Shown here: piece by piece, positions 1 to 64,000 of the stretch | Position numbering within the stretch: position 1 is the first letter of the stretch | How the letters are laid out: each line of letters starts with the position of its first letter | Program-made: the position numbers and the translations under genes | The notes under the pieces: model-generated | Database searches by the model: none | Told to the model about the DNA's origin: nothing | What the model saw: the letters and a program-made list of their open reading frames with translations, nothing else | Virus record (IMG/VR): IMGVR_UViG_3300021168_000016 | Coordinates: 61,422 to 125,421 of that record | Strand: one strand, 5' to 3' | Source of the DNA: a virus | DNA length: 64,000 nt

Positions 1-1686
1 GCCGAAGCTCACGCGATTTATTAATCAGCGACATAGAGTAGACAAACGTGACAGTTGTCTACTCTTTGATGTTGATATAAATCAATCAGATAGGAGATGT
101 TATGCGTCAGATTGGATCTGATCTTCGTGAAGTATATGGTTCGCACTATCGTCCCGAGCTAGTTGGTCAGCTTGGATCGGTTGTTAATGTTCAAACCCTT
201 AGGGTAGCAATGGGTCTACCGGCAGGCAAACTGCCAGTCGGCGCTGTTGATGCTCAGCTGATAGGTGATACCTATGTGGGTATTTCCAGCAGAGCAGTCG
301 CGGAATTGATGGCACCTAACTCACACAGGCCACATAGAATGTTTGCCCGTTGTAATCACTGTGGCCGTTGGATACCTGTCGGACGCTTTGGACAGCATCT
401 CGGCTTATACCGAATTGGTGGAAGAACTGCTGATGGCAAGCCACGATATGGCAAGCCATGTAAGGAGCGTGTATCATGACATCAGGACGCAGATTTTTCT
501 GGTCACCTAAAACCTCAATAGAACACATCAAACAGACAATAGGTGGCTCCACAATCAGCCATGAAGAGATGGAAAAGCTGAAGCAAGAACAGAAGACTGA
601 CATCGAGAAAGGAGCGGCTGAGGCTAGCCGCCAGCATCTCCGACTAATCGGGCTATTCCAGGAGATTGGAATGCATCCGACAGGTATTCACATCGGCATT
701 GAAAAAGGAGGAACACTCCTTTCGGATGATGGAGAGGAGCTTTGGAATGGAGCTATCTCCGCAGAATCATTCGAAGATACCATGATTGACTATCTCGAAT
801 CCATGCCTGAATCAATAGATCAGACCATCGAGTATGTCAGGCAGAAGTTGCAAGAGAAAAGAGACAAGGTAGCAGGTTGGAACAAGAAGGCACGCGCCGC
901 TGTTGATACAGCAACTTGTCCTGATTGCGGACACAAACTGCATACAGGAGTCTCTTGTCTGGAATCTGATTGCTGTGGGTGCGGAGAGTGATATCAACTC
1001 CGCTTTCACTCCTGTTTGTATGTCTAGTTGCTTCAACGATCCGAGCATTCTGTGAGGGTGCTGTGAAAGGAGTATACAAGCTCGTGCTATTGTTGGTATT
1101 TGTGAAATGTTTGATTATGTTAGCGGCACTAACGTCTGGGCAGTAGAAGTGAGGTCTGGCCATGCATGTTACACAAAGCGTTGACCGTGCTCCAATCACC
1201 AACATCACAATCAATTGCGATTGTGATGATTTACGTATGGAGACATTTTCTCTCTACGTGGAGATGTTGAATATATATGATGTTTGCGCCGCTGCTATTC
1301 CTGAATGGAGAAGGAGTCAACGCAGACATCAAAATCCAAATCCTAACTGGAAGAACTAAAACATCTGCGACATAGATCAGCCAGTCTGATATAGGCTGGC
1401 TGATGTTTGTTTCATGTGTTAAATCCAATAGAGGAGTTGTAAATGACAACGACAGAACAACCTGACCAAAAATTCAGCTCAGCCGATGAAATAGCAAAGA
1501 CGCTATTACAGAAGCATCCCAACTGGAACGCCAGCCAAAATGAACTAAAGAACACAATCCTGGCAAGTCCGAAAGACTCCGGCACCGACGAAGCTCCAGT
1601 CTATGACGTCCAAAAGACGATGAAGAACATGGAGAAAATGAGCGAGCGCTGGGAGAAAGCTGCTTAATACTGTTGTCGATCGATGA

Positions 1687-1722
1687 CAAAAGGCTGATGC
1701 AGAATATAGCATCAGCCTTTTG
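1687..1722. terminator. Hairpin/intrinsic terminator
   Basis: CAAAAGGCTGATGC / GCATCAGCCTTTTG 14-bp perfect inverted repeat with 8-nt loop, after ORF 1443-1667. Confidence 0.7.
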
Positions 1723-3349
1723 ATGTGGATCGTCAATCAAGGGAGACTACAAAATGCTTGGAGATTTGACTAGGCTGACAGATACACAACTGCTTGAATT
1801 CTTCATGTTGATCTTAAGCAAACCAGACAAAGAAATCTCACCATTCGATCACAGTGAAATGACTCAAATCAATGATGAATTCCTTAGACGGGGATTTGTT
1901 AGGGAAGCATACGCTGATTTACTGGCCAGTAAGGAGAAATAAGATGGACGAATGGTATTGCATGAATTGTGGGAAGCAACTAGTAAAAGTAAAGCTGGAT
2001 GAAGGTGATTTTCCTTGCTGCCTGGATTGTGCAATTAAGTATACAATTCATGGGACGGGAGTAGGCGATTCACTGTTCGTCGTAGGGGCTGACTCCCTTA
2101 AGATTACATTCTAAGGTTGCCCTATAGAAGCAGTGATAACCCCAGCCATTCGTAGCGATCTTGGTCGCAACCTAGATAAGAAAGGAGGATAGCCAATGCG
2201 GGAAAAGATGGTCATAGAAATTACTCCTGATCGCATAGAAAAGATGAAAAAGGTAGCAGTAGCCGTAGTCGAACTTATAGGTGCAAGCGACCTCACAGTG
2301 ATAGAAAAGTATCTCTGTCTTAAGTATCTGTCTGAGACGTTCACTGACACATATAAGATAGAGGCTGAAGTCTTTGAAGTCTCTACTGCAACTGATAGCA
2401 AAACTGCGAATTGAGGGACAAATGAAAAAAGAAGACGAACAGTTGAATAAACTTCAAGCAGCGGGAAATGATGTCGTCTCCCTCCTTAATGAAAGGGGAT
2501 TAACCCCAATTGAAATGCTGCTAGTCATCACAGCGCTCTACACCTCCATGGCACAGGCTCTTGGAGTAGTAGATCCCGTTGGAATGCTAGCTTCAAAGAT
2601 GAAAGACAACAAAGGTAGGAATTAAGGACGAATGCAGTGATCCTGCAGACCTGATGGCCATGACGATGGCCATCTTGAAGTAAATAGTTAAAACGGCTTA
2701 GTTAAAACTAAGGGAAGGAACATATGCCACGCAAACGACGAGTAATCGTCACAATGAAACCCGACAGCATGTACTATGCTGTCTCAATCGAAGTAGAGGG
2801 AAAGTCGAAAGGGAGTTGGGAAGCAGTTAGGCCGGCAAAGTTGATCCACAAAAGGAGAATCGAGGCGAACCGATTAGGGTATATGATTGCAAGTATGCTA
2901 GTCTTGTCCGCCAAGGAGAAGTGAAGCTGTTATATTAAGAGCTCATTGGTATCTTACTGTATTGAAAGACAAGATTTGGGGTTGACAAGCAAATGAAAGG
3001 ATCTCAGAATGGAACTCTACAGATGCCTCGACTGTGATTTCGTTGGTAATCTTGAGAAAGGAGGATGCTCCAAATGCTGTAGTCAGGCGACAATTTCTGA
3101 GGAAATTGTCAGGATTCACGATATAGAGTATGAAGTAATCAACACAGAAAGAGAAAGAGAAGAGGAATGTGCCTCTGTTCTAGTTGCAACTCCGCTCCCT
3201 GTAGCTGTAAGAAAGAAGAGTCAGTTAACTCTTCTTTTGATCATGATTTCCTCCGCTACCAGAACAAAATTCTCTTCAATGTCATCCAAAGGGGTAAAAT
3301 CCAGGTAGAGAGTAGCCCCAAACCAAACCCTTCTAAGTAGATACTGAAC

Positions 3350-3384
3350 TCAGCCGTCATGTTTCAAGTAATTATGACGGCTGA
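3350..3384. terminator. Hairpin/intrinsic terminator
   Basis: TCAGCCGTCAT / ATGACGGCTGA inverted repeat followed by TTTG, intergenic. Confidence 0.6.
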
Positions 3385-4615
3385 TTTGTGTATCTAAGGG
3401 AGAAGAAATGAATAACGATAGAGTCGTTCATGCGTTTCAGATGGTTATGTCAGTCCCTTTAGCACCTGATGATAAAGAAGAATACTTGCAGATGAAGCAC
3501 ACGGTACTCAATTGTCTTGCGATAATCGCAGAAGCAGGAAAGTTAGAAGTGGAGCTCAATCAAGCACTTGAAAACATAACCGCAATAGTAAAGGGATCAG
3601 AATTCCGTAACTTTATAAATGAGTATCACAAAGCTGAGAAAGGAAAGAAGGACCATGCTAACTAGCCTATTGAAGGCAGATGAACATCAATACATGAAAG
3701 AAATGATTGAAGAAGCAGAATATCAAAACTTCTGCCGAGAGCATCCTCACCTAAAGAAATTCACAGAGACATTTCGACGGATGAAATATCTCAGCAGAAC
3801 ACAGATTAACCGAAAGGTCATATGCCCAATCTTGGGCCATGACATACAAAGATGTACATTCTTTGAGGAATCCAGAGGAGTAGAGGCTTTCTGGTGTAAC
3901 CGCTGTGACCATTCTGGTCATAACAGATTGTACTGAGGTATATACAGGTAAGCAGCTATGAAACACTATTATTGGATTCTGGATGAGAATGGAAATCCAC
4001 TAAAAGTAAACGATCCTCTTACCTGGGCCGCTTGGTATGAGACAGCGGAGCGGCATATCGGTAATGATTTCCTTCCTGGCGGCATTCAGATTTCAACTGT
4101 CTTTCTGGGACTGGACCATAGCTTTTCCTTCTTGGAAGAAAGTCCTCCGGTTCTATGGGAGACAATGATATTCGGAGGAGAAGAAGATGGCTACCAGGAA
4201 CGCTACTGTACCAAAGAGGAAGCACTTGAAGGGCACAAAATAGCAGTCATGTTAGCACAGATGAGCTTGTCCTCAAAGGAAGTAGGAGGTAGCAATGACA
4301 ACACGTGAGTTCCATTTTATGCTGATAGGATTCAACATCGCCATGTGGCTCTGCATAGCTATCTCTTGGGTAGCGAGGAGAAGATTGAATCACAGGAAAT
4401 GTGAGCATTGTAAGAGAAAGTTTTGGACGAGGGATTCAACCTGCAAGGATCATCCTAATCTGTTCTGTACCGATTATTGTGAAACAAGCTACGGGATAGA
4501 TTTCCTAATCTCTGAAGGCATTCCTCCAGAGGTAGCTATCAAGATAGTATGTGCTCAAGAATCAAAGTAGTATAACCCCCAACCTCCAACCAAATCTATA
4601 AAGAGGATATAGAAG

Positions 4616-6031
4616 ATGTCACAAGAGAGAGAATTATTGAACGAAGCCAGAGAACAAATTCAACGTCAACAAGAACAGCTGGAGGAACTGGCCAATCCTA
4701 GCGCTGTCAAACTGGGTACTGTGATGGCTGTCTATTCAGATTCCATCGTTGTTAGCTCGGGAGATGGTCTCTTCCAACTCATGAATCAACCGACAACTAA
4801 GCAATTCAAACCGGGAGATACCGTCTGCCTCCATCCAATGACCAGTAACCTGATAGGGAAGTCAGATTATGAAAGGTATGGGAAGACAGGAACAGTTCAG
4901 TCCATTGGGACTGACTTCATAGAAGTCATTATCGACGGTAGTTCAACCTTTGTCTCTCAGACCAGAGTGAAGGGACTGGAAACAGGTGATCGTGTACTTT
5001 GTGATGTCACCAACACTATCATCGTGAAGAAGCTCGAGAGTGAAGCTGAGAAGTACTTGTTCGCTGAACAAGTCAACCTCGACTGGAGTGAGATTGGTGG
5101 ATGTGATGAAGCAAAGAAAGAACTGAGAGGGACGATTGAGAAGCCAATGCAGCACAGCAAACTCTTTGCTGCTTTTAAGAAGAAGACACCAAAAGGCTTC
5201 TTACTTCACGGTCGTCCAGGCAATGGAAAGACTATGCTGGGAAAGGCAGTGGCAACAGCAATCGCTAAGGCTCAAGGGAAGCAAGCGGCACCTTCTGCTT
5301 TCTGCTATGTGAAGGGACCAGCAATATTAGACAAGTTCGTCGGTGAGACGGAAAAGATGATCCGAGCACTCTTTGAACAATGCCGGCAGCATAAGCAGAA
5401 ACATGGCTACCCTGCTGTCATGTTCGTCGATGAGGCTGATGCGATATTGGCTAATCGGACATCCAGTAAGCACATTGGACTTGGGATGACAGTTGTCCCC
5501 CAATTCCTATCAGAAATGGATGGACTTGTGGACAGTGCTGCCATTGTCATACTGGCTACAAACCGCCCAGATACATTGGATCCTGCCGTAATTCGTCCAG
5601 GGAGAGTAGATCACAAACTCTATATTGCTCCCCCATCCAAGGAGAATGCTACCGACCATATCGCTATCCATATGCGAGAGATTCCAACCAGTGAGGATGA
5701 TTTAGCTAGTCGGGTAACAGAAGAATTGTATACCGAAAGCTATCCTCTCTACAGGATGGTCGCTCATGGGCAGTGGGTCTTCTTTGGATTAAAAGACTTA
5801 ATCTCAGGAGCCATGCTAGCTTCCATCGTTGAACAAGCAACGTCCAATGCCATCGATAGGAACATAGAATCAAAGAGTTCTAAAATCAATGGCGTTAACT
5901 TCTGCGATTTCCAATCTGCCTTAAAGTCGATGCAGAAATCACAGTATGGTCTCAACCATGAACTGGAAGTTCAGGAGTTCGCGGAAGCTCGCGGCTTCAA
6001 ACCATCCACAATCCAGTGGGTAGGAGTCTAA
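4616..6031 (+). CDS. arc: ARC/Mpa-like proteasome-associated AAA ATPase
   Basis: N-terminal coiled coil, two OB-like interdomains, Walker A GRPGNGKT, KGPAILDKFVGETE pore loop, Walker B FVDE, ATNRPDTLDPAVIRPGR arginine-finger region, ISGAMLASIVEQA (Mpa has SGAMIQNVVDRA). Confidence 0.85.
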   Translation: MSQERELLNEAREQIQRQQEQLEELANPSAVKLGTVMAVYSDSIVVSSGDGLFQLMNQPTTKQFKPGDTVCLHPMTSNLIGKSDYERYGKTGTVQSIGTDFIEVIIDGSSTFVSQTRVKGLETGDRVLCDVTNTIIVKKLESEAEKYLFAEQVNLDWSEIGGCDEAKKELRGTIEKPMQHSKLFAAFKKKTPKGFLLHGRPGNGKTMLGKAVATAIAKAQGKQAAPSAFCYVKGPAILDKFVGETEKMIRALFEQCRQHKQKHGYPAVMFVDEADAILANRTSSKHIGLGMTVVPQFLSEMDGLVDSAAIVILATNRPDTLDPAVIRPGRVDHKLYIAPPSKENATDHIAIHMREIPTSEDDLASRVTEELYTESYPLYRMVAHGQWVFFGLKDLISGAMLASIVEQATSNAIDRNIESKSSKINGVNFCDFQSALKSMQKSQYGLNHELEVQEFAEARGFKPSTIQWVGV

Positions 6032-6032
6032 G

Positions 6033-6233
6033 ATGCAGATACAAAGGCAGCGACAGAAGGAAGGAACTGAGAACAGGAACAAGCAGATCCCATCGGGAGT
6101 TCCTGTCATTGACAACTCCGATCTCCTGGATAAGCTTCAGGAAGCGGGCAAGGAGGATGAAGGAACAGACTTTGACTCCATGGATGATGGTTCGCCATTG
6201 GATGATGGAGAAGGAGGCTGCACATGCTGGTAA
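6033..6233 (+). CDS. Small acidic disordered Pup/UBact-like peptide ending CTCW
   Basis: Starts 1 nt after the ATPase stop; VPVIDNSDLLDKL helix resembles the Pup/UBact DDLLDEI-type segment; C-terminal CxC. Confidence 0.5.
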   Translation: MQIQRQRQKEGTENRNKQIPSGVPVIDNSDLLDKLQEAGKEDEGTDFDSMDDGSPLDDGEGGCTCW

Positions 6234-6439
6234 AGAAACAGAAGAAAGAAGAAGTTAAGGAAAGCATCCATGACCAAAAGATTCCTCAAGCAGTGCCAGT
6301 CGTAGATTCCTCAGAACTGGTGAAGAAACTACAATTGGCTGAGGAAAAGAAGAAACGGGAAGAATCCCAAATCGAGAAATTGGAAAGAGAAGTAAGGCAA
6401 TTAATGAGGGAAGCAGAAAGGAAATGCGGATGCTTCTAA
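6224..6439 (+). CDS. Paralogous Pup/UBact-like peptide ending CGCF
   Basis: IPQAVPVVDSSELVKKLQ aligns with IPSGVPVIDNSDLLDKLQ of the preceding ORF; C-terminal CxC plus aromatic residue. Confidence 0.5.
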   Translation: MLVKKQKKEEVKESIHDQKIPQAVPVVDSSELVKKLQLAEEKKKREESQIEKLEREVRQLMREAERKCGCF

Positions 6440-6557
6440 TAAACTACTGGAAGACAACATATTGGAAGCATGTTTTGTTAGCAAAACCGATAATATGGGG
6501 AGTCGACTCCAACTTCAATCCGCCAAAGAAGTACATTAGAGTATTGGGGATTGCCAT

Positions 6558-6884
6558 ATGCTGGTAGAATGGTTAGAGATAGGATACCTCTCGCTAGGCA
6601 CATCAACCATCACCCTAACAATAACCCGAGCAAAGGTATCTAAGCCCCTGCGGGCTTGGATATCTTCTCATAGTAGTTACCTAGGCGAAATGATTAACTG
6701 CCCGTACTGCACCAGTCATTGGGTAGCATTTCTGCTATGTGGAATCTATCATCCACGACCCTTCCCACTGAACTGGTTAACTGACTGGTTTGTCAGTTCG
6801 ATGGCAGTCGTTGCGATTTCCTCAGTTCTAAGTCGGTTCGTGTTTTCAGCTATAACCAAAATCTATCCGCCAAAAGAGGATTAG
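6558..6884 (+). CDS. DUF1360-like membrane protein
   Basis: Hydrophobic helices with GEMINCPYCTSHW motif, typical of the L..CP.C.S.W family signature. Confidence 0.6.
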   Translation: MLVEWLEIGYLSLGTSTITLTITRAKVSKPLRAWISSHSSYLGEMINCPYCTSHWVAFLLCGIYHPRPFPLNWLTDWFVSSMAVVAISSVLSRFVFSAITKIYPPKED

Positions 6885-8032
6885 CATGCAGATAAAACAG
6901 ACTGTAAAAAGAGCTGAAGAGTCGATAGAGAGATTCAGGCAAAGAGTAGGCGGAGATATCTACTTATTCCTTTGTAGTATGATCCTATTACTCAACGGCC
7001 TGATCCTGGCTGCCGCAGGGATCTACATGATCTTTACGCGAGACTGGAAACACGGATTTGCTGTACTCCTAGTAGGAGCTGGTGCTACTATTCTCGCTCG
7101 TGTTTTCTTCTTGCTATCTCACTGGTTCAAGAGGCTAATAGACAGATTGTTTGAGAAACTTTGGGGAAAGTAGATGACAAAAGCAGAGATTAAGCAATGG
7201 TGTACCGATAACCTCTTTGGGCAGCGAAAGATATATGGAGTTGAGATACCGCTGACTCGAGCACAAAGAGCTATACTCCAGCTGGCCGTAGCTGTCATCC
7301 TTAAATGGGAGGCGAGAGATGAAGCAACAAAGGAAGTATCCAGCAAAGTTACTCCGTCGGCTAAGAAGAGAGTTGATCTTTTGGCAGACAGAGTACCTTC
7401 TGCTGGTAAAGAAGAATTACCCAATTTCGTACAGGGACCAGATATTCAAGACAAGTCTTCGCGCTAAGCAAGTCCTCAAGAATTAGGGGGTAAGGTGGAA
7501 AACAATGACAGCTTTCAAAAGCCGCCAATCAAGCCACCAACTAAGCCGCCATTCGTCGGGGATACCAATTATGTAAGATTGGATAACCGAACAAAAGTCA
7601 GCCTGATGGCAGCTATCATGTTTGCACTCGACGGCTCGATCACAGAAGATCAAGCAGTAGAATATGCAATCTCGTTGGACAATAAGGTGGCAGAGAGACT
7701 TCGACAAATTAAACACGAAAGAAGGATGAAAGGATTTCAATAAAGCACCATACTGGTTGCTGCGGTTACTTTCTACTATTTGCCTGTAGAGATAATCCGG
7801 AGAACACTCCGCAACTAATCAACCAACGGCAACTAGGAGAAGGTAATGAGAAAGGAATACGTTGGTAAGGTCAAAGAGTACAGTACAGATTCAAGGCGGA
7901 ATCCATACACGGTAATACTTGTGGAGATGCCTTCACATCTAGACTATAGGATCTTTGTTCCTGGACAGGAGTTTCTGTTCGGTGACAAGATAAGAGTAAT
8001 CCTTGAACAAACCCAAAAAGAAAAGAAAGGAA

Positions 8033-9562
8033 ATGAGCCTGATGGCAACAAAGGATGAAATTCGAGCAGAAATATTGGATCTTCTCGAAGGTGGTGATAA
8101 AAAGAAGGTTCACATCGCAGAGGTAGTACGAACTGGAGAAAAGATCATCATTCCGAAAGGGATGAAAACCAAAACAGCCATTGAAACACTGCAGAAACAA
8201 ATGCAGTATGACAACGAAACAGTCAGGATGACTTTCGACTTCAACTACTTCTACTGGGATGGAGCTTATGCTCTATCACAGGCAATGGAAAAGAGGTATG
8301 GATTTGTCTTCGGAAAGACAGAAAAGACCTTCTTCGGAGATTTTCCGCCTCAACTCGTTGGCGTCGAAGTTGAACAAGGGAAGTCTATCCTTATTCCCTA
8401 TGGAAAGTTCACGGCTCCTTCAGTAGCGGATTCAGTCTTTGAAACTGGATTCCAGATAAAAGACGGAAGGATGAACTTTCAGTACAGTGTGACCTGCAAG
8501 CACATGTACGAAGAAGAAATGAAGAAGCTTCGAGATGAAGTAGAGAAGTATCTCGAAGAACATTCAATCTACAAAGGGAAAGCAATTTCAATTCGGTTCA
8601 AGAACGATAAGGGGGAGAATCTTATAGATCTCAAACAAGTCCCAACCCCAAAGTTCTTGGATCTTTCAAAGCTTGTCGAAGATGATCTGGTCTTCAGCAA
8701 GAAGGTCGGGGATGCAATCGACACGAACCTGTTCACAATCCTTGAGAAGCCTGAACTCGCAAGGAAGGCCGGTATCCCAATCAAGAGGGGTATCCTGCTT
8801 GCCGGTGATTATGGGACAGGAAAAACACTCACAGCTTATGTAGCCGCGCAGAAGGCTGTGAAGCACAGCTTCTTCACATATATCTACTGTGAACAACCTC
8901 AGGAATTCACGCAGATTATGCGATTCGCTGCCCAGTATGCTCCTGCCCTTGTCTTCTGTGAAGATGTCGAGAAGATCGCGGGACTTGACAAGGACAAAGG
9001 TGTTGATGAACTCGTCAACATCATTGATGGCGTGGAGACGAAGAATGTGGAGATTATCGTGGTCTTCACGACCAATGTCATCAAGAATGTGCATCCTTCT
9101 TTACTGCGTCCTGGTAGGATGGATGCAGTTATCCCAATCTATAAACCAGATGCAGAGGCTGTTCAGCGTCTCGTCTGGAACTATTGTGGTCAGTTCCTGG
9201 AGATGAACGCAGATCTTTCACAGGTCGGCGAATTGCTAAAGGACAACATTCCCTCTGTAATTCGAGAAGTCTGCGAAAGGTCAAAGCTTTCTGCTCTACG
9301 CTTTGTTAATAAAGGTGAAGAGTTGAAAACAATCCCGGTAGAAGCCTTAACCGAGGCTGCTACGACAATGACAATGCAGTTAGAGCTTCTGAGTAACCGC
9401 TCAGTAACTCCTCTAAAGCCTGAAGTACAGGCCCAAGCTGATATTGCTAAGGGTCTTCTTAGGATAGCGGAAGCAATTGCTCTTTCTGCAGGGAAGAGTT
9501 TACCCGAACCAACGCCTGTAAAGATCAACAAGGAAGTCGAAGAGGTCACAGCGGCGCGCTAG
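8033..9562 (+). CDS. AAA+ ATPase (classical clade, no protease domain)
   Basis: GILLAGDYGTGKT Walker A, FCEDVE Walker B, TTN...LLRPGRMD; start placed at ATG 8033 after AAGG RBS. Confidence 0.85.
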   Translation: MSLMATKDEIRAEILDLLEGGDKKKVHIAEVVRTGEKIIIPKGMKTKTAIETLQKQMQYDNETVRMTFDFNYFYWDGAYALSQAMEKRYGFVFGKTEKTFFGDFPPQLVGVEVEQGKSILIPYGKFTAPSVADSVFETGFQIKDGRMNFQYSVTCKHMYEEEMKKLRDEVEKYLEEHSIYKGKAISIRFKNDKGENLIDLKQVPTPKFLDLSKLVEDDLVFSKKVGDAIDTNLFTILEKPELARKAGIPIKRGILLAGDYGTGKTLTAYVAAQKAVKHSFFTYIYCEQPQEFTQIMRFAAQYAPALVFCEDVEKIAGLDKDKGVDELVNIIDGVETKNVEIIVVFTTNVIKNVHPSLLRPGRMDAVIPIYKPDAEAVQRLVWNYCGQFLEMNADLSQVGELLKDNIPSVIREVCERSKLSALRFVNKGEELKTIPVEALTEAATTMTMQLELLSNRSVTPLKPEVQAQADIAKGLLRIAEAIALSAGKSLPEPTPVKINKEVEEVTAAR

Positions 9563-9578
9563 AGCATTAGTCTCGCTC

Positions 9579-9608
9579 AAGAGCATATCAGGATATCGAT
9601 ATGCTCTT
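9579..9608. terminator. Hairpin after ATPase
   Basis: AAGAGCATATC / GATATGCTCTT inverted repeat. Confidence 0.55.
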
Positions 9609-9963
9609 TATGAGGGACTATCTATGCAAGGACCAGGAAAGTATGATGCAGAGTGCAAAGCGGTTGTCAACCAGACAGAGGCAGATGGAGCTATCTTGAT
9701 TATCTTTGGTGGTAAGCGAGGTTCGGGAATGGCAACGATAGCTAACGCTGAAGCCCTCACTAGTATACCGGGAGTACTTCGATACGTTGCAGATATGATA
9801 GAAAAGGATATGATAGAAATGGGAGGAAAAGCATGAAAAAGAAGTGTTGGTGCTGTAAAACTCCTAAAGCGATTCATTTCTACTCAAAGGCAGAATGGAC
9901 AAAGAACATTCCAATGTGTACCTCATGCAGAAGTAAAGAAAACAAAGGAAGGCCTAAACGAAG

Positions 9964-10395
9964 ATGAGAGAACTTCGACTGATCATTTGTGGAGACAGGT
10001 TCTGGCAGAATAGAGATATTATCTATTTCACAATGAGAACTCTCAAGGATAATCTCGGAAACTACACAGTTATTGAAGGAGAGGCTCCTGGAGCTGATTC
10101 AATGGCTAGGGCGGTAGCCAAGATAAACCTTAATCTTCCTTACGCTCCTTATCCAGCTAAATGGGAGACTTACGGAAAGGCTGCTAGCCCTATGAGGAAC
10201 ACACAGATGAGAATCGATGGGAGAGCTGATGCTGTAGTTGCCTTCCATTACGATCTAAAGCGCAGTAGAGGCACTAAGAACATGGTAGAACAGGCGATGA
10301 GAGCAGGACTGCCTGTATGGATAGTAAGTGAAGGTCCTGCCAAGCTAGCTGAATTCATCATACGGCTAAAGGAAATCCAAAGGGAGGAAGAATGA
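9964..10395 (+). CDS. SLOG/YspA-like (DUF2493) nucleotide-binding protein
   Basis: LIICGDRFW, VIEGEAPGADSMA, YGKAASPMRNTQM, SRGTKNMV motifs. Confidence 0.8.
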   Translation: MRELRLIICGDRFWQNRDIIYFTMRTLKDNLGNYTVIEGEAPGADSMARAVAKINLNLPYAPYPAKWETYGKAASPMRNTQMRIDGRADAVVAFHYDLKRSRGTKNMVEQAMRAGLPVWIVSEGPAKLAEFIIRLKEIQREEE

Positions 10396-13300
10396 ACTAC
10401 TATTCACTCGACGAAATCCACCACATCTTTGTCGAAGTTGTTGATGGGCGCGGCCGGCATGGAGATTTCCTTAAGAAATATGCGGCGGCATTTCTTCAAG
10501 CAGATGACGAGAATGCTTTACTACTAAAGGTCTCGGCACTCATGCTGATCAAAAAGTACCATCTTGACGCTTATCTTGACAACTACCAGCCTGAAAAGCT
10601 TGGTGAAGATGCATGGATACGACAGAAAGCAGCAAAAGAAGACGGCGCTATTGTCTCGGCTGGTCATATGACAAAAGAGGAGAAGAAAAATGGCTAAGAA
10701 GGGGTATATGATTCCGCAGCAAAGTGAAGAGCATGTCTATCTCGATATCTATGACGCCTGGAATAACCAAAGCGAAGGTAGTGATATTGTTAAAGTTGAA
10801 GTCAGTGAACTCTTAGCGATTGAAATCGTCCACGAGTGGACCTGTCCGGGATGTGAACAGGTAACTACTGGTCTGCGCGAGGAAGATAAAATCTTCTGCA
10901 TATATTGTTCTACATGGCAGGAAAATAGAGGATCACACGCCTGGAGTGACCTTGAAGCAGTTACTACTCGATTAATCGAGCTAGCCATCCAAAAGCTCAC
11001 GGATGAGGGGAAGGATAAAGAAGAGATCAACAAGATCTTCAAGCACTTCGTTGCCGTATCAAACGAAATGGAGAAAGAGAAAGAAGATGCCGTCTAACCT
11101 CGCAACCCTCATTAAGATAGCAAAACTGTACATCGCAATTCCTTCAAAAGTAGTGAAGGAGCACCTTGGTCCCAAGAAGTACCATGAACTGATGGAATGT
11201 TACACGCAAGTAAGCCATCTGATTGAGCACCAAGGAGAACTCTTTAAGAAAGAGAAATCTAATGTCAGAAAGTCTCATGAAAGTAGTTGAGTGCAGATTT
11301 TGTGAAAGAAGATTCCATAGCTACAACCACGATAGATTCACATGCGAGCAATGTTCAATTCTCTACCAAGCTGTAGCGAGCACTGATCCTAGGGTACTTA
11401 GAAATATAATCAAGGAGGTTTTCAAGATAAATGTCACCTCAGACAGAGAAGTGTGATTTCTGCTATTCTGATCAACCAATCAAAGCCTATACGCATCCTG
11501 AGATAACTTTACCTCCTCCAATTGGGATATTATTCCTCGCGGGAGAATGGTCTGCTTGTAAAGAGTGCGCTGATTTGCATGAAGCAGGTAAGCTTGAGGA
11601 ACTGATAGAGAGGGTAATGGCATCTCCTTCTGTAGCCAATCGTAACATAGACAGAGATCGAGCACGTCGGGATCTTAGATACATGTATCCACAAATCTCA
11701 CGAGAAGGAAGGTCAATATTAAACTAATGATAACACTAAGCGAAAAGTGGCAGGATCGTCTAGCTTCCCAACCAGAAACAGGGATGGGCTACCAAATCTG
11801 TTCAATCAAATTAACAGATGGACGTGAATTAAATGATGTAACAGTCCTATCTGGCCAGGCTGTTGTATCCGATGAGATTTCTTCAGAGGAACAAATCGAG
11901 AGTATAGAGGTAACAAGATTAAGGAGATGATATGAAAGTTAGACTTCCTGGAGTCCCAATTGATGTTGAAGTAGTCAGTGAACAGAAGTGCTTAGAAGCA
12001 GACGTAATTCGAGCAGCACTTCCCAAAGCTATATACGATAAAAGTGTCGCAGCAGGTGACGAATATGTTCCCGGTACTAAAGGGGGATTCTTCTGCATAG
12101 TCTGCGGATGTGAAGTCGTATTAGCTCCTTCTGGTCAGCGGATTGAGGCCCAAGGGGGCGGATACACTTGCATGAATTGCGTTCTAAAAGCAGCGAAAGA
12201 AGAGGATCACAACTAAATGCTTTTCAAGATCAAACATCCGTGCGAACTTTGCCCTTTTAGAAAAGATGTAAGACCTTTTCTAAGAAGAGCTCAATCGATT
12301 GCAGAACAGATGGAAGATGATCACTTTTGGTTCGCTTGCCACGAAACTACTGGGGTGAAAAGCGGCAGACGTGTTCGCCCCGCGAAGCAATCACACTGTG
12401 CTGGATTGATGGGTGTCCTTTGGAAAATGAAGCGACCTAATATCGCGATGCGGCTCGCACTAATGTATAAAATGATCACAGTCAAGCAATTAAATTCTAT
12501 CCAGAATGTATTTAACTCGTTGAACGAATTCAAGAACCACCATGATGAGGAGGTGTAGTATGTCAGTAGGGAGCATCGGAATGCGAGTATATCTTCCACC
12601 GGTTGACGGTGAAAGAGTAAAAACACTCGTCGGAGAATTAGTGAAAGTTCAACCAAAGCCCGAAATAGTCGGCAGATATGGGACAATCACAGATTACGAA
12701 GTAATAGACTTCATCGGTAGGCCAATCCACATTCCAGTTATCACACTGGATGATGGGAAAATAGTCAGAGGTTATGAATGCTGGTGGACTGAATCGAATG
12801 GAGATGACCCGTGCCATCAAAGGAAGAGCTAAGTGATGACTCAATCGGAGAGATCTGGGAATGGGTCGGAGTTGCTACTAGGAAATCAACTCCACAACCT
12901 AAACCTGACGTAATCCTACCTTATGGTACTCTGGTTGAAAATACCAGAGCTACAATTATAGGAATAGGTACCAGCTTAAAGTGGGTAGCTATTCTTCCCA
13001 ACGGAGATCTAGTTATCGGGCCTGGAATGATTACACACACAGCGAACGAAGAGAATTATCAACTAGGGATTGAAGCCAAAGAATTTAGGAATGATATGAT
13101 CTTCCTGAAGAAAGCTATGGTACATGGGACAATCAACCTCAAGAACATTCCGAAACTGAAGTAAGGAGGAAAAGTATGGAATGGAAGAACAGTGAAAACC
13201 TACTCACAGAAGTAATAGGTGAAATCGGCCAAGCTGACGGTGGGATGTTTACGCCGCCTGGAAAGATTTGCGTCCATGAAAAGAAACTCTTTGTCTTAGA

Positions 13301-15024
13301 AGATGCTTTTCTGAGAAAGATGTTTGCACTAACAACATTTTATGCCCGGGAAGCAGGACAACTCAAGGTTAAGCTGCAGTATGAGCCTGACAACAAGGAA
13401 TTGCAAATCGAGTTTCAGAAGATGGATTCGAAAGAAGATCTTCTTCGTGAAATGCTCTGGTACTGCATCCGTACCAAATACGATCTTTGGCGGTACCCTT
13501 CTCTTGGCATCCGGGAGGGCTGGAACATCATTGAAGACTGCCATGAAGACGGTGATGCTCCTGAATTCCTTCGGAAGCTACTTGGGAGCTAACCATGGCG
13601 AAACTTCAATCCAGTTGGAGTAGAGGGATAGACCTTGAAGGCTTGAATGAGACCGACAAGAAGCGAATTAAACAAGTCGGCCTCAATCAGTGGATGGATG
13701 AACTGTCTGCTAAGAATGAAAAGTCAGTAACCGAGAAGAAGTCAAAGGAGGTGATGCCAAGTGCCCCAATGGGAGCCATTAAGGAACAATCTGCTGTAAC
13801 GGGGGTGCACCGAGCCGAAACGAGTGCTGATCCAATCCTCGAGTTAGCTATATCAAAACTCAATAAAACACAGAAGCAAGTAGTTGCTTTCATAAAGGTT
13901 TCTAAGGAAAACGGTGGTGTTGTTACCTTTGAGCAATCTGCCAAAATTAACCCAAAGTACCCCGCGGATCCGGTATATTATGCTAGGAAGGCCGGTTGGG
14001 CAGTGGAAACAGACCGAAAAGCAAAAGTCTTCAGGGTAGGTGCATATGTTCCTAAGACATCCTGATGGGGACGTAATCCTCAAAATGAGCCCGGACGATT
14101 ATGATACTGTCCTTATGGCTCTTGGCTACTTCACAGGTGGGATGTCGAAACACAACCCTCAAGGTATGAATGATATGCTTAAGCTGATAAACAGGCTTAA
14201 TGACGGAAACCCGCAGTACACACCATATGAAACGAAGTAAGGAGTTCTCTTTAAATCAAGGGAGGACAATGAGTGGTATCATGGGGAGGGCACGAACACC
14301 ATGAGAGGATTTAACAATGCCGGTACAGGAGGATACCCTCAAAATGAGATTGGTTCGGTTATCAATCTGTCCATGCGGTTTCTCAACTTTAGACGATTCG
14401 ATTCTTGTAGGACAGACGTATGTCGTCTACCCAGGTACCATCAAAATGGGATTTAGCTACTTCTGTGGCGGCTGTAAAAGAACACTCACAAATATCGTTG
14501 CTATCAAGGCAGATCAGATTATAGAGACTGATCTAAAACCTGAATACTTACCTCTAAGATTATTCGATACGGAGTAACTATGAGCAGAGAGAAACATGAC
14601 GATAATTGCCGTGGCTGTATGCCGGCAGTCCTTGATCCAAAAACAGGAAAAGTACTTCCTGACACTCACTGGATTATGAAAGCTATCTACTCTGTCTGGA
14701 ACCAAACGACATTGGAAGAAAGAGAAGCATTCCATCATGTCACAATCGATAACTCTCGTGATCCCAAAGAGATGGAGCTGTTCACAACGTTAGGAACAAA
14801 GTTCCAAGAGGCTATGATATTTGCGGAGGAGCAGAATGAATGCGGATACAGCAGCAGTAATACTTAAACTAACGAAAATGCTTACTCCTGAGGAGTATGT
14901 ATTCTTCCTAAACACTTCAAACCCATACATCGGTGGCCGTGAACCACAGGAGTTACTTGACAGCGACCCTGAACGAGTACTCTCACTAGCACAAACATTT
15001 AAGCATCCTGCTGATGTATTTTAG
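10392..15024 (+). other. Second run of short hypothetical ORFs, many with CxxC pairs
   Basis: About 15 abutting + strand ORFs with RBS; 12217-12558 has a PCELCPFRKD...FACH...HCAG Cys/His motif. Confidence 0.65.
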
Positions 15025-15030
15025 GAAACA

Positions 15031-16635
15031 TTGATCTTGTCATTCCAAGGCGTCCGTTTTGTCGCACGCGAGACGTCTTCGAATGACATAGAAATGGTAA
15101 AGAAGGCAGGATTCCACTGGGACGGTAGTATTCGCGCTTACTGGACATCAATTGCATATCTTGCTGCTTCCTTCAAGCAGTATGCAGATGCTAGTGCACA
15201 GGTAAGGATTGGATATGACGATTCGCAGATTGCTCTTTCGCACGCTCTCGGTTCTACTCTACGTATTCCTGTTCCTGATGGTTTATGTTACCTTCCTTTC
15301 CAGACCGTAGCAGCAGAGTATGCAATCCAGCGCAAAGATACACTGATAGCTGACCCTCCAGGTGCAGGGAAGAGCATTGAAGCTATTAGTATCATTAACT
15401 TCTTACCTGAAATCAAAAAGATCTTAATCATCTGTCCGGCATCATTAAGAATTAACTGGTCAAGAGAATTAATGCGGTGGCTAACAAAGGAGTTAACTGG
15501 AGGGTTTGCTCTAGGAGGGCAGTTCCCAGACACTAACATCATTATCACGAATTACGAACAGGTCAAAGCGTTTAGAAAGAGAATTGACAAGGAGAAATGG
15601 GATCTTGTCATCTTTGATGAGAGTCATATGTGTAAGAACCCAAAATCGCAACGAACGAGGGCTAGTCTTGGCTGGGTAAGTGAAACTGGTAAGACACACA
15701 TTCCTCCCATTGATGCAGGTATGAGATTGTTCTTAACGGGTACTCCAATCCTTAACCGCCCTGTTGAATTATGGCCTATGCTAAGGATCGCAGATCCTGA
15801 TGGATTAGGAGCCAATCAACTCCAGTTCGAAAAGCATTACTGTGCTGCGTGGGATGCCCCTTGGGGGTATGACGCAACTGGAGTTTCAAAGAGACACTTA
15901 GAAGACTTACAGAAACGTCTACGAAGTAAATTGATGATCCGCAGATCAAAAGAATTGATCCTTCCTCAGTTACCTCCAAAGAGACGCCAAATCATTACAC
16001 TACCGGCAGAAGCTGCTAGGCAGGCTATTCAAGCGGAACTTGATTACTACGAAAGAAATCAGACGGTCGTTGAAGAGGCTACAAAGAATGCGGCAGCAGA
16101 GATTGATTACCAGCAGGCAGCAGATCAACTAACAGAAGGTAAGGCCGCTCAGCTCTGGGAAATGAGTCGTTTACGTCACGCTACGGGACAAGCGAAGATC
16201 CCTTACATCATTGAATACCTTGAACAAGCATTAGCAGAAAGAGAGAAAGTAGTAGTCTTTGCACATCACAGAGATATAATTGACGCAATCGTAAAGCATT
16301 TCAAGAAGAAAGCAGTGTCTCATCACGGTGGGATGACAAATGATGAGAAGCAGAAAAGTATTGACAGGTTTCAAGGGGATAAGTCGGTCAACATATTTGT
16401 AGGTTCAATCACAATGGCAGTTGGATATACGTTGACAGCCGCTAGTCTAGTGGTAATAGCTGAACTTGACTGGCGAAGTTCTGTCGTTCTTCAGGCAGAA
16501 GATAGGTTACATCGAATTGGACAAATGAATCCTGTCCAAGTTTCTCATCTCATTTTCGACAACAGTTTGGATTCAAGAATAGTGTTTCGTGTAATTGAGA
16601 AGGAAGAAATAGCAGAAAAAGCATTAGGGAGTTGA
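15031..16635 (+). CDS. SNF2-family (SMARCAL1/HARP-like) helicase
   Basis: ADPPGAGKS motif I, DESH motif II, LTGTPILNRPVELW motif III, QAEDRLHRIGQ motif VI. Confidence 0.9.
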   Translation: MILSFQGVRFVARETSSNDIEMVKKAGFHWDGSIRAYWTSIAYLAASFKQYADASAQVRIGYDDSQIALSHALGSTLRIPVPDGLCYLPFQTVAAEYAIQRKDTLIADPPGAGKSIEAISIINFLPEIKKILIICPASLRINWSRELMRWLTKELTGGFALGGQFPDTNIIITNYEQVKAFRKRIDKEKWDLVIFDESHMCKNPKSQRTRASLGWVSETGKTHIPPIDAGMRLFLTGTPILNRPVELWPMLRIADPDGLGANQLQFEKHYCAAWDAPWGYDATGVSKRHLEDLQKRLRSKLMIRRSKELILPQLPPKRRQIITLPAEAARQAIQAELDYYERNQTVVEEATKNAAAEIDYQQAADQLTEGKAAQLWEMSRLRHATGQAKIPYIIEYLEQALAEREKVVVFAHHRDIIDAIVKHFKKKAVSHHGGMTNDEKQKSIDRFQGDKSVNIFVGSITMAVGYTLTAASLVVIAELDWRSSVVLQAEDRLHRIGQMNPVQVSHLIFDNSLDSRIVFRVIEKEEIAEKALGS

Positions 16636-17185
16636 AAGGAGGAAAGAAATGTCAATCATGCTAGAGCAAGGTAAGAGTCTTGGATTATGGAGCTTTGCAC
16701 TTCCAAAAGGTTGGAAGTATGATGAAACCCATATCGGAGGAGACTACCTAAGCCACCTTGGATATGATGAGTTTAATGGGGAGAAGGTCATTAAACTAAC
16801 CTATCGATTCAGATATTACAACGTTGTTGACACAAATGATCCGTACAAGGATGATGATATCAAGAACTGGTTTAGCGTAATCCTTGACCTTGAAAAGGTA
16901 ACAGAAGCCTATGCCATTGCATCAACTCGTGAAATGATGCAGGAAATGGCATCAGCAGCAGGAACTAAACTCCATGAATTCCTTGTCGGAAATGATTTTA
17001 AAGCGTTCTCTGAGAGAGTTCAGGACGCGCCTTTTGCTTACTCAAGGATGGCTACTAAAGAAGAAATGGAGGACTTAAGAAGAGAACACATTGCCGAACA
17101 AGTAAAGAAGGCAGGTTAACCAAAACAAACAGAAGGTAACCGGAGATTCTCAAATAGAGATTCTCTACATAGGAGAAACACAAAA

Positions 17186-17755
17186 ATGAGAGGAGAAACA
17201 AATGAACGACAATCCGGAGAAGAACGAGAGTACGAAGGAAGAGAGTACGAAGGCCACGTCACGTTCGCGAGTGGTTACGTTACGCGGTACCTCGAAGATT
17301 ATGCCCACGGAATTAACGTCGCTTCGAGCGACTTTGCCGACAGGGTGGTCTCACTTATTCGTACCGCGCAGGGCAGGGAAGTACGTGGGGCTGATAATCA
17401 TGTGTCCCCATTGCGACGCAACGGCACCGAAAACAATCAAGCCGTGGAACCGCTGGAGGTACATGGCCTGCCACATAGCGAAACACAAGTAAGAAAGCCT
17501 CGCCGAGTTGATCTTCCTGTCAGATGTAAAATCTGTAACAGGTTATTTCCCACTCGAAGTAAATTCATGTCACACAAACTCAGGAAGCATAGTCCTGGAA
17601 AGACAGGAGCAGAAGTCCACAGAAAGAATGTAAGTAAGGGAGCTGTCGGTTACTGGTCACAATTTACTCCTGAACAACGAAGTGCGGAGATGAGAAGGAG
17701 GCAAGATGTATCAAGGAAGAAAAAGCTTGAAGAAGTAAGAAGAAAGGCAGCATAA
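17186..17755 (+). CDS. C2H2 zinc-finger protein
   Basis: CKICNRLFPTRSKFMSHKLRKH motif; AGGAG RBS. Confidence 0.6.
   Translation: MRGETNERQSGEEREYEGREYEGHVTFASGYVTRYLEDYAHGINVASSDFADRVVSLIRTAQGREVRGADNHVSPLRRNGTENNQAVEPLEVHGLPHSETQVRKPRRVDLPVRCKICNRLFPTRSKFMSHKLRKHSPGKTGAEVHRKNVSKGAVGYWSQFTPEQRSAEMRRRQDVSRKKKLEEVRRKAA
17202..17492 (+). CDS. Overprinted ORF with C2H2-like zinc finger (different frame)
   Basis: Own GAGGAG RBS; CPHC...MACHIAKH motif at the C-terminus. Confidence 0.45.
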   Translation: MNDNPEKNESTKEESTKATSRSRVVTLRGTSKIMPTELTSLRATLPTGWSHLFVPRRAGKYVGLIIMCPHCDATAPKTIKPWNRWRYMACHIAKHK

Positions 17756-18094
17756 AAACTTCCTTCAGGAGCAGGCTTCGCAGAGCCTGCTAAGTGGGAG
17801 GTTTTTCTATGAATGAAAATGATTATTCTTTTGTGACAGTGAAGAGTATGGAAAAAGCAGTAAACCAGCTAGGTTCTGAAGAAATGGCTGCTCATCCTGA
17901 GATGCATGAATTAGTCAGTAAGATTACAGAAGCTATGAAGGCTTCCGATCTTGTCGCTTACTTTCTAAAACAGCTGATTAGAAATGCAGGTAAACAGGGC
18001 GAACTTACTAAGAATGTATTGACCGCGGCGATAGCTTTTACATCTGGTGTTAATGTTGGGATTAACATAACACTCAATGAAGAAAAGGAGAGGT

Positions 18095-19168
18095 ATGATG
18101 GCAAATCGTGAATCCATAAAGTTTGTATCTGCGGCTTTGGATGAGGACGGCAATGGAAATATTGTTCTGAGAGGAGTAATTGAACCTGCTTCACTCTATT
18201 TGTTAAAAGTAGGGGCTTATCAGCGGGAGATACTCCCAATCACAAAGATTAAAGATCTCGAAGAGGTCTTTAGTACAGGTGGACGGATTCCTGATATCGA
18301 TTTAGGTATGCGTGGAGGCAACTTCCTTGAGAAAGAAAGTGCATTCTTTCTACAGGACGACACATATATTATCGATGGCCTCCAGCGAGTTACAGCAGCA
18401 AAGAAAACAATAGAATCAGGAAAGGTTCCACGGTTGGGTGGCATTGTCCATTTCAACACCACAGAAGAATGGGAAAGAAATCGGTTCAGAATCCTCAATA
18501 CAATGAACACGAAGCTGTCACCAAATGTGCTGCTTCGTAACATGCAGACAGAATACAATGCAATAGAATTACTCTACACAATATCAAAGGATAAAAGCTT
18601 CGTACTTGGAGGGAAGGTTTGCTGGCAGCAGCGAATGAAGAGAGACGAATTAATCACAGCCTTAACAATGCTGAGAGTGGCGGGCATCATCCATGCAATT
18701 TATGGGCCGTCAAGAGGGGGAAACTTTAAGATAGCTGCGGCTCAGCTTGAGAAGATCTATAACAAGATAGGAAGGAACAACCTCCGTGAGAATATCAAAA
18801 CATTCTGGAGTATGATGGATCAAAGCTTTAAGTTGAGTTTTGTCACATATAAGGAGAGGCAAACCTTCCTAAAGTCTGCGTTTATACTAACGCTGGCTGG
18901 TGTAATCGGTGATCACGCTAACTACTGGAAAGACGCAAAGCTGTTCATCTCGAAAGAACAGATTCGACAGATTGCTCAGTTCCCAATCAACGATCCGCAG
19001 ATTGTCTCCTTAGCCAGTTATTCCATAGGGGGATCATCGGGAGATCTTCTATACCAGATTTTACTCAAGCATCTGAACAAAGGAAAGACAAAAAACCGAT
19101 TGATTTCTCACAGAAAGTCGCTTAGGCAGAGCAAGAAAGAACAAACACAGGAATTATCAGAGGAATAG
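18095..19168 (+). CDS. ParB/DGQHR-superfamily protein
   Basis: YQRE...IIDGLQRVTAA...F.ILNT motifs. Confidence 0.6.
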   Translation: MMANRESIKFVSAALDEDGNGNIVLRGVIEPASLYLLKVGAYQREILPITKIKDLEEVFSTGGRIPDIDLGMRGGNFLEKESAFFLQDDTYIIDGLQRVTAAKKTIESGKVPRLGGIVHFNTTEEWERNRFRILNTMNTKLSPNVLLRNMQTEYNAIELLYTISKDKSFVLGGKVCWQQRMKRDELITALTMLRVAGIIHAIYGPSRGGNFKIAAAQLEKIYNKIGRNNLRENIKTFWSMMDQSFKLSFVTYKERQTFLKSAFILTLAGVIGDHANYWKDAKLFISKEQIRQIAQFPINDPQIVSLASYSIGGSSGDLLYQILLKHLNKGKTKNRLISHRKSLRQSKKEQTQELSEE

Positions 19169-19772
19169 ACAAAACATGACAATGAAAAAGAAGATACCTG
19201 CCCCTCTCTCAATCGAACAACTCAAAGCTAAAGTAAAGGAAATACCGGCTGTGATTCCTAAGCACGCAACGATGCCGAGTACATCTAGTCGTGTAAACAG
19301 TAAAGATATAGCAACAGGGAAAGCAAAGTTCAGTCACACTGATATCTCAGCAATTGGCTACTCTGAAGAAGTTGTCGGAGTAGATACGGATGGAAAGGAA
19401 CATAAGTTTGGTGGTGGCGTATGGATCAATCTCAACTGGTCAGTACCTGGATTTGGTTTCGGTGAGATAGAATTAAGAAAGACACCGGGAGGCAAGATCC
19501 AAATCCAAACAGAAAGACTGGGCAAGGAATTTGCCAAAGCAATGTTCTGTGATCTAATAGACAGAGCAGAGGAAAAAGAATGATTAACATGAAGGACTAC
19601 TTCAACTTCGGTAGTAAAGTCAAGGCACACGGGAAGGAATGGTACAAAATCCTTCCCGTAGGAATCGACTGCTACCTTGCCATCTCAGCAGATGCTGAGG
19701 ATTACCCTGCAGAGATCTTTCTGATTAAACCTGACAAAAACTACCCTGCACCGAAATAGAAAGGAAGATATC

Positions 19773-20294
19773 GTGCATCGTGTCAAGGACAGTAGTAATG
19801 TTTACGGCCTGGATTGGAAAGATAACAATCTCGACGTAACCTATAAACTCAACAAGAATTCAGACATGCCGGGAGAGACGTATCGTTATTTTGGGGTTCC
19901 TGAAGGAATATTTATTCTTTGCTTAGCCGCAAGATCTAAAGGGGAATACTTAAACACATGGGTAAAACAGGTGGGGTATAGATACGAGAAACTACCACAG
20001 GCCCATGCTATAGCGAAAGAAGTCGAAAAGGAAGAAAGTGCGGAAGTCGACGAGGTCATTAAGTATTTAGAAGAGAAAGGACTAGTCAGAACAGAACTAG
20101 ACGACAATATGGTTAGACGTGTCGTTGTAACAGGAGATATTGCTCATGAAATCATTAACTCTTTTGTCTCACTGCCTGAAAGAATGAAGAAAAGTAAGAA
20201 TGCTCTGCGGAGAATCGTTGAAGGTATACTCAGACAGAATCTTGATCCAATACCGAAAGCACTAGCAGAATATATTCGGGAGAGGAAGAAATGA
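19773..20294 (+). CDS. KTSC-domain protein
   Basis: SSNV.G..W....L.V.Y....YRYFGVP......L.A.SKGEYLN..VK..Y.YEK. Confidence 0.75.
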   Translation: MHRVKDSSNVYGLDWKDNNLDVTYKLNKNSDMPGETYRYFGVPEGIFILCLAARSKGEYLNTWVKQVGYRYEKLPQAHAIAKEVEKEESAEVDEVIKYLEEKGLVRTELDDNMVRRVVVTGDIAHEIINSFVSLPERMKKSKNALRRIVEGILRQNLDPIPKALAEYIRERKK

Positions 20295-20986
20295 GATGGT
20301 TCGGAGAAAACTGGGGTGCTCCTATCTGTAAGACGACTAAGCACGCGCCAACTCCTGAAGGTTTACCCTGTGCTCATAACTGTCAACACAGCATCAGAGA
20401 GGGAGATATTGGAGTGCTTATCCCTTATACAGGTCCTCCTTTAGTACATGGGCAATACATAATGGCAGCTGGAATACCGCACATTGGCTACCACCTCGTC
20501 TGTTTCTTTGATGAAATCGGTATACGAGGGAAAACACATGACTGAACACATAGAAAAGATATACGCTCCTTGGACAGAAAGTGAAGTTCACGCTCTGAAT
20601 AAGTACCAGGTTTCTGGGCTTATGCATCCATTCACATGCGGTGAAGAACACGGGAGAGAATCTGTTCTAGAAGCTACAGTAGATGGATGGGTATGTCCAG
20701 TGCCCCTTTGCTATTACACCCAAGATTGGTGCTACAGCTGGATGATAAATATTGGAAAGGAAGAGGTATGACGGAAGTACATCTTGATGCAATAATGCCA
20801 AAGGAGCATGTACAGGAATTTCTGCAATTAATGCGTACATTTGATCTGACACATCCTGACTGTCATTTTGAGGTAACAACGAATGATACTAATATGACAG
20901 CTGAGGAAGCAAGAGCAATCCTAGAAAAGATTCAACCGCCATTCTCAAGTTTGAAGGAATATAAGGGAGGGAATTCATAATTTTAG

Positions 20987-21001
20987 AGTAGCGGTATATA
21001 T
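20987..21001 (+). promoter_or_regulatory. Phage-conserved promoter motif AGTAGCGGTATATA
   Basis: Identical 14-mer also at 35581 and 40083, each just upstream of an operon. Confidence 0.65.
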
Positions 21002-21008
21002 AAAATAT

Positions 21009-21479
21009 ATGGTCTACTTCATTCAAAGTGCCTGCCCAAAAGGGCTTATCAAGATAGGTAATTCGGATAAACCCTTAACCAGGTTGAAAGAACTTCAAAC
21101 AGCTAATGGTTACAAACTGACATTCCTGAAGATTATTCAGGGAGGTTATCAGGAAGAATTAATCACAAAGAAGAGATTCAGGCAGTTCCGTGTTTTGGAG
21201 GGCGGAACCGAGTGGTTTAAACCAGAAAAGGAACTACTCGATTACATCAAATCACTGGTATTAGAACAGGCATTTGAAATGCCTACTACTTACCAAGAAA
21301 TACCTGGAAAGTATGATCCGAGTATTATATCACAAACAGCACTACTTTCTTTGTCTAGTCGAAGACAACTTTCAAAGAGGACTGAGATAAGCAATGAACA
21401 ACTTCTTTCAACGGTGAAGAAGCAAGAATTACCTTCACGAATTGATTTTTCGTTACAAATCAAACTAAGGAGAATATGA
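21009..21479 (+). CDS. GIY-YIG nuclease (T5orf172/MUG113 type)
   Basis: VYFIQ...LIKIG.S..P..RLKELQTAN...EWFKP motifs. Confidence 0.85.
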   Translation: MVYFIQSACPKGLIKIGNSDKPLTRLKELQTANGYKLTFLKIIQGGYQEELITKKRFRQFRVLEGGTEWFKPEKELLDYIKSLVLEQAFEMPTTYQEIPGKYDPSIISQTALLSLSSRRQLSKRTEISNEQLLSTVKKQELPSRIDFSLQIKLRRI

Positions 21480-21480
21480 T

Positions 21481-22134
21481 ATGAGTACAGCAGAAGTAAT
21501 TCAGTTTGAGGAATCTGAATCTCAAGAGATTTCTCTTACAAAGATGTATGAAATCGCAGTAGAATCACTAAGTCCCGTCGGATTCGGACGATACTATGAA
21601 CGAGAATATCCGGCAACACCTGTGGAACAAAACAATAAAGAGACGTATGAAGAACGGACTTGGATGAAACGCCTCTGGATAAACGAAGACGGTAAAGTCT
21701 TCATTCCTGGAGTATCATTCAAAGGGGCGTATGTAAACGCTGCGGGACAGAATATGCTCCCTGATAGAGTTCCAAATACTGGGAATAAAGGGACTTACAC
21801 GAAACACTTCGCTGCTGGTTTCCATGTTATCAACAATGTTGTTACTGAATATACTGAAGCAGATGTTGTCAGGAATAAATGGGGAAAGTGGTTACATGTT
21901 CCCGCAAATGCACAACGAGGAGGGAAGACAAGGGTTATGCGCTGCTTCCCAACAATCCCAAAGTGGGCCGGCAAACTACAGGTAATCACCCATGATCCTT
22001 GTTTGACTAAAGATATCCTAAAGCGTTTCGGAGATGCAGCAGGGTTAGTAATTGGCGTCGGTTCTCTTCGTGTCCAAAACAACGGAATGTGGGGGCAATT
22101 CCGAGTAGTTTCTGTAGAAGAAAAAGCTTTTTAA
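21481..22134 (+). CDS. Stand-alone RAMP/Cas7-like RNA-binding protein (candidate guide-RNA effector)
   Basis: ESLSP, VFIPGVSFKGAYVNAA (RAMP IPGxSxKG) and C-terminal glycine loop IGVGSLRVQNNGMWGQFRV; no other cas genes nearby. Confidence 0.7.
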   Translation: MSTAEVIQFEESESQEISLTKMYEIAVESLSPVGFGRYYEREYPATPVEQNNKETYEERTWMKRLWINEDGKVFIPGVSFKGAYVNAAGQNMLPDRVPNTGNKGTYTKHFAAGFHVINNVVTEYTEADVVRNKWGKWLHVPANAQRGGKTRVMRCFPTIPKWAGKLQVITHDPCLTKDILKRFGDAAGLVIGVGSLRVQNNGMWGQFRVVSVEEKAF

Positions 22135-22440
22135 GATTCGATGCGATGCAATACGCTGAAATATGATAGGATTTGATGGAATATAATCTAATCGGATTAG
22201 ATTTGATAAGATACGAAGTATTTTTATACTGGAATTATGATAGGATCAGATCAAATCTGATGGAATCAAATCGGATAAAATAAGATCGAATGTGATCTGA
22301 GAGAATGAGATTTAATTTGATAAGATATGAAGTATTTTTATACTGGAATTATCATGCGATGAGATAAGATGTAATATAATCTGATACCATCAGCCAAGAT
22401 CTGTTTTGATGGGACCGGATGCGATATGATACGAGATTTT
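22135..22440 (+). ncRNA. Pentamer-coded guide array (RAT-NN), 3 units
   Basis: Strict 5-nt phase, mostly GAT/AAT + variable NN (16, 18 and 16 pentamers); units separated by repeated GATAAGATAYGAAGTATTTTTATACTGGAATTAT (22205-22238, 22319-22352) containing an AGTAT-TTTT-ATACT hairpin. Confidence 0.75.
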
Positions 22441-22459
22441 TCACTTTCGGAGAATCTCT

Positions 22460-23164
22460 GTGCTACAAGACTCCCTCGACAAAATAATCGGAACATACTT
22501 TGCAGGAATTACTCGATCAAGTTTTACTTACAAAGACAGAGTCTACCCACCACAAAATCTTTTAGTAAGTCATTTGTTGTTTAGAGGATACACTTGTCCT
22601 GAAAATTGTGGAGGGTGTTGTCCGCGATTTTCTCTGGATTACCTGACCTCAGAGTACTGTCCGATGCCACAAGTCAAACTCAGGGAAGTTGACTTTAATG
22701 GGAGTAAGATTCCCATTATATCCGATATGCAACTTGATCATCAGGACCACCATTGCAAAAATCTGACTAAATCAAACGGCAGATGCGGAATTCACGGAAA
22801 CCAACCATTTTCATGTGATTTTGAATTATGTCGATTTCTAACCTTCAATGACAGAAATGTATTAACTTCCAAATTATTCGGTAGAGGCTGGGCTTTTCTT
22901 CGAACCGATAACGAAAGAGGAGCTCTTTGTGAGATGCTTCCAGTCACTAAAGAAACGATTGACGAAGTCATAAGGAAGCTGATCCGATTAAAGCAGTGGG
23001 CAGAGTATTTCGGCGTCGATCATTGCTTAGACGCTATAATCCAATGGGCAAGATCAGGATCAGGAATGGATCTTCTTATCCCGAAACACAAAAAGGTGGG
23101 ACTAAATATAAAAAGCATTTCCGGCCCGCAAGAAGAAGACCCGTTAATTCAAATAGAGTTATGA
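22460..23164 (+). CDS. YkgJ-like CxxxCxxCC Zn/Fe-cluster protein
   Basis: CPENCGGCC...HHCKNL...GRCGIHGNQPFSC. Confidence 0.6.
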   Translation: MLQDSLDKIIGTYFAGITRSSFTYKDRVYPPQNLLVSHLLFRGYTCPENCGGCCPRFSLDYLTSEYCPMPQVKLREVDFNGSKIPIISDMQLDHQDHHCKNLTKSNGRCGIHGNQPFSCDFELCRFLTFNDRNVLTSKLFGRGWAFLRTDNERGALCEMLPVTKETIDEVIRKLIRLKQWAEYFGVDHCLDAIIQWARSGSGMDLLIPKHKKVGLNIKSISGPQEEDPLIQIEL

Positions 23165-23613
23165 AAAAACTACCTATTAGAAACAGAAAACTCCCTAAGA
23201 AGGGGCTGCTTCGCAAGAAAAAGGAATTCTGTAAAACAAGCCACCCATTGTGGAATGTTTACTCTAGTATGGACACTAGGTGTAATAAGGATAATAGTTC
23301 CGACTACCGCCACTATGGCGGACGAGGAATTAAAATGTGTGAAAGATGGTCGTCTTCACTTAAAAATGATAAAGGCTTCTGGAATTTTATAGAAGATATG
23401 GGTCCAAGACCTGAAGGTCGTACACCTTCAGGAAAACGGCCTGCTTTCACACTAGAACGTAGAGATAATAATCTAGGTTACAGCAAAAAAAACTGCTACT
23501 GGGCACCTTGGAAGGAACAAGCCAATAATAGACGAAAACCTAAAAGCATCGCTCAACTGGCTAGAGCCAAAGCGTTTACTAATGTTATGAGATTAGGATT
23601 CTACGGTAGTTAA
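23161..23613 (+). CDS. HNH-type homing endonuclease-like protein
   Basis: YRHYGGRGIKMCERW...F..DMGPRP...TLERRDNNLGYSKKNCYWA..KEQANNR. Confidence 0.75.
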   Translation: MKKLPIRNRKLPKKGLLRKKKEFCKTSHPLWNVYSSMDTRCNKDNSSDYRHYGGRGIKMCERWSSSLKNDKGFWNFIEDMGPRPEGRTPSGKRPAFTLERRDNNLGYSKKNCYWAPWKEQANNRRKPKSIAQLARAKAFTNVMRLGFYGS

Positions 23614-23764
23614 AGAAGGTAGGCTTGAACATAAAGAGTATCGGACTCGTAGAAGAAGAACCTCTCATCCAAATTACACATTAGTAATCATGAATTTCGG
23701 ATTTTTCATCTGATGATGAAGCACGAATCGTGATGTTTACAAATAACAGAAAAGGAGAAGAAAA

Positions 23765-24046
23765 ATGCCGGAAGATAGAATGAAAGTTATTGCAGCTAAA
23801 CTGCTCAACCTATTCGGTGCTAGAGGCCAGCACTGGATAAGAGGTGAAGAAAGCAACGGTAATGGCGACTACTGCCTGATAGGTGGTATGAAAGAGTTAA
23901 ACCTTACTCATGAAATGAAAACGTTACAAAGAGCTGTACGTGAAAAGACAAAGCATACTTCCATCGCAGCATTTAACGACCAGCACTACTGGCCTACCAT
24001 CAAAGACTTTCTCTGCAGTTACATCCGTCCGAAAGTAAAGAAATAA
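23765..24046 (+). CDS. Hypothetical protein (W..G...YCLIG...FND family; related to 38464-38811)
   Basis: Shared C-[LA]-[IL]-G and ND motifs. Confidence 0.5.
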   Translation: MPEDRMKVIAAKLLNLFGARGQHWIRGEESNGNGDYCLIGGMKELNLTHEMKTLQRAVREKTKHTSIAAFNDQHYWPTIKDFLCSYIRPKVKK

Positions 24047-24058
24047 AAGGAGGCTGTC

Positions 24059-24475
24059 ATGCCACTAAATGTACCACTTCTACGCGAAATTCAGAAGCAG
24101 ATACTGGAGAAGCCCAACACTTTCTTCATGAGAAATTGGATAAGAAGAAAAAAGTTTGAGGGTTCTACCTACATTAATGATGAAGGACTCAGTACTAGAT
24201 ACGCTGAGTGTGGAACTGTTGGCTGTATAGCTGGGACCGCCTGCCTGATAATGGAGCGTGAAGGGAAACTTTCCGAACTTAACGGCGCAGATGACATCAA
24301 AAGCGGGGCAATTGACCTACTCGGCCTTAAGGACGTAGGAAATTCACTCTTCTACGTGGATAACTGGGACTGTGAAATTCGTAAGGAGTACAGAGAAGCA
24401 CCAACAGCTAAGTGTCGGGCTGTTGCGGCGTGTAAACAGATCGATCTGTACATCGAACAACACAAAGGAGAATAG
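24059..24475 (+). CDS. Tandem paralogue 1 (MPLNVxLLR...CGTxxCIAG family)
   Basis: Aligns by eye with the three following ORFs. Confidence 0.75.
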   Translation: MPLNVPLLREIQKQILEKPNTFFMRNWIRRKKFEGSTYINDEGLSTRYAECGTVGCIAGTACLIMEREGKLSELNGADDIKSGAIDLLGLKDVGNSLFYVDNWDCEIRKEYREAPTAKCRAVAACKQIDLYIEQHKGE

Positions 24476-24477
24476 CT

Positions 24478-24924
24478 ATGCCAAAGTTAAACGTACCTCT
24501 ACTGAGAGAAATACAGAAGCAGATCCTCAGGGAACCAAATGGCTTCTTCATGAGATCTTGGATACGCAGAAGAAGTCATGATAATGAAGAATTCTTTTCT
24601 GGCGATATTGTAGCAGGAGGATCAGATCTACAAAGATTTCCTGAGTGTGGTACAGCTGCATGTATTGGAGGCTGGGCAGTATTACTTTCCGGAGGCACAT
24701 ATAACGAGAACGTAGAACCTATAGCCAAATCCCTTCTAGGCCTTTCTAGTACTTGGCTCTTCCAAGTTTCGACTTGGGATAGAGATCTCCAAGGAAAGTA
24801 TTGGTCTGAGCCATCAGTCGAGTGTCGTGCAGCTATCGCTGCTGAACAAATCGAACGTGTCATTCAACGCTACGGAGAAAAGGAGAGTGAAAGTGAAAAA
24901 GTCACTAAATGTGAAGCTACTTAG
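24478..24924 (+). CDS. Tandem paralogue 2
   Basis: LNVPLLREIQKQIL..P..FFM..W...CGTAACIGGWA. Confidence 0.75.
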   Translation: MPKLNVPLLREIQKQILREPNGFFMRSWIRRRSHDNEEFFSGDIVAGGSDLQRFPECGTAACIGGWAVLLSGGTYNENVEPIAKSLLGLSSTWLFQVSTWDRDLQGKYWSEPSVECRAAIAAEQIERVIQRYGEKESESEKVTKCEAT

Positions 24925-25309
24925 AAAGGTGCAGAAGCATATCATGAAGGAGCCTAAGCGTCTCCTCATGGGAGAGTGGCTAGTCACCAAATCTAAGAAA
25001 GTTCCCCAGTTTGAGAACGATGCAGGCGAATGGGAACATTTTCCGAAGTGTAATACAGCTGCCTGTATAGCCGGATGGGCAGTTATGTTACATGATAAAC
25101 ATCCTCCACGAGGAAAATCAATTGAGACTAGAGCTACCAAGATATTGGGTGGTAGCTCTATGGACAGCTTGTTTTATACCTCTCTGTGGAAGCTAGAGCA
25201 CGAGTTCAACACAGCAGAAACTCCTCGTCAACGAGCTAAGATAGCCGTTAAAGAGATCGATCACTTCATCAAAGAACATGAGAAGAAAAAAAGGAGTTTA
25301 GGTAAGTAG
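24893..25309 (+). CDS. Tandem paralogue 3
   Basis: LNVKLLRKVQKHIM..P...M..W...CNTAACIAGWA; GTG start after AAGGAG. Confidence 0.7.
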   Translation: MKKSLNVKLLRKVQKHIMKEPKRLLMGEWLVTKSKKVPQFENDAGEWEHFPKCNTAACIAGWAVMLHDKHPPRGKSIETRATKILGGSSMDSLFYTSLWKLEHEFNTAETPRQRAKIAVKEIDHFIKEHEKKKRSLGK

Positions 25310-25344
25310 CTTTGGAAGTTAAATAAGGATGAAAGGAAAATCAA

Positions 25345-25800
25345 ATGCCGCTAAATGTTAAACTGCTTAGAAAGATACAGAAACGTATCCTAACCCAACC
25401 ACAGGCATTCTTTATGCACGACTGGATACGTAGAAAAGAGTATTCCTCCAACAATACATTCCAGAATCCAGACACAGGTAAAGTGACAGAATTTACCACC
25501 TGTGGTACTGCTGGCTGTATAGCAGGATGGGCTATCCTGTTAACAGAGAAGAAAGGAGATGCGAAACTCATCTGGTCTAGCCAAATCCAGGAGAAGGCCA
25601 CAGAGATACTTGGCCTAAGCCCCGGTGAGGACCTCATATTTGGTTCACCAAACTGGGGGACAGAACTTAGCGATGCTTACGAAAATGCTAAGTCTGATCT
25701 TTGTCGTGCTGCTGTAGCGGTGAAAGCAATAGACAACCTGATTGAGCGGCACAAGGCAAAGAAACCTAAGGCTGTATTAAGCTCCTTTGAGAGCTTCTAA
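25345..25800 (+). CDS. Tandem paralogue 4
   Basis: MPLNVKLLRKIQKRIL..P..FFM..W...CGTAGCIAGWA. Confidence 0.75.
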   Translation: MPLNVKLLRKIQKRILTQPQAFFMHDWIRRKEYSSNNTFQNPDTGKVTEFTTCGTAGCIAGWAILLTEKKGDAKLIWSSQIQEKATEILGLSPGEDLIFGSPNWGTELSDAYENAKSDLCRAAVAVKAIDNLIERHKAKKPKAVLSSFESF

Positions 25801-25807
25801 TCAGCAG

Positions 25808-25848
25808 CAAAGGCTCTTGGATTAGGAAATGTTATCCAAGAGCCTTTG
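25808..25848. terminator. Bidirectional terminator between convergent genes
   Basis: 15-bp perfect inverted repeat CAAAGGCTCTTGGAT / ATCCAAGAGCCTTTG. Confidence 0.8.
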
Positions 25849-25867
25849 GGGTTTGGGCTGGGACAGA

Positions 25868-26542
25868 TTACAGGGCTGCTTCGGTAACAGTGAATCCAAC
25901 TGCACTGTTATCTGCAACGATGTCAACTGGAGCTGAGGTAGCAGTGATAGTTCCCGTAGCCAATGTGTCAGAGAACCCAACAGTTACTCCCGTAGCATCA
26001 ACCACAGGCTTAACCACGGATCCTAAGAACACGAGTCCGGTCGTATCAGCTGCGCGGGGAGGAGTAGCGGTGGGATCGCCGGGATCAGCTGCTACGGTTA
26101 AGGTAGCCGGTGCAGAACTAGTCGCGACCACTACCGTGCCGGTAGGAAGGGGTACGGAACCGCCTGCTGCATTGACGGGAGTAAGGGTGAAAAGAACACC
26201 CTTACCGTCGTCTAGAATTTGTAGGTCAACTGTCGCCTTAGCCTTTGCCATTAGTTTCTCCTTTGATAGAACGGTTTCAGTTACAGTAAATCCAACCGGA
26301 ATTTGAGAGGGCTCCAAATAGCTAAGGATGGTATCAACCTTAGTACTCATTGCCGATTGTACTACAATCACTTCTTTAATCAAGTTTAGAAGTTGTATAT
26401 GAGCAGCTTCAGTCTTACCGACAGTAGAGGCAATCAAATCTACTGTGAATTCAATCTCGTCTATATCCTGTTGCAGCCTATTCAACTCATTAAGAATGCT
26501 ACAGGTGTCTCTTCCTACCCAACCTCTGTTATCATCAAGCAT
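25868..26542 (-). CDS. Thr/Val/Ala-rich beta-sandwich protein with N-terminal coiled coil; internal second start at 26251
   Basis: VGFTVTE occurs twice; strong internal RBS AAAGGAG before MAKAKAT. Confidence 0.6.
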   Translation of the reverse strand: MLDDNRGWVGRDTCSILNELNRLQQDIDEIEFTVDLIASTVGKTEAAHIQLLNLIKEVIVVQSAMSTKVDTILSYLEPSQIPVGFTVTETVLSKEKLMAKAKATVDLQILDDGKGVLFTLTPVNAAGGSVPLPTGTVVVATSSAPATLTVAADPGDPTATPPRAADTTGLVFLGSVVKPVVDATGVTVGFSDTLATGTITATSAPVDIVADNSAVGFTVTEAAL

Positions 26543-26580
26543 AGGATTTTCTTGAAACTAACTATAGACTTTTAAGACTA

Positions 26581-26609
26581 ATAGTAGGACACTTTCACAA
26601 TAAAGTCAA
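26581..26609 (-). promoter_or_regulatory. Sigma70-type promoter
   Basis: On - strand TTGACT-17 nt-TACTAT, upstream of the gene starting at 26542. Confidence 0.6.
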
Positions 26610-26618
26610 GAGGTATTT

Positions 26619-27176
26619 ATGGCCGGTGACAACAAATACTGGAGAGGATTCGCTCGGTTAATCCTTTGGCCTGTAACTATCGTCGACAACGGAACAGAGC
26701 GAACATGCCATTGGTTTCAGAGGATGACAGGCTTAACTAATTACTGGCTACTAGGGAAGGAATCAATTGGCGTCTCATTCACCGTACTGGCTGAGTTCAT
26801 GGCACATGCAGCTGGATTGAAAGGATATGCTTGGTTCACATCCCATCTGATTCCGGGAGGTTGGCCATGGAAGATTGTTGCTGGGGCTGTCATAGTGAAC
26901 TATCTAGTTGATGGGGCATTCTACTGGAAAGTAAAAGAGCAGAGAGCATTTATACGGCTCTCACATGGGTTAGCTAACCCTAACAAGATGAATTTGATTA
27001 GAGTCTACCGCCTACTTCTGCTTGCTACCTGCTGGATTGACATGTATTTACTCGCACTAATGATCTATTTCTTTCTGGATTCCTGTGATCCTTTACCTCC
27101 ATGTAAAGGGAAGGTTAGAGAGTGGTGGGAGAATAGGAACAAGAAGTTAATCCCTGTTGAGGTGATAGAACAATGA
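26619..27176 (+). CDS. Membrane protein, hypothetical
   Basis: Several hydrophobic segments; GAGG RBS. Confidence 0.55.
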   Translation: MAGDNKYWRGFARLILWPVTIVDNGTERTCHWFQRMTGLTNYWLLGKESIGVSFTVLAEFMAHAAGLKGYAWFTSHLIPGGWPWKIVAGAVIVNYLVDGAFYWKVKEQRAFIRLSHGLANPNKMNLIRVYRLLLLATCWIDMYLLALMIYFFLDSCDPLPPCKGKVREWWENRNKKLIPVEVIEQ

Positions 27177-27898
27177 AAGAAAGATATGATTTCTCCGAAG
27201 GAACACAAGGGAAGTATGCTCAGGCGAAGGAATGGATAGTACTGCTTAATGCCTGGAGAGCAGCAGCTGCTCTATTGATGCAACACATCCGTACCTGTGC
27301 TATCTGCCATGCAGCAGAAGCAAATGGAGGAGTATCGTACTGTGAGATGAATGATAGGATGTGGGAAGAGATGATGTCGTATGAATACAAGGTGAAGGCT
27401 GTACTACCTGAGATGCGTGATGCTGGTGTAGATGTAGATAGTGTTATAAAGGATTTTAAGTAGATAACTAAATGATATATACAGTACTCATCCTCCCTAC
27501 TACTATGTGTTCTGTATAGTAGATCTCTATTTATAACGTATACATACAAGCATCAAGCAATAGAGAAAACAGTATCAGAAAGCAATAGTATATACATCCG
27601 TAGTAGGATGTTAAAGCATAGCCGGTAAACCACTTATACACCAGTTGATTTGTAGTAGTAGGATCCAACCAAGGACGTCGAGTTTCATATGCCTCGTATG
27701 CGATATGCGAATGTGCGCTGTGCATTAAACGACATATGGTGGAATCAAGTATCCACTCCGTTCCGATGGGAAAAACCTCTTTCGAGGACAACCAGCTTTC
27801 ATGGCTTACATGTGCCCTACACACGCGACTATTACAGCACTCAATAACAGCAGCCCGTTGTTTGTTGCCGGAGGTTACACGTTGCTGCGAAGTTCCTC

Positions 27899-28261
27899 TC
27901 ATACAACTCTGGCTAAACTCAACTTAAATTCTCTATCAATTTCTTCGATTTCGTGCTTAGTAGTAGCACTTCTTTTAATCATTCTTTCATGCAATCTTTG
28001 CTGTCGTCTTACCCACTTCTGTTTCCTCTTGGAAACATCCTTAACAGGCTTAAGCTTTTCCTGCTTAGGTTCACTCGCTATGTTAACCTGATAGGCTTCG
28101 TAATGGAAGCCTTCATAGGAACTGAGTCTGCGTTCCTTAGTAAGCAGAGGCTTTATGCCTTGTTCAGTCAAGCAGGAAGGACACTCGTTAGCGAACCCCG
28201 GCTTGCCAGGAAGCAGTTCAAATTCTTCTGAGCAGTGTCTACAAGTTAAGATTCTGTTCAT
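27899..28261 (-). CDS. Zinc-ribbon hypothetical protein
   Basis: CRHC...KPGFANECPSC followed by a basic helix. Confidence 0.5.
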   Translation of the reverse strand: MNRILTCRHCSEEFELLPGKPGFANECPSCLTEQGIKPLLTKERRLSSYEGFHYEAYQVNIASEPKQEKLKPVKDVSKRKQKWVRRQQRLHERMIKRSATTKHEIEEIDREFKLSLARVV

Positions 28262-28322
28262 ATAGCTATTCTGTTTGTCTTGAATTAGGTCTTGACAGGA
28301 AAGACTTTCTCTCGACAGTGAT

Positions 28323-28366
28323 GTTATATAATATTTGCTTGACTTTTGTCAAGCATTATTTATAAT
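28323..28366. promoter_or_regulatory. Overlapping divergent sigma70 promoters with a palindrome
   Basis: + strand TTGACT(28339)-16-TATAAT(28361); - strand TTGACA-18-TATAAC; the -35 boxes form the palindrome TGCTTGAC-TTTT-GTCAAGCA (28336-28355). Confidence 0.6.
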
Positions 28367-28517
28367 GAATGCTCCAACCTTCAGACCTTTTCTCGACAAA
28401 AAGCTCGAAGAAATCAACGCCGACGAGCCATCGTCGGCTTTGGTTTGTATTGACCTTTTATACCGGCCTATTAATCAACTGATAGGTGTAGTAAAATCCA
28501 ACGAAGGAGTTAACAAA

Positions 28518-28805
28518 ATGTCACCGTTTGCACAAAACTCCATGCTGTCACAACAACAACAACAGGGACAACAATCTCAGACCAGCGAGTATAAGCCGAA
28601 ACTGGTTTATGCTACTCGTCAGAACCATCATGAGGATCCCGTGGAGCTGGCATTTGCAGTCACCGATCCAGCGACCGGATCTGAAAAGATAATCACCGTT
28701 AACAACATCGACAGCCTCACCCTCTTTGAGTCTACCCAAGAGGGACAGCAATGGGTGCAGCAGGTGAAACAGCAGAGCCAACGCAACATTCGTCGCGTGG
28801 CCTAA
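28518..28805 (+). CDS. Gln-rich small protein
   Basis: GAAGGAG RBS; poly-Q N-terminus; flanked by its own promoter and terminator. Confidence 0.6.
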   Translation: MSPFAQNSMLSQQQQQGQQSQTSEYKPKLVYATRQNHHEDPVELAFAVTDPATGSEKIITVNNIDSLTLFESTQEGQQWVQQVKQQSQRNIRRVA

Positions 28806-28864
28806 CCTCGCTCTTGTCTACCGCTTAACCTTTAACTAGCCTACCTTTAAACATAGTCGTGATG

Positions 28865-28895
28865 GGGCGAGGACGCGATTCCTCGCCCTTTCTTT
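28865..28895 (+). terminator. Rho-independent terminator
   Basis: GGGCGAGGA / TCCTCGCCC stem followed by TTTCTTT. Confidence 0.75.
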
Positions 28896-29141
28896 ATAGG
28901 GAAGGTAGTATGACCCCACACAAACAGATTACAAAGAAAGTCAGTGCTAACTGCTTGAAAGGGAAGCACAGCATCTGCTACACAGATAGTTGCCAATGCA
29001 GATGCCCCACCCATCTTGGACATACCAGTGAGAACCGACGACCTAGCTATAAGCTATCACAGAATTCTAAAGTAGAAAGGAGTCAATCATGAGGAATCAT
29101 TTAACTATGATTCAAATCTGTTCGAGAAAAGAAGGGGTAGT

Positions 29142-29801
29142 ATGCAACCAAGTCTCAAAACCTCCCTAGTATTGCTATGTCTTCTGCTGGTTACATTCCC
29201 AGCATTAGCACAGCAGAAGATAACAGGTGCTCATGTCACTGCAGCTTATGCGAATGGCAAAGCAACCTTCACAGTTTACAATGATTCTGATCGAGAGATA
29301 AAGGTGTGGCAGATCAGAACCGTCGCCAAGTATCCAAATGGACATGAACAGATCGGAGGTAAAGGAGAAATCAATTCTTTGCCTGCGGGAAAGTCTGTCG
29401 TGTTCGAAGATGCTAACGATTATGGACCTGCGGTTTCAGTCACGGCTGAAGTCACCCTAGTTGTCTACGGTGACAACAGTGCTGAGGCAACCGACGAAAT
29501 CGCTCTTGCTAGAATAATTGCAGAGCGAAAGAGTCGTGCTTACACGACTGCTCTTTTGTCCTCAACCCTTAGGACAGCAGCCATGGACGAACAGCCGACT
29601 GCACGGCTGAGAAGTGATCTGCAGTCGCTCATGTCATCTCCTGATAAGAGGATAAATAAAGCCTTGATATCAGGGGCCATCGACGATATTAAAAATATCG
29701 CTGATGATGGTCATGAGCGGGAAGCGATACAACAGAGAGCTACCTTCTTTCAACGGATGTCTAAAGCCAATGACACCGGTGAGATTAGGAGGCTCCAATG
29801 A
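29142..29801 (+). CDS. Secreted protein
   Basis: Sec signal peptide ending PALA-QQ. Confidence 0.65.
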   Translation: MQPSLKTSLVLLCLLLVTFPALAQQKITGAHVTAAYANGKATFTVYNDSDREIKVWQIRTVAKYPNGHEQIGGKGEINSLPAGKSVVFEDANDYGPAVSVTAEVTLVVYGDNSAEATDEIALARIIAERKSRAYTTALLSSTLRTAAMDEQPTARLRSDLQSLMSSPDKRINKALISGAIDDIKNIADDGHEREAIQQRATFFQRMSKANDTGEIRRLQ

Positions 29802-30868
29802 AAATCCTATTTGCTGTATTGGTTCTAAGTTGCTGCCTGCATGCTCAGGACCCTAACTGTAGCTATGGGACAATGACCCCGACCGGAGTGGCTGCTGGTT
29901 GCCAAGCTGGTCCGGGTCAAACTCCTCCCTTCCAACCTGGTACAGTAGTTCCCAATCCAACTACTTACTCGTTCAACGATCAATGTTGGGACGATTCGTC
30001 CGGCATTTCCAAGTTGTACGGGAGCATGGGCTCATCCGTTACGGGACAGGGCCAATGCCTGAGTCTAGGATACCATCCTGGAATTACCTGGCAGCTGTGT
30101 TTCCCGCAGAGTGCTCCCGTGGAGATAGATGCTTTTACCTCCGGTGGATATAACCAGTTTTACAATTACGCCTACGATTACTATTTTGTAGTAAGCGGCG
30201 GGGGTATAGCTGGAGGACCAATAAAAGGGTCATGTCAACCGACGGGAACTGGGAAGTTTGATCTGAAGCAATGTCACGCCAAAGCCTGCCTCTTCTGCGG
30301 TAATGGGGGAGGCAGTCCAATCATCCTGGACGTAACGGGAGAAGGGTTCCATCTAACGTCAGAAGAAAATGGAGTTAAATTCGATATTCTGGCTGATGGA
30401 AATCCTGTCCAAACGTCCTGGACTGATCCACATTACCACACAAGCCTCCTGGTACATGACGTTCCCACGAACGGCAGACTCACTGGGAAGAACTTGTTTG
30501 GGAACCATACTTACAATGGCTGCAGAAATGGTTACTGTGCTTTAGCCGAGTTTGCTCGCGTAGACTTGACTAAGACTAGTACCATTGACAGCAGCAACGC
30601 AGCCTTTGCTAAGTTGAAACTGTGGGATGATGTCAATCATGATGGTATTGCTCAACCTAACGAGTTGAGTAGTTTGTCATCGAAAGGAGTGACTTCGTTG
30701 AGTGTGGTTGGCACGTCGAATTCTTACACCGACGTCTACGGTAATTCCTTCAGGTATAAGGGGAAGGTAAATCCGTTGGGCCAACCATCAACAGATCACG
30801 TCGATCGAACTAGCTATGACGTGTTCTTTGTATTCCAAGAACCACCTCAACCAGAATGTGTTTACTAA
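29798..30868 (+). CDS. Secreted Cys-rich protein with SPIILD...GVKFDI...DG...W Ca-binding-like domain
   Basis: Signal peptide; C-terminal GSPIILDVTGEGFHLT...LWDDVNHDGIAQPNEL...YDVFF module seen in bacterial secreted proteins. Confidence 0.6.
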   Translation: MKILFAVLVLSCCLHAQDPNCSYGTMTPTGVAAGCQAGPGQTPPFQPGTVVPNPTTYSFNDQCWDDSSGISKLYGSMGSSVTGQGQCLSLGYHPGITWQLCFPQSAPVEIDAFTSGGYNQFYNYAYDYYFVVSGGGIAGGPIKGSCQPTGTGKFDLKQCHAKACLFCGNGGGSPIILDVTGEGFHLTSEENGVKFDILADGNPVQTSWTDPHYHTSLLVHDVPTNGRLTGKNLFGNHTYNGCRNGYCALAEFARVDLTKTSTIDSSNAAFAKLKLWDDVNHDGIAQPNELSSLSSKGVTSLSVVGTSNSYTDVYGNSFRYKGKVNPLGQPSTDHVDRTSYDVFFVFQEPPQPECVY

Positions 30869-30982
30869 TGACAAGAAGTTAGACAACAATCAGCTGGTAC
30901 CCATTTAGATATCTAGCAGCCCTCACTGGTTATGTGGGGGCTGTCTTTACTGGTATATTACTCTAAAAAGGAGAAAATAACA

Positions 30983-31240
30983 ATGGCAACAGCAGTTGAA
31001 GTACCAAAAGCAAAGAACACCATTCACACTCTTAACGAGTCAGGCGATACTCGCTTGATGTGGTCCGTTGACAACCCAGACGAAACAGCAGCCGCTAAGC
31101 TCATGTTTCAATCACTGAAGGCAAAGCATTTCATTGCCTATAAGGCGGAGGGGAAGGAAGGAAAGAAGGGAGAGATCATTCACGAGTTCGATCCTACCGC
31201 AGAACGAATCATCATGGTGCCACGACAGGTAGGAGGGTAA
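30983..31240 (+). CDS. Hypothetical phage protein
   Basis: AAGGAG RBS; GDTRLMW...FDPTAERIIMVPRQVGG, ending in GG. Confidence 0.6.
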   Translation: MATAVEVPKAKNTIHTLNESGDTRLMWSVDNPDETAAAKLMFQSLKAKHFIAYKAEGKEGKKGEIIHEFDPTAERIIMVPRQVGG

Positions 31241-31241
31241 C

Positions 31242-31850
31242 ATGCCCTATGCCTATACCAGCTCTAGCCAAAATATAGCTGTCTCTACCGGTGTTGCCTG
31301 TACAGGAGGGAACATGTACGGTAGCTGGCCATTTGATACAGGCACAGGAACAAATGTCACTACAGTCGCCCAGTTGGGTAACTGGCCCTTCATCTACATA
31401 CAGGAAGGACAACTAACCCAGCAAGGTATGACCCAAATAGCTATGCAGTATACTTACAACGATAGTCAACCGACACAAAAGGAGATTGCCCTTCGGATTG
31501 CCCAGCAAGAAGAAGAAAATGAGAGGTACAAGAAAGCACTTGAGCAGAAGCTAAAAGCTGAAGCTCGGGCTGATGAATTGCTTCTCTTGTTCTTGAATGA
31601 AGAACAGAAGAAGCAGTACAAAGAACTAGGCTACTTCGAAACTGAAGTGAACGATACCAGGTATCGTCTCCATAGAGGGAGAGCTGGGAACGTTTACAAG
31701 ATCGATTCAAAGGGGAAGCCTGTAGAACAGCTGTGCATCCATCCCAAAGAGTGGCTTCCTGACAGTGACAACGTGCTCGCTCAATTCCTGGCTCTAACAA
31801 CAGATCCAGTAGAGTTTGAGCGGACCGCCAACCATACGAGGTTAAGCTAA
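31242..31850 (+). CDS. Hypothetical phage protein
   Basis: Coupled to the previous ORF; coiled coil then LCIHP....P..D..LAQ.L.L..D...F...AN. Confidence 0.6.
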   Translation: MPYAYTSSSQNIAVSTGVACTGGNMYGSWPFDTGTGTNVTTVAQLGNWPFIYIQEGQLTQQGMTQIAMQYTYNDSQPTQKEIALRIAQQEEENERYKKALEQKLKAEARADELLLLFLNEEQKKQYKELGYFETEVNDTRYRLHRGRAGNVYKIDSKGKPVEQLCIHPKEWLPDSDNVLAQFLALTTDPVEFERTANHTRLS

Positions 31851-31901
31851 ATCCACGCTAAACCAACAGGGCGGGAGCATAAGCTCTCGCCCGGAGGATC
31901 T

Positions 31902-32408
31902 ATGAAAACAGCGATTGCAGTCCTGTCGTTAGCAGGTGCAGCGTTTGGGAATTCAATCAACATCAACGGAGTTGGAAGTGCAGTATCACTGAATAAGACG
32001 CCTTATGGATTAGATGTAGAGTTCTCATCGAGCAATCGAGGGAACCCACATTTCTATCTGGCGCTGTCGAGTGTGAATGAATCCTCTTTCACTGGAGGAT
32101 TCTCAGTAGCAATAGGAGACACAGAATATCGGATGGCATTGCCAGTGGCCGACTTGAAAGACAACATTCTGAGTGGGAACTTCACGGGATTCGAGTATCA
32201 AAGATTAGGTCCACGGGATTGGGTTTACTACGCGATTGCAGGGACATTCACAGAGGGAGTTAACTTCACAATACCCAATCAGCAAGCAACAGTCGATATC
32301 ACACAGTCTACATTCCTGGGACCAATCGTTATAGCGCCGGAGCCTTCGGCGCTGATGCTGATGGTCACTGGGATATTGGGAATGTTTGGGATAAGGAAGC
32401 GCCGTTAA
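31902..32408 (+). CDS. PEP-CTERM sorting-domain protein
   Basis: Signal peptide; C-terminal APEPSALMLMVTGILGMFGIRKRR. Confidence 0.85.
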   Translation: MKTAIAVLSLAGAAFGNSININGVGSAVSLNKTPYGLDVEFSSSNRGNPHFYLALSSVNESSFTGGFSVAIGDTEYRMALPVADLKDNILSGNFTGFEYQRLGPRDWVYYAIAGTFTEGVNFTIPNQQATVDITQSTFLGPIVIAPEPSALMLMVTGILGMFGIRKRR

Positions 32409-32420
32409 GTTACTTTAAAC

Positions 32421-32627
32421 GACGTCAGGTTGGCGGTGTTGACCTTGAATCGCCCATCGTGGTTGGGTGGTGGGTAGTTAACAGCACGGTAACGGTTCAG
32501 AAAACCGCCATTTAAGTTTGGGAAGTGTGGTGTAAGTAGGTCAGTAAACAGCATATAGCTGCTGGAGGGGTTCTGCAGGACGATTCCAGCACTGATTCGA
32601 ACACCTGACGTGTAAGCGTGCTTCCCA
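32421..32627 (+). ncRNA. Putative structured non-coding RNA(s)
   Basis: ORF-free; stems TGGCGGT/ACCGCCA (32431/32510), TGGGAAG/CTTCCCA (32519/32627), GCTGGA/TCCAGC, TCAGT/ACTGA, long-range ACGTCAGGT/ACCTGACGT. Confidence 0.5.
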
Positions 32628-33180
32628 ATTCATTAGGAGATCTGTTATGCATCCAGACAGTTTCGAATTCGGCTGTGCCATTTTCATAGTTTGTTTGGCG
32701 GGATTTATATACTTAACGTATCAGCAGGCAAGCCTTATGCGGTGGGGTATAGTAAATGTAATTACGATAATAATTTGGGTAGGCATGTGTGGGCTGATGC
32801 TATCTAGCCTGGGCTGGATCATCTGGCACCTAAACGATTACTACCCGCTAGCTAAGACAGTTCATCCACCCGATCATTGGTTCATGATTAGCCGACATTA
32901 GGAGATAATATATGGAGATGAGTAAACTGCTTCTTCTCCCACCGGACTTCTTTCCCATTGAAATAGAAGCATTTAGAGAGGATACAAAAGAAGTTGTCTG
33001 GACTACATTAGTAGAACGCCCGAAAGAAGATGAAGCTAGTCAGATACATGTTCCTCCTTTGAAGAAGATCCATGGAGTTCCTATAGGGATACGCATAAGT
33101 TATGCAAACGGTATCAAACACGAAGTCACTAGTGAAGAGAATGACAGTGAAGAACAGATTCGAGATTAAGGAGGATCAGA

Positions 33181-33429
33181 ATGCAACCTAAAGTTGACAG
33201 AAGGAAATTCCTCTCTATGTTCGCAGCAGGATCGGTTGGCATGTCTGTTGTAGATAAGGTCGATCTCTTAGCTGATATGTCGAAATGGGTATTGTCTCCC
33301 AGCAAGACGATATTCATTCCTCCACCTCTGTCTGAAATCCGATTCGACTACTTTGAAACTCCTGTGTATGGCAAATGGGAAGCCTGGCAACAGATACAGT
33401 GTGTCAGCATGATGTTCTACGCCAAATAA
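33181..33429 (+). CDS. Small protein with Tat-like leader
   Basis: DRRKFLSMFAAG. Confidence 0.5.
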   Translation: MQPKVDRRKFLSMFAAGSVGMSVVDKVDLLADMSKWVLSPSKTIFIPPPLSEIRFDYFETPVYGKWEAWQQIQCVSMMFYAK

Positions 33430-33432
33430 CCC

Positions 33433-33461
33433 TTGACATTGCGATTCGATTTCTGTAGAAT
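33433..33461 (+). promoter_or_regulatory. Sigma70 promoter
   Basis: TTGACA-17-TAGAAT upstream of AGGAG RBS and ATG 33484. Confidence 0.65.
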
Positions 33462-33902
33462 CGCTCTGTCAGGAGAGATATTCATGTCATACAGTAACGT
33501 TACTGTTAATCTTATTGGTGGCGCGAATGTCAGTTCAATTCTAACAACTTCTGACCTATCTAGTGCACAGACTTACATCCAAATGGTGGCGAAGAATGCA
33601 GGGATCTGGTTGCCTCTTGTGAACGCTACAAGCAGCTATCAAGTCTTTTATCCTACGTCCAGCATTCTGTCGATCACAGTAGGTTAGGAGAATTAAATTG
33701 GAAATCTATTGGTCACTCCTTATCTGTCTCCTCGGATTAGTTATTTACTTCATTACAGCTAACCCAGCCCCTCCTCCATCGACCCTGAATATGAAGTTTA
33801 ACGTAGTCGGTCTGCATATGTTCTGGGTAGGTCTATTTGTATTCTTGATGCAAGTTGGACCGACGATGACTGGCTTCGCTACTCATCGATAAGGGAGACA
33901 GA

Positions 33903-34055
33903 ATGTATCTGATTCTAATAGTTGTACTGATCTTGGTGCTCATTGGAGCTGTTCCTTCATGGCCACATAGTGCGGGATGGGGATATGGTCCTTCAGGAAT
34001 CGTAGGTCTTATCCTGATAATTGTTATCGTACTATTTCTAGTGGGCAGATTGTAA
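33903..34055 (+). CDS. DUF3309-family small membrane protein
   Basis: Translated by hand: MYLILIVVLILVLIGAVPSWPHSAGWGYGPSGIVGLILIIVIVLFLVGRL. Confidence 0.8.
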   Translation: MYLILIVVLILVLIGAVPSWPHSAGWGYGPSGIVGLILIIVIVLFLVGRL

Positions 34056-34201
34056 CATGGAGAAAGAAAAGAAATCTTATCCTGAACATAAGAATGCAGG
34101 GGATTTGGTTAATCCCAATGCTCCTGTCGACGGGAAAGATCAAGCAGCTGGTAAGAAGCAATACCCAGAAAAAGATGACGGTATAAAGAAACCAGTATGA
34201 A

Positions 34202-34450
34202 ATGGGAGTACTTAGAGATCAACTAACCGCTAGGCGCCAGCTTCGCGAGCAGCAGGTAATTGAATTACTACTACAAGGCTGCGAAGACTCAGAAATAGCC
34301 AGTCAACTACACGTAGCAAAAAGAACAATCAAGATGAACATGAATGTGTTGTTCCGCCGATTCAAAATCTCCGGCGGAATCAAGCGTGTGAAACTTGCAG
34401 TTATCCTGTATCGAATACAGGTAAGGCAGAACGCTACTCCGCCAGTTTAA
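34202..34450 (+). CDS. LuxR-type HTH regulator
   Basis: REQQVIELLLQG...EIASQLHVAKRTIK.....LFRR. Confidence 0.8.
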   Translation: MGVLRDQLTARRQLREQQVIELLLQGCEDSEIASQLHVAKRTIKMNMNVLFRRFKISGGIKRVKLAVILYRIQVRQNATPPV

Positions 34451-35567
34451 ATCTTACTGGGATCCGGTTCACGCCCATCATGGTATCGAGTATCATATAC
34501 CTTCCCAGTAGATTGTGGTTTAGGCGGAGTGTTAGGAGTAACGTCCTGCTGTGCATCCGCAGGATTCTTATGCGATGATGGATTCGGTCTGCCATCATTT
34601 CCCTGCTGTGTAGGATGTACCTGCTTGTCTTGCTTAGCCTGATCTGGATGCGGGATAACAGGTGCTGCGTTCGTATTAGATGTGATATCTACTTTCCTAG
34701 TTCCTGCCATTGTAGTAACCTCCAAGGATATTTTAATGAGACTGGCAGAAAAGTCAATAGGAGAATGTATGAAAATCAGAGTGGTAATGATGATGGTCTG
34801 TGCTGGAGCAGATAGGCCCACCGGTCATAAGTGTTCTATCTGCGAATGTGATCTGGCTGTTTCACCTGCCGGACTGGAGAAGATGGAACAAAGTAAAGTT
34901 CATCTCTTCTGTAATCCATGCGGACTTGAATGCTCAAAAGCTCTTGAAGAAGCAGGAGTCCTCCAAGGAGTAGGGTTGAATCCGAGAGCACTTGAGAAGC
35001 TAAAGAATGGGGAGAAGGGTCCTGTAGCAGATTGGGTACGAAAACATTACAAGGAGGAGAACTGATGAAATCAAAGATGGATATTTCTACATTCCCAAAG
35101 AATGATCTAGTCGAACACGGACTAGAATGGCGTGGGATCGACACACCTTGTACTAAGTGTGGAGGTACGGGATACGTTGTCTACGGGTCAACAGCCACCT
35201 TTTGGGGTGGGATAGGCGGTCAAGCTATGACTAAAGATGTTTGTAATAAGTGCTGGGGAAGTGGAGATATGCACCGCCCTTGGCCTTCACACAAAGAATT
35301 TAGTATACTTAAACAACAGGAGAAAAAGAAGACATAACATGTCCTACGATAAGGATGAAATCAAAAGGCTAGTAGTCCAAACAATAATGCGGCTTGAAAC
35401 CTCGGGCCTAACCTATGAGGAAGGAATAATTGTACTGAAAACTGCATTGGAGGTACTGGATAAGATAGGAACTCAATTCAACGATGTTGAGGCAGCTAAC
35501 AACTTCCTTGATTTCTACATCGATACGCTAATAAAGGAGGTAGCATGAGCATGAAAGAAAATTATCC

Positions 35568-35596
35568 TTGACCTTTATTAAGTAGCGGTATATAAT
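35568..35596 (+). promoter_or_regulatory. Sigma70 promoter containing the conserved AGTAGCGGTATATA motif
   Basis: TTGACC-17-TATAAT. Confidence 0.75.
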
Positions 35597-35599
35597 AAT

Positions 35600-35914
35600 G
35601 TGATGCTTATAACAGAAAAGCAGCTTTCCCACCGCCTGGAAATTACACTTCCTTCCCTTAATAGGTGGAGGAAGGCAGGCAACCTGCCGTTCCACACAAT
35701 TAAACTTCCTGAACATAAGCTAAAGAATTCAATCCTTTATGACGTCGAGGAGGTAAGGCAGTGGCTCCTTGCCTCCAGACCGTTGTTAGTAAAGAAACTA
35801 ATGGAGAATGTCTGTGGCTGCAAACACTGTCAAGAAGGAAGAATTGACATCCTCCCAGAGGATTTTCATCGCCGCGTTGAGGCAGATACTACCAACCCTC
35901 CGCCAACAGCCTGA
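35600..35914 (+). CDS. MerR/excisionase-like HTH protein
   Basis: LITEKQLSHRLEITLPSLNRWRKAGNLPF...ILYDVEEVRQWL. Confidence 0.7.
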   Translation: MMLITEKQLSHRLEITLPSLNRWRKAGNLPFHTIKLPEHKLKNSILYDVEEVRQWLLASRPLLVKKLMENVCGCKHCQEGRIDILPEDFHRRVEADTTNPPPTA

Positions 35915-36385
35915 CAATAGGATAGCTGAAAGAATAGGATATCAGAAACTCCAAGATGTTTGTGATGATCTATTTGGATTTATTGATTCATCCGTTGAAG
36001 GTACTCTTACTCAAAATGAGTATTTCGCTTTAGCCTGTCAAGTTCTAAAGTGTCTTTCTAATTACTTAACGACTGTCATGCAAATCCCAAGCACTATAAA
36101 TACGATTCCGGCTCAAATGGGTCTATTGGAATGGGCTGTGGATCAGGCATACCCAGGATATGCATCTGCTAGGATGCTCAAATGGACAATCAAACCGAGG
36201 TGATATATGTTTGCTCTTCGCGAAAGAGAGGAACAGGTGTGGTATGTTCAAGCACAGATTCAAGCACATCCTCAATACATACCGCTATTCAGCACTCAAC
36301 AGGATGCTGAGGATTTTCGTAGAAATTATATCGTAGAGTATTTACGATATGAAATAGTTGAAGTTGGTTATCTGAAGGAAGTCTA

Positions 36386-37249
36386 ATGGATCTTAGACGC
36401 CTATTCGATCGGCACCAGATTCCTTGGAAAGACACGGGTCCCAACACCCACAGAGGCAACGTGAATATTCGTTGTCCTTGGTGTCCGGATGATCCATCAT
36501 TCCATCTGGCTGTATCAGATCACTCGAACGAATTCTATTGCTTTAGGAATCCAAAACATGCTGGGAACAACCTTGGTAGGATCTTCTACGCTCTTAAGAT
36601 ACCGTCATCTGAGTGGCGGGATTACAAGTTTACGACCGTTGAGAGAGTATACATTGCTGACGGCAGAGATTACAGTGCATTCCGATACTTTCTTCCGGCA
36701 TCCGAATCCCCTGAAGCCATTGATTACCTCTACGCAAGATTATTTGAACGCCCGTTGGAGATATGCCAGCAATTCAACCTTAAAGTCGCGAAAGAAGGGG
36801 AATGGGCGGGCAGGTTAATCGTTCCTTTAACCATAGGATGGCTGGGCAGATCTATGAGATCTCACCTGCTTTTAAGGTACAAGGCCCATACTAGTGCCGA
36901 TGGTTTCTTTAAGTATTCTCACGGTGGTACGTCTGTGCTTGTGCTTGAAGGCAGTATCGACTGTATGCGATGTGCTTCTGTTTCATCACAGTACGATGTC
37001 GTGGGCAAGTGTGGCAACAGGCTATCAGCTGCCCTACTTGATTACTTGAAGTCAAAAGATTACGTCACAATCTATAACAGTCCGGATTCAACTGTACCAT
37101 TCCTGCAGTATTTCGAGGAGACGAAGATCCTTCGAAGCTACTGTACTAAATCACGTGTAGTAAGAACTTCTATGCCGGAAGGCGAAGGAAAAGACTATGG
37201 CGCAACAACTGAGTCAGCTACAAGGAGACTCCTTTCGAGTCTTGCTTAA
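36386..37249 (+). CDS. DNA primase (zinc finger + TOPRIM)
   Basis: CPWC.DD...H...FYCFR zinc domain; RLIVP; VLVLEGSIDCM TOPRIM motif. Confidence 0.8.
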   Translation: MDLRRLFDRHQIPWKDTGPNTHRGNVNIRCPWCPDDPSFHLAVSDHSNEFYCFRNPKHAGNNLGRIFYALKIPSSEWRDYKFTTVERVYIADGRDYSAFRYFLPASESPEAIDYLYARLFERPLEICQQFNLKVAKEGEWAGRLIVPLTIGWLGRSMRSHLLLRYKAHTSADGFFKYSHGGTSVLVLEGSIDCMRCASVSSQYDVVGKCGNRLSAALLDYLKSKDYVTIYNSPDSTVPFLQYFEETKILRSYCTKSRVVRTSMPEGEGKDYGATTESATRRLLSSLA

Positions 37250-37782
37250 GAAGATAGTAGATAAGTATGTTGACGAATATGGCTTTATGGCTGTCAACGC
37301 AGTATTCAAACATGGACAGCTATTTCTTAAAGTACAGGACATGGAAAGCTGTGAGGAATGCCGCCTTGTCCATAACGAACTCGTCAAGCAGGGATACAAA
37401 GAGATTAAGAATCAGGAGCAGTATGATGAAGCTGTAAAGAAGCATGGGATCCCAAAAGCATTTACTTCAAAGCCAGAGGAGAAATTCGATGCCTAAAGCC
37501 TCCGGAATTGTACCAGTTGATAACTGGAAAGAGGTAGTAAACACCTACCTGAAAATAGATGGATATGTAATCCATGGGACTACCGAAAAGTTTGAAATCG
37601 GTGTGATACTATGTGATCGCATGACCGATGTACCATGGAAGATTATCGGTGAGGCTACCTATGAAGATGCAGTACGTCAGTTTAAAATCTTAGCTTCAAT
37701 GGCTAGAATGGATGAAGACGTAGTTCTACCTCCACCAAATTACTTATACTACAAAACAGTACCGGCTGACTGAAAGGACCTT

Positions 37783-38319
37783 ATGCCTGAATTCTCTGTA
37801 CTATTGTCTGAGTGGGACAAACCGGGTAACCCTTTCAAAGGATTTGCTGCGGCTTACGTTCGAAAGCATCAATGGCGTGTACTCTACTTGCTGGGTGGCG
37901 ACATAGAAGACGCAATGGCTGAATGTGAATTGTTCTGGGTACAAGTTTGTAAGTTCTATCCTGCTATTACTGAGCCTGCATCGATGATGCACATGTACAA
38001 ATTGTGGATTTCAGGACAGTTCAACGATTACTCAACGAAGGATACGCGAAGTCGTAACACAATGGAAGTCCTCTCTCGTGGAGATCTATCTATAAACTCA
38101 GAAGGAGATCTTGCTGTTAAGTTAGACGAAGCCAGTTCTGACTTAAAGCAAGTGCTGAACATCTTTATGAATGCTCCTCAGGAGATTATAGATGTGATAA
38201 AGCAGGATACCAAAGGGTGGACGACAAAGCTGTTTATAAAAAAAATCCTCATGCACCTCAATCTGAACCCAAAGAAAACGGATTCAATAATTAACGAACT
38301 GAAGGAGATCTTGTCATGA
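37783..38319 (+). CDS. Possible phage sigma-factor-like protein
   Basis: DIEDAMAECELFW resembles sigma region 2; weak. Confidence 0.35.
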   Translation: MPEFSVLLSEWDKPGNPFKGFAAAYVRKHQWRVLYLLGGDIEDAMAECELFWVQVCKFYPAITEPASMMHMYKLWISGQFNDYSTKDTRSRNTMEVLSRGDLSINSEGDLAVKLDEASSDLKQVLNIFMNAPQEIIDVIKQDTKGWTTKLFIKKILMHLNLNPKKTDSIINELKEILS

Positions 38320-38801
38320 CAATAGACCAGGTTTGGTCTGCAATCAGGAGAGTTGCTGAAAGTGAAGACGATAGAGATAGCTGCAAACTCTCTAAAACAG
38401 CATGTAAACTTCTTCTAGAAGAACGTAACGTTATAAGGCAGCTGCTACAACAGGGGGTGTACAGTGAAACTAAGTGAAGCAATTCGGTTGGGAAGTATGA
38501 TCAAACCTCAAGCCTTTGGATCCTTCTTTACTGCTTCTGGAAGCTGTGCTTTAGGAGCAGCAATGGATGCTACTAATATGACTAGCGACGCCTTCATTGG
38601 GCCTACATGGCCTTGGCTACAACAACAGGACCGTCAATGCCCGGTATGTTCGTGCGTACGGATGGTCTGCAGAACTGACGCTATGATAGTCCATCTAAAT
38701 GATGAACATGAATGGACACGGGAAGCAATTGCTGACTGGGTAGAGACAATTGAGCCAGCGGAAGTCGTGAAAGAAGAGAAGAAAGAAGTATTAGAGGAGA
38801 T

Positions 38802-39503
38802 ATGTGTGTGAAGCCTGAGAAGCCTCTCGGTAGAAAGAACTACGGCAGTATAGGACATCTTCCTAATAGCAGGATCGGTCCGGGAGATCATCACGTCCAC
38901 GCAGGACAAGCTGTGATCTGCTGCAGTAAGGCTCGTGATAAGCATGACAGAATCATTGTCACAGAGAAACTCGATGGGTCTAACTGCGGAGTTGCTCTAA
39001 TCAATAACGAGATTGTCGCTCTAGGTAGAGCAGGTTACCTTGCGTCCACATCTAAGTATGAGCAGCATCAACTCTTTGCTCATTGGGTGAGAGAGAATGA
39101 GCCTAGATTTAAACTTCTTCTTCATGAAGGAGAAAGGGTTGTGGGAGAGTGGCTTGCGCAGGCACATGGAACTCGATACAATTTAATCCATGAGCCGTTT
39201 GTGATCTTTGATATAATGACTGAAAGTGATCGTACTCCTTGGGATACTGTTGTAGCAAGATGCAAAAACTTTGAATTTACAACGCCTCATGTACTGAGTG
39301 ATGGACCTCCCTTTCCTATATCCCAGTTAGAATCTCAACAGTCCTATCATGGAGCAATCGATACAGTTGAAGGAGCCGTCTGGCGCGTAGAAAGACAAGG
39401 TGAATTTGACTTCATGGCAAAGTGGGTTCGTCCTGATAAGGAAGATGGTAAATATCTTTCTGAAATAAGCTTACAGGAAGACGTCTGGAACTGGAGGCCG
39501 TAG
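38802..39503 (+). CDS. RNA ligase (nucleotidyltransferase superfamily)
   Basis: TEKLDGSN motif I, GEW, FVIFDI, EGAVWR, MAKWVR. Confidence 0.85.
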   Translation: MCVKPEKPLGRKNYGSIGHLPNSRIGPGDHHVHAGQAVICCSKARDKHDRIIVTEKLDGSNCGVALINNEIVALGRAGYLASTSKYEQHQLFAHWVRENEPRFKLLLHEGERVVGEWLAQAHGTRYNLIHEPFVIFDIMTESDRTPWDTVVARCKNFEFTTPHVLSDGPPFPISQLESQQSYHGAIDTVEGAVWRVERQGEFDFMAKWVRPDKEDGKYLSEISLQEDVWNWRP

Positions 39504-40082
39504 TGAACAAACAAGAATACGAAGCTAAGTTTCACGCCAATGAAAAGATAACTGGATATGGTAGTGAAGTCACTATGCATATGCCATGTCCATTCTGCGC
39601 AGAGCCTGACTTCATTACTCACAGAGTTATTGATAGTGAAGAAGCCTATGAGAAAGGTGCTGTCTGTAAGTATTGTAAACGAGGCGCGAAAGCTATCTTC
39701 AAACATACTGCGGGTGGAGTTGAATTTGAATTTGTGCAGACAGTCGGTGATCCTATCCCTGATTACCTACCACCTATGAGGAGAGTAGAATGAAAAGATT
39801 CTTTGCTAAGGATCACGAAGGAAGAAAGATATATATGGCAGAGACAGATAAAGTCTCTCAGAACAGAGAGGCTATGGATCAATTACTGCTACTGATTGGA
39901 GACTACATGGAATGGAACGGAGATATCTCACATGTATTTGTTTCCAATGAGAGCCAGCTTAGCGACTTTGGTTTAGATGACGCTGAGGTTAAGCAGCTAT
40001 CAGACAGACTGGAGTTCACAGTTACGCAGCAAGACTACCTAGTAGATATTGCCATTCGAATGAAGCCGTATTAGGGTTTAGC

Positions 40083-40097
40083 AGTAGCGGTATATAT
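40083..40097 (+). promoter_or_regulatory. Conserved promoter motif AGTAGCGGTATATAT
   Basis: Third copy, upstream of the queC RBS. Confidence 0.65.
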
Positions 40098-40112
40098 TAC
40101 TAAGGAGGGAAT

Positions 40113-40823
40113 ATGAAAAAGGCTTTAGTGGTATTATCCGGTGGGCAAGATTCAACGACCTGCCTTTACTGGGCAAAGAAAGAATTTGAAGAAGTTGCTG
40201 CTATAACATTTAACTATGGGCAGAAGCATATTGCAGAAATCGACGCTGCTTTGAAGATAGCCAACCTAGCTCAAGTAGACCTCGAAATAATTGACGTTCC
40301 TGATATCCTAAAGAGTAGCTCTCCTCTTACGGATCCTACAGTAGAACTTGAGACCTATAGTAACTACAATGAGATGGAAAAGATTATTGGAGACCGAGTT
40401 GAATTAACTTTCGTCCCCATGCGAAATGCTTTCTTCCTAACAGTAGCGGCCAACCGAGCAGTCTATGCTGACTGTCTTAATCTCGTGACTGGCGTCTGTA
40501 GTATGGACGGCACGAACTACCCGGATTGCCGTCCCGGTTTCATCAACAAGCAAGAAGAGACCATCAACCTCGCTCTCGGATATGAAAATAAGATTGTCTT
40601 TAGAATTCATACGCCGTTGATTGACTCAACTAAAGCAGAGACTGTTAAGTTGTCTAAATCACTTCCGGGTTGCTGGCAAGCCCTTGCTTATAGTCACACA
40701 TGCTATGCTGGTAAAGTGCCTCCATGCGGCACCTGTCACGCATGTACATTGAGGGCTGAAGGATTTAAACAAGCCGGATTAAAAGATCCACTGATTGAAA
40801 GGTTTGAGAAGGTTAGTCAATGA
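40113..40823 (+). CDS. queC: 7-cyano-7-deazaguanine synthase
   Basis: SGGQDSTTC, YGQKH, TFVPMRN, YPDCRP, CYAG..PPCGTCHAC..R. Confidence 0.95.
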   Translation: MKKALVVLSGGQDSTTCLYWAKKEFEEVAAITFNYGQKHIAEIDAALKIANLAQVDLEIIDVPDILKSSSPLTDPTVELETYSNYNEMEKIIGDRVELTFVPMRNAFFLTVAANRAVYADCLNLVTGVCSMDGTNYPDCRPGFINKQEETINLALGYENKIVFRIHTPLIDSTKAETVKLSKSLPGCWQALAYSHTCYAGKVPPCGTCHACTLRAEGFKQAGLKDPLIERFEKVSQ

Positions 40824-41306
40824 AAACGATCTTTCAAAGCTTCTTTGAATGTGTTAGACTACAGGGATTCAAAGTACAGGATCAGTCACAGACTGATGAG
40901 GAGTATATACGGGCATTCTGCTGGGCTATAGCAAAAATCCCAGCTGATATGTACAATTTACTTCCATCGGCTGCGCATACTTGGTATAGTAATACAGCCC
41001 GCTATATTAACAACAAGCGGGAATATGAAACCTGGCCAAAGTGTGAGGGGTTCGTAAGCATACATCCAGCACCGCCCCCGCCACGTCTGTTTCCGCCGCC
41101 TCAGAAGAAGAAACGAGTTGGCCCTAAGTACAGCAAGTTTAAAGGAGTAATACAGGAGATTCAGAAGATGGTTATGTTACATCCTGACTGGCCAGCGAGG
41201 ACTATCCACAAATACCTCGATGCAGCAGGCTTTTCTGGTCTAAGCTTTGATGTAGTATCTGTTACATGTTCTGAAGTACGTGCTATGATGTACCTAGCAC
41301 AAGAAC

Positions 41307-42029
41307 TTGGCTTCTGGCGACCGGTATCTATATATGAGAAAGAGATCCCACTTGATCCGACCGAAGTCCCTAAAGAAAAGCAGCAGATTTGAAGTTAATC
41401 TTTTAGAGGAGCAACTTCGAGAGGTTCTGTACTTTAGCGAAAAGCCATCACGTGAGATGGCTTTAGCGGCGGTGAGTATTCTTCTTGGCTATATTGGAGA
41501 AGATCCAAACAGAGAGGGTTTGTTAAAGACACCTGAACGGGTGGTGAGGGCCCTTGAGTCAGAATGGTGTATTGGGTACAACAGAAAGTATATTCAACAG
41601 CAGACATTATCTATCCTTGGAGCACAGTTTGCAGATGGTGCAGAGAATTATGATACGATGATTGTCGTAAAGGATATTTCCTTCCATTCGATGTGCGAAC
41701 ATCACATGGCTTTGTTTAGCGGCATTGTAAGCATTGGCTATATCCCATCGCAAGGAGGACGTATACTAGGGTTGTCTAAGCTAGCTAGGATAGTCAATAT
41801 GTTCTCCCGGCGCTTGCAGGTGCAGGAGAGGCTAACCACACAGATTGCAGACTTCATTAACATTCACTGTAAGCCACTCGGCGTAGGCGTCATTGTACGA
41901 GCTAAGCACTCATGTATGGGTTCACGTGGTGTCCACCAGCCTAACTCAGAGGCTGTTACATCAGCACTACGCGGACAGATGTTAGATCAACAGGACGTCC
42001 GCCAAGAATTCCTTTCCCTTGTGAGGTAA
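41307..42029 (+). CDS. folE: GTP cyclohydrolase I (true start probably downstream)
   Basis: REGLLKTPERV, SMCEHH, GLSKLAR, RRLQVQERLT, HSCMGSRGV. Confidence 0.95.
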   Translation: MASGDRYLYMRKRSHLIRPKSLKKSSRFEVNLLEEQLREVLYFSEKPSREMALAAVSILLGYIGEDPNREGLLKTPERVVRALESEWCIGYNRKYIQQQTLSILGAQFADGAENYDTMIVVKDISFHSMCEHHMALFSGIVSIGYIPSQGGRILGLSKLARIVNMFSRRLQVQERLTTQIADFINIHCKPLGVGVIVRAKHSCMGSRGVHQPNSEAVTSALRGQMLDQQDVRQEFLSLVR

Positions 42030-42305
42030 AATCATGAAAAAGAGATACATCGAAGAACAGTGGAACGAGTTCCGTAGGAGCGTTCTATCGAAAGACGCTC
42101 CTCAGATTCAAATAGATGAGATGCGGAAAGCCTTCTTCGCTGGAGTAGTAGCATTATTCGGCCATGTGCTGGGTAACCTTTCTGAAGGCAATGATGTTAA
42201 AGAGCAGGATCTACAAATGATGGCTAGCATCCATGAGGAGCTCGAGGAATTCAGAGATGAAATAGCTGTAATCATTGCATCTCAATCCAGGAAAGTAGGA
42301 AAGAC

Positions 42306-43364
42306 TTGAAGCCGAAGATCAGATTGATGGTAGATTCAGGCGCGTATAGCTCCTGGACGCAAAATAAGCCGATCTCCCTTCCTGAATACACAGAGTTCGT
42401 TCTAAAGAATCAAGAGGTAATAGATTCTGTAGTTAACCTTGATGTAATACAACCCGGCTCGCCTGAGACTGCGGCTGCGGCAGGAAGAGAAAACTTCTTA
42501 AAGATGAGGGAGGCTGGTGTCATTAGCCTCCCTGTCTTCCACGCTCGTGAGAGTCTAAAGTGGTTCGATCTTATGCTGGAGGAATGTCCTTACATTGGGA
42601 TATCAGCCACTAGTCTGGTTAGTCCTAGAGAGCAGCAATCATTCCTTGATCTAGCATTCCATTATGGAACAGATAGTAAAGGCTATCCAATTGCTAAGTA
42701 TCATGCATTCGGAGATACAGCTCCAAAGTCCCTGTTGTCATATCCATGGTTTAGTTGTGATAGCGCCACCTGGATGATATCAGGATGCAGAGCAGGCTCT
42801 GTCAAGCTGAAAGGGAAGACATATAGACTACGTTCTAAAGTAGTCTCTGATACTAATTACATTTCAGATCACGATGCTCTTCCTCAGAAAGAGGCTTGGC
42901 AAAACGAATTCAGAATGCTGGGATTAGATCCTGATGCTGTGATGTCTGTTAAGACTACACCTTCCCAACTGGCTATGATTAGATCCTATCTTGTAGCTAG
43001 TGACATCTTGAAGCTCCAAGAACAGACAAGAGGAGTAACACGCTTTAAGAAGCCAGGAGCACTCATCATCAATAAGAAGCAGGAGGCTGGTGGAATAGAA
43101 AGAGAAGGTCCTATCCGTGTCATATTTGTGATTAGTCCATCGGCAGCGTTTATGAACTTCCCAGTTATATGTGCTCTTGGGATCAAGGATATCTTGGCGT
43201 CTTACTTTTATATTGCGAAGGAAAAACCTAGATTTTGGCACGAACGATTAGTCCCCTTTCTACACGACCCAATGGCTTTCATTAAAAGTGATATGAAAAT
43301 GTCTGCTTTCTATTCTAAACTTCAGGAGGTGTTACTAAAAAAGGAATCGACGATTTTAGTATAA
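42306..43364 (+). CDS. DpdA/TGT-like 7-deazaguanine DNA transglycosylase
   Basis: VDSGAYS, NLDVI, PVFH, YHAFG, YPWFSCDSATW motifs; lies within the que cluster. Confidence 0.75.
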   Translation: MKPKIRLMVDSGAYSSWTQNKPISLPEYTEFVLKNQEVIDSVVNLDVIQPGSPETAAAAGRENFLKMREAGVISLPVFHARESLKWFDLMLEECPYIGISATSLVSPREQQSFLDLAFHYGTDSKGYPIAKYHAFGDTAPKSLLSYPWFSCDSATWMISGCRAGSVKLKGKTYRLRSKVVSDTNYISDHDALPQKEAWQNEFRMLGLDPDAVMSVKTTPSQLAMIRSYLVASDILKLQEQTRGVTRFKKPGALIINKKQEAGGIEREGPIRVIFVISPSAAFMNFPVICALGIKDILASYFYIAKEKPRFWHERLVPFLHDPMAFIKSDMKMSAFYSKLQEVLLKKESTILV

Positions 43365-43650
43365 GATTTGACATGGCCTGACCCGGTTAGGTAGGGTAAG
43401 GTTAGCTCCGGTGACACCAGGTTAGGTGCGGCTGGCAAGGATTAAGATTTGACACGGTGAGGTGTGGTCGCGTATGGCGGGGTAAGGTTTATCTTGGCGA
43501 GGTAAGGTTAGGCTGGCTAGGTGAGGTTCGTTGCGGTACGGTTAGCCACACTTTGGCTAGGTAGGGTAGGACGCGGTTAGGCTGACGTGGTGGAGCAGGG
43601 CACGGCTTGAAATGGCTCGGTGTGGTAGGGTTGGGCGTGGACCGGCAAGG
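43362..43650 (+). ncRNA. Pentamer-coded guide array (GGY-NN), 4 units
   Basis: 5-nt phase, mostly GGT/GGC + NN, 12-13 pentamers per unit; leader TAAGATTTGACA (43362, 43443), junction GGCT, terminal GGCAAGG (43434, 43644). Confidence 0.75.
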
Positions 43651-43696
43651 CCGTTCTATTTTTGGTGTCAACTCGAGGACGAAGAGGAAAAAGAAT

Positions 43697-44089
43697 ATGC
43701 CTACACAAGAACAATTAGCGATGGATGAAGCTATAAAGGTAGCTGCTATGTATCTACTTTACGACAAAGAGAACGAAACATCTTTGAGGGTAGCATTCGC
43801 TGCTCTTGCACAGGAAAGACATAATCATTTTCATACTAAAAGGGAGAAGAATGAAGACTGTGAAGTAGACTTCCCTGAGTGTAAGAATGATATCTGTCAG
43901 GCTGCTTTCAAAATACTTCAGGAGGCAAGAGAACCTGCTGTTGAATTCACACCTCTCAGTCTAGAACTAATAGATAACTACACGATGAAGGTAGAAAAGA
44001 CACAGAATATCTGTCGTGTAGAACTTGTAAAAAAGAGTAGTGTTGCACCTGCAACACTGAAGGAAGGCTCCGTTAAACTAACGGTATAA
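43697..44089 (+). CDS. Hypothetical protein
   Basis: ATG after GAGG; the track ORF from 43607 runs through the array and its extension is spurious. Confidence 0.6.
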   Translation: MPTQEQLAMDEAIKVAAMYLLYDKENETSLRVAFAALAQERHNHFHTKREKNEDCEVDFPECKNDICQAAFKILQEAREPAVEFTPLSLELIDNYTMKVEKTQNICRVELVKKSSVAPATLKEGSVKLTV

Positions 44090-44107
44090 CAATATGGAAG
44101 GGAAGCT

Positions 44108-45205
44108 ATGCTCGTTAAGAATCTAACAGCCATCTGTAAACTGGCAGGTAGGATATCAAATCCTTCTTCGCTAACAAATCTGTATCGAAGCATCCAACTC
44201 GACAATACTACAGCACGTGTGAATTCTGAGTTCGGGAATATGGAGATCAAAATGGAGGAGGAGACTGGACTGTCAAAACCTCGACTCCTTCAGTTGAAAG
44301 ATCTCAGTGCTGTGAAAGAATTACCGCAGAACTCAGAGATTATCTTCACTGAGAAAGAGAACCACTTAGCGTGGAAGTGTGGATCTGCATCAGGTAAGTG
44401 GAACTTTGTCTTTGCTGACTATTCTATCCCGCAGATAGACCATAAAGATTTCCCTTGGACTCCGCCTGATAATTTAGCTACAGCATTACGCTTAGCTAGT
44501 GCAGCTTGTCAATCAGCTAGCCTCTCTGTTGGCTTATATGGACTCTCTATTGAAGTCGTTGGAGAAGAACTCTACCTAATGAGCTGTAATTCAGTCAGTC
44601 TTGCTGCTACAAGGATTGCGAAGGGATCATTCCCAATAGATAAGATTGTATTACGTCCTCCAGTCCCTGAGATCATTGCTGCACTTGTAGGTGAATGTCC
44701 AGGATGTAAACTTGATATCACAGATGAGGGTATATTCATTGATGGTGGCTGGTTGAAAGCACAATTACCATTTGGGCAGAAGCTAGATCAGGATCTTAAG
44801 AAGATCTATGATAAGTGGACTACTTCAGCACAGCATACAGCGAAGATTGATTCAGGTGTAATCAAGAAGTTTATCGCAAGGGCACGTATTCTGAGTGATA
44901 AGCATACTTCTTTCACCATATCGATGAAAATCGTTGATGGTAAATTGTTGCTGTCACACTCAGGTATATCCTCTAGTTCAGAAGAGTTCTTTATCTGTGA
45001 AGGATTAGATCCATCTATCAGCTTTACTTCTTCCCAAGAAGTAGAAGAGGGAGAAGAGAATCGGGGTATAGCTCTCGAAGCTGTATTAATACTTGTAGCA
45101 CTCTCATTTGTTGATGAAGCTATCTTTGATTACCTTCCTCAGAACACTCTAGTTCTGAGAGGGAATGATCCAAATTACTGTTACGTTCTTGGCGGCGGGC
45201 AGTAA
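44108..45205 (+). CDS. Sliding-clamp (DnaN-like) protein
   Basis: 365 aa three-domain alpha/beta pattern, located just before PolA and the clamp loader. Confidence 0.55.
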   Translation: MLVKNLTAICKLAGRISNPSSLTNLYRSIQLDNTTARVNSEFGNMEIKMEEETGLSKPRLLQLKDLSAVKELPQNSEIIFTEKENHLAWKCGSASGKWNFVFADYSIPQIDHKDFPWTPPDNLATALRLASAACQSASLSVGLYGLSIEVVGEELYLMSCNSVSLAATRIAKGSFPIDKIVLRPPVPEIIAALVGECPGCKLDITDEGIFIDGGWLKAQLPFGQKLDQDLKKIYDKWTTSAQHTAKIDSGVIKKFIARARILSDKHTSFTISMKIVDGKLLLSHSGISSSSEEFFICEGLDPSISFTSSQEVEEGEENRGIALEAVLILVALSFVDEAIFDYLPQNTLVLRGNDPNYCYVLGGGQ

Positions 45206-47706
45206 TGGGCTTAATTTCTTACGATGGCTGTGACAATTGTCCCATTCGAAAGACTTGGCCACTGCTTCATTCTCCGAAGATGGCATTCACAGAACCTACT
45301 GTTCCTGTAGATATTAATCTACTGTGTTTAGGGGAAGCGCCTGGACAAGAAGAAGATGCTGTGGGTGAGCAGTTCGTCGGTAAAACCGGAAAATATCTTA
45401 GAGAACGTATCCCTCGAGAGTGGAGAGATAAACTATACTTTCAGAATGCAGTTCGCTGTCGTCCTACCGATACACAGGAGAAGAATAGAAATCCTTCTAT
45501 TACAGAGATCAGTTGCTGCAGTACATATCTCAAGGAGGATCTTCTTACTATTAGACCAAACGCTATCTTGGGAGTAGGTAGTATACCTCTTTCTAACTTC
45601 TGGCCTGATCTAATCATCTCAAAGATCAGGGGTATTCCTTTCCCAATTCAGTTCACAGACAAAACATCATGTTGGTACTACCCGACGTTCCACCCTTCAT
45701 ATGTTTCTAGGCTAGAGAGGAGAGATGAAGATGGCAGCTACACGAATTATGCTGAACCAGTCTTTAGAAACGATCTTAGGATCTTCTTTGAGCAGGTTAG
45801 AACGAAGTTCGCTACTCGTCCTAGGATTTATTCTCCTCCTAAACAGATTGATTATCCTAAGAGTGCAGAAGAGGCTTGGAAGCTATTCCAGCAGTTAGAA
45901 GAACCTTATGCAATCGACTTTGAAACATTTAAGCTCCGTCCATACATGCGTGATGCGTTACTCCTTACCTGTGGATGTTCAGATGGCAAAACGACATTTG
46001 CTTTCCCTGTGATGTGGCCGGGAGACATGAATCCTTGGGGTAAATCTTTTTTGGCCAAAATGGCGAGGACGAAGAAGAAATGGATTGCTCAGTCCTCGTC
46101 CATGGAATTAACCTGGATGCGGTATATAACTCAGGAGCATGATCACATATTTGAAGATACAGAGATACTGGCTAGGTTAAATCACAATAGGAAAGGTCTA
46201 GGATCGCTTGACATACTCTCTAAAGTCTATTTAGGATTTGATATCAAGGCATTGAACCCTAACATGGATAAGAATAGGATGAGGGAATATCCTTTACCTA
46301 AAGTCCTGAAGTATAATGCTCTAGATGCTTGGGCTACCGTTGAAATCTTTCATCTACTTGGAGCTGAATTAGCTCAGAAGCCTAATCAGTTAGAGAACTA
46401 TTATCGTTCTATCGATACAGTTTCCAGTTGTACAGATATGGAATTGAAAGGATTGGATGTAGATATCAGTGTGGCTGAGGAGATGCAGAAAGTGCTCTAC
46501 AAGCAGTCAGTTGAGCAAGGTAGGCAGGCTAAAGCCATCCCTGAAGTAAGGGCATTTGAGAAGAAGGAAAGTAGGATATTTAGTCTTACAGCACCGGATG
46601 ATGTAGCAGCTGTCTTAGTTAGATACTGTGGAGTAGATTTAGAACAAGATCATGAGACTAAGCATTACTCAACGAAAGAAGAAGTACTCACACCCTTATT
46701 AGGGTTACATCCTTTAGTCGATCTGACACTAGAGTCGCGTGGTACAGAGAAGCTTCTCTCTACATACATACTTCCTATCCTATCAGGTGAAATCATAGCT
46801 GTAGATGGTAAGATTCATTCCCAGTATCGAGTTGTACATGTTTCAACTTTCCGATTATCGTCAGAAGCGCCAAACATGCAGAACTGGCCTACCCGGAGAA
46901 ATCATGAGATCAGACGAATGATTAAAGCGCCTCCTGGGTATGTAATAGTCAAGTTTGACTACGCAGGACTGGAAGTACGAGTCTTGTGTATGGCAAGCAG
47001 GGATCAAAATCTGATGAACGATATCCTAGACGCACCAAAGAATCTAGGACAGAAAGATATCCATTGGTACTGGCTTAAGAGGATTTTACAACTCTATCCA
47101 AAGTATATGGATCGACTGGCTGATAAGACAGGCGAGAAAGAAGAACAAGCAATACTTGATGGCGGTAGAACTATCATCAAAACAGACTTTGTCTTTTCTA
47201 GCTTCTACGGATCTAAAGCAGGAGCTATCGCCAACAAGACGCTTATTCCTGTCGATGTACTTAAGGAACTCCACCTAGAATTCTGGAATCGTTACGCTGC
47301 TACTAGGAAATGGATTGATGGACAAACTAGATTCTATCAGCAGCATGGCTACGTACAATCACTTACAGGCAGGATGAGGAATGAAGTATTGCCCGGACAA
47401 GAAATTGTGAACTCACCGATTCAGGGTACAGGAGCTGAAATCGTATTGGAAGCACAGAACGCTCTCCATAATAGAGCCATGCAGGAAGATATTAACTTTC
47501 TCCCTCGAATGAACGTGCATGACGACATAACATTTTTCCTACCAGACACCAGTGACCTTGAACGGTATATACAAGTGATAGGAGCAGACATGACAATGGC
47601 TAGATTCCCATTCGTTACGGTACCACTGGCTGTAGAATGTTCATTGGGATACAATTGGGCTGATACCGAAAAGGTTAGCGTTATAACAGGAGCAGCATAT
47701 GCCTGA
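45205..47706 (+). CDS. polA: Family A DNA polymerase with N-terminal family-4 UDG-like domain
   Basis: GEAPGQEED..G..FVG, NAVRCRP, FHPSY (UDG); IDFET and YNALD (exonuclease); RLSSEAPNMQN, DYAGLEVR, NSPIQGTGA, VHDD. Confidence 0.92.
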   Translation: MGLISYDGCDNCPIRKTWPLLHSPKMAFTEPTVPVDINLLCLGEAPGQEEDAVGEQFVGKTGKYLRERIPREWRDKLYFQNAVRCRPTDTQEKNRNPSITEISCCSTYLKEDLLTIRPNAILGVGSIPLSNFWPDLIISKIRGIPFPIQFTDKTSCWYYPTFHPSYVSRLERRDEDGSYTNYAEPVFRNDLRIFFEQVRTKFATRPRIYSPPKQIDYPKSAEEAWKLFQQLEEPYAIDFETFKLRPYMRDALLLTCGCSDGKTTFAFPVMWPGDMNPWGKSFLAKMARTKKKWIAQSSSMELTWMRYITQEHDHIFEDTEILARLNHNRKGLGSLDILSKVYLGFDIKALNPNMDKNRMREYPLPKVLKYNALDAWATVEIFHLLGAELAQKPNQLENYYRSIDTVSSCTDMELKGLDVDISVAEEMQKVLYKQSVEQGRQAKAIPEVRAFEKKESRIFSLTAPDDVAAVLVRYCGVDLEQDHETKHYSTKEEVLTPLLGLHPLVDLTLESRGTEKLLSTYILPILSGEIIAVDGKIHSQYRVVHVSTFRLSSEAPNMQNWPTRRNHEIRRMIKAPPGYVIVKFDYAGLEVRVLCMASRDQNLMNDILDAPKNLGQKDIHWYWLKRILQLYPKYMDRLADKTGEKEEQAILDGGRTIIKTDFVFSSFYGSKAGAIANKTLIPVDVLKELHLEFWNRYAATRKWIDGQTRFYQQHGYVQSLTGRMRNEVLPGQEIVNSPIQGTGAEIVLEAQNALHNRAMQEDINFLPRMNVHDDITFFLPDTSDLERYIQVIGADMTMARFPFVTVPLAVECSLGYNWADTEKVSVITGAAYA

Positions 47707-48634
47707 ATCTACACCTCTTATTACAAAGTATCGACCGATTGCCTTCTCTGAAGTTATCGGTAATACTGAGATTATTAAAGGATTAACGGATGCTGTAAGA
47801 GGACCAAATTGTCCTCACGGATTCTTATTCACAGGATCAGCTGGGATTGGCAAGACAACTTTAGCTAGAATTATTGCTAAAGAAATCAATGCCTCTATCA
47901 TAGAAATCGATGCTGCCTCCAACTCCGGAGTCGATGATATGCGTCTGGTAGTTGAAGCTTCAGGATTTAGTTCTATCACACTTCAGCCAAACAGATTGTA
48001 TATCATCGATGAAGCTCACAATCTCAGCTCTAAGGCTTGGCAACCTTTACTTGCTCTTATCGAAAATGCTCCTAAGTCAGTCTTTGTAGCTTTATGTACA
48101 ACTGATCCAAAAAACATCCCTACTACAATCATATCACGTTGCCATCCTGTTCCATTACGTCCTCTGAAATCTCGAGAGATAGAAGATTTAGTTGTCGTTG
48201 TAGCTGAACTTGAAGGATGGCCTCTACATGGAGATATTATCATGCCTTTAGTTATGTCTGCTGAAGGCAGTGCAAGGAGAGCTTTATCTAATCTACAAGC
48301 ATGCCACCTAGCACAATCAAGAGAAGAACTTTCTAAACTGCTACTAAAAGTTGAGTCAGAAGATGATCCGGCCATTAAGCTATGCAAGTATCTGATGACA
48401 GGAAAGCGTGAATGGAGACAGATCCAATCTTATCTAATTGAAGTTGATGATCATGATAGAGCATTACAGGACATGACTCGATACCTAGTTGGGGCAATGG
48501 GGCGCAGCGAAGAAAGCCAAGCACACGAACTCTGGCTACTCGTGCAAAAGTTTACAGCTCCTTCGATGTGGGATAGAAAGGTGCAACTTTATGCTGCTGT
48601 CGGGAATTCTCTTTGGGGGCAAATCCCCTTTTAA
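47699..48634 (+). CDS. Clamp loader, DnaX/RFC-like AAA+ ATPase
   Basis: KYRP..F.EVIG, GSAGIGKTT, EIDAASNSGVDD, IIDEAH, SRC. Confidence 0.9.
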   Translation: MPESTPLITKYRPIAFSEVIGNTEIIKGLTDAVRGPNCPHGFLFTGSAGIGKTTLARIIAKEINASIIEIDAASNSGVDDMRLVVEASGFSSITLQPNRLYIIDEAHNLSSKAWQPLLALIENAPKSVFVALCTTDPKNIPTTIISRCHPVPLRPLKSREIEDLVVVVAELEGWPLHGDIIMPLVMSAEGSARRALSNLQACHLAQSREELSKLLLKVESEDDPAIKLCKYLMTGKREWRQIQSYLIEVDDHDRALQDMTRYLVGAMGRSEESQAHELWLLVQKFTAPSMWDRKVQLYAAVGNSLWGQIPF

Positions 48635-48639
48635 GTTTA

Positions 48640-48648
48640 CGGTATAAT
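48640..48648 (+). promoter_or_regulatory. CGGTATAAT -10 element upstream of the single guide
   Basis: Matches the CGGTATA core of the conserved promoter motif. Confidence 0.5.
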
Positions 48649-48660
48649 ACTTATGTAAGC

Positions 48661-48747
48661 GGAAATGACGCGGCTAGGTTGGGCGCTGCGTGGACTGGTA
48701 TGGTAAGGTCCGGCGCGGTTGGGTATGGTAAGGTTAGGCAGGCAAGG
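48661..48747 (+). ncRNA. Single GGY-NN guide unit
   Basis: GAC-start, 14 pentamers, GGCAGGCAAGG end, as in the 43.4-kb array. Confidence 0.75.
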
Positions 48748-48759
48748 AAAGGTAAATCA

Positions 48760-49227
48760 ATGGGGGAAGATCGAGAACCAACTTTCAAGGCTGAAAAGTA
48801 CCGCTGGTTGAAGCAGAGAGTTCGACTTGATCTTCTCTACATTGACGAAGATATTCAGGAACTACCTATTCTTCTTCAGGAAGCAGGAGAAAACACAGCA
48901 GTAGCACTAGAGCGAAGAGAATCAACGAAGGCAGATCTTGAGACACAGGAAGCAGTAACAGCAAATAGGCTTAGGCGGGATGAGTACAATGGAAAGAAGT
49001 CAGAGGCTGCTATCGCAAGCATGATACCGCTTGATGAAGACTACCAAAGGATCCAAAAAGATCTAAGCGAAGCTAGACTAGATGCTTCACTCTGGATGAA
49101 TTTGATGGATACGTTACGCTCTAAATCGTCTCTAGTCAGAGCTTCAGCAGATCTAGTACAAGCAGGGTTTATTTCTACCGTTCACTACACCGAAAAGAGA
49201 AAACGAGACTTGAGAACGCCGTCATGA
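48760..49227 (+). CDS. UvsY-like recombination mediator
   Basis: Helical protein with SEAAIASMI..DEDY; located between clamp loader and SSB. Confidence 0.55.
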   Translation: MGEDREPTFKAEKYRWLKQRVRLDLLYIDEDIQELPILLQEAGENTAVALERRESTKADLETQEAVTANRLRRDEYNGKKSEAAIASMIPLDEDYQRIQKDLSEARLDASLWMNLMDTLRSKSSLVRASADLVQAGFISTVHYTEKRKRDLRTPS

Positions 49228-49354
49228 ACTTTTGGATTTATATCTTGTCTGTACCTTTGATCCTAGTATTCTTGTACCTCGTAACAAGGATGGTAACGTC
49301 TGCGTATTTCAAATCTAAGAGTGAATATCTCAAAAAGAAGTGGGAGGAAATGAA

Positions 49355-50401
49355 ATGAGTAGCTTCAAATATGCGCCTCGCAGCAACGAGGCATGGGCAA
49401 AGCGTGAGAAGGGAAGCACCTTCGAGGGCTTTATCAAAGATCAGTACATGGGTTTCTCACCTAAGAAGGATAACTGGATTCGCTTCCTTCCTCCGACATG
49501 GGATAATCCATCTCACTATGGTATCGATATTTGGGTTCATTATTCTGTTGGACCTGAGAACGCAAACGTACTCTGTCTCTATAAGATGACAGGGAAGCCA
49601 TGTCCTGTCTGCGAAGCACATGCAGTCGCTGAAGCTGCGGGACGTGAAGATGCAAACAATCTAAAGGCAACTCGTCGAGTGCTTGTCTGGGTTGTCAATA
49701 GGAAAGAAGAGAAGGATAGGAAGCCGCAATATTGGGCACAACCCCAAACCGTAGATAAAGAGGTCACTAAGATCTGTCGTGATAGGGTTACAGGACAGCT
49801 TTACTACATCGACCATCCGGATCAAGGATATGATGTAACCTTTGATAAAGATGGTGAAGGGATGACCACTAAGTACAACGGCTTCCAAATCGCTAGGCAG
49901 GCATCATCTGTTGAAGATGTCTATCTAGACTATGCCTTGGCCAATCCACTGCCTGAAATCTTGCAGTGGCGATCGTATGATGAAGTTAAAGACTTGTTTG
50001 AAGGCACAGCCGGACCCACTACTCAGCTTCATCCGGGACAGGCATCACATCCTATAGCTGAGGTGCCGAAACCAATTGCTACAGGGCCGGTGGTTGTACC
50101 AACTCCTTTGCCCCAACCGCCACCGCCCCAAGTCAACACAGTTGTATTACCTCCACCTGCTGCTCAGTTCTGCGCCTTAGAAGTTGAGTACCAAGGTAAC
50201 ATGTTCGGATGTAATTACGCACCCGGACATTCAGGAGATCATCACTATCAACGGTACCTGCGTCAGGCACAGCCACAAGCGCCTGTTGTTCCACCCCATG
50301 TAGCTTCTCCGGGTAATTCAGGAGTAGTACCCCAAACAACACAATCAGCAGCTGATCGTGCTGCTGGATTGAGAGATCGGTTTAAGACCGGACCGAGGTA
50401 A
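49355..50401 (+). CDS. ssDNA-binding protein (T4 gp32-like)
   Basis: NWIRFLPP, VHY, CPVCE, DPDQGYD-like segment; Pro-rich tail. Confidence 0.8.
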   Translation: MSSFKYAPRSNEAWAKREKGSTFEGFIKDQYMGFSPKKDNWIRFLPPTWDNPSHYGIDIWVHYSVGPENANVLCLYKMTGKPCPVCEAHAVAEAAGREDANNLKATRRVLVWVVNRKEEKDRKPQYWAQPQTVDKEVTKICRDRVTGQLYYIDHPDQGYDVTFDKDGEGMTTKYNGFQIARQASSVEDVYLDYALANPLPEILQWRSYDEVKDLFEGTAGPTTQLHPGQASHPIAEVPKPIATGPVVVPTPLPQPPPPQVNTVVLPPPAAQFCALEVEYQGNMFGCNYAPGHSGDHHYQRYLRQAQPQAPVVPPHVASPGNSGVVPQTTQSAADRAAGLRDRFKTGPR

Positions 50402-50403
50402 AT

Positions 50404-51954
50404 ATGTTAGCAGTTAATGAGATCTACGGACCAGTAGCACAGGGAGAAGGGGCATCCTCTGGGATGCCCTGTATCTTCCTTCGGCTATCCGGATGTAACC
50501 TAGCCTGTATTTGGTGTTTCATAGGCTATACAAAGATTGCTACGCCTAAAGGATCAAGGAACATCAAGGACATTCGCGTTGGAGACTTAGTACTAAGCTC
50601 TGACGGAAGAATCATAGTCCCAAAGAAAGTAACGAAAATCTTTAAAAGAGAAACTTCTAAAGATGAAATCGTTAGAGTTTTAGTTGAGGGCGATCCGGGT
50701 GTGGTAAATAATAGAGTCTACTGTACTAAGAATCATGAATTCTCAACAAATAGAGGTTGGGTTTCTGCGCAAGATTTAAAGCCCGGTGATGAAATTGAAT
50801 TTGTAGATAACATCAACTGGCATATGAAAAATGATAACCCCTCCTGTAGACCTGAAGCTAAGCAACGATTATCGGAAATGGGTAAACGAATACATACCGG
50901 TAGAAGGGCATCTACAGAGACACGACTACGGTTAAGAGCATCTAAGTTGGGACCCAAGAATCCGCGGTATACCGGAACCTGTAATGATCCGGGATATTTA
51001 ACTCTTTGGTATAGAACAAGGAGGGATGTTCTAAAGAGGGATGGGTACAAATGTCAGAACTGCGGATCGACAGAAAACCTAGAAGTTCATCATAGTATTC
51101 CCTTCAAGATTTCTAAAAGTCATGATCCAGGTATTCTAATTACCCTCTGTAGATCATGTCATCGACAAGCCGAAAGACAGTTTCTTCACAACGGTAAGAA
51201 AGTTGTATCAGTAACACCTGTCAGCGTGAAGCAAGCAGCAAGATTCAATGGCAATAGTAAGGTAATTGAGGTCTACAATCTAGAAGTAGAGGATAACCAT
51301 ACCTACTTCGCCAATAGTTTTCTTGTGCATAATTGCGATACCCCTTACACATGGAATTGGGGAGGGACTAAGTTCGAGCATCCTGACAAGTATGATCCTA
51401 AACTTGAAATGCACACGATGTCTGTACAAGAGGTTAGTGATGAGATTTACGAGAAATCAGAAGGAATTAGGCTTCTAGTTATTTCAGGAGGCGAGCCGAT
51501 GCTACAGCAGTCAGCATTGATACACTTTCTGAGGAAGCTAAAAGATGAGAATCCCAACTGGTGGGTAGAAGTTGAGACTAATGGGACAGTTGAACCTCAT
51601 GATGAATTCATTACGTTGATAAATCAGTTCAACTGCTCTCCAAAGCTATCTAACGCAGGAAAGGATAACCCTCGTAGCAAGAGATTAAAGTTTCATGTAC
51701 TAAAGAAGATTAAGAATTCAGGTAAAGGTACATTCAAGTTTGTGATCCAATCAGAAATTGATCTAGAGGAGATGAGAGAGATTCTCCATATGGCTGAAAT
51801 ACCGCCAAGTAGTGTTTGGCTCATGCCGGAAGGACGTACTCGTGAGGAGCAGTTAGCTAGACAAGAGCAGGTTGAGCGGATGACTAAGGAACATGGCTAC
51901 AACTTTAGTCCCAGACTACACATCCTTGAACATGATAATAAGCGAGCTGTGTGA
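50404..51954 (+). CDS. queE: 7-carboxy-7-deazaguanine synthase with intein
   Basis: QGEG..SG.P..F.RLSGCNLACIW|intein|CDTPY, ISGGEPMLQ, ETNGT, CSPKL, PRLH. Confidence 0.93.
   Translation: MLAVNEIYGPVAQGEGASSGMPCIFLRLSGCNLACIWCFIGYTKIATPKGSRNIKDIRVGDLVLSSDGRIIVPKKVTKIFKRETSKDEIVRVLVEGDPGVVNNRVYCTKNHEFSTNRGWVSAQDLKPGDEIEFVDNINWHMKNDNPSCRPEAKQRLSEMGKRIHTGRRASTETRLRLRASKLGPKNPRYTGTCNDPGYLTLWYRTRRDVLKRDGYKCQNCGSTENLEVHHSIPFKISKSHDPGILITLCRSCHRQAERQFLHNGKKVVSVTPVSVKQAARFNGNSKVIEVYNLEVEDNHTYFANSFLVHNCDTPYTWNWGGTKFEHPDKYDPKLEMHTMSVQEVSDEIYEKSEGIRLLVISGGEPMLQQSALIHFLRKLKDENPNWWVEVETNGTVEPHDEFITLINQFNCSPKLSNAGKDNPRSKRLKFHVLKKIKNSGKGTFKFVIQSEIDLEEMREILHMAEIPPSSVWLMPEGRTREEQLARQEQVERMTKEHGYNFSPRLHILEHDNKRAV
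50515..51333 (+). mobile_element. Intein with HNH endonuclease in QueE
   Basis: Starts CFIGYTKI; CTKNHEF block B; RDGYKCQNCG...LEVHH...LCRSCH; ends VYNLEVEDNHTYFANSFLVHN/C. Confidence 0.92.
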
Positions 51955-52220
51955 GAAATTGGTCTAACAATCGATTTGTAACTAGATGTAAGCATGCAGC
52001 GCATGCTCGGAAGAACTGGGAAAAGACTAAAGATAACTTACATCCTGACTGCGGTAAGTTCAATAAGAACAAAAAGAGGTGTAAACGTGGACATCTTTTC
52101 ACACAAAAGAATACTCTCATTAACGCCGATGGAGCCCGGGTATGCAGAGAGTGCAGACGATACAACGAAAAGGCAAGGTATGATGCTAACGCAGCTAGGC
52201 CAAAAAGTAGAAACAGCTGA
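51951..52220 (+). CDS. HNH-associated CKRGH zinc-domain fragment
   Basis: [14 protein letters not shown]......RVCRECRR. Confidence 0.5.
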
Positions 52221-53637
52221 ATCGCCTGAGAAGTCTACTATAGAATGTGTCCCTGTTGAGATGGCAGAACTCAGGAATGCCGTAGCGAGATATTCTTGTC
52301 CTGAGTTCACTAGCCTTTGTCTGGCTGGTGATACACTAGTCGATGTATGTTGTAATGAAACAGAGTACCCAAAAGGTATTCCCATACAGCAGCTTGTAGG
52401 CACTGAAGGTTATGTATTCTCTTTTGATCCTTCAATGCGTCAACCGGTTGTCAAGAAATATTTCGATGTAAGAAAAACACAGGAAAATGTCCCTGTAGTT
52501 AAAGTTGAAATGCTGGCACTTCGAGGGACAAATACAATGGGAAGGAAATCAGAAACTGTAACAATACGTCTGACACCTGATCATTTAGTTCTTGTCATTA
52601 GGGGGTGGAATGGATACGAATGGGTTCCCGCAGGGAAACTAAAAATAGGAGACAGGATTTTCTCAGACCAACGTGGCAGAGGAGATACAATTAGATGTCA
52701 TTCAAGACATTCTCTAATTGCCCAATGCTTAATAGGAAGGAAACTTCGATCTGATGAAGATGCACATCACATCAATACTAATCATTTTGACAATACACCG
52801 ATAAATATAGAGGTACTAGCAGATGGAGAGCACTCTCGATTACATAGAAGTATGCAATATGGTTACGACGATATTATCGATGTGAATAAACTTGTTAAAC
52901 TTTATGAATCAAACCCAGAAATTTCTATCATTGATATTGCACAGGAATACAGATGCGATCCTTCAACAATTGAATCGAGACTTAAAGGAAGGACAAGAAT
53001 TAAATCGCAAGCTGAAATACTCCTAGCAAGGCGTTCTCGGGAACTTGAAAACGCTATGGAAGAATGTTCTGATTTGTATCAGGAGGGCTATACGACCAGA
53101 GAAATTAGTATGTACTTTGAAGTACATGATACAACTATATTGCAGTGGCTTAGAAAAAAAGGAATACAACTACGTGAATCAAATAGGAGTAGGGCATTAA
53201 GAAAGTCACTCGACTTACCGTCGTTAAATCATAAAGTTATTAGCGTTACTAGTGACGGTACTTCAGATGTTTACAATATGGAAGTTGAAGACACTGAATG
53301 TTTCTTCGCTAATGAAATCGTAGTTCACAATTGTCCTGTTACTGGACAGCCTGACTATGCAAAGCTATATATTGATGTAATTCCCAACATGTGGCTACCT
53401 GAATCAAAGAGCTTAAAGTTATTCCTAGGTGCCTTCAGACAGCACGGCGGCTTTCATGAAGAAACCACTGTCTATATTGGGACAAGGCTGCATGATGCTT
53501 GCCATCCCACATGGATCAGGATTGCAGGACTATGGTTTCCTCGCGGCGGCATCGGGATTGATTGTTTCTGGGAAAAAGGCCACAAAGGAACTACCTACGT
53601 ACCTACATTAAGGCAGAGAAATTATGAGGGAAGATAA
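52180..53637 (+). CDS. queF: PreQ0 reductase (type I) with intein
   Basis: PEFTSL|intein|[28 protein letters not shown]. Confidence 0.9.
52318..53331 (+). mobile_element. Intein with HNH endonuclease in QueF
   Basis: Starts CLAGDTLV; LTPDH; [21 protein letters not shown]; HTH repeats; ends [22 protein letters not shown]. Confidence 0.92.
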
Positions 53638-53823
53638 CATGTCAATGTGTCCCCATTGCAACTATCCATTAATACCTAGACCCCAATCGCAATCAGGTAT
53701 TCCCGGTACAGTGGCTTATATGGTATCATGCACTCACTGTGAAGCTATCCTGCGGGTTGAAATAACCACTTTGAAAGAACCTGATCAAGAGAGGATTCAA
53801 CGAGGAAGGAAAGAGAAGATAGC

Positions 53824-54837
53824 ATGAGTGAAATACTTACGGATGCTGATGTACGATTCATTAATAGTGGCTCAACTCTTTTAGATCTCGCTTTAGGTGG
53901 AGGATGGGCTATTCCTCGTATCTTTAATCTCGTAGGAGATAAGTCGTCTGGGAAGACCCTCCTTGCGATAGAAAGCTTTGCCAACTTCTCTAGAGCATTC
54001 CCTGATGGACGTATGCGCTATGCAGAAGCTGAGAGCGCCTTCGATGAAGTCTATGCTTCTATCCTTGGCTTCCCAAAGAACGTAACTAAACCTGCTGATG
54101 GTATGTTAACTACTGTCCAGGAGTTCCAAGAGGATCTAAAGAAGTTTGTAGCAGAAGGAATCGAATCAAAGACGCCCGGACTATACATCCTAGACTCACT
54201 GGATGCACTCAGCGATGATGCTGAAGTTAAGGAGTTCTTTAGGGAAAAGAAACCGGATGAGGATCCAAAGGGATCCTATGGAATGAGTAAGCCGAAAGAG
54301 ATGTCAAAGCTATTCCGCGTGCTTACACAGGAGATTGAAAAGAGTAACACTAGCCTTGGGATCATCAGCCAGATAAGAGATAACATCAGTACCTTCCCAA
54401 TGAGAGGAGAGTCAAAGACTCGGTCTGGTGGCCACGCATTAGACTTCTACTCAAGTCAAATCGTCTGGCTTAGGGAGATAGATAAACTTAAAAGAGTATA
54501 CCTCGGTGAAGAACGCACTATCGGGATTGAGGTAGAAGCAGTCGTTAAGAAAAATAAGGTTGGCTTCCCTTTCCGTACAGCTAAATTTCCAATAATCTTC
54601 GCCTATGGAGTAGACGACGAACAAAGCATCCTGGATTGGTTGAAGCTACGAGGTCAGATCACAGGTGAATCTAGTTTAATCTTTAAGAAGAGGTTACACG
54701 CTGCTAGAGAGAAGAAGGACTATGTAGATCTCAAAGCAATCAAATCAGAGTTAGTACTGGATGCCTGTAGGGTCTGGGCAAAGATCCAAGATGAAATGGC
54801 GCCTCCAGTTAGGAAGTACGCAGAGGAATTACGATGA
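53824..54837 (+). CDS. recA: RecA/UvsX recombinase
   Basis: SGSTLLDLALGGG, GDKSSGKT, ILDSLDAL, SQIRD, SGGHALDFYSS, KKNKVGFPFR. Confidence 0.92.
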   Translation: MSEILTDADVRFINSGSTLLDLALGGGWAIPRIFNLVGDKSSGKTLLAIESFANFSRAFPDGRMRYAEAESAFDEVYASILGFPKNVTKPADGMLTTVQEFQEDLKKFVAEGIESKTPGLYILDSLDALSDDAEVKEFFREKKPDEDPKGSYGMSKPKEMSKLFRVLTQEIEKSNTSLGIISQIRDNISTFPMRGESKTRSGGHALDFYSSQIVWLREIDKLKRVYLGEERTIGIEVEAVVKKNKVGFPFRTAKFPIIFAYGVDDEQSILDWLKLRGQITGESSLIFKKRLHAAREKKDYVDLKAIKSELVLDACRVWAKIQDEMAPPVRKYAEELR

Positions 54838-55027
54838 AGGCAATTAGAGTAATCATTGGGCTTATAGGAGTATTCATTAGAATACCGATTTGGTATTTCC
54901 TATTGTATACGCTGCTCAAAGCAGTCCTTGTTGACAGGCTTGTATGGTTTCTATTCTGGATATACGTTCCTCTGGGAATCTTCCTTGAACTGGTAGAGTT
55001 AACTGTAAAGAATCTTACGGAGGAGAA

Positions 55028-55519
55028 GTGAAGCCGGGTGCCGGCAAAGGGAAAGGCAGCAATTACGAAAGAGAAGTAGGAGCGAAACTGAGCTTATGGA
55101 TCAGTAAAGGAGAACGAAAGGATCTAATCTGTCGTACTGTTCTATCTGGCGGACAGTTCACGATGGCATCTATAGGGAATGCAGGTGATCTAATGGCCCA
55201 GCATCCTTTAGCATTTCCTTTCTTTGCTCGAGTAGTTGTTGAATGTAAGTGCTGGAGAGATCTACAACTTATTAGATTCCTATACAAAGATGGGGATCTG
55301 TATAAGGCTCTTCTGAAAGTACAGATGGAAGCAGGGAAGGTAGGAAAGACATGGTGGCTAGTCTGTAAACAAAATCATGGACCTACTCTACTTTTTACAT
55401 CAGAAAAGCATCCACTCGAATCGTGTCACATACTATTCAATGGTTCGGTATACATGTTTAAGCTAGATGAATTCTTAAGAGCAATATCTCACGATAGATA
55501 TATAGGAGATAAAGGATGA
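55028..55519 (+). CDS. Holliday junction resolvase (PD-(D/E)xK)
   Basis: GKGKGSNYEREV...R...SGG...GDL...VVECK. Confidence 0.8.
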   Translation: MKPGAGKGKGSNYEREVGAKLSLWISKGERKDLICRTVLSGGQFTMASIGNAGDLMAQHPLAFPFFARVVVECKCWRDLQLIRFLYKDGDLYKALLKVQMEAGKVGKTWWLVCKQNHGPTLLFTSEKHPLESCHILFNGSVYMFKLDEFLRAISHDRYIGDKG

Positions 55520-56382
55520 TAAACCTTAAACAGTCTATACAAGCAGCAGTTCCTAACTGGAAGGGTGATCTGCTTGTACACGTAATGGGATGGTTCGGTG
55601 ATGGTAAAGTTCATCGTGTGAACCGTTACACTTCTAACAATCCCGGTGTCATTGCTAAGCAGTTAAACGCAATGGAGGCAATTGGAATCGATGGAATAGT
55701 ACTGACTTGGCAAGGTCCTACTGTTAACCCTTTCCTGCACAACACAGCTATCAAACTGTGGGAAGGCTGTATGGAAAGACAGATGCTATTTGCATTGCTG
55801 CTTGATCCATGGATCGCTAAGAACCAACCGAATCCTACCCAAGCAGTTATCACTGCGTTGCAGTCTGCAGATTGTCAAATGATACTTGCGTCTCCCGCTT
55901 ATCTACTTGAAGACTATATCCTTGAGTTTGATTTAGCCAATTCAGCCGGAGTAAATATACAGACAGTTCAAGCAGCTATTCCTGATATACCTCTCCTGTC
56001 TTGGCATACAGGATTCTCCTGGCCTAATATCGGAGCTAATCCTTCTAATCCTACAGATTCTTTGGCGACACTGAAGGCAGATAACGCTAAGCCTACAATG
56101 AAGGTTGCAGGTGTAAACATAGGATTTAATGATGCGGGATCACCTTTGCCTGTAGGAGCTACACCATCTAATTTCCTTGGTGTTAGGAATTACGGTACAT
56201 CTGTCTGGGGTGGTCCACCTAGGGTTATTGATCATCAGGCAGGCAATTGGTTCTACGATCAGCTAGCTGTAATCCCTTCCTCAGTCCCTTATATCTCATT
56301 AGTCACATGGAATGATCATGATGAAGGCACAGGGATTGAACAAGTTATTGCTGCGTTAACAGGCGTTAGGATTGGAATATGA
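55516..56382 (+). CDS. Glycoside hydrolase-like protein (GH99/GH71-like)
   Basis: HVMGWF, QLNAMEAIGIDGIVLTWQG, LVTWNDHDEGTGIE. Confidence 0.6.
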   Translation: MINLKQSIQAAVPNWKGDLLVHVMGWFGDGKVHRVNRYTSNNPGVIAKQLNAMEAIGIDGIVLTWQGPTVNPFLHNTAIKLWEGCMERQMLFALLLDPWIAKNQPNPTQAVITALQSADCQMILASPAYLLEDYILEFDLANSAGVNIQTVQAAIPDIPLLSWHTGFSWPNIGANPSNPTDSLATLKADNAKPTMKVAGVNIGFNDAGSPLPVGATPSNFLGVRNYGTSVWGGPPRVIDHQAGNWFYDQLAVIPSSVPYISLVTWNDHDEGTGIEQVIAALTGVRIGI

Positions 56383-57068
56383 ATTATATTTTATACCTGA
56401 TAACTAATCTTATAACTGGGAAGGTCTATGTTGGACAGACTATCCAATCAATTTCTATAAGATGGGTTGAACATTGTTGTACAAGAGATAAAGATTGTTT
56501 CTACCTACAAAATGCCATAAAGAAATATGGAAAGAAAAACTTTAAGATAGAAGAATTATGTAGAGTATCTACACAAGAGGAATTAGATTTTGTAGAAATA
56601 CTATTTATACAAGCACTTCATGCAACTGACCTCAACTTTGGTTACAATCTACGTGATGGAGGTAGTCGAGGAGCACACTCAGCACGTAGTAGGCAGTTAA
56701 TGTCAATCGTAGCTATAGGTAGACCGAAGTCAGAAGAACATAGAAAACATGTCGGGGATGCAAGAAGGAGGAAATGTATAGAAGATCCAGCATTTAGAAA
56801 GAAACTTAGTGATATAGGAAAGGCCAGAACAGCAAAATTTACCCTTGAAGAACGTCGTAAACAAACAGATTACATGCGTACCTTCATAAAGCCGCTATCA
56901 AAAGAGGTGCGTAAAAGGATAGGAGAAATAAACAGTACTAAGAAAAGAACAGAAGCGGAGAAAGCTCATCTCAGAGAGTGTACAATTCGTCAATTTGCGA
57001 AGAAAAGAATGGGTAAATTTCATTATATTCAAATTCAAAGAACGATTTCTATGGGTCTCTGTATATGA
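56379..57068 (+). CDS. Free-standing GIY-YIG homing endonuclease (NUMOD3 repeats)
   Basis: LYLITNLITGKVYVGQT...RW..H...NAIKKYG...GYNLRDGG; KSEEHRKH. Confidence 0.88.
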   Translation: MNYILYLITNLITGKVYVGQTIQSISIRWVEHCCTRDKDCFYLQNAIKKYGKKNFKIEELCRVSTQEELDFVEILFIQALHATDLNFGYNLRDGGSRGAHSARSRQLMSIVAIGRPKSEEHRKHVGDARRRKCIEDPAFRKKLSDIGKARTAKFTLEERRKQTDYMRTFIKPLSKEVRKRIGEINSTKKRTEAEKAHLRECTIRQFAKKRMGKFHYIQIQRTISMGLCI

Positions 57069-58054
57069 ATTATCTTCTTACCGGTGATCTTCACTTAACT
57101 GATCATCCTATGGATGAGTATAGATGGGCTATCTTTGATGTATTGAAAGAGTTTTCTATAAAGCACAAAATCAACCAAGTATTTTTCTTAGGTGATATTT
57201 GGGATAGACGTGACAGGCACTCTTCACTTCTTGTCAATAGATCAGTAGCAAGTATAATCGATTTACAGGCTATCGGCCATACGGAAGTAATTATAACAGC
57301 AGGCAATCATGATAAACCAGTTAACGGCCCTTACTTCTGGGAGTTTCTAAATGAAGCAAACCTTAGATATATCACGAAACCTTTATTACTTAGTGATATA
57401 TGGCTACTACCATTTTCTTCTGATCCCGTATCTGAATGGAAGGATTTAGATTTCAAGTCCGCTAAAGCAATTTTCATGCATCAAACTGGACAAGGAGTAA
57501 CGATACAAGATCACGAACTTACCTCTAATAATCTTCCTACTTTCCCAGAAGGAGTTCCTGTATTTTCAGGTGATGTTCATACACCGCAGGAAGCTAATGG
57601 GATCGTCTACGTTGGGACGCCATACCCGATAAAGTTTAGCGAATCATGGGGTAATCGTATCATCCTCGTTAAGGATGATAATTTCAGAGATTACCAGTCA
57701 GTTCCAGTAGATATCATGCAGCGAGCAATTCTCGATATCAGTTCATCTGATGAGATGGGAACCTTTAAATTAAATCCCGGGAGTCAAGTTCGGATACGGT
57801 ATAGATTAACAGGCGCCAATTTGGCCAATTGGCCAGTAGAAGAGCACCTTGTTCGCGGCTGGTGTGAAACAATGAAGATAAATCCTGTAAGTATAGAAGC
57901 AGTCCTTGAAGGGGGTGGGTTAACGCCTGAAGTAAAAAGTAATCAGATCGAACTTTTATCTCCTGAGGAAATTATAAAGATGTTCTGTAAAGAAGAGAAG
58001 CTCAGTGAAGATATCCTAACTTGTGGCCTACAACTTGTACAGGAGAGTAAGTAG
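57065..58054 (+). CDS. SbcD/Mre11-like nuclease
   Basis: GDLH, LGDIWD, GNHD, FMHQ, SGDVH, YVGTP. Confidence 0.9.
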   Translation: MNYLLTGDLHLTDHPMDEYRWAIFDVLKEFSIKHKINQVFFLGDIWDRRDRHSSLLVNRSVASIIDLQAIGHTEVIITAGNHDKPVNGPYFWEFLNEANLRYITKPLLLSDIWLLPFSSDPVSEWKDLDFKSAKAIFMHQTGQGVTIQDHELTSNNLPTFPEGVPVFSGDVHTPQEANGIVYVGTPYPIKFSESWGNRIILVKDDNFRDYQSVPVDIMQRAILDISSSDEMGTFKLNPGSQVRIRYRLTGANLANWPVEEHLVRGWCETMKINPVSIEAVLEGGGLTPEVKSNQIELLSPEEIIKMFCKEEKLSEDILTCGLQLVQESK

Positions 58055-58055
58055 T

Positions 58056-58358
58056 ATGAAAAAACAACTTGCTGTAGTTCTTATGCTGATTACATTCTCT
58101 GCGTGTGCTGATGTCAATACGAGAGATATACCTAGCCCCTATAAAGATAAGATAGCTGGCTACAAAGCTGATGTTGTATCCTTACAGCATAAATGTGCTG
58201 ATCTACAGAAACAAATGGCTGAGCTACAAGCGCAGGTTGGGTGGGATACCCAACAACTTGATATCACAACCAATGAAGCTCTAAGTTCTCTTGGTTATTC
58301 AAACAAACAGTGGACCGTAAATATTGATAAGATGAAGATCGAACCTAAACAGAAATGA
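58056..58358 (+). CDS. Small secreted/lipoprotein with coiled coil
   Basis: MKKQLAVVLMLITFSAC leader. Confidence 0.5.
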   Translation: MKKQLAVVLMLITFSACADVNTRDIPSPYKDKIAGYKADVVSLQHKCADLQKQMAELQAQVGWDTQQLDITTNEALSSLGYSNKQWTVNIDKMKIEPKQK

Positions 58359-60253
58359 AAACTATAACTCTAAATAGTCTAGTTCTTAAGAACTTCCGTT
58401 CGTATCAGGATGAGACTGTTTATTTTTCTCACACAATAGGACTAAAACTACTGGGCGGAGATAATCATATAGAAACTCGACTAGGAAGCAATGGGAGTGG
58501 GAAAAGCTCTTGTTGGAGTGGAGTTTGTTGGGTAGCTTATGGAACAGGAATTCGTGGAGAGAAGATATCATCTTTGCTTTCATGGGGTGAAGATAAAGCA
58601 GAAGGAATACTTAATCTAACTATTGACGGGATTGCGAATGTAATCCAACGTACAGGTCCACCAAATAAAGTTACTATCAATGGGGAAGCCGCAACACAGG
58701 AGCAAGTCGATAACCTCATTGGGTTACCCAAACATCGATTTCTAAATAGTGTTATCTTTGGACAAGGAATCCCGTTATTCCCTGATCTTACAACTCCTGA
58801 ACGGGGCCAGCTACTCGATGAGGTGTTGAATCTCGATCTTTGGAACAAGTGTTCAGAGACTGCCACTAAGAAATACACTAGCCTAGAGAAATCTAAGTAC
58901 GATGTACTACTCCAACTCTCATCTATTGAAGGGAAGATATCTGGACTAGAGACAGAGCAAGAGATCAACTATAAGCTAGCCATTTGGAACGAATCTAGGA
59001 CTAACGCGATCGGTGATCTTAAACAGAAGCGAAGCGATTGGAAAGAGAATATCATCCGATCTGCTGAAGATAAAGAAAGAGAACTCACCCAACTCGAAAC
59101 TGAAATCAATGAGACAGTAGATATACTGTCCGATCAGACTACAGGAGATGAGGATCAGATAGAAGAAACAGAAAAGATACTTTCGGGCTACTACACAAGG
59201 TATAGTGAAATACAGGGAGAATATCATCACGCAAAAGTTACGATTGAGAACTTATCTACCGCAGAGGGATTCTGGATAAATGATAAGTGTCCTGCATGTA
59301 GTCAACCTATCACGAAAGAACAGAAAGAAACTTCTTTAGCAACTATCAACATTTCAAAGAAAGAAGCTATCCAAGAGAAGGATAGAACAGAAAAACTCAG
59401 TTTACTTATCGATGATCAGATCCAAGAATTGAAGAAGCTACTTGATAAATACAAGAGAGGTTCAATCGAGAAGCAAACAAAGCAGATAGCAGCAGAAAGA
59501 GAATACAATAAGCTTGGTGATAGAATTAAACAGTTAAAGAAAGAGGGAGAACGACTAGTCTCAGAGCTTGAGAAAGATTCAGATCCTTACTCTGCACAGA
59601 TAGTACAGCTGCAGCATCAAGAGAATCCTTACACGAAAGCATTGAATGAGAACAAGCTAAGGCGAAGGCAACTGACAGCAGACCTAACAAAGTATCAGGA
59701 AGAGCTTAAGAAGGCTGAGAGTTCGTTAGTTGCTGTTGAATTCTGGAAGACCGGCTTTAAACGTATTCGGTTATATTTCATTCAGCAAATTCTTACATCA
59801 CTAGAAATAGAAATCAAGTCAGCCATATCAGCTCTTGGGTTGGAGGGTTGGTCCATAAAGTTATCCACAGAACAGGAAACTAAAAGTGGGTCTGTGAGAT
59901 TGGGTATATCCTTACAGGTCACAAGCCCAACAGCTACCAGTAGCTGGGAAAGTTGGTCAGGCGGTGAAGCGCAAAGACTACGACTTGCAGTTGCTCTCGG
60001 CCTTGGTTCACTCATCCAACGAGCTAGCGGTACGAGCTTTTCATTTGAGATATTTGACGAACCAACTAATTTCCTCTCTACCGAAGGAATTGAAGACCTC
60101 CTTGAAGCACTTAATTACCGAGCCCAATCGCAGCGAAAACAAATATGGATTGTAGACCATCGCGCGCTAACCTACAGTGGCTTCAGCGAAATCTGGAGTG
60201 CAGTGAAAGGCATTAAAGGAACTAAAATTATTAAACTTAGCGAGGCGGCATGA
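58355..60253 (+). CDS. SbcC/Rad50-like ATPase
   Basis: NGSGKS, CPAC zinc hook, WSGGE, IFDEP. Confidence 0.92.
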   Translation: MKTITLNSLVLKNFRSYQDETVYFSHTIGLKLLGGDNHIETRLGSNGSGKSSCWSGVCWVAYGTGIRGEKISSLLSWGEDKAEGILNLTIDGIANVIQRTGPPNKVTINGEAATQEQVDNLIGLPKHRFLNSVIFGQGIPLFPDLTTPERGQLLDEVLNLDLWNKCSETATKKYTSLEKSKYDVLLQLSSIEGKISGLETEQEINYKLAIWNESRTNAIGDLKQKRSDWKENIIRSAEDKERELTQLETEINETVDILSDQTTGDEDQIEETEKILSGYYTRYSEIQGEYHHAKVTIENLSTAEGFWINDKCPACSQPITKEQKETSLATINISKKEAIQEKDRTEKLSLLIDDQIQELKKLLDKYKRGSIEKQTKQIAAEREYNKLGDRIKQLKKEGERLVSELEKDSDPYSAQIVQLQHQENPYTKALNENKLRRRQLTADLTKYQEELKKAESSLVAVEFWKTGFKRIRLYFIQQILTSLEIEIKSAISALGLEGWSIKLSTEQETKSGSVRLGISLQVTSPTATSSWESWSGGEAQRLRLAVALGLGSLIQRASGTSFSFEIFDEPTNFLSTEGIEDLLEALNYRAQSQRKQIWIVDHRALTYSGFSEIWSAVKGIKGTKIIKLSEAA

Positions 60254-60840
60254 TACTAAAGATAGATCACAGTATTCATGACATTAATCTAGAACCATTC
60301 CTTCAGTATGGTAGCCCTGATACTAAAGGATATCTTATCCTGGGCGCTGGAGTAGACCAATATAAATTACTGGCATGCCTTTCTAAGCAGCTACCACTAG
60401 GATCACGGGTTGGCGACCTTGGTACTTTCTACGGGAATTCAGCTATTGCATTAGCATCTAATCCAGGCATTAGTGTTCTAACTTGTGATACTACAGATCA
60501 TGTTCGGGGGGAATGTATTGGTTACAAGAATATGGGTAACATAGGTTATCAACGTTGTCCCGCAATTGAGCTGTTACCTCTTCTAATAAATGCCGCCTTA
60601 ATAGTTGTAGATATTGGATTACACACCGGGCCACTTGAACAGGAAGTTCTCGATTATCTTATCGCTCATCGCTACAAAGGGATCGCAGTATTCGATGATA
60701 TCCATTACAGTGAAGGAATGAAAGCATTCTGGAATAATATCAAGCTGAAGAAGTTTGATGTTACACCGGTAGGGCACTGGTCAGGATCAGGGATTGTAGT
60801 CTTTGATCCAAGTACGATTGATGTAGAGGTGAATCTATAA
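60250..60840 (+). CDS. Class I SAM methyltransferase-like protein
   Basis: DLGTFYGNSAIAL, VDIG.H, FDDIH, GHWSGSG. Confidence 0.65.
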   Translation: MILKIDHSIHDINLEPFLQYGSPDTKGYLILGAGVDQYKLLACLSKQLPLGSRVGDLGTFYGNSAIALASNPGISVLTCDTTDHVRGECIGYKNMGNIGYQRCPAIELLPLLINAALIVVDIGLHTGPLEQEVLDYLIAHRYKGIAVFDDIHYSEGMKAFWNNIKLKKFDVTPVGHWSGSGIVVFDPSTIDVEVNL

Positions 60841-61208
60841 TGTTTACGATTAGAAAGCAGTTCTCATTTGAAGCTGCCCATCACTTAGTTGGCCTACACA
60901 AAGATCATCCCTGCATGAGGCAACATGGCCACTCGTATCGTGTAGAAGTTACTCTTCAATCCGAGACTCTTAACGATGTTGGATTTATAGTTGACTATCG
61001 AGAACTCGATGAATTGAAGCAGTATATCGATCGTAAATTCGACCATAAAGATTTGAACGATGTTGTTGAAATAACAACAGCTGAAAGTCTCGCAAAGCAT
61101 TTCTTCTTTTTCTGTAGGTCTAGATGGCCGCTGGTTACTAAAGTGGGAGTTAGTGAGACACAGAAGACATGGGCTGAGTATTCTTCTCCAAGTTTTGAGA
61201 TCCTATGA
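60840..61208 (+). CDS. queD: 6-carboxytetrahydropterin synthase
   Basis: FEAAHHL, C.RQHGHSY, FDHKDLND, TTAESLA, VSET. Confidence 0.95.
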   Translation: MFTIRKQFSFEAAHHLVGLHKDHPCMRQHGHSYRVEVTLQSETLNDVGFIVDYRELDELKQYIDRKFDHKDLNDVVEITTAESLAKHFFFFCRSRWPLVTKVGVSETQKTWAEYSSPSFEIL

Positions 61209-62578
61209 TATCTCCAAGCAAAATCGAGCAGGCTGTCCTTAGCCTCCTGTGTTTCTCTACAGAACAGGCATCGCTGTTTGCATTAAAGGTTACAGACCAG
61301 AAGTTCTTTACCAATAGGACAAACAAAGCTATCGCCAAAACAGCCTTAGATTACATCTCTAAGTATAGTACTGCCCCACAGATGCAATTGGAAGCTTTAC
61401 TTGAAACAGAATTACGTAGAGGCGAAGAAGGAATTCTCTTACGGAAGACTATAGAAGAGTTGCAGATTCTACTCCCATCGCTTGATCCAAAATTCATCTA
61501 CGAGGAGCTCGATCAGTTCCTTGAAAGCCAGACATTAACGCTCCACTTAACCCAAGCCTTAGAATTGCTACAGGAAGGAGATCTTGCGAAGGCTAAAGAG
61601 ACAATGTATAAACAGTCTCTGCGGGTAGCAGAAGGCACACCAGGTATCTGGTTAACCGATCCCAGACAATCCTTAAAGTTTATGGATGCCGATGAAGAAG
61701 GTGATTTCTTCTCATCTGGGATCGATTATCTAGATACTAAAGGAATCAGGCCCGATAGGAAGACCTTCTTATTGATGATGGCAGCAGCTAAGAAAGGGAA
61801 GAGTTGGTTCCTAGTACAGTGTGGTAGATCAGGAATACAGTTTAGACATAAGGTACTGCATGTCACACTTGAACTTAGCGAAGATAAAACATCACGAAGA
61901 TATATTCAGTCTCTCTTTGGATTAACCTCTTCTGTAGCAATGGAGATTAAGACTACAATATTCCAATATGATCGGGCAACAGAATCAGTTCGATTTGACG
62001 TAGCTAATTTCCAACGTAATTCTGTCTATGCAGAGAAAAAGGATATTCAAGATAAGCTTTTATGGAGCAGAGGTGAGTTGCTGATTAAAGAATTCCCCAC
62101 GGGTACGCTGTCAACCGAACACCTACTCCTATATCTGGATACCCTAAAGCGTGAAAGGGGCTTTGTTCCCGACCTAATAATACTTGATTATGCAGACCTT
62201 ATGAAACTAGATGCAAGGGAACTACGCATTGACACAGGGCGGTTGTACAAAGAGCTGCGCGGTATCTCTGGGTTAGGCTATGCTTTGGTATCAGCCTCCC
62301 AAGGCAACAGAGATTCGGCAAATGCAAAGGTTGTGGACGTAACCAATGTTGCTGAAGACTGGTCTAAGATAGGAACAGTGGACGTAATACTTACGTATAA
62401 CCAAACTGCTGCAGAGAAACAGCTGGGACTTGCGAGGATATTCGTAGCAGGAGGAAGGGATGCTGAAGATAGATTTATGACATTGATCTCGCAGAGTTAC
62501 GATACGGGACAATTCGCTATTTCAAGTACGCCAATGAATCTAGAACTGGCTGACAAACTTGCCGCAATGACAAGTTAG
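61205..62578 (+). CDS. DnaB-like replicative helicase
   Basis: AAKKGKS Walker A, VTLELS, IKEFPTG, ILDYADLM, SASQGNR, AEDWSK. Confidence 0.85.
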   Translation: MISPSKIEQAVLSLLCFSTEQASLFALKVTDQKFFTNRTNKAIAKTALDYISKYSTAPQMQLEALLETELRRGEEGILLRKTIEELQILLPSLDPKFIYEELDQFLESQTLTLHLTQALELLQEGDLAKAKETMYKQSLRVAEGTPGIWLTDPRQSLKFMDADEEGDFFSSGIDYLDTKGIRPDRKTFLLMMAAAKKGKSWFLVQCGRSGIQFRHKVLHVTLELSEDKTSRRYIQSLFGLTSSVAMEIKTTIFQYDRATESVRFDVANFQRNSVYAEKKDIQDKLLWSRGELLIKEFPTGTLSTEHLLLYLDTLKRERGFVPDLIILDYADLMKLDARELRIDTGRLYKELRGISGLGYALVSASQGNRDSANAKVVDVTNVAEDWSKIGTVDVILTYNQTAAEKQLGLARIFVAGGRDAEDRFMTLISQSYDTGQFAISSTPMNLELADKLAAMTS

Positions 62579-63021
62579 TATACTTCAACAAAGACGTGCA
62601 GATCCCATACCTTAAGCAGTGGTTCAGGCACATAATACAACTTCATATTCTTCTGTACCCATACACGTAATTCAGAGCTTTCTCTTTGCTGGTCAAATGT
62701 TTCTAATTTAAGGAGCTCACACTTCTTGTCAAAAGCTGTTGGGTGGGGAAGGCCAATCGGTTCTGGAGGGCAATGCATACCCCAGTGTGATGTTTTACTA
62801 CTGGGACGGGGCATTTAAGCCTCAAATCCAAATTGTTTGATAGATGTAAAATGGATTCCGCTAGTAACGAATCCATTCTCATCGATTAGCAAGATATTAT
62901 CACCTAAAAGAATAGCGTCCTGATATGGAGTTATACATTGAGCTGACCAAATCGCTCCCATAAGTCCATCTGGTTCAACCATATTAGGATCAATAATATC
63001 AGAGCCCATTTAGATTTCCTC

Positions 63022-63555
63022 TCATAAACAGTTTGTCTGTGTCCAGTGATAGACACCTAGTCCATGCTTCGCTCCTAGTACTAATGGTGTTGTGTAAGGC
63101 GCAATCCGTATATTAATCTTACGGAGAAAGAGATCGAAGATCGTTACTCCTCCAAACGTTGCCCAATCTACAGTTCCCATACGACCAAATGATACGTGAT
63201 AGCCACCAGAATTGCCTTGTTCTAAGCAGCCGTGACTCTCTCCACGTAAGGTTACATATTCATCAGCAACTATTCCAAGAGCACCTATACCGTGCATAGT
63301 CCAGAATAGTTTGCCGTTGAATGTTTTCTTCCAGCTGAGTGGAGTTGCACTATAACCTGCTCTATACTTATGCTCCGGCCACTGTGGAATACCTTCGCAG
63401 AATACTTCTTTGTATGTTACATTACCTTGTTCATCAATTGAACTGCCTTGCTGACACATCGTACCCGAGAGCGAACTAGACGCACTCGGAGCATCAGGAA
63501 ATTCTTGTGCTATAGCTGTACCTGTTAAGACCAACAATAGTAAAACATACTTCAT
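63022..63555 (-). CDS. Secreted/membrane protein with PDAPS motif
   Basis: Signal peptide followed by QEFPDAPS. Confidence 0.55.
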   Translation of the reverse strand: MKYVLLLLVLTGTAIAQEFPDAPSASSSLSGTMCQQGSSIDEQGNVTYKEVFCEGIPQWPEHKYRAGYSATPLSWKKTFNGKLFWTMHGIGALGIVADEYVTLRGESHGCLEQGNSGGYHVSFGRMGTVDWATFGGVTIFDLFLRKINIRIAPYTTPLVLGAKHGLGVYHWTQTNCL

Positions 63556-63566
63556 TTTACCTCCGT

Positions 63567-64000
63567 CTACCAAGGATGGCCACTATGTACGATCTTGAGA
63601 TCTGTATCTGGCGAGTCAAGAACAGTTAAAGCCATCCAAAAGAATCCTTTAAGTCCCCACGAAGCTCCCCAGCTGTTCTGGATTAACGCAGAAGGAGGAC
63701 TGTCCTTAGGACGTAAAGTAGGATTAATACCATTATCATATCCTACCATCAGTACTTCATGTCCGCCAAGATCTTGCTCTCCAGGTTGTGGGTTGTACAC
63801 ACCAGTCTTTGATGTCTGGTTAGATTCAAAAGACTGATATACAGTAAAGCCAATTTCTACAGGCCAAGGAGTAGGATCAGCGAGCACACTCATTGCTACC
63901 TGTGCACTAACTAATCCATGATATGCCCCTAAAGCAAACAACCGAGCATCAGCATCTTGTTCGGATGTAGGAACTGTAATTGTTCCGGGAATATACGGGA
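63567..64000 (-). CDS. Papain-like C1A cysteine protease (5' end outside window)
   Basis: GGHEVLMVGYD and IQNSWGASWGLKGFFW; frame stays open to the window edge. Confidence 0.85.
   Translation of the reverse strand, partial: PYIPGTITVPTSEQDADARLFALGAYHGLVSAQVAMSVLADPTPWPVEIGFTVYQSFESNQTSKTGVYNPQPGEQDLGGHEVLMVGYDNGINPTLRPKDSPPSALIQNSWGASWGLKGFFWMALTVLDSPDTDLKIVHSGHPW

Follow-up and report, generated by a model that had tools for sequence, protein, structure and literature searches.

Gene and repeat organization of the locus

We analyzed a 64,000-nt stretch, referred to as the window, from the genome of an uncultured 125-kb soil phage; all window features described below lie on its + strand. 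Between a clamp-loader gene (47699-48634) and a 155-aa open reading frame of the replication module (48760-49227), we found a tract of tandem pentamers, here termed U2. In the original prediction, positions 48667-48736 had been read as a series of 14 pentamers, and the dinucleotides listed there are indeed the final two letters of each. This decoding holds, but the published YNNGG register places the tract at 48669-48738. Both the GG and the Y of the scaffold are present in 13 of the 14 units. According to an alignment, the GGYNN units share the 5′ handle GAAATGAC (48662-48669) both in this phage and in L148, a 2773-bp contig of a related phage from the JGI metagenomes, and the exact handle-plus-repeat pattern occurs genome-wide only at the three GGYNN array sites. 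At its 3′ end (48739-48759), U2 continues as phase-shifted GG units (GGCAGGCAAGG...) into the ribosome-binding region of the 155-aa gene. A GGCWGGCAAGG-like end, short as this shared element is, is also found in the units at 43375-43650. A consensus scan revealed no terminator between U2 and the 155-aa gene, and neither a structured 3′ tail separating the two nor a pseudoknot tail was seen.

The same consensus scan predicted a terminator-like hairpin (48615-48630) at the end of the clamp-loader gene, upstream of U2, in a position conserved in L148. It is followed by a promoter-like motif, TTTACGGTATAAT (48636-48649), likewise conserved in L148, which probably signals where transcription of the guide begins; this role is only inferred because a generic σ70 scan found no promoter in this region. 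With up to one mismatch, the motif TTWNCGGTATAW occurs 12 times in the window compared with 3.1 expected occurrences, and one copy, at 20988, precedes the vipr operon described below. The whole window gave no Rfam match at gathering thresholds, Tandem Repeats Finder did not report the GGYNN arrays, and no RNA runs containing the stretch are listed.

The 155-aa gene had been labeled UvsY-like, a designation for which Pfam, PHROGs, the PDB, and tblastn provide no support. The protein matches no Pfam family and only PHROGs of unknown function, a nine-sequence profile retrieved no PDB chain at E ≤ 1, and tblastn against 50,697 phage records returned only hypothetical proteins (E = 0.02).

Arrays of GGYNN units have been described in 2026 bioRxiv preprints as guide RNAs (vrRNAs) of VIPR systems (10.64898/2026.04.26.720920). 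According to these preprints, the Cas7-like protein Vipr polymerizes along the RNA, holding the GGY triplets and exposing the NN dinucleotides; the exposed letters pair with one strand of double-stranded DNA, from which every third base is flipped out, and binding of the Vipr-vrRNA complex silences transcription. The rule of a 1-nt skip, its alignment with the codon wobble position, targets on either strand of double-stranded DNA, and a role in conflict between phages are reported in 10.64898/2026.04.26.720920, and the structure of the gapped pairing in 10.64898/2026.04.26.720927. U2 shows the published architecture, a tandem series of 5-nt units in which the GGY scaffold is conserved while the NN letters are hypervariable, and its 14 units lie within the published range of 9-16. 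Compared with the orthologous unit of L148, 32 of 42 scaffold letters are identical but just 10 of 28 NN letters.

A Vipr protein is encoded by the same phage. The gene vipr (21481-22134), the sole one found in this genome, encodes a 217-aa Cas7-like RAMP protein. Its AlphaFold2 model (pLDDT 85.4, pTM 0.81) yielded 48 Foldseek matches at E ≤ 0.001, headed by type VII Cas7 and Csm3 (E 2.8e-7), and predicts a Cas7-like fold. A profile built from this Vipr detected array-adjacent open reading frames in 66 of the 120 GGYNN loci listed and, in the genome studied here, only 21481-22134; all five invariant columns of this array-adjacent family are kept. A tblastn search with vipr against the 50,697 phage records gave no match. 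Directly upstream lies a gene with a T5orf172/MUG113 domain (21009-21479; PF13455 at 1.4e-6 and PF10544 at 6.1e-5), which from its position could be an accessory (vap) gene. By clan assignment, we take this domain to be of the GIY-YIG kind.

Directly after the vipr stop codon begins an array of three units, each made up of pentamers with the non-canonical scaffold RAT-NN (22135-22459). Under the skip rule, these units show no significant match to the phage's own genome. All GGY units are located 21-33 kb from vipr, and U2, at a distance of 26.5 kb, does not adjoin it. With the nearest Vipr more than 20 kb away, U2 counts as a solo vrRNA by the working definition of 10.64898/2026.10.15.759431 and so belongs to a class that is already known. 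Given this distance and the RAT-NN array at vipr, loading of U2 by the phage's own Vipr is putative, and the presence of one vipr gene alongside RAT-NN units nearby and GGY-NN units elsewhere raises the question of scaffold specificity.

GG dinucleotides phased every five bases account for 31 pattern matches in the window, where 1.25 are expected; they are situated at 43375-43650, at 48672-48743, and at one isolated site. The first of these regions, U1 (43375-43650), consists of four to five GGYNN units in tandem, with a dpdA-like gene on one side and the replication genes on the other, and under the skip rule none of its units matches the phage's own genome significantly (shuffle P 0.34-0.99). 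A third guide, U3, lies outside the window and ends in a terminator hairpin.

In-frame read-out of U2 on the adjacent gene

The original prediction stated that the reverse complement of the U2 dinucleotides, with one base skipped after each, matches the gene directly downstream. We can confirm this: at 49150-49191 (codons 131-144), 8 of 14 dinucleotides and 21 of 28 read letters agree, and the skipped base is the third codon position throughout the footprint in the 155-aa reading frame. Near the center of this footprint, one dinucleotide disagrees in both letters. Across all offsets on both strands, 21/28 is the top score in the 64-kb window (runner-up 18) and also in the 125-kb genome (runner-up 19). 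Calling this match antisense is correct insofar as the guide would pair with one DNA strand; pairing with the mRNA is not what the published mechanism involves. That mechanism is in other respects the gapped, wobble-skipping guide that had been deduced beforehand.

Within the neighboring gene, a score of 21 was reached by none of 2000 shuffles of dinucleotide order and by none of 2000 single-letter shuffles, the maximum being 19. With the whole window as search space, 0.35% of the former and 0.4% of the latter shuffles reached it, and genome-wide it was attained by 1 of 300 in one test and 3 of 200 in another. The effect is specific for the skip length: with 0, 2, or 3 skipped bases, 43%, 97%, and 9.5% of the shuffles were equal to or better than U2, and U2, U3, and the L148 guide are outliers under the 1-base skip only. 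In all three, the skipped base coincides with the codon wobble position. U3 matches its own neighbor, an 88-aa gene, with 21 of 26 letters (local P 0.00025). The in-frame agreement of U2 with its neighboring gene therefore far exceeds what chance would produce, and U2 is a new example of an already published system, VIPR. Given the in-frame matches and the VIPR literature, we dropped two other ideas about the tract, namely a role as replication origin or primase site and a hidden coding sequence reached by five-base decoding or RNA editing.

We also looked for guide-gene pairs in other phages. GGYNN arrays are present in at least 120 IMG/VR stretches. Among 370 units of other viral contigs, 7 have a match within 1.2 kb with P ≤ 0.0024 by shuffling, compared with an expectation of about 0.9. 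This enrichment was seen only with a milder mismatch penalty and a search space of ±1.2 kb; when two bases were skipped as a control, 1 of the 370 units had P ≤ 0.01. An earlier setting (370 units, whole loci, mismatch penalty -2, 60 shuffles) showed no enrichment at any skip length, with 3.0% of the units at p ≤ 0.05 under the 1-base skip. Both bulk tests covered units of up to 40 pentamers and loci of at least 3 kb. Outside this genome, 13 units had p ≤ 0.02; as a purely descriptive figure, the base skipped by 11 of them coincides with position 3 of the longest open frame on the same strand. The excess of guide-gene pairs in other phages is thus weak but significant, and with 7 of 370 units having a near-match nearby, a guide beside its self allele is a minority arrangement. 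A corresponding scan of IMG/VR for RAT-NN arrays produced at least 118 stretches, mostly AT-rich simple repeats in giant-virus bins, and among the 118 listed none has a Vipr-family reading frame, a result of little weight in either direction.

Alleles of related phages and the target of U2

Relatives of the 155-aa gene were found neither in IMG/VR nor in GTDB genome contigs, and an IMG/VR search with the clamp loader yielded a single distant locus (L001) without arrays. The JGI metagenomes contain one relative, L148, whose allele of the 155-aa gene shows 74% protein identity and whose guide occupies the orthologous position behind an identical handle. This guide matches the allele of the phage studied here at 48841-48882 (codons 28-41), in frame, with 25 of 28 read letters, compared with 21 of 28 on its own allele. 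None of 1000 shuffles reached 25 (maximum 23). The L148 guide thus combines an 89% NN match on this phage with a self match of 75%, that is, a non-self match above the published 80% threshold with the self match below it. A second contig in X1, a soil run that contains this phage and may be its source sample, is present at a depth of 8 versus 16. One loose end of this contig has exactly the sequence with which the L148 guide terminates at its 3′ side, and in place of 49097-49232, a region that includes the U2 footprint, it carries 139 unlike letters. This phage and an L148-type contig in one run make up a candidate rival pair for VIPR-driven allele divergence in nature.

For U2, no comparably better target was identified. 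It does not match L148 DNA (best score 15/28), and the exact 13-dinucleotide target pattern, a search for which the original prediction had called, gave 0 hits in IMG/VR. Eight homologues of the 155-aa protein (69-74% identity) set a ceiling for U2 of 23-24/28, or possibly only 18-21/28, against 21/28 for self, figures that apply to the peptide level only; the higher ceiling corresponds to an NN match of 82-86% compared with 75% for self. At footprint positions 11-12, U2 is nearer to self than to the majority allele. The proposal that the phage avoids self-targeting by swapping six-fold-degenerate codons fails as a general rule: the U2 self score of 21 is the minimum its peptide permits (range 21-24), while the U3 self score of 21 is near the maximum (range 17-22). 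U3 decodes to SLLELGYTVEPGK; the homologue P0013 has SLLELGYTIEPGK, which at the peptide level permits up to 25/26. No relative of the 88-aa gene adjoining U3 was found in IMG/VR.

Based on these observations, we consider it probable that 48669-48738 is a VIPR vrRNA gene aimed at rival alleles of the 155-aa gene, and that the phage's own diverged copy is immune to this guide. U2 would recognize the alleles of rival phages, and the own allele, agreeing in 75% of the read letters, would represent the diverged immune copy. With guide and immune allele side by side, recombination between co-infecting relatives presumably cannot separate them. The targeting of related phages, as originally suggested, is supported by the L148 guide (25/28 here, 21/28 on its own allele) and by U3, which spells the peptide of a homologue better than that of its neighbor. 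The further suggestion that skipping the wobble base blocks synonymous escape is stated in 10.64898/2026.10.15.759431, as is a self match below the non-self match. Evidence against rival alleles as targets is that no allele fitting U2 above self was found in IMG/VR, GTDB contigs, or L148 DNA, and that the eight homologous peptides permit no more than 23-24/28. The closer agreement with self at positions 11-12, the 26.5 kb to a vipr gene flanked by RAT-NN units, the lack of a terminator or structured 3′ tail before the gene, and the rarity of nearby near-matches elsewhere (7 of 370 units) also count against this reading.

Part of this evidence would also suit autoregulation, in which Vipr-U2 binds its own gene at 49150-49191 despite seven mismatched letters and tunes transcription from a guide in the gene's own leader. 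The top match of U2 genome-wide is its own neighbor, no better-fitting allele was found, and guide and gene are probably co-transcribed, as U2 lacks a terminator of its own. The self match, however, is 75% with one dinucleotide in mid-footprint fully mismatched; targets were called in the preprints at an NN match of at least 80%, with no self hit above that value among their guides, and disturbed NN pairing abolished silencing (10.64898/2026.04.26.720920). The sections of the structural preprint on which we draw (10.64898/2026.04.26.720927) contain no mismatch-tolerance data, and the L148 guide clearly favors the non-self allele (25 versus 21 of 28). We therefore regard autoregulation as unlikely. 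We give about as little credence to a model in which the phage's own Vipr uses RAT-NN units, while U1, U2, and U3 are solo guides for the GGY-reading Vipr of rivals and turn it against the rivals' own alleles. The position of a RAT-NN array directly after vipr, with all GGY units 21-33 kb away, fits this model, U1-U3, more than 20 kb from vipr, count as solo by the published definition, and solo vrRNAs that redirect the Vipr of another element have been described (10.64898/2026.10.15.759431). Speaking against it are the Vipr family of this phage, which adjoins GGY arrays in 66 other loci and whose five invariant columns are kept here, L148, where the same handle and arrangement suggest a shared cognate protein, and the RAT-NN scan, swamped as it was by AT-rich simple repeats, with 0 Vipr homologues beside arrays among the 118 loci listed.

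That U2 is a vrRNA with an unrelated real target, and 21/28 a lucky find among many decodings, appears very unlikely. Several masks, registers, and units were open to choice, the four to five U1 units have no significant match, and 0.3-1.5% of shuffled guides reach 21/28 somewhere in the genome. Against this, the match is adjacent and in frame, where 0 of 4000 shuffles reached it, other skip lengths fail, and U3 (local P 0.00025) and the L148 guide (0 of 1000 shuffles) each provide an independent case of the same kind. Hardly credible, finally, is a 5′-leader element without any guide function that acts via its GG repeats (a site for a ring protein of the TRAP/CsrA kind, a ribosome standby site, or an RNA G-quadruplex) and in which the NN letters are irrelevant. 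The tract does lie in the leader of the gene, and its final GG units overlap the ribosome-binding region, but the NN letters hold in-frame information on neighboring genes, the genome encodes a Cas7-like Vipr from a family that accompanies arrays of this type in 66 loci, and Rfam gave no match.

Going beyond the targeting of rival alleles, guide and immune allele could together form one selfish cassette, an RNA-guided analogue of the marker exclusion by homing endonucleases. We propose this only tentatively, as a possibility of rather low probability. The vrRNA would then lie within 100 nt of a diverged copy of the gene that it silences in rival phages; alternatively, the rival gene might be cut, with participation of the T5orf172-type protein encoded beside vipr. 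Through the proximity of vrRNA and diverged copy, recombination would be unable to create a self-targeting genome, and rivals could gain immunity only by acquiring the cassette in its entirety. Sister phages of one soil would carry mutually directed cassettes at the same locus, and the exclusion would act on a core gene of the replication module. The anatomy of a guide-gene pair is seen in three pairs: U2, U3, and L148.

Comparison with known systems

The locus adds to VIPR a natural guide from a soil phage that is uncultured, has a genome of 125 kb, and is remote from the systems of Enterobacteria and Pseudomonas investigated to date. It also shows that the one-base-skip code can be recovered from sequence statistics, independently of the preprints. 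Relative to the preprint sections on which we draw, three aspects are additional. Instead of satellites, prophage regulators, or vipr, the guides would target the alleles that rivals carry of ordinary phage genes, of which one belongs to the replication module. Each guide directly adjoins the phage's own mismatched allele. The guide of a related phage is aimed at the allele of this one. Allele-adjacent guides do not appear in those sections, and the word allele is absent from 10.64898/2026.10.15.759431; the supplementary type tables, target lists, and scaffold logos may contain them or RAT-NN scaffolds.

The characterized systems of Escherichia phage SUSP1 and a Pseudomonas fulva prophage (type II) share with this phage the GGY/NN pentamers (14 here, 9-16 published), a Cas7-like Vipr, a one-base skip that coincides with the codon wobble, targets in either strand of the DNA, and, presumably, genes of competing phages as the aim. 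In contrast to these systems, the array adjoining vipr here is RAT-NN, with no GGY-type array in that place, the neighbor of vipr is a T5orf172-domain gene, and U2 forms part of the leader of a gene in the replication module, at a distance of 26.5 kb from vipr. The repeat tract of type II vrRNAs is capped by a conserved structured 3′ tail (a pseudoknot), a trait in which other VIPR types differ; no pseudoknot tail was seen here.

Closer in arrangement are the solo or orphan vrRNAs of VIPR-null SUSP1-like phages and F5 satellites (10.64898/2026.10.15.759431), which are likewise single guides far from or without vipr, with wobble-aligned footprints and with self scores below non-self scores, as is seen here for the L148 guide. 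In both cases the guide lies at the locus of its target, a presumed one in the present phage: in SUSP1-like phages it replaces the deleted vipr-vap1 that is targeted in rivals. Unlike these VIPR-null phages, the phage described here retains vipr, its presumed target is a conserved replication-module gene instead of vipr, vrRNAs, or a satellite, and self immunity would be achieved by divergence of a retained allele rather than by deletion.

With the effector backbones of Class 1 CRISPR systems, the Cas7/Csm3 filaments on crRNA, the 217-aa protein shares its predicted fold (E 2.8e-7 to type VII Cas7 in Foldseek), and VIPR has in common with them a filament along the guide with periodically flipped bases. 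The five-base guide period with three sequestered letters and gapped pairing, the lack of a CRISPR array and of adaptation genes, and the phage-borne location set VIPR apart. The free-standing homing endonucleases of T-even phages (Seg, Mob), which cause marker exclusion, are selfish elements beside a gene that attack the allele which a rival phage has of a gene nearby, with polymorphisms protecting their own copy. They resemble the present locus also in the domain encoded beside vipr (T5orf172/MUG113), if our assignment to the GIY-YIG kind is correct. Recognition would here be RNA-guided, however, and type II VIPR, as published, silences its targets and does not cut them.

The guide tract U2 and its neighbouring gene

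A run of pentamers with GG at every fifth base fills the gap between the clamp-loader gene (47699-48634) and the gene for a 155-aa protein (48760-49227). For the 14 YNNGG units of this repeat tract (U2, 48669-48738), the original prediction held that the variable NN letters, reverse-complemented and read as codon positions 1 and 2, match the downstream gene. Our recount confirmed the dinucleotides and their reverse complement, the 21/28 identical letters at 49150-49191, and the skipped base as codon position 3 throughout the footprint. No other offset on either strand of the window scores as high (runner-up 18), nor does any in the whole genome. In the permutation test proposed for the neighbouring gene, neither 2000 dinucleotide-order nor 2000 letter shuffles produced a score above 19; this part of the prediction held. 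Somewhere in the window, 21 was reached by 0.35-0.4% of the shuffles, and genome-wide by 1/300 in one test and 3/200 in another. Skips of 0, 2 or 3 bases gave nothing for U2.

A search for the GG-phase pattern in the window, which spans the latter half of an IMG/VR virus record of 125,421 bp, returned 31 matches compared with 1.25 expected, located at 43375-43650, at 48672-48743 and, isolated, at 52602. The first site is U1, a tandem array of four to five GGYNN units in which the phase shifts at GGCTG/GGCAG junctions. It lies between a dpdA-like gene and replication genes, and no target for it was found in the phage's own genome. A solitary GGYNN unit with handle and terminator, U3, is located at genome 49927-50011 (minus strand), 11.4 kb short of the window. 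All three share a 5′ handle (GAAATGAC or TTGACA, then RYGG), and U1 and U2 have a common end of the form GGCWGGCAAGG. A terminator-like hairpin directly follows U3; no terminator was found between U2 and the next gene, into whose ribosome-binding region U2 continues. A recurrent promoter-like motif of the form (G)TAGCGGTATAT or TTTACGGTATAA has 12 matches with at most one mismatch (3.1 expected) and precedes gene blocks on the plus strand at 20988, 35582, 40084, 44078 and 48636, including the operon of the Cas7-like protein gene vipr (20988) and U2 (48636).

The same relation at U3 and in other viral loci

Two independent replicates, the match of U3 to its neighbouring gene and a test over multiple loci, were derived from sequence prior to comparison with the literature. 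U3 lies just downstream of a gene encoding 88 amino acids (genome 50016-50282, minus strand), and its dinucleotides fit codon positions 1 and 2 of residues 7-20 in sense orientation (21/28; 20/24 for the first twelve dinucleotides; local shuffle P = 0.00025). The decoded guide reads SLLELGYTVEPGK. The self peptide at the footprint, SLLGLGFTIEPGH, scores 21/26, and the peptide of the homologue P0013, SLLELGYTIEPGK, permits up to 25/26.

We then turn to GGYNN units of roughly 80 further IMG/VR loci, 370 in all. An initial test that penalised mismatches harshly and searched whole loci showed no enrichment. Using a milder penalty within ±1.2 kb, 7/370 units matched at P ≤ 0.01 and 13/370 at P ≤ 0.02 under a one-base skip, compared with 1/370 and 3/370 under a two-base skip. 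With 8000 shuffles the seven units have P = 0.00012-0.0024, compared with an expectation of about 0.9 units. These units, each with an in-frame near-match at most 1.2 kb away, are found on unrelated viral contigs (L068, L115, L063, L085, L101, L102 and L137), and matches occur in both orientations. In L137, the near-match is located ∼0.4 kb upstream of the contig's own vipr gene. Taken together, the U3 match and the multi-locus enrichment demonstrate that the relation between guide and nearby gene is real, follows a one-base skip, is independent of the strand and holds near a small minority of units only. The seven units on unrelated contigs also suggest that guides beside the self allele of their putative target recur across phages.

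Possible rival alleles of the 155-aa gene

Eight homologues of the 155-aa protein share 69-74% identity with it. At the peptide level, they permit U2 scores of at most 23-24/28 and at least 18-21/28; the self peptide permits 21-24/28, with an actual score of 21. Given this ceiling of 23-24 relative to 21 for self, some homologous alleles may fit U2 better, and on such peptide comparisons the non-self fit of U3 is the clearer case. At the third footprint codon U2 is closer to the majority allele (Ile) than to self (Val), whereas at codons 11-12 it is closer to self; this mixed fit suggests an unsampled allele near the phage's own lineage as the target.

Our comparison with homologous-allele DNA rests on one allele, that of L148, a 2773-bp metagenome contig of a related soil phage. 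There, a 14-unit GGYNN tract (L148:1940-2020) occupies the same position before the allele (L148:2021-2476) as U2, with promoter-like motif and handle retained. The two guides agree in 32/42 scaffold letters and in 10/28 NN letters. On the allele of our phage, the L148 guide matches 25/28 letters in frame at 48841-48882 (IDEDIQELPILLQE), a score reached by none of 1000 shuffles (maximum 23), but on its own allele (IDQDIMELPILLQE) only 21/28, the differences including a synonymous CTA-to-TTA leucine change. The reciprocal comparison of U2 with L148 gave nothing (best 15/28). In the L148 allele, divergence is much stronger over the last ∼45 codons, exactly at the U2 footprint region, than in the remainder of the gene, a pattern that looks like escape or replacement.

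We also compared contigs of two soil sequencing runs over 48560-49300. One run, X1, may be the source sample and is thus not independent for this phage itself. It holds a second contig at depth 8, compared with 16 for our phage, which is 85% identical across 48754-49096, has 49097-49232 replaced by 139 unlike letters and carries at its upstream loose end a sequence identical to the 3′ end of the L148 guide. X1 thus contains, alongside this phage, a contig showing such L148-like features.

The vipr gene and the published system

The vipr gene (21481-22134, 217 aa) resembles ORFs located 0-707 nt from GGYNN arrays. Its product matches array-adjacent ORFs in 15 loci (blastp), and with a profile based on it, one array-adjacent ORF is detected in each of 66/120 GGYNN loci and no second family member in this genome. 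The AlphaFold2 model (pLDDT 85.4, pTM 0.81) resembles type VII Cas7, Csm3 and Cmr subunits (Foldseek: best E 2.8e-7; 48 matches at E ≤ 0.001). Immediately upstream, behind the same promoter-like motif as U2, lies a gene with a T5orf172/MUG113 domain (21009-21479, 156 aa; Pfam E 1.4e-6 and 6.1e-5), a candidate VIPR accessory, possibly with nuclease activity; no homologue adjoins vipr genes in the other loci compared. Directly after the vipr stop codon follows an array (22135-22459) of three units with 16, 18 and 16 pentamers, in which GAT or AAT replaces GGY (RAT-NN). Units 1 and 2 end in a common 24-nt tail and unit 3 in a hairpin; under a one-base skip, they show no significant match in their own genome (best local P 0.044). 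The Vipr of this phage may load RAT-NN, GGY-NN or both. The accessible text on non-canonical scaffolds names GAC, CAC, WGT and TGH, with RAT not found among them (10.64898/2026.10.21.760802).

Genes at 41307-43364 and 50404-51954 resemble a set for 7-deazaguanine modification of DNA. It comprises a transglycosylase of the dpdA type, supported by PHROGs (E 2.4e-35), and two ORFs called by eye from translation alone: one resembles GTP cyclohydrolase I, the other the radical-SAM protein QueE, with an intein/HNH-like insert interrupting it. Any modified guanines might influence how VIPR binds the DNA of this phage.

Systems of this kind are already known. In the accessible parts of the preprints, Vipr is a minimal RAMP and the vrRNA is made up of a tail and 9-16 repeats of YNNGG; its NN letters form pairs with double-stranded DNA by a "1 nt skip rule", wobble positions make up the overwhelming share of skip bases, targets lie on both strands, and the natural targets are competing phages, satellites and prophages (10.64898/2026.04.26.720920). 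Each protomer of Vipr uses its thumb to displace three guide letters, G1, G2 and Y3, but in the target just x3 (10.64898/2026.04.26.720927). Wobble skipping prevents synonymous escape, non-self scores exceed self-match scores, and solo vrRNAs occur on satellites and VIPR-null phages (10.64898/2026.10.15.759431). Because skip rule, wobble alignment and inter-phage targets are all described there, the wobble-skipping guide of the original prediction is the published mechanism (10.64898/2026.04.26.720920, 10.64898/2026.10.15.759431).

U2 is best read as a vrRNA against the rival alleles of its neighbour gene, the phage's own allele being immune through divergence. In each of the three pairs self scores 75%, roughly the value expected if the guide had a perfect fit to a moderately diverged orthologue. 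Autoregulation, in which U2 acts on the phage's own 155-aa gene, would account for the self match and is possible but disfavoured: self matches described in the accessible text all lie below 80% NN (10.64898/2026.04.26.720920), and this threshold argues against it, as does the clear non-self preference of the L148 sister guide. A chance match, considering the rarity of such scores among shuffles, and a non-guide leader element, a role the position of U2 before the gene might recall, are both effectively excluded. In a possible variant of targeting rival alleles, the GGY units would be made for the rivals' Vipr, while the Vipr of this phage would read RAT-NN.

Three features are particular to the present case. 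In three pairs, the guide directly adjoins the self allele of what is presumed to be its target. The guide of a related phage is directed against the allele of our phage, and a contig with the 3′ end of that guide is present in the run that contains our phage. Finally, a single vipr gene coexists with both GGY and RAT scaffolds. These three points may perhaps already be contained in the preprints' supplementary lists. The nearest parallel in the accessible published text is a solo guide at the site of deleted vipr-vap1 genes, which are themselves the target of that guide (10.64898/2026.10.15.759431).
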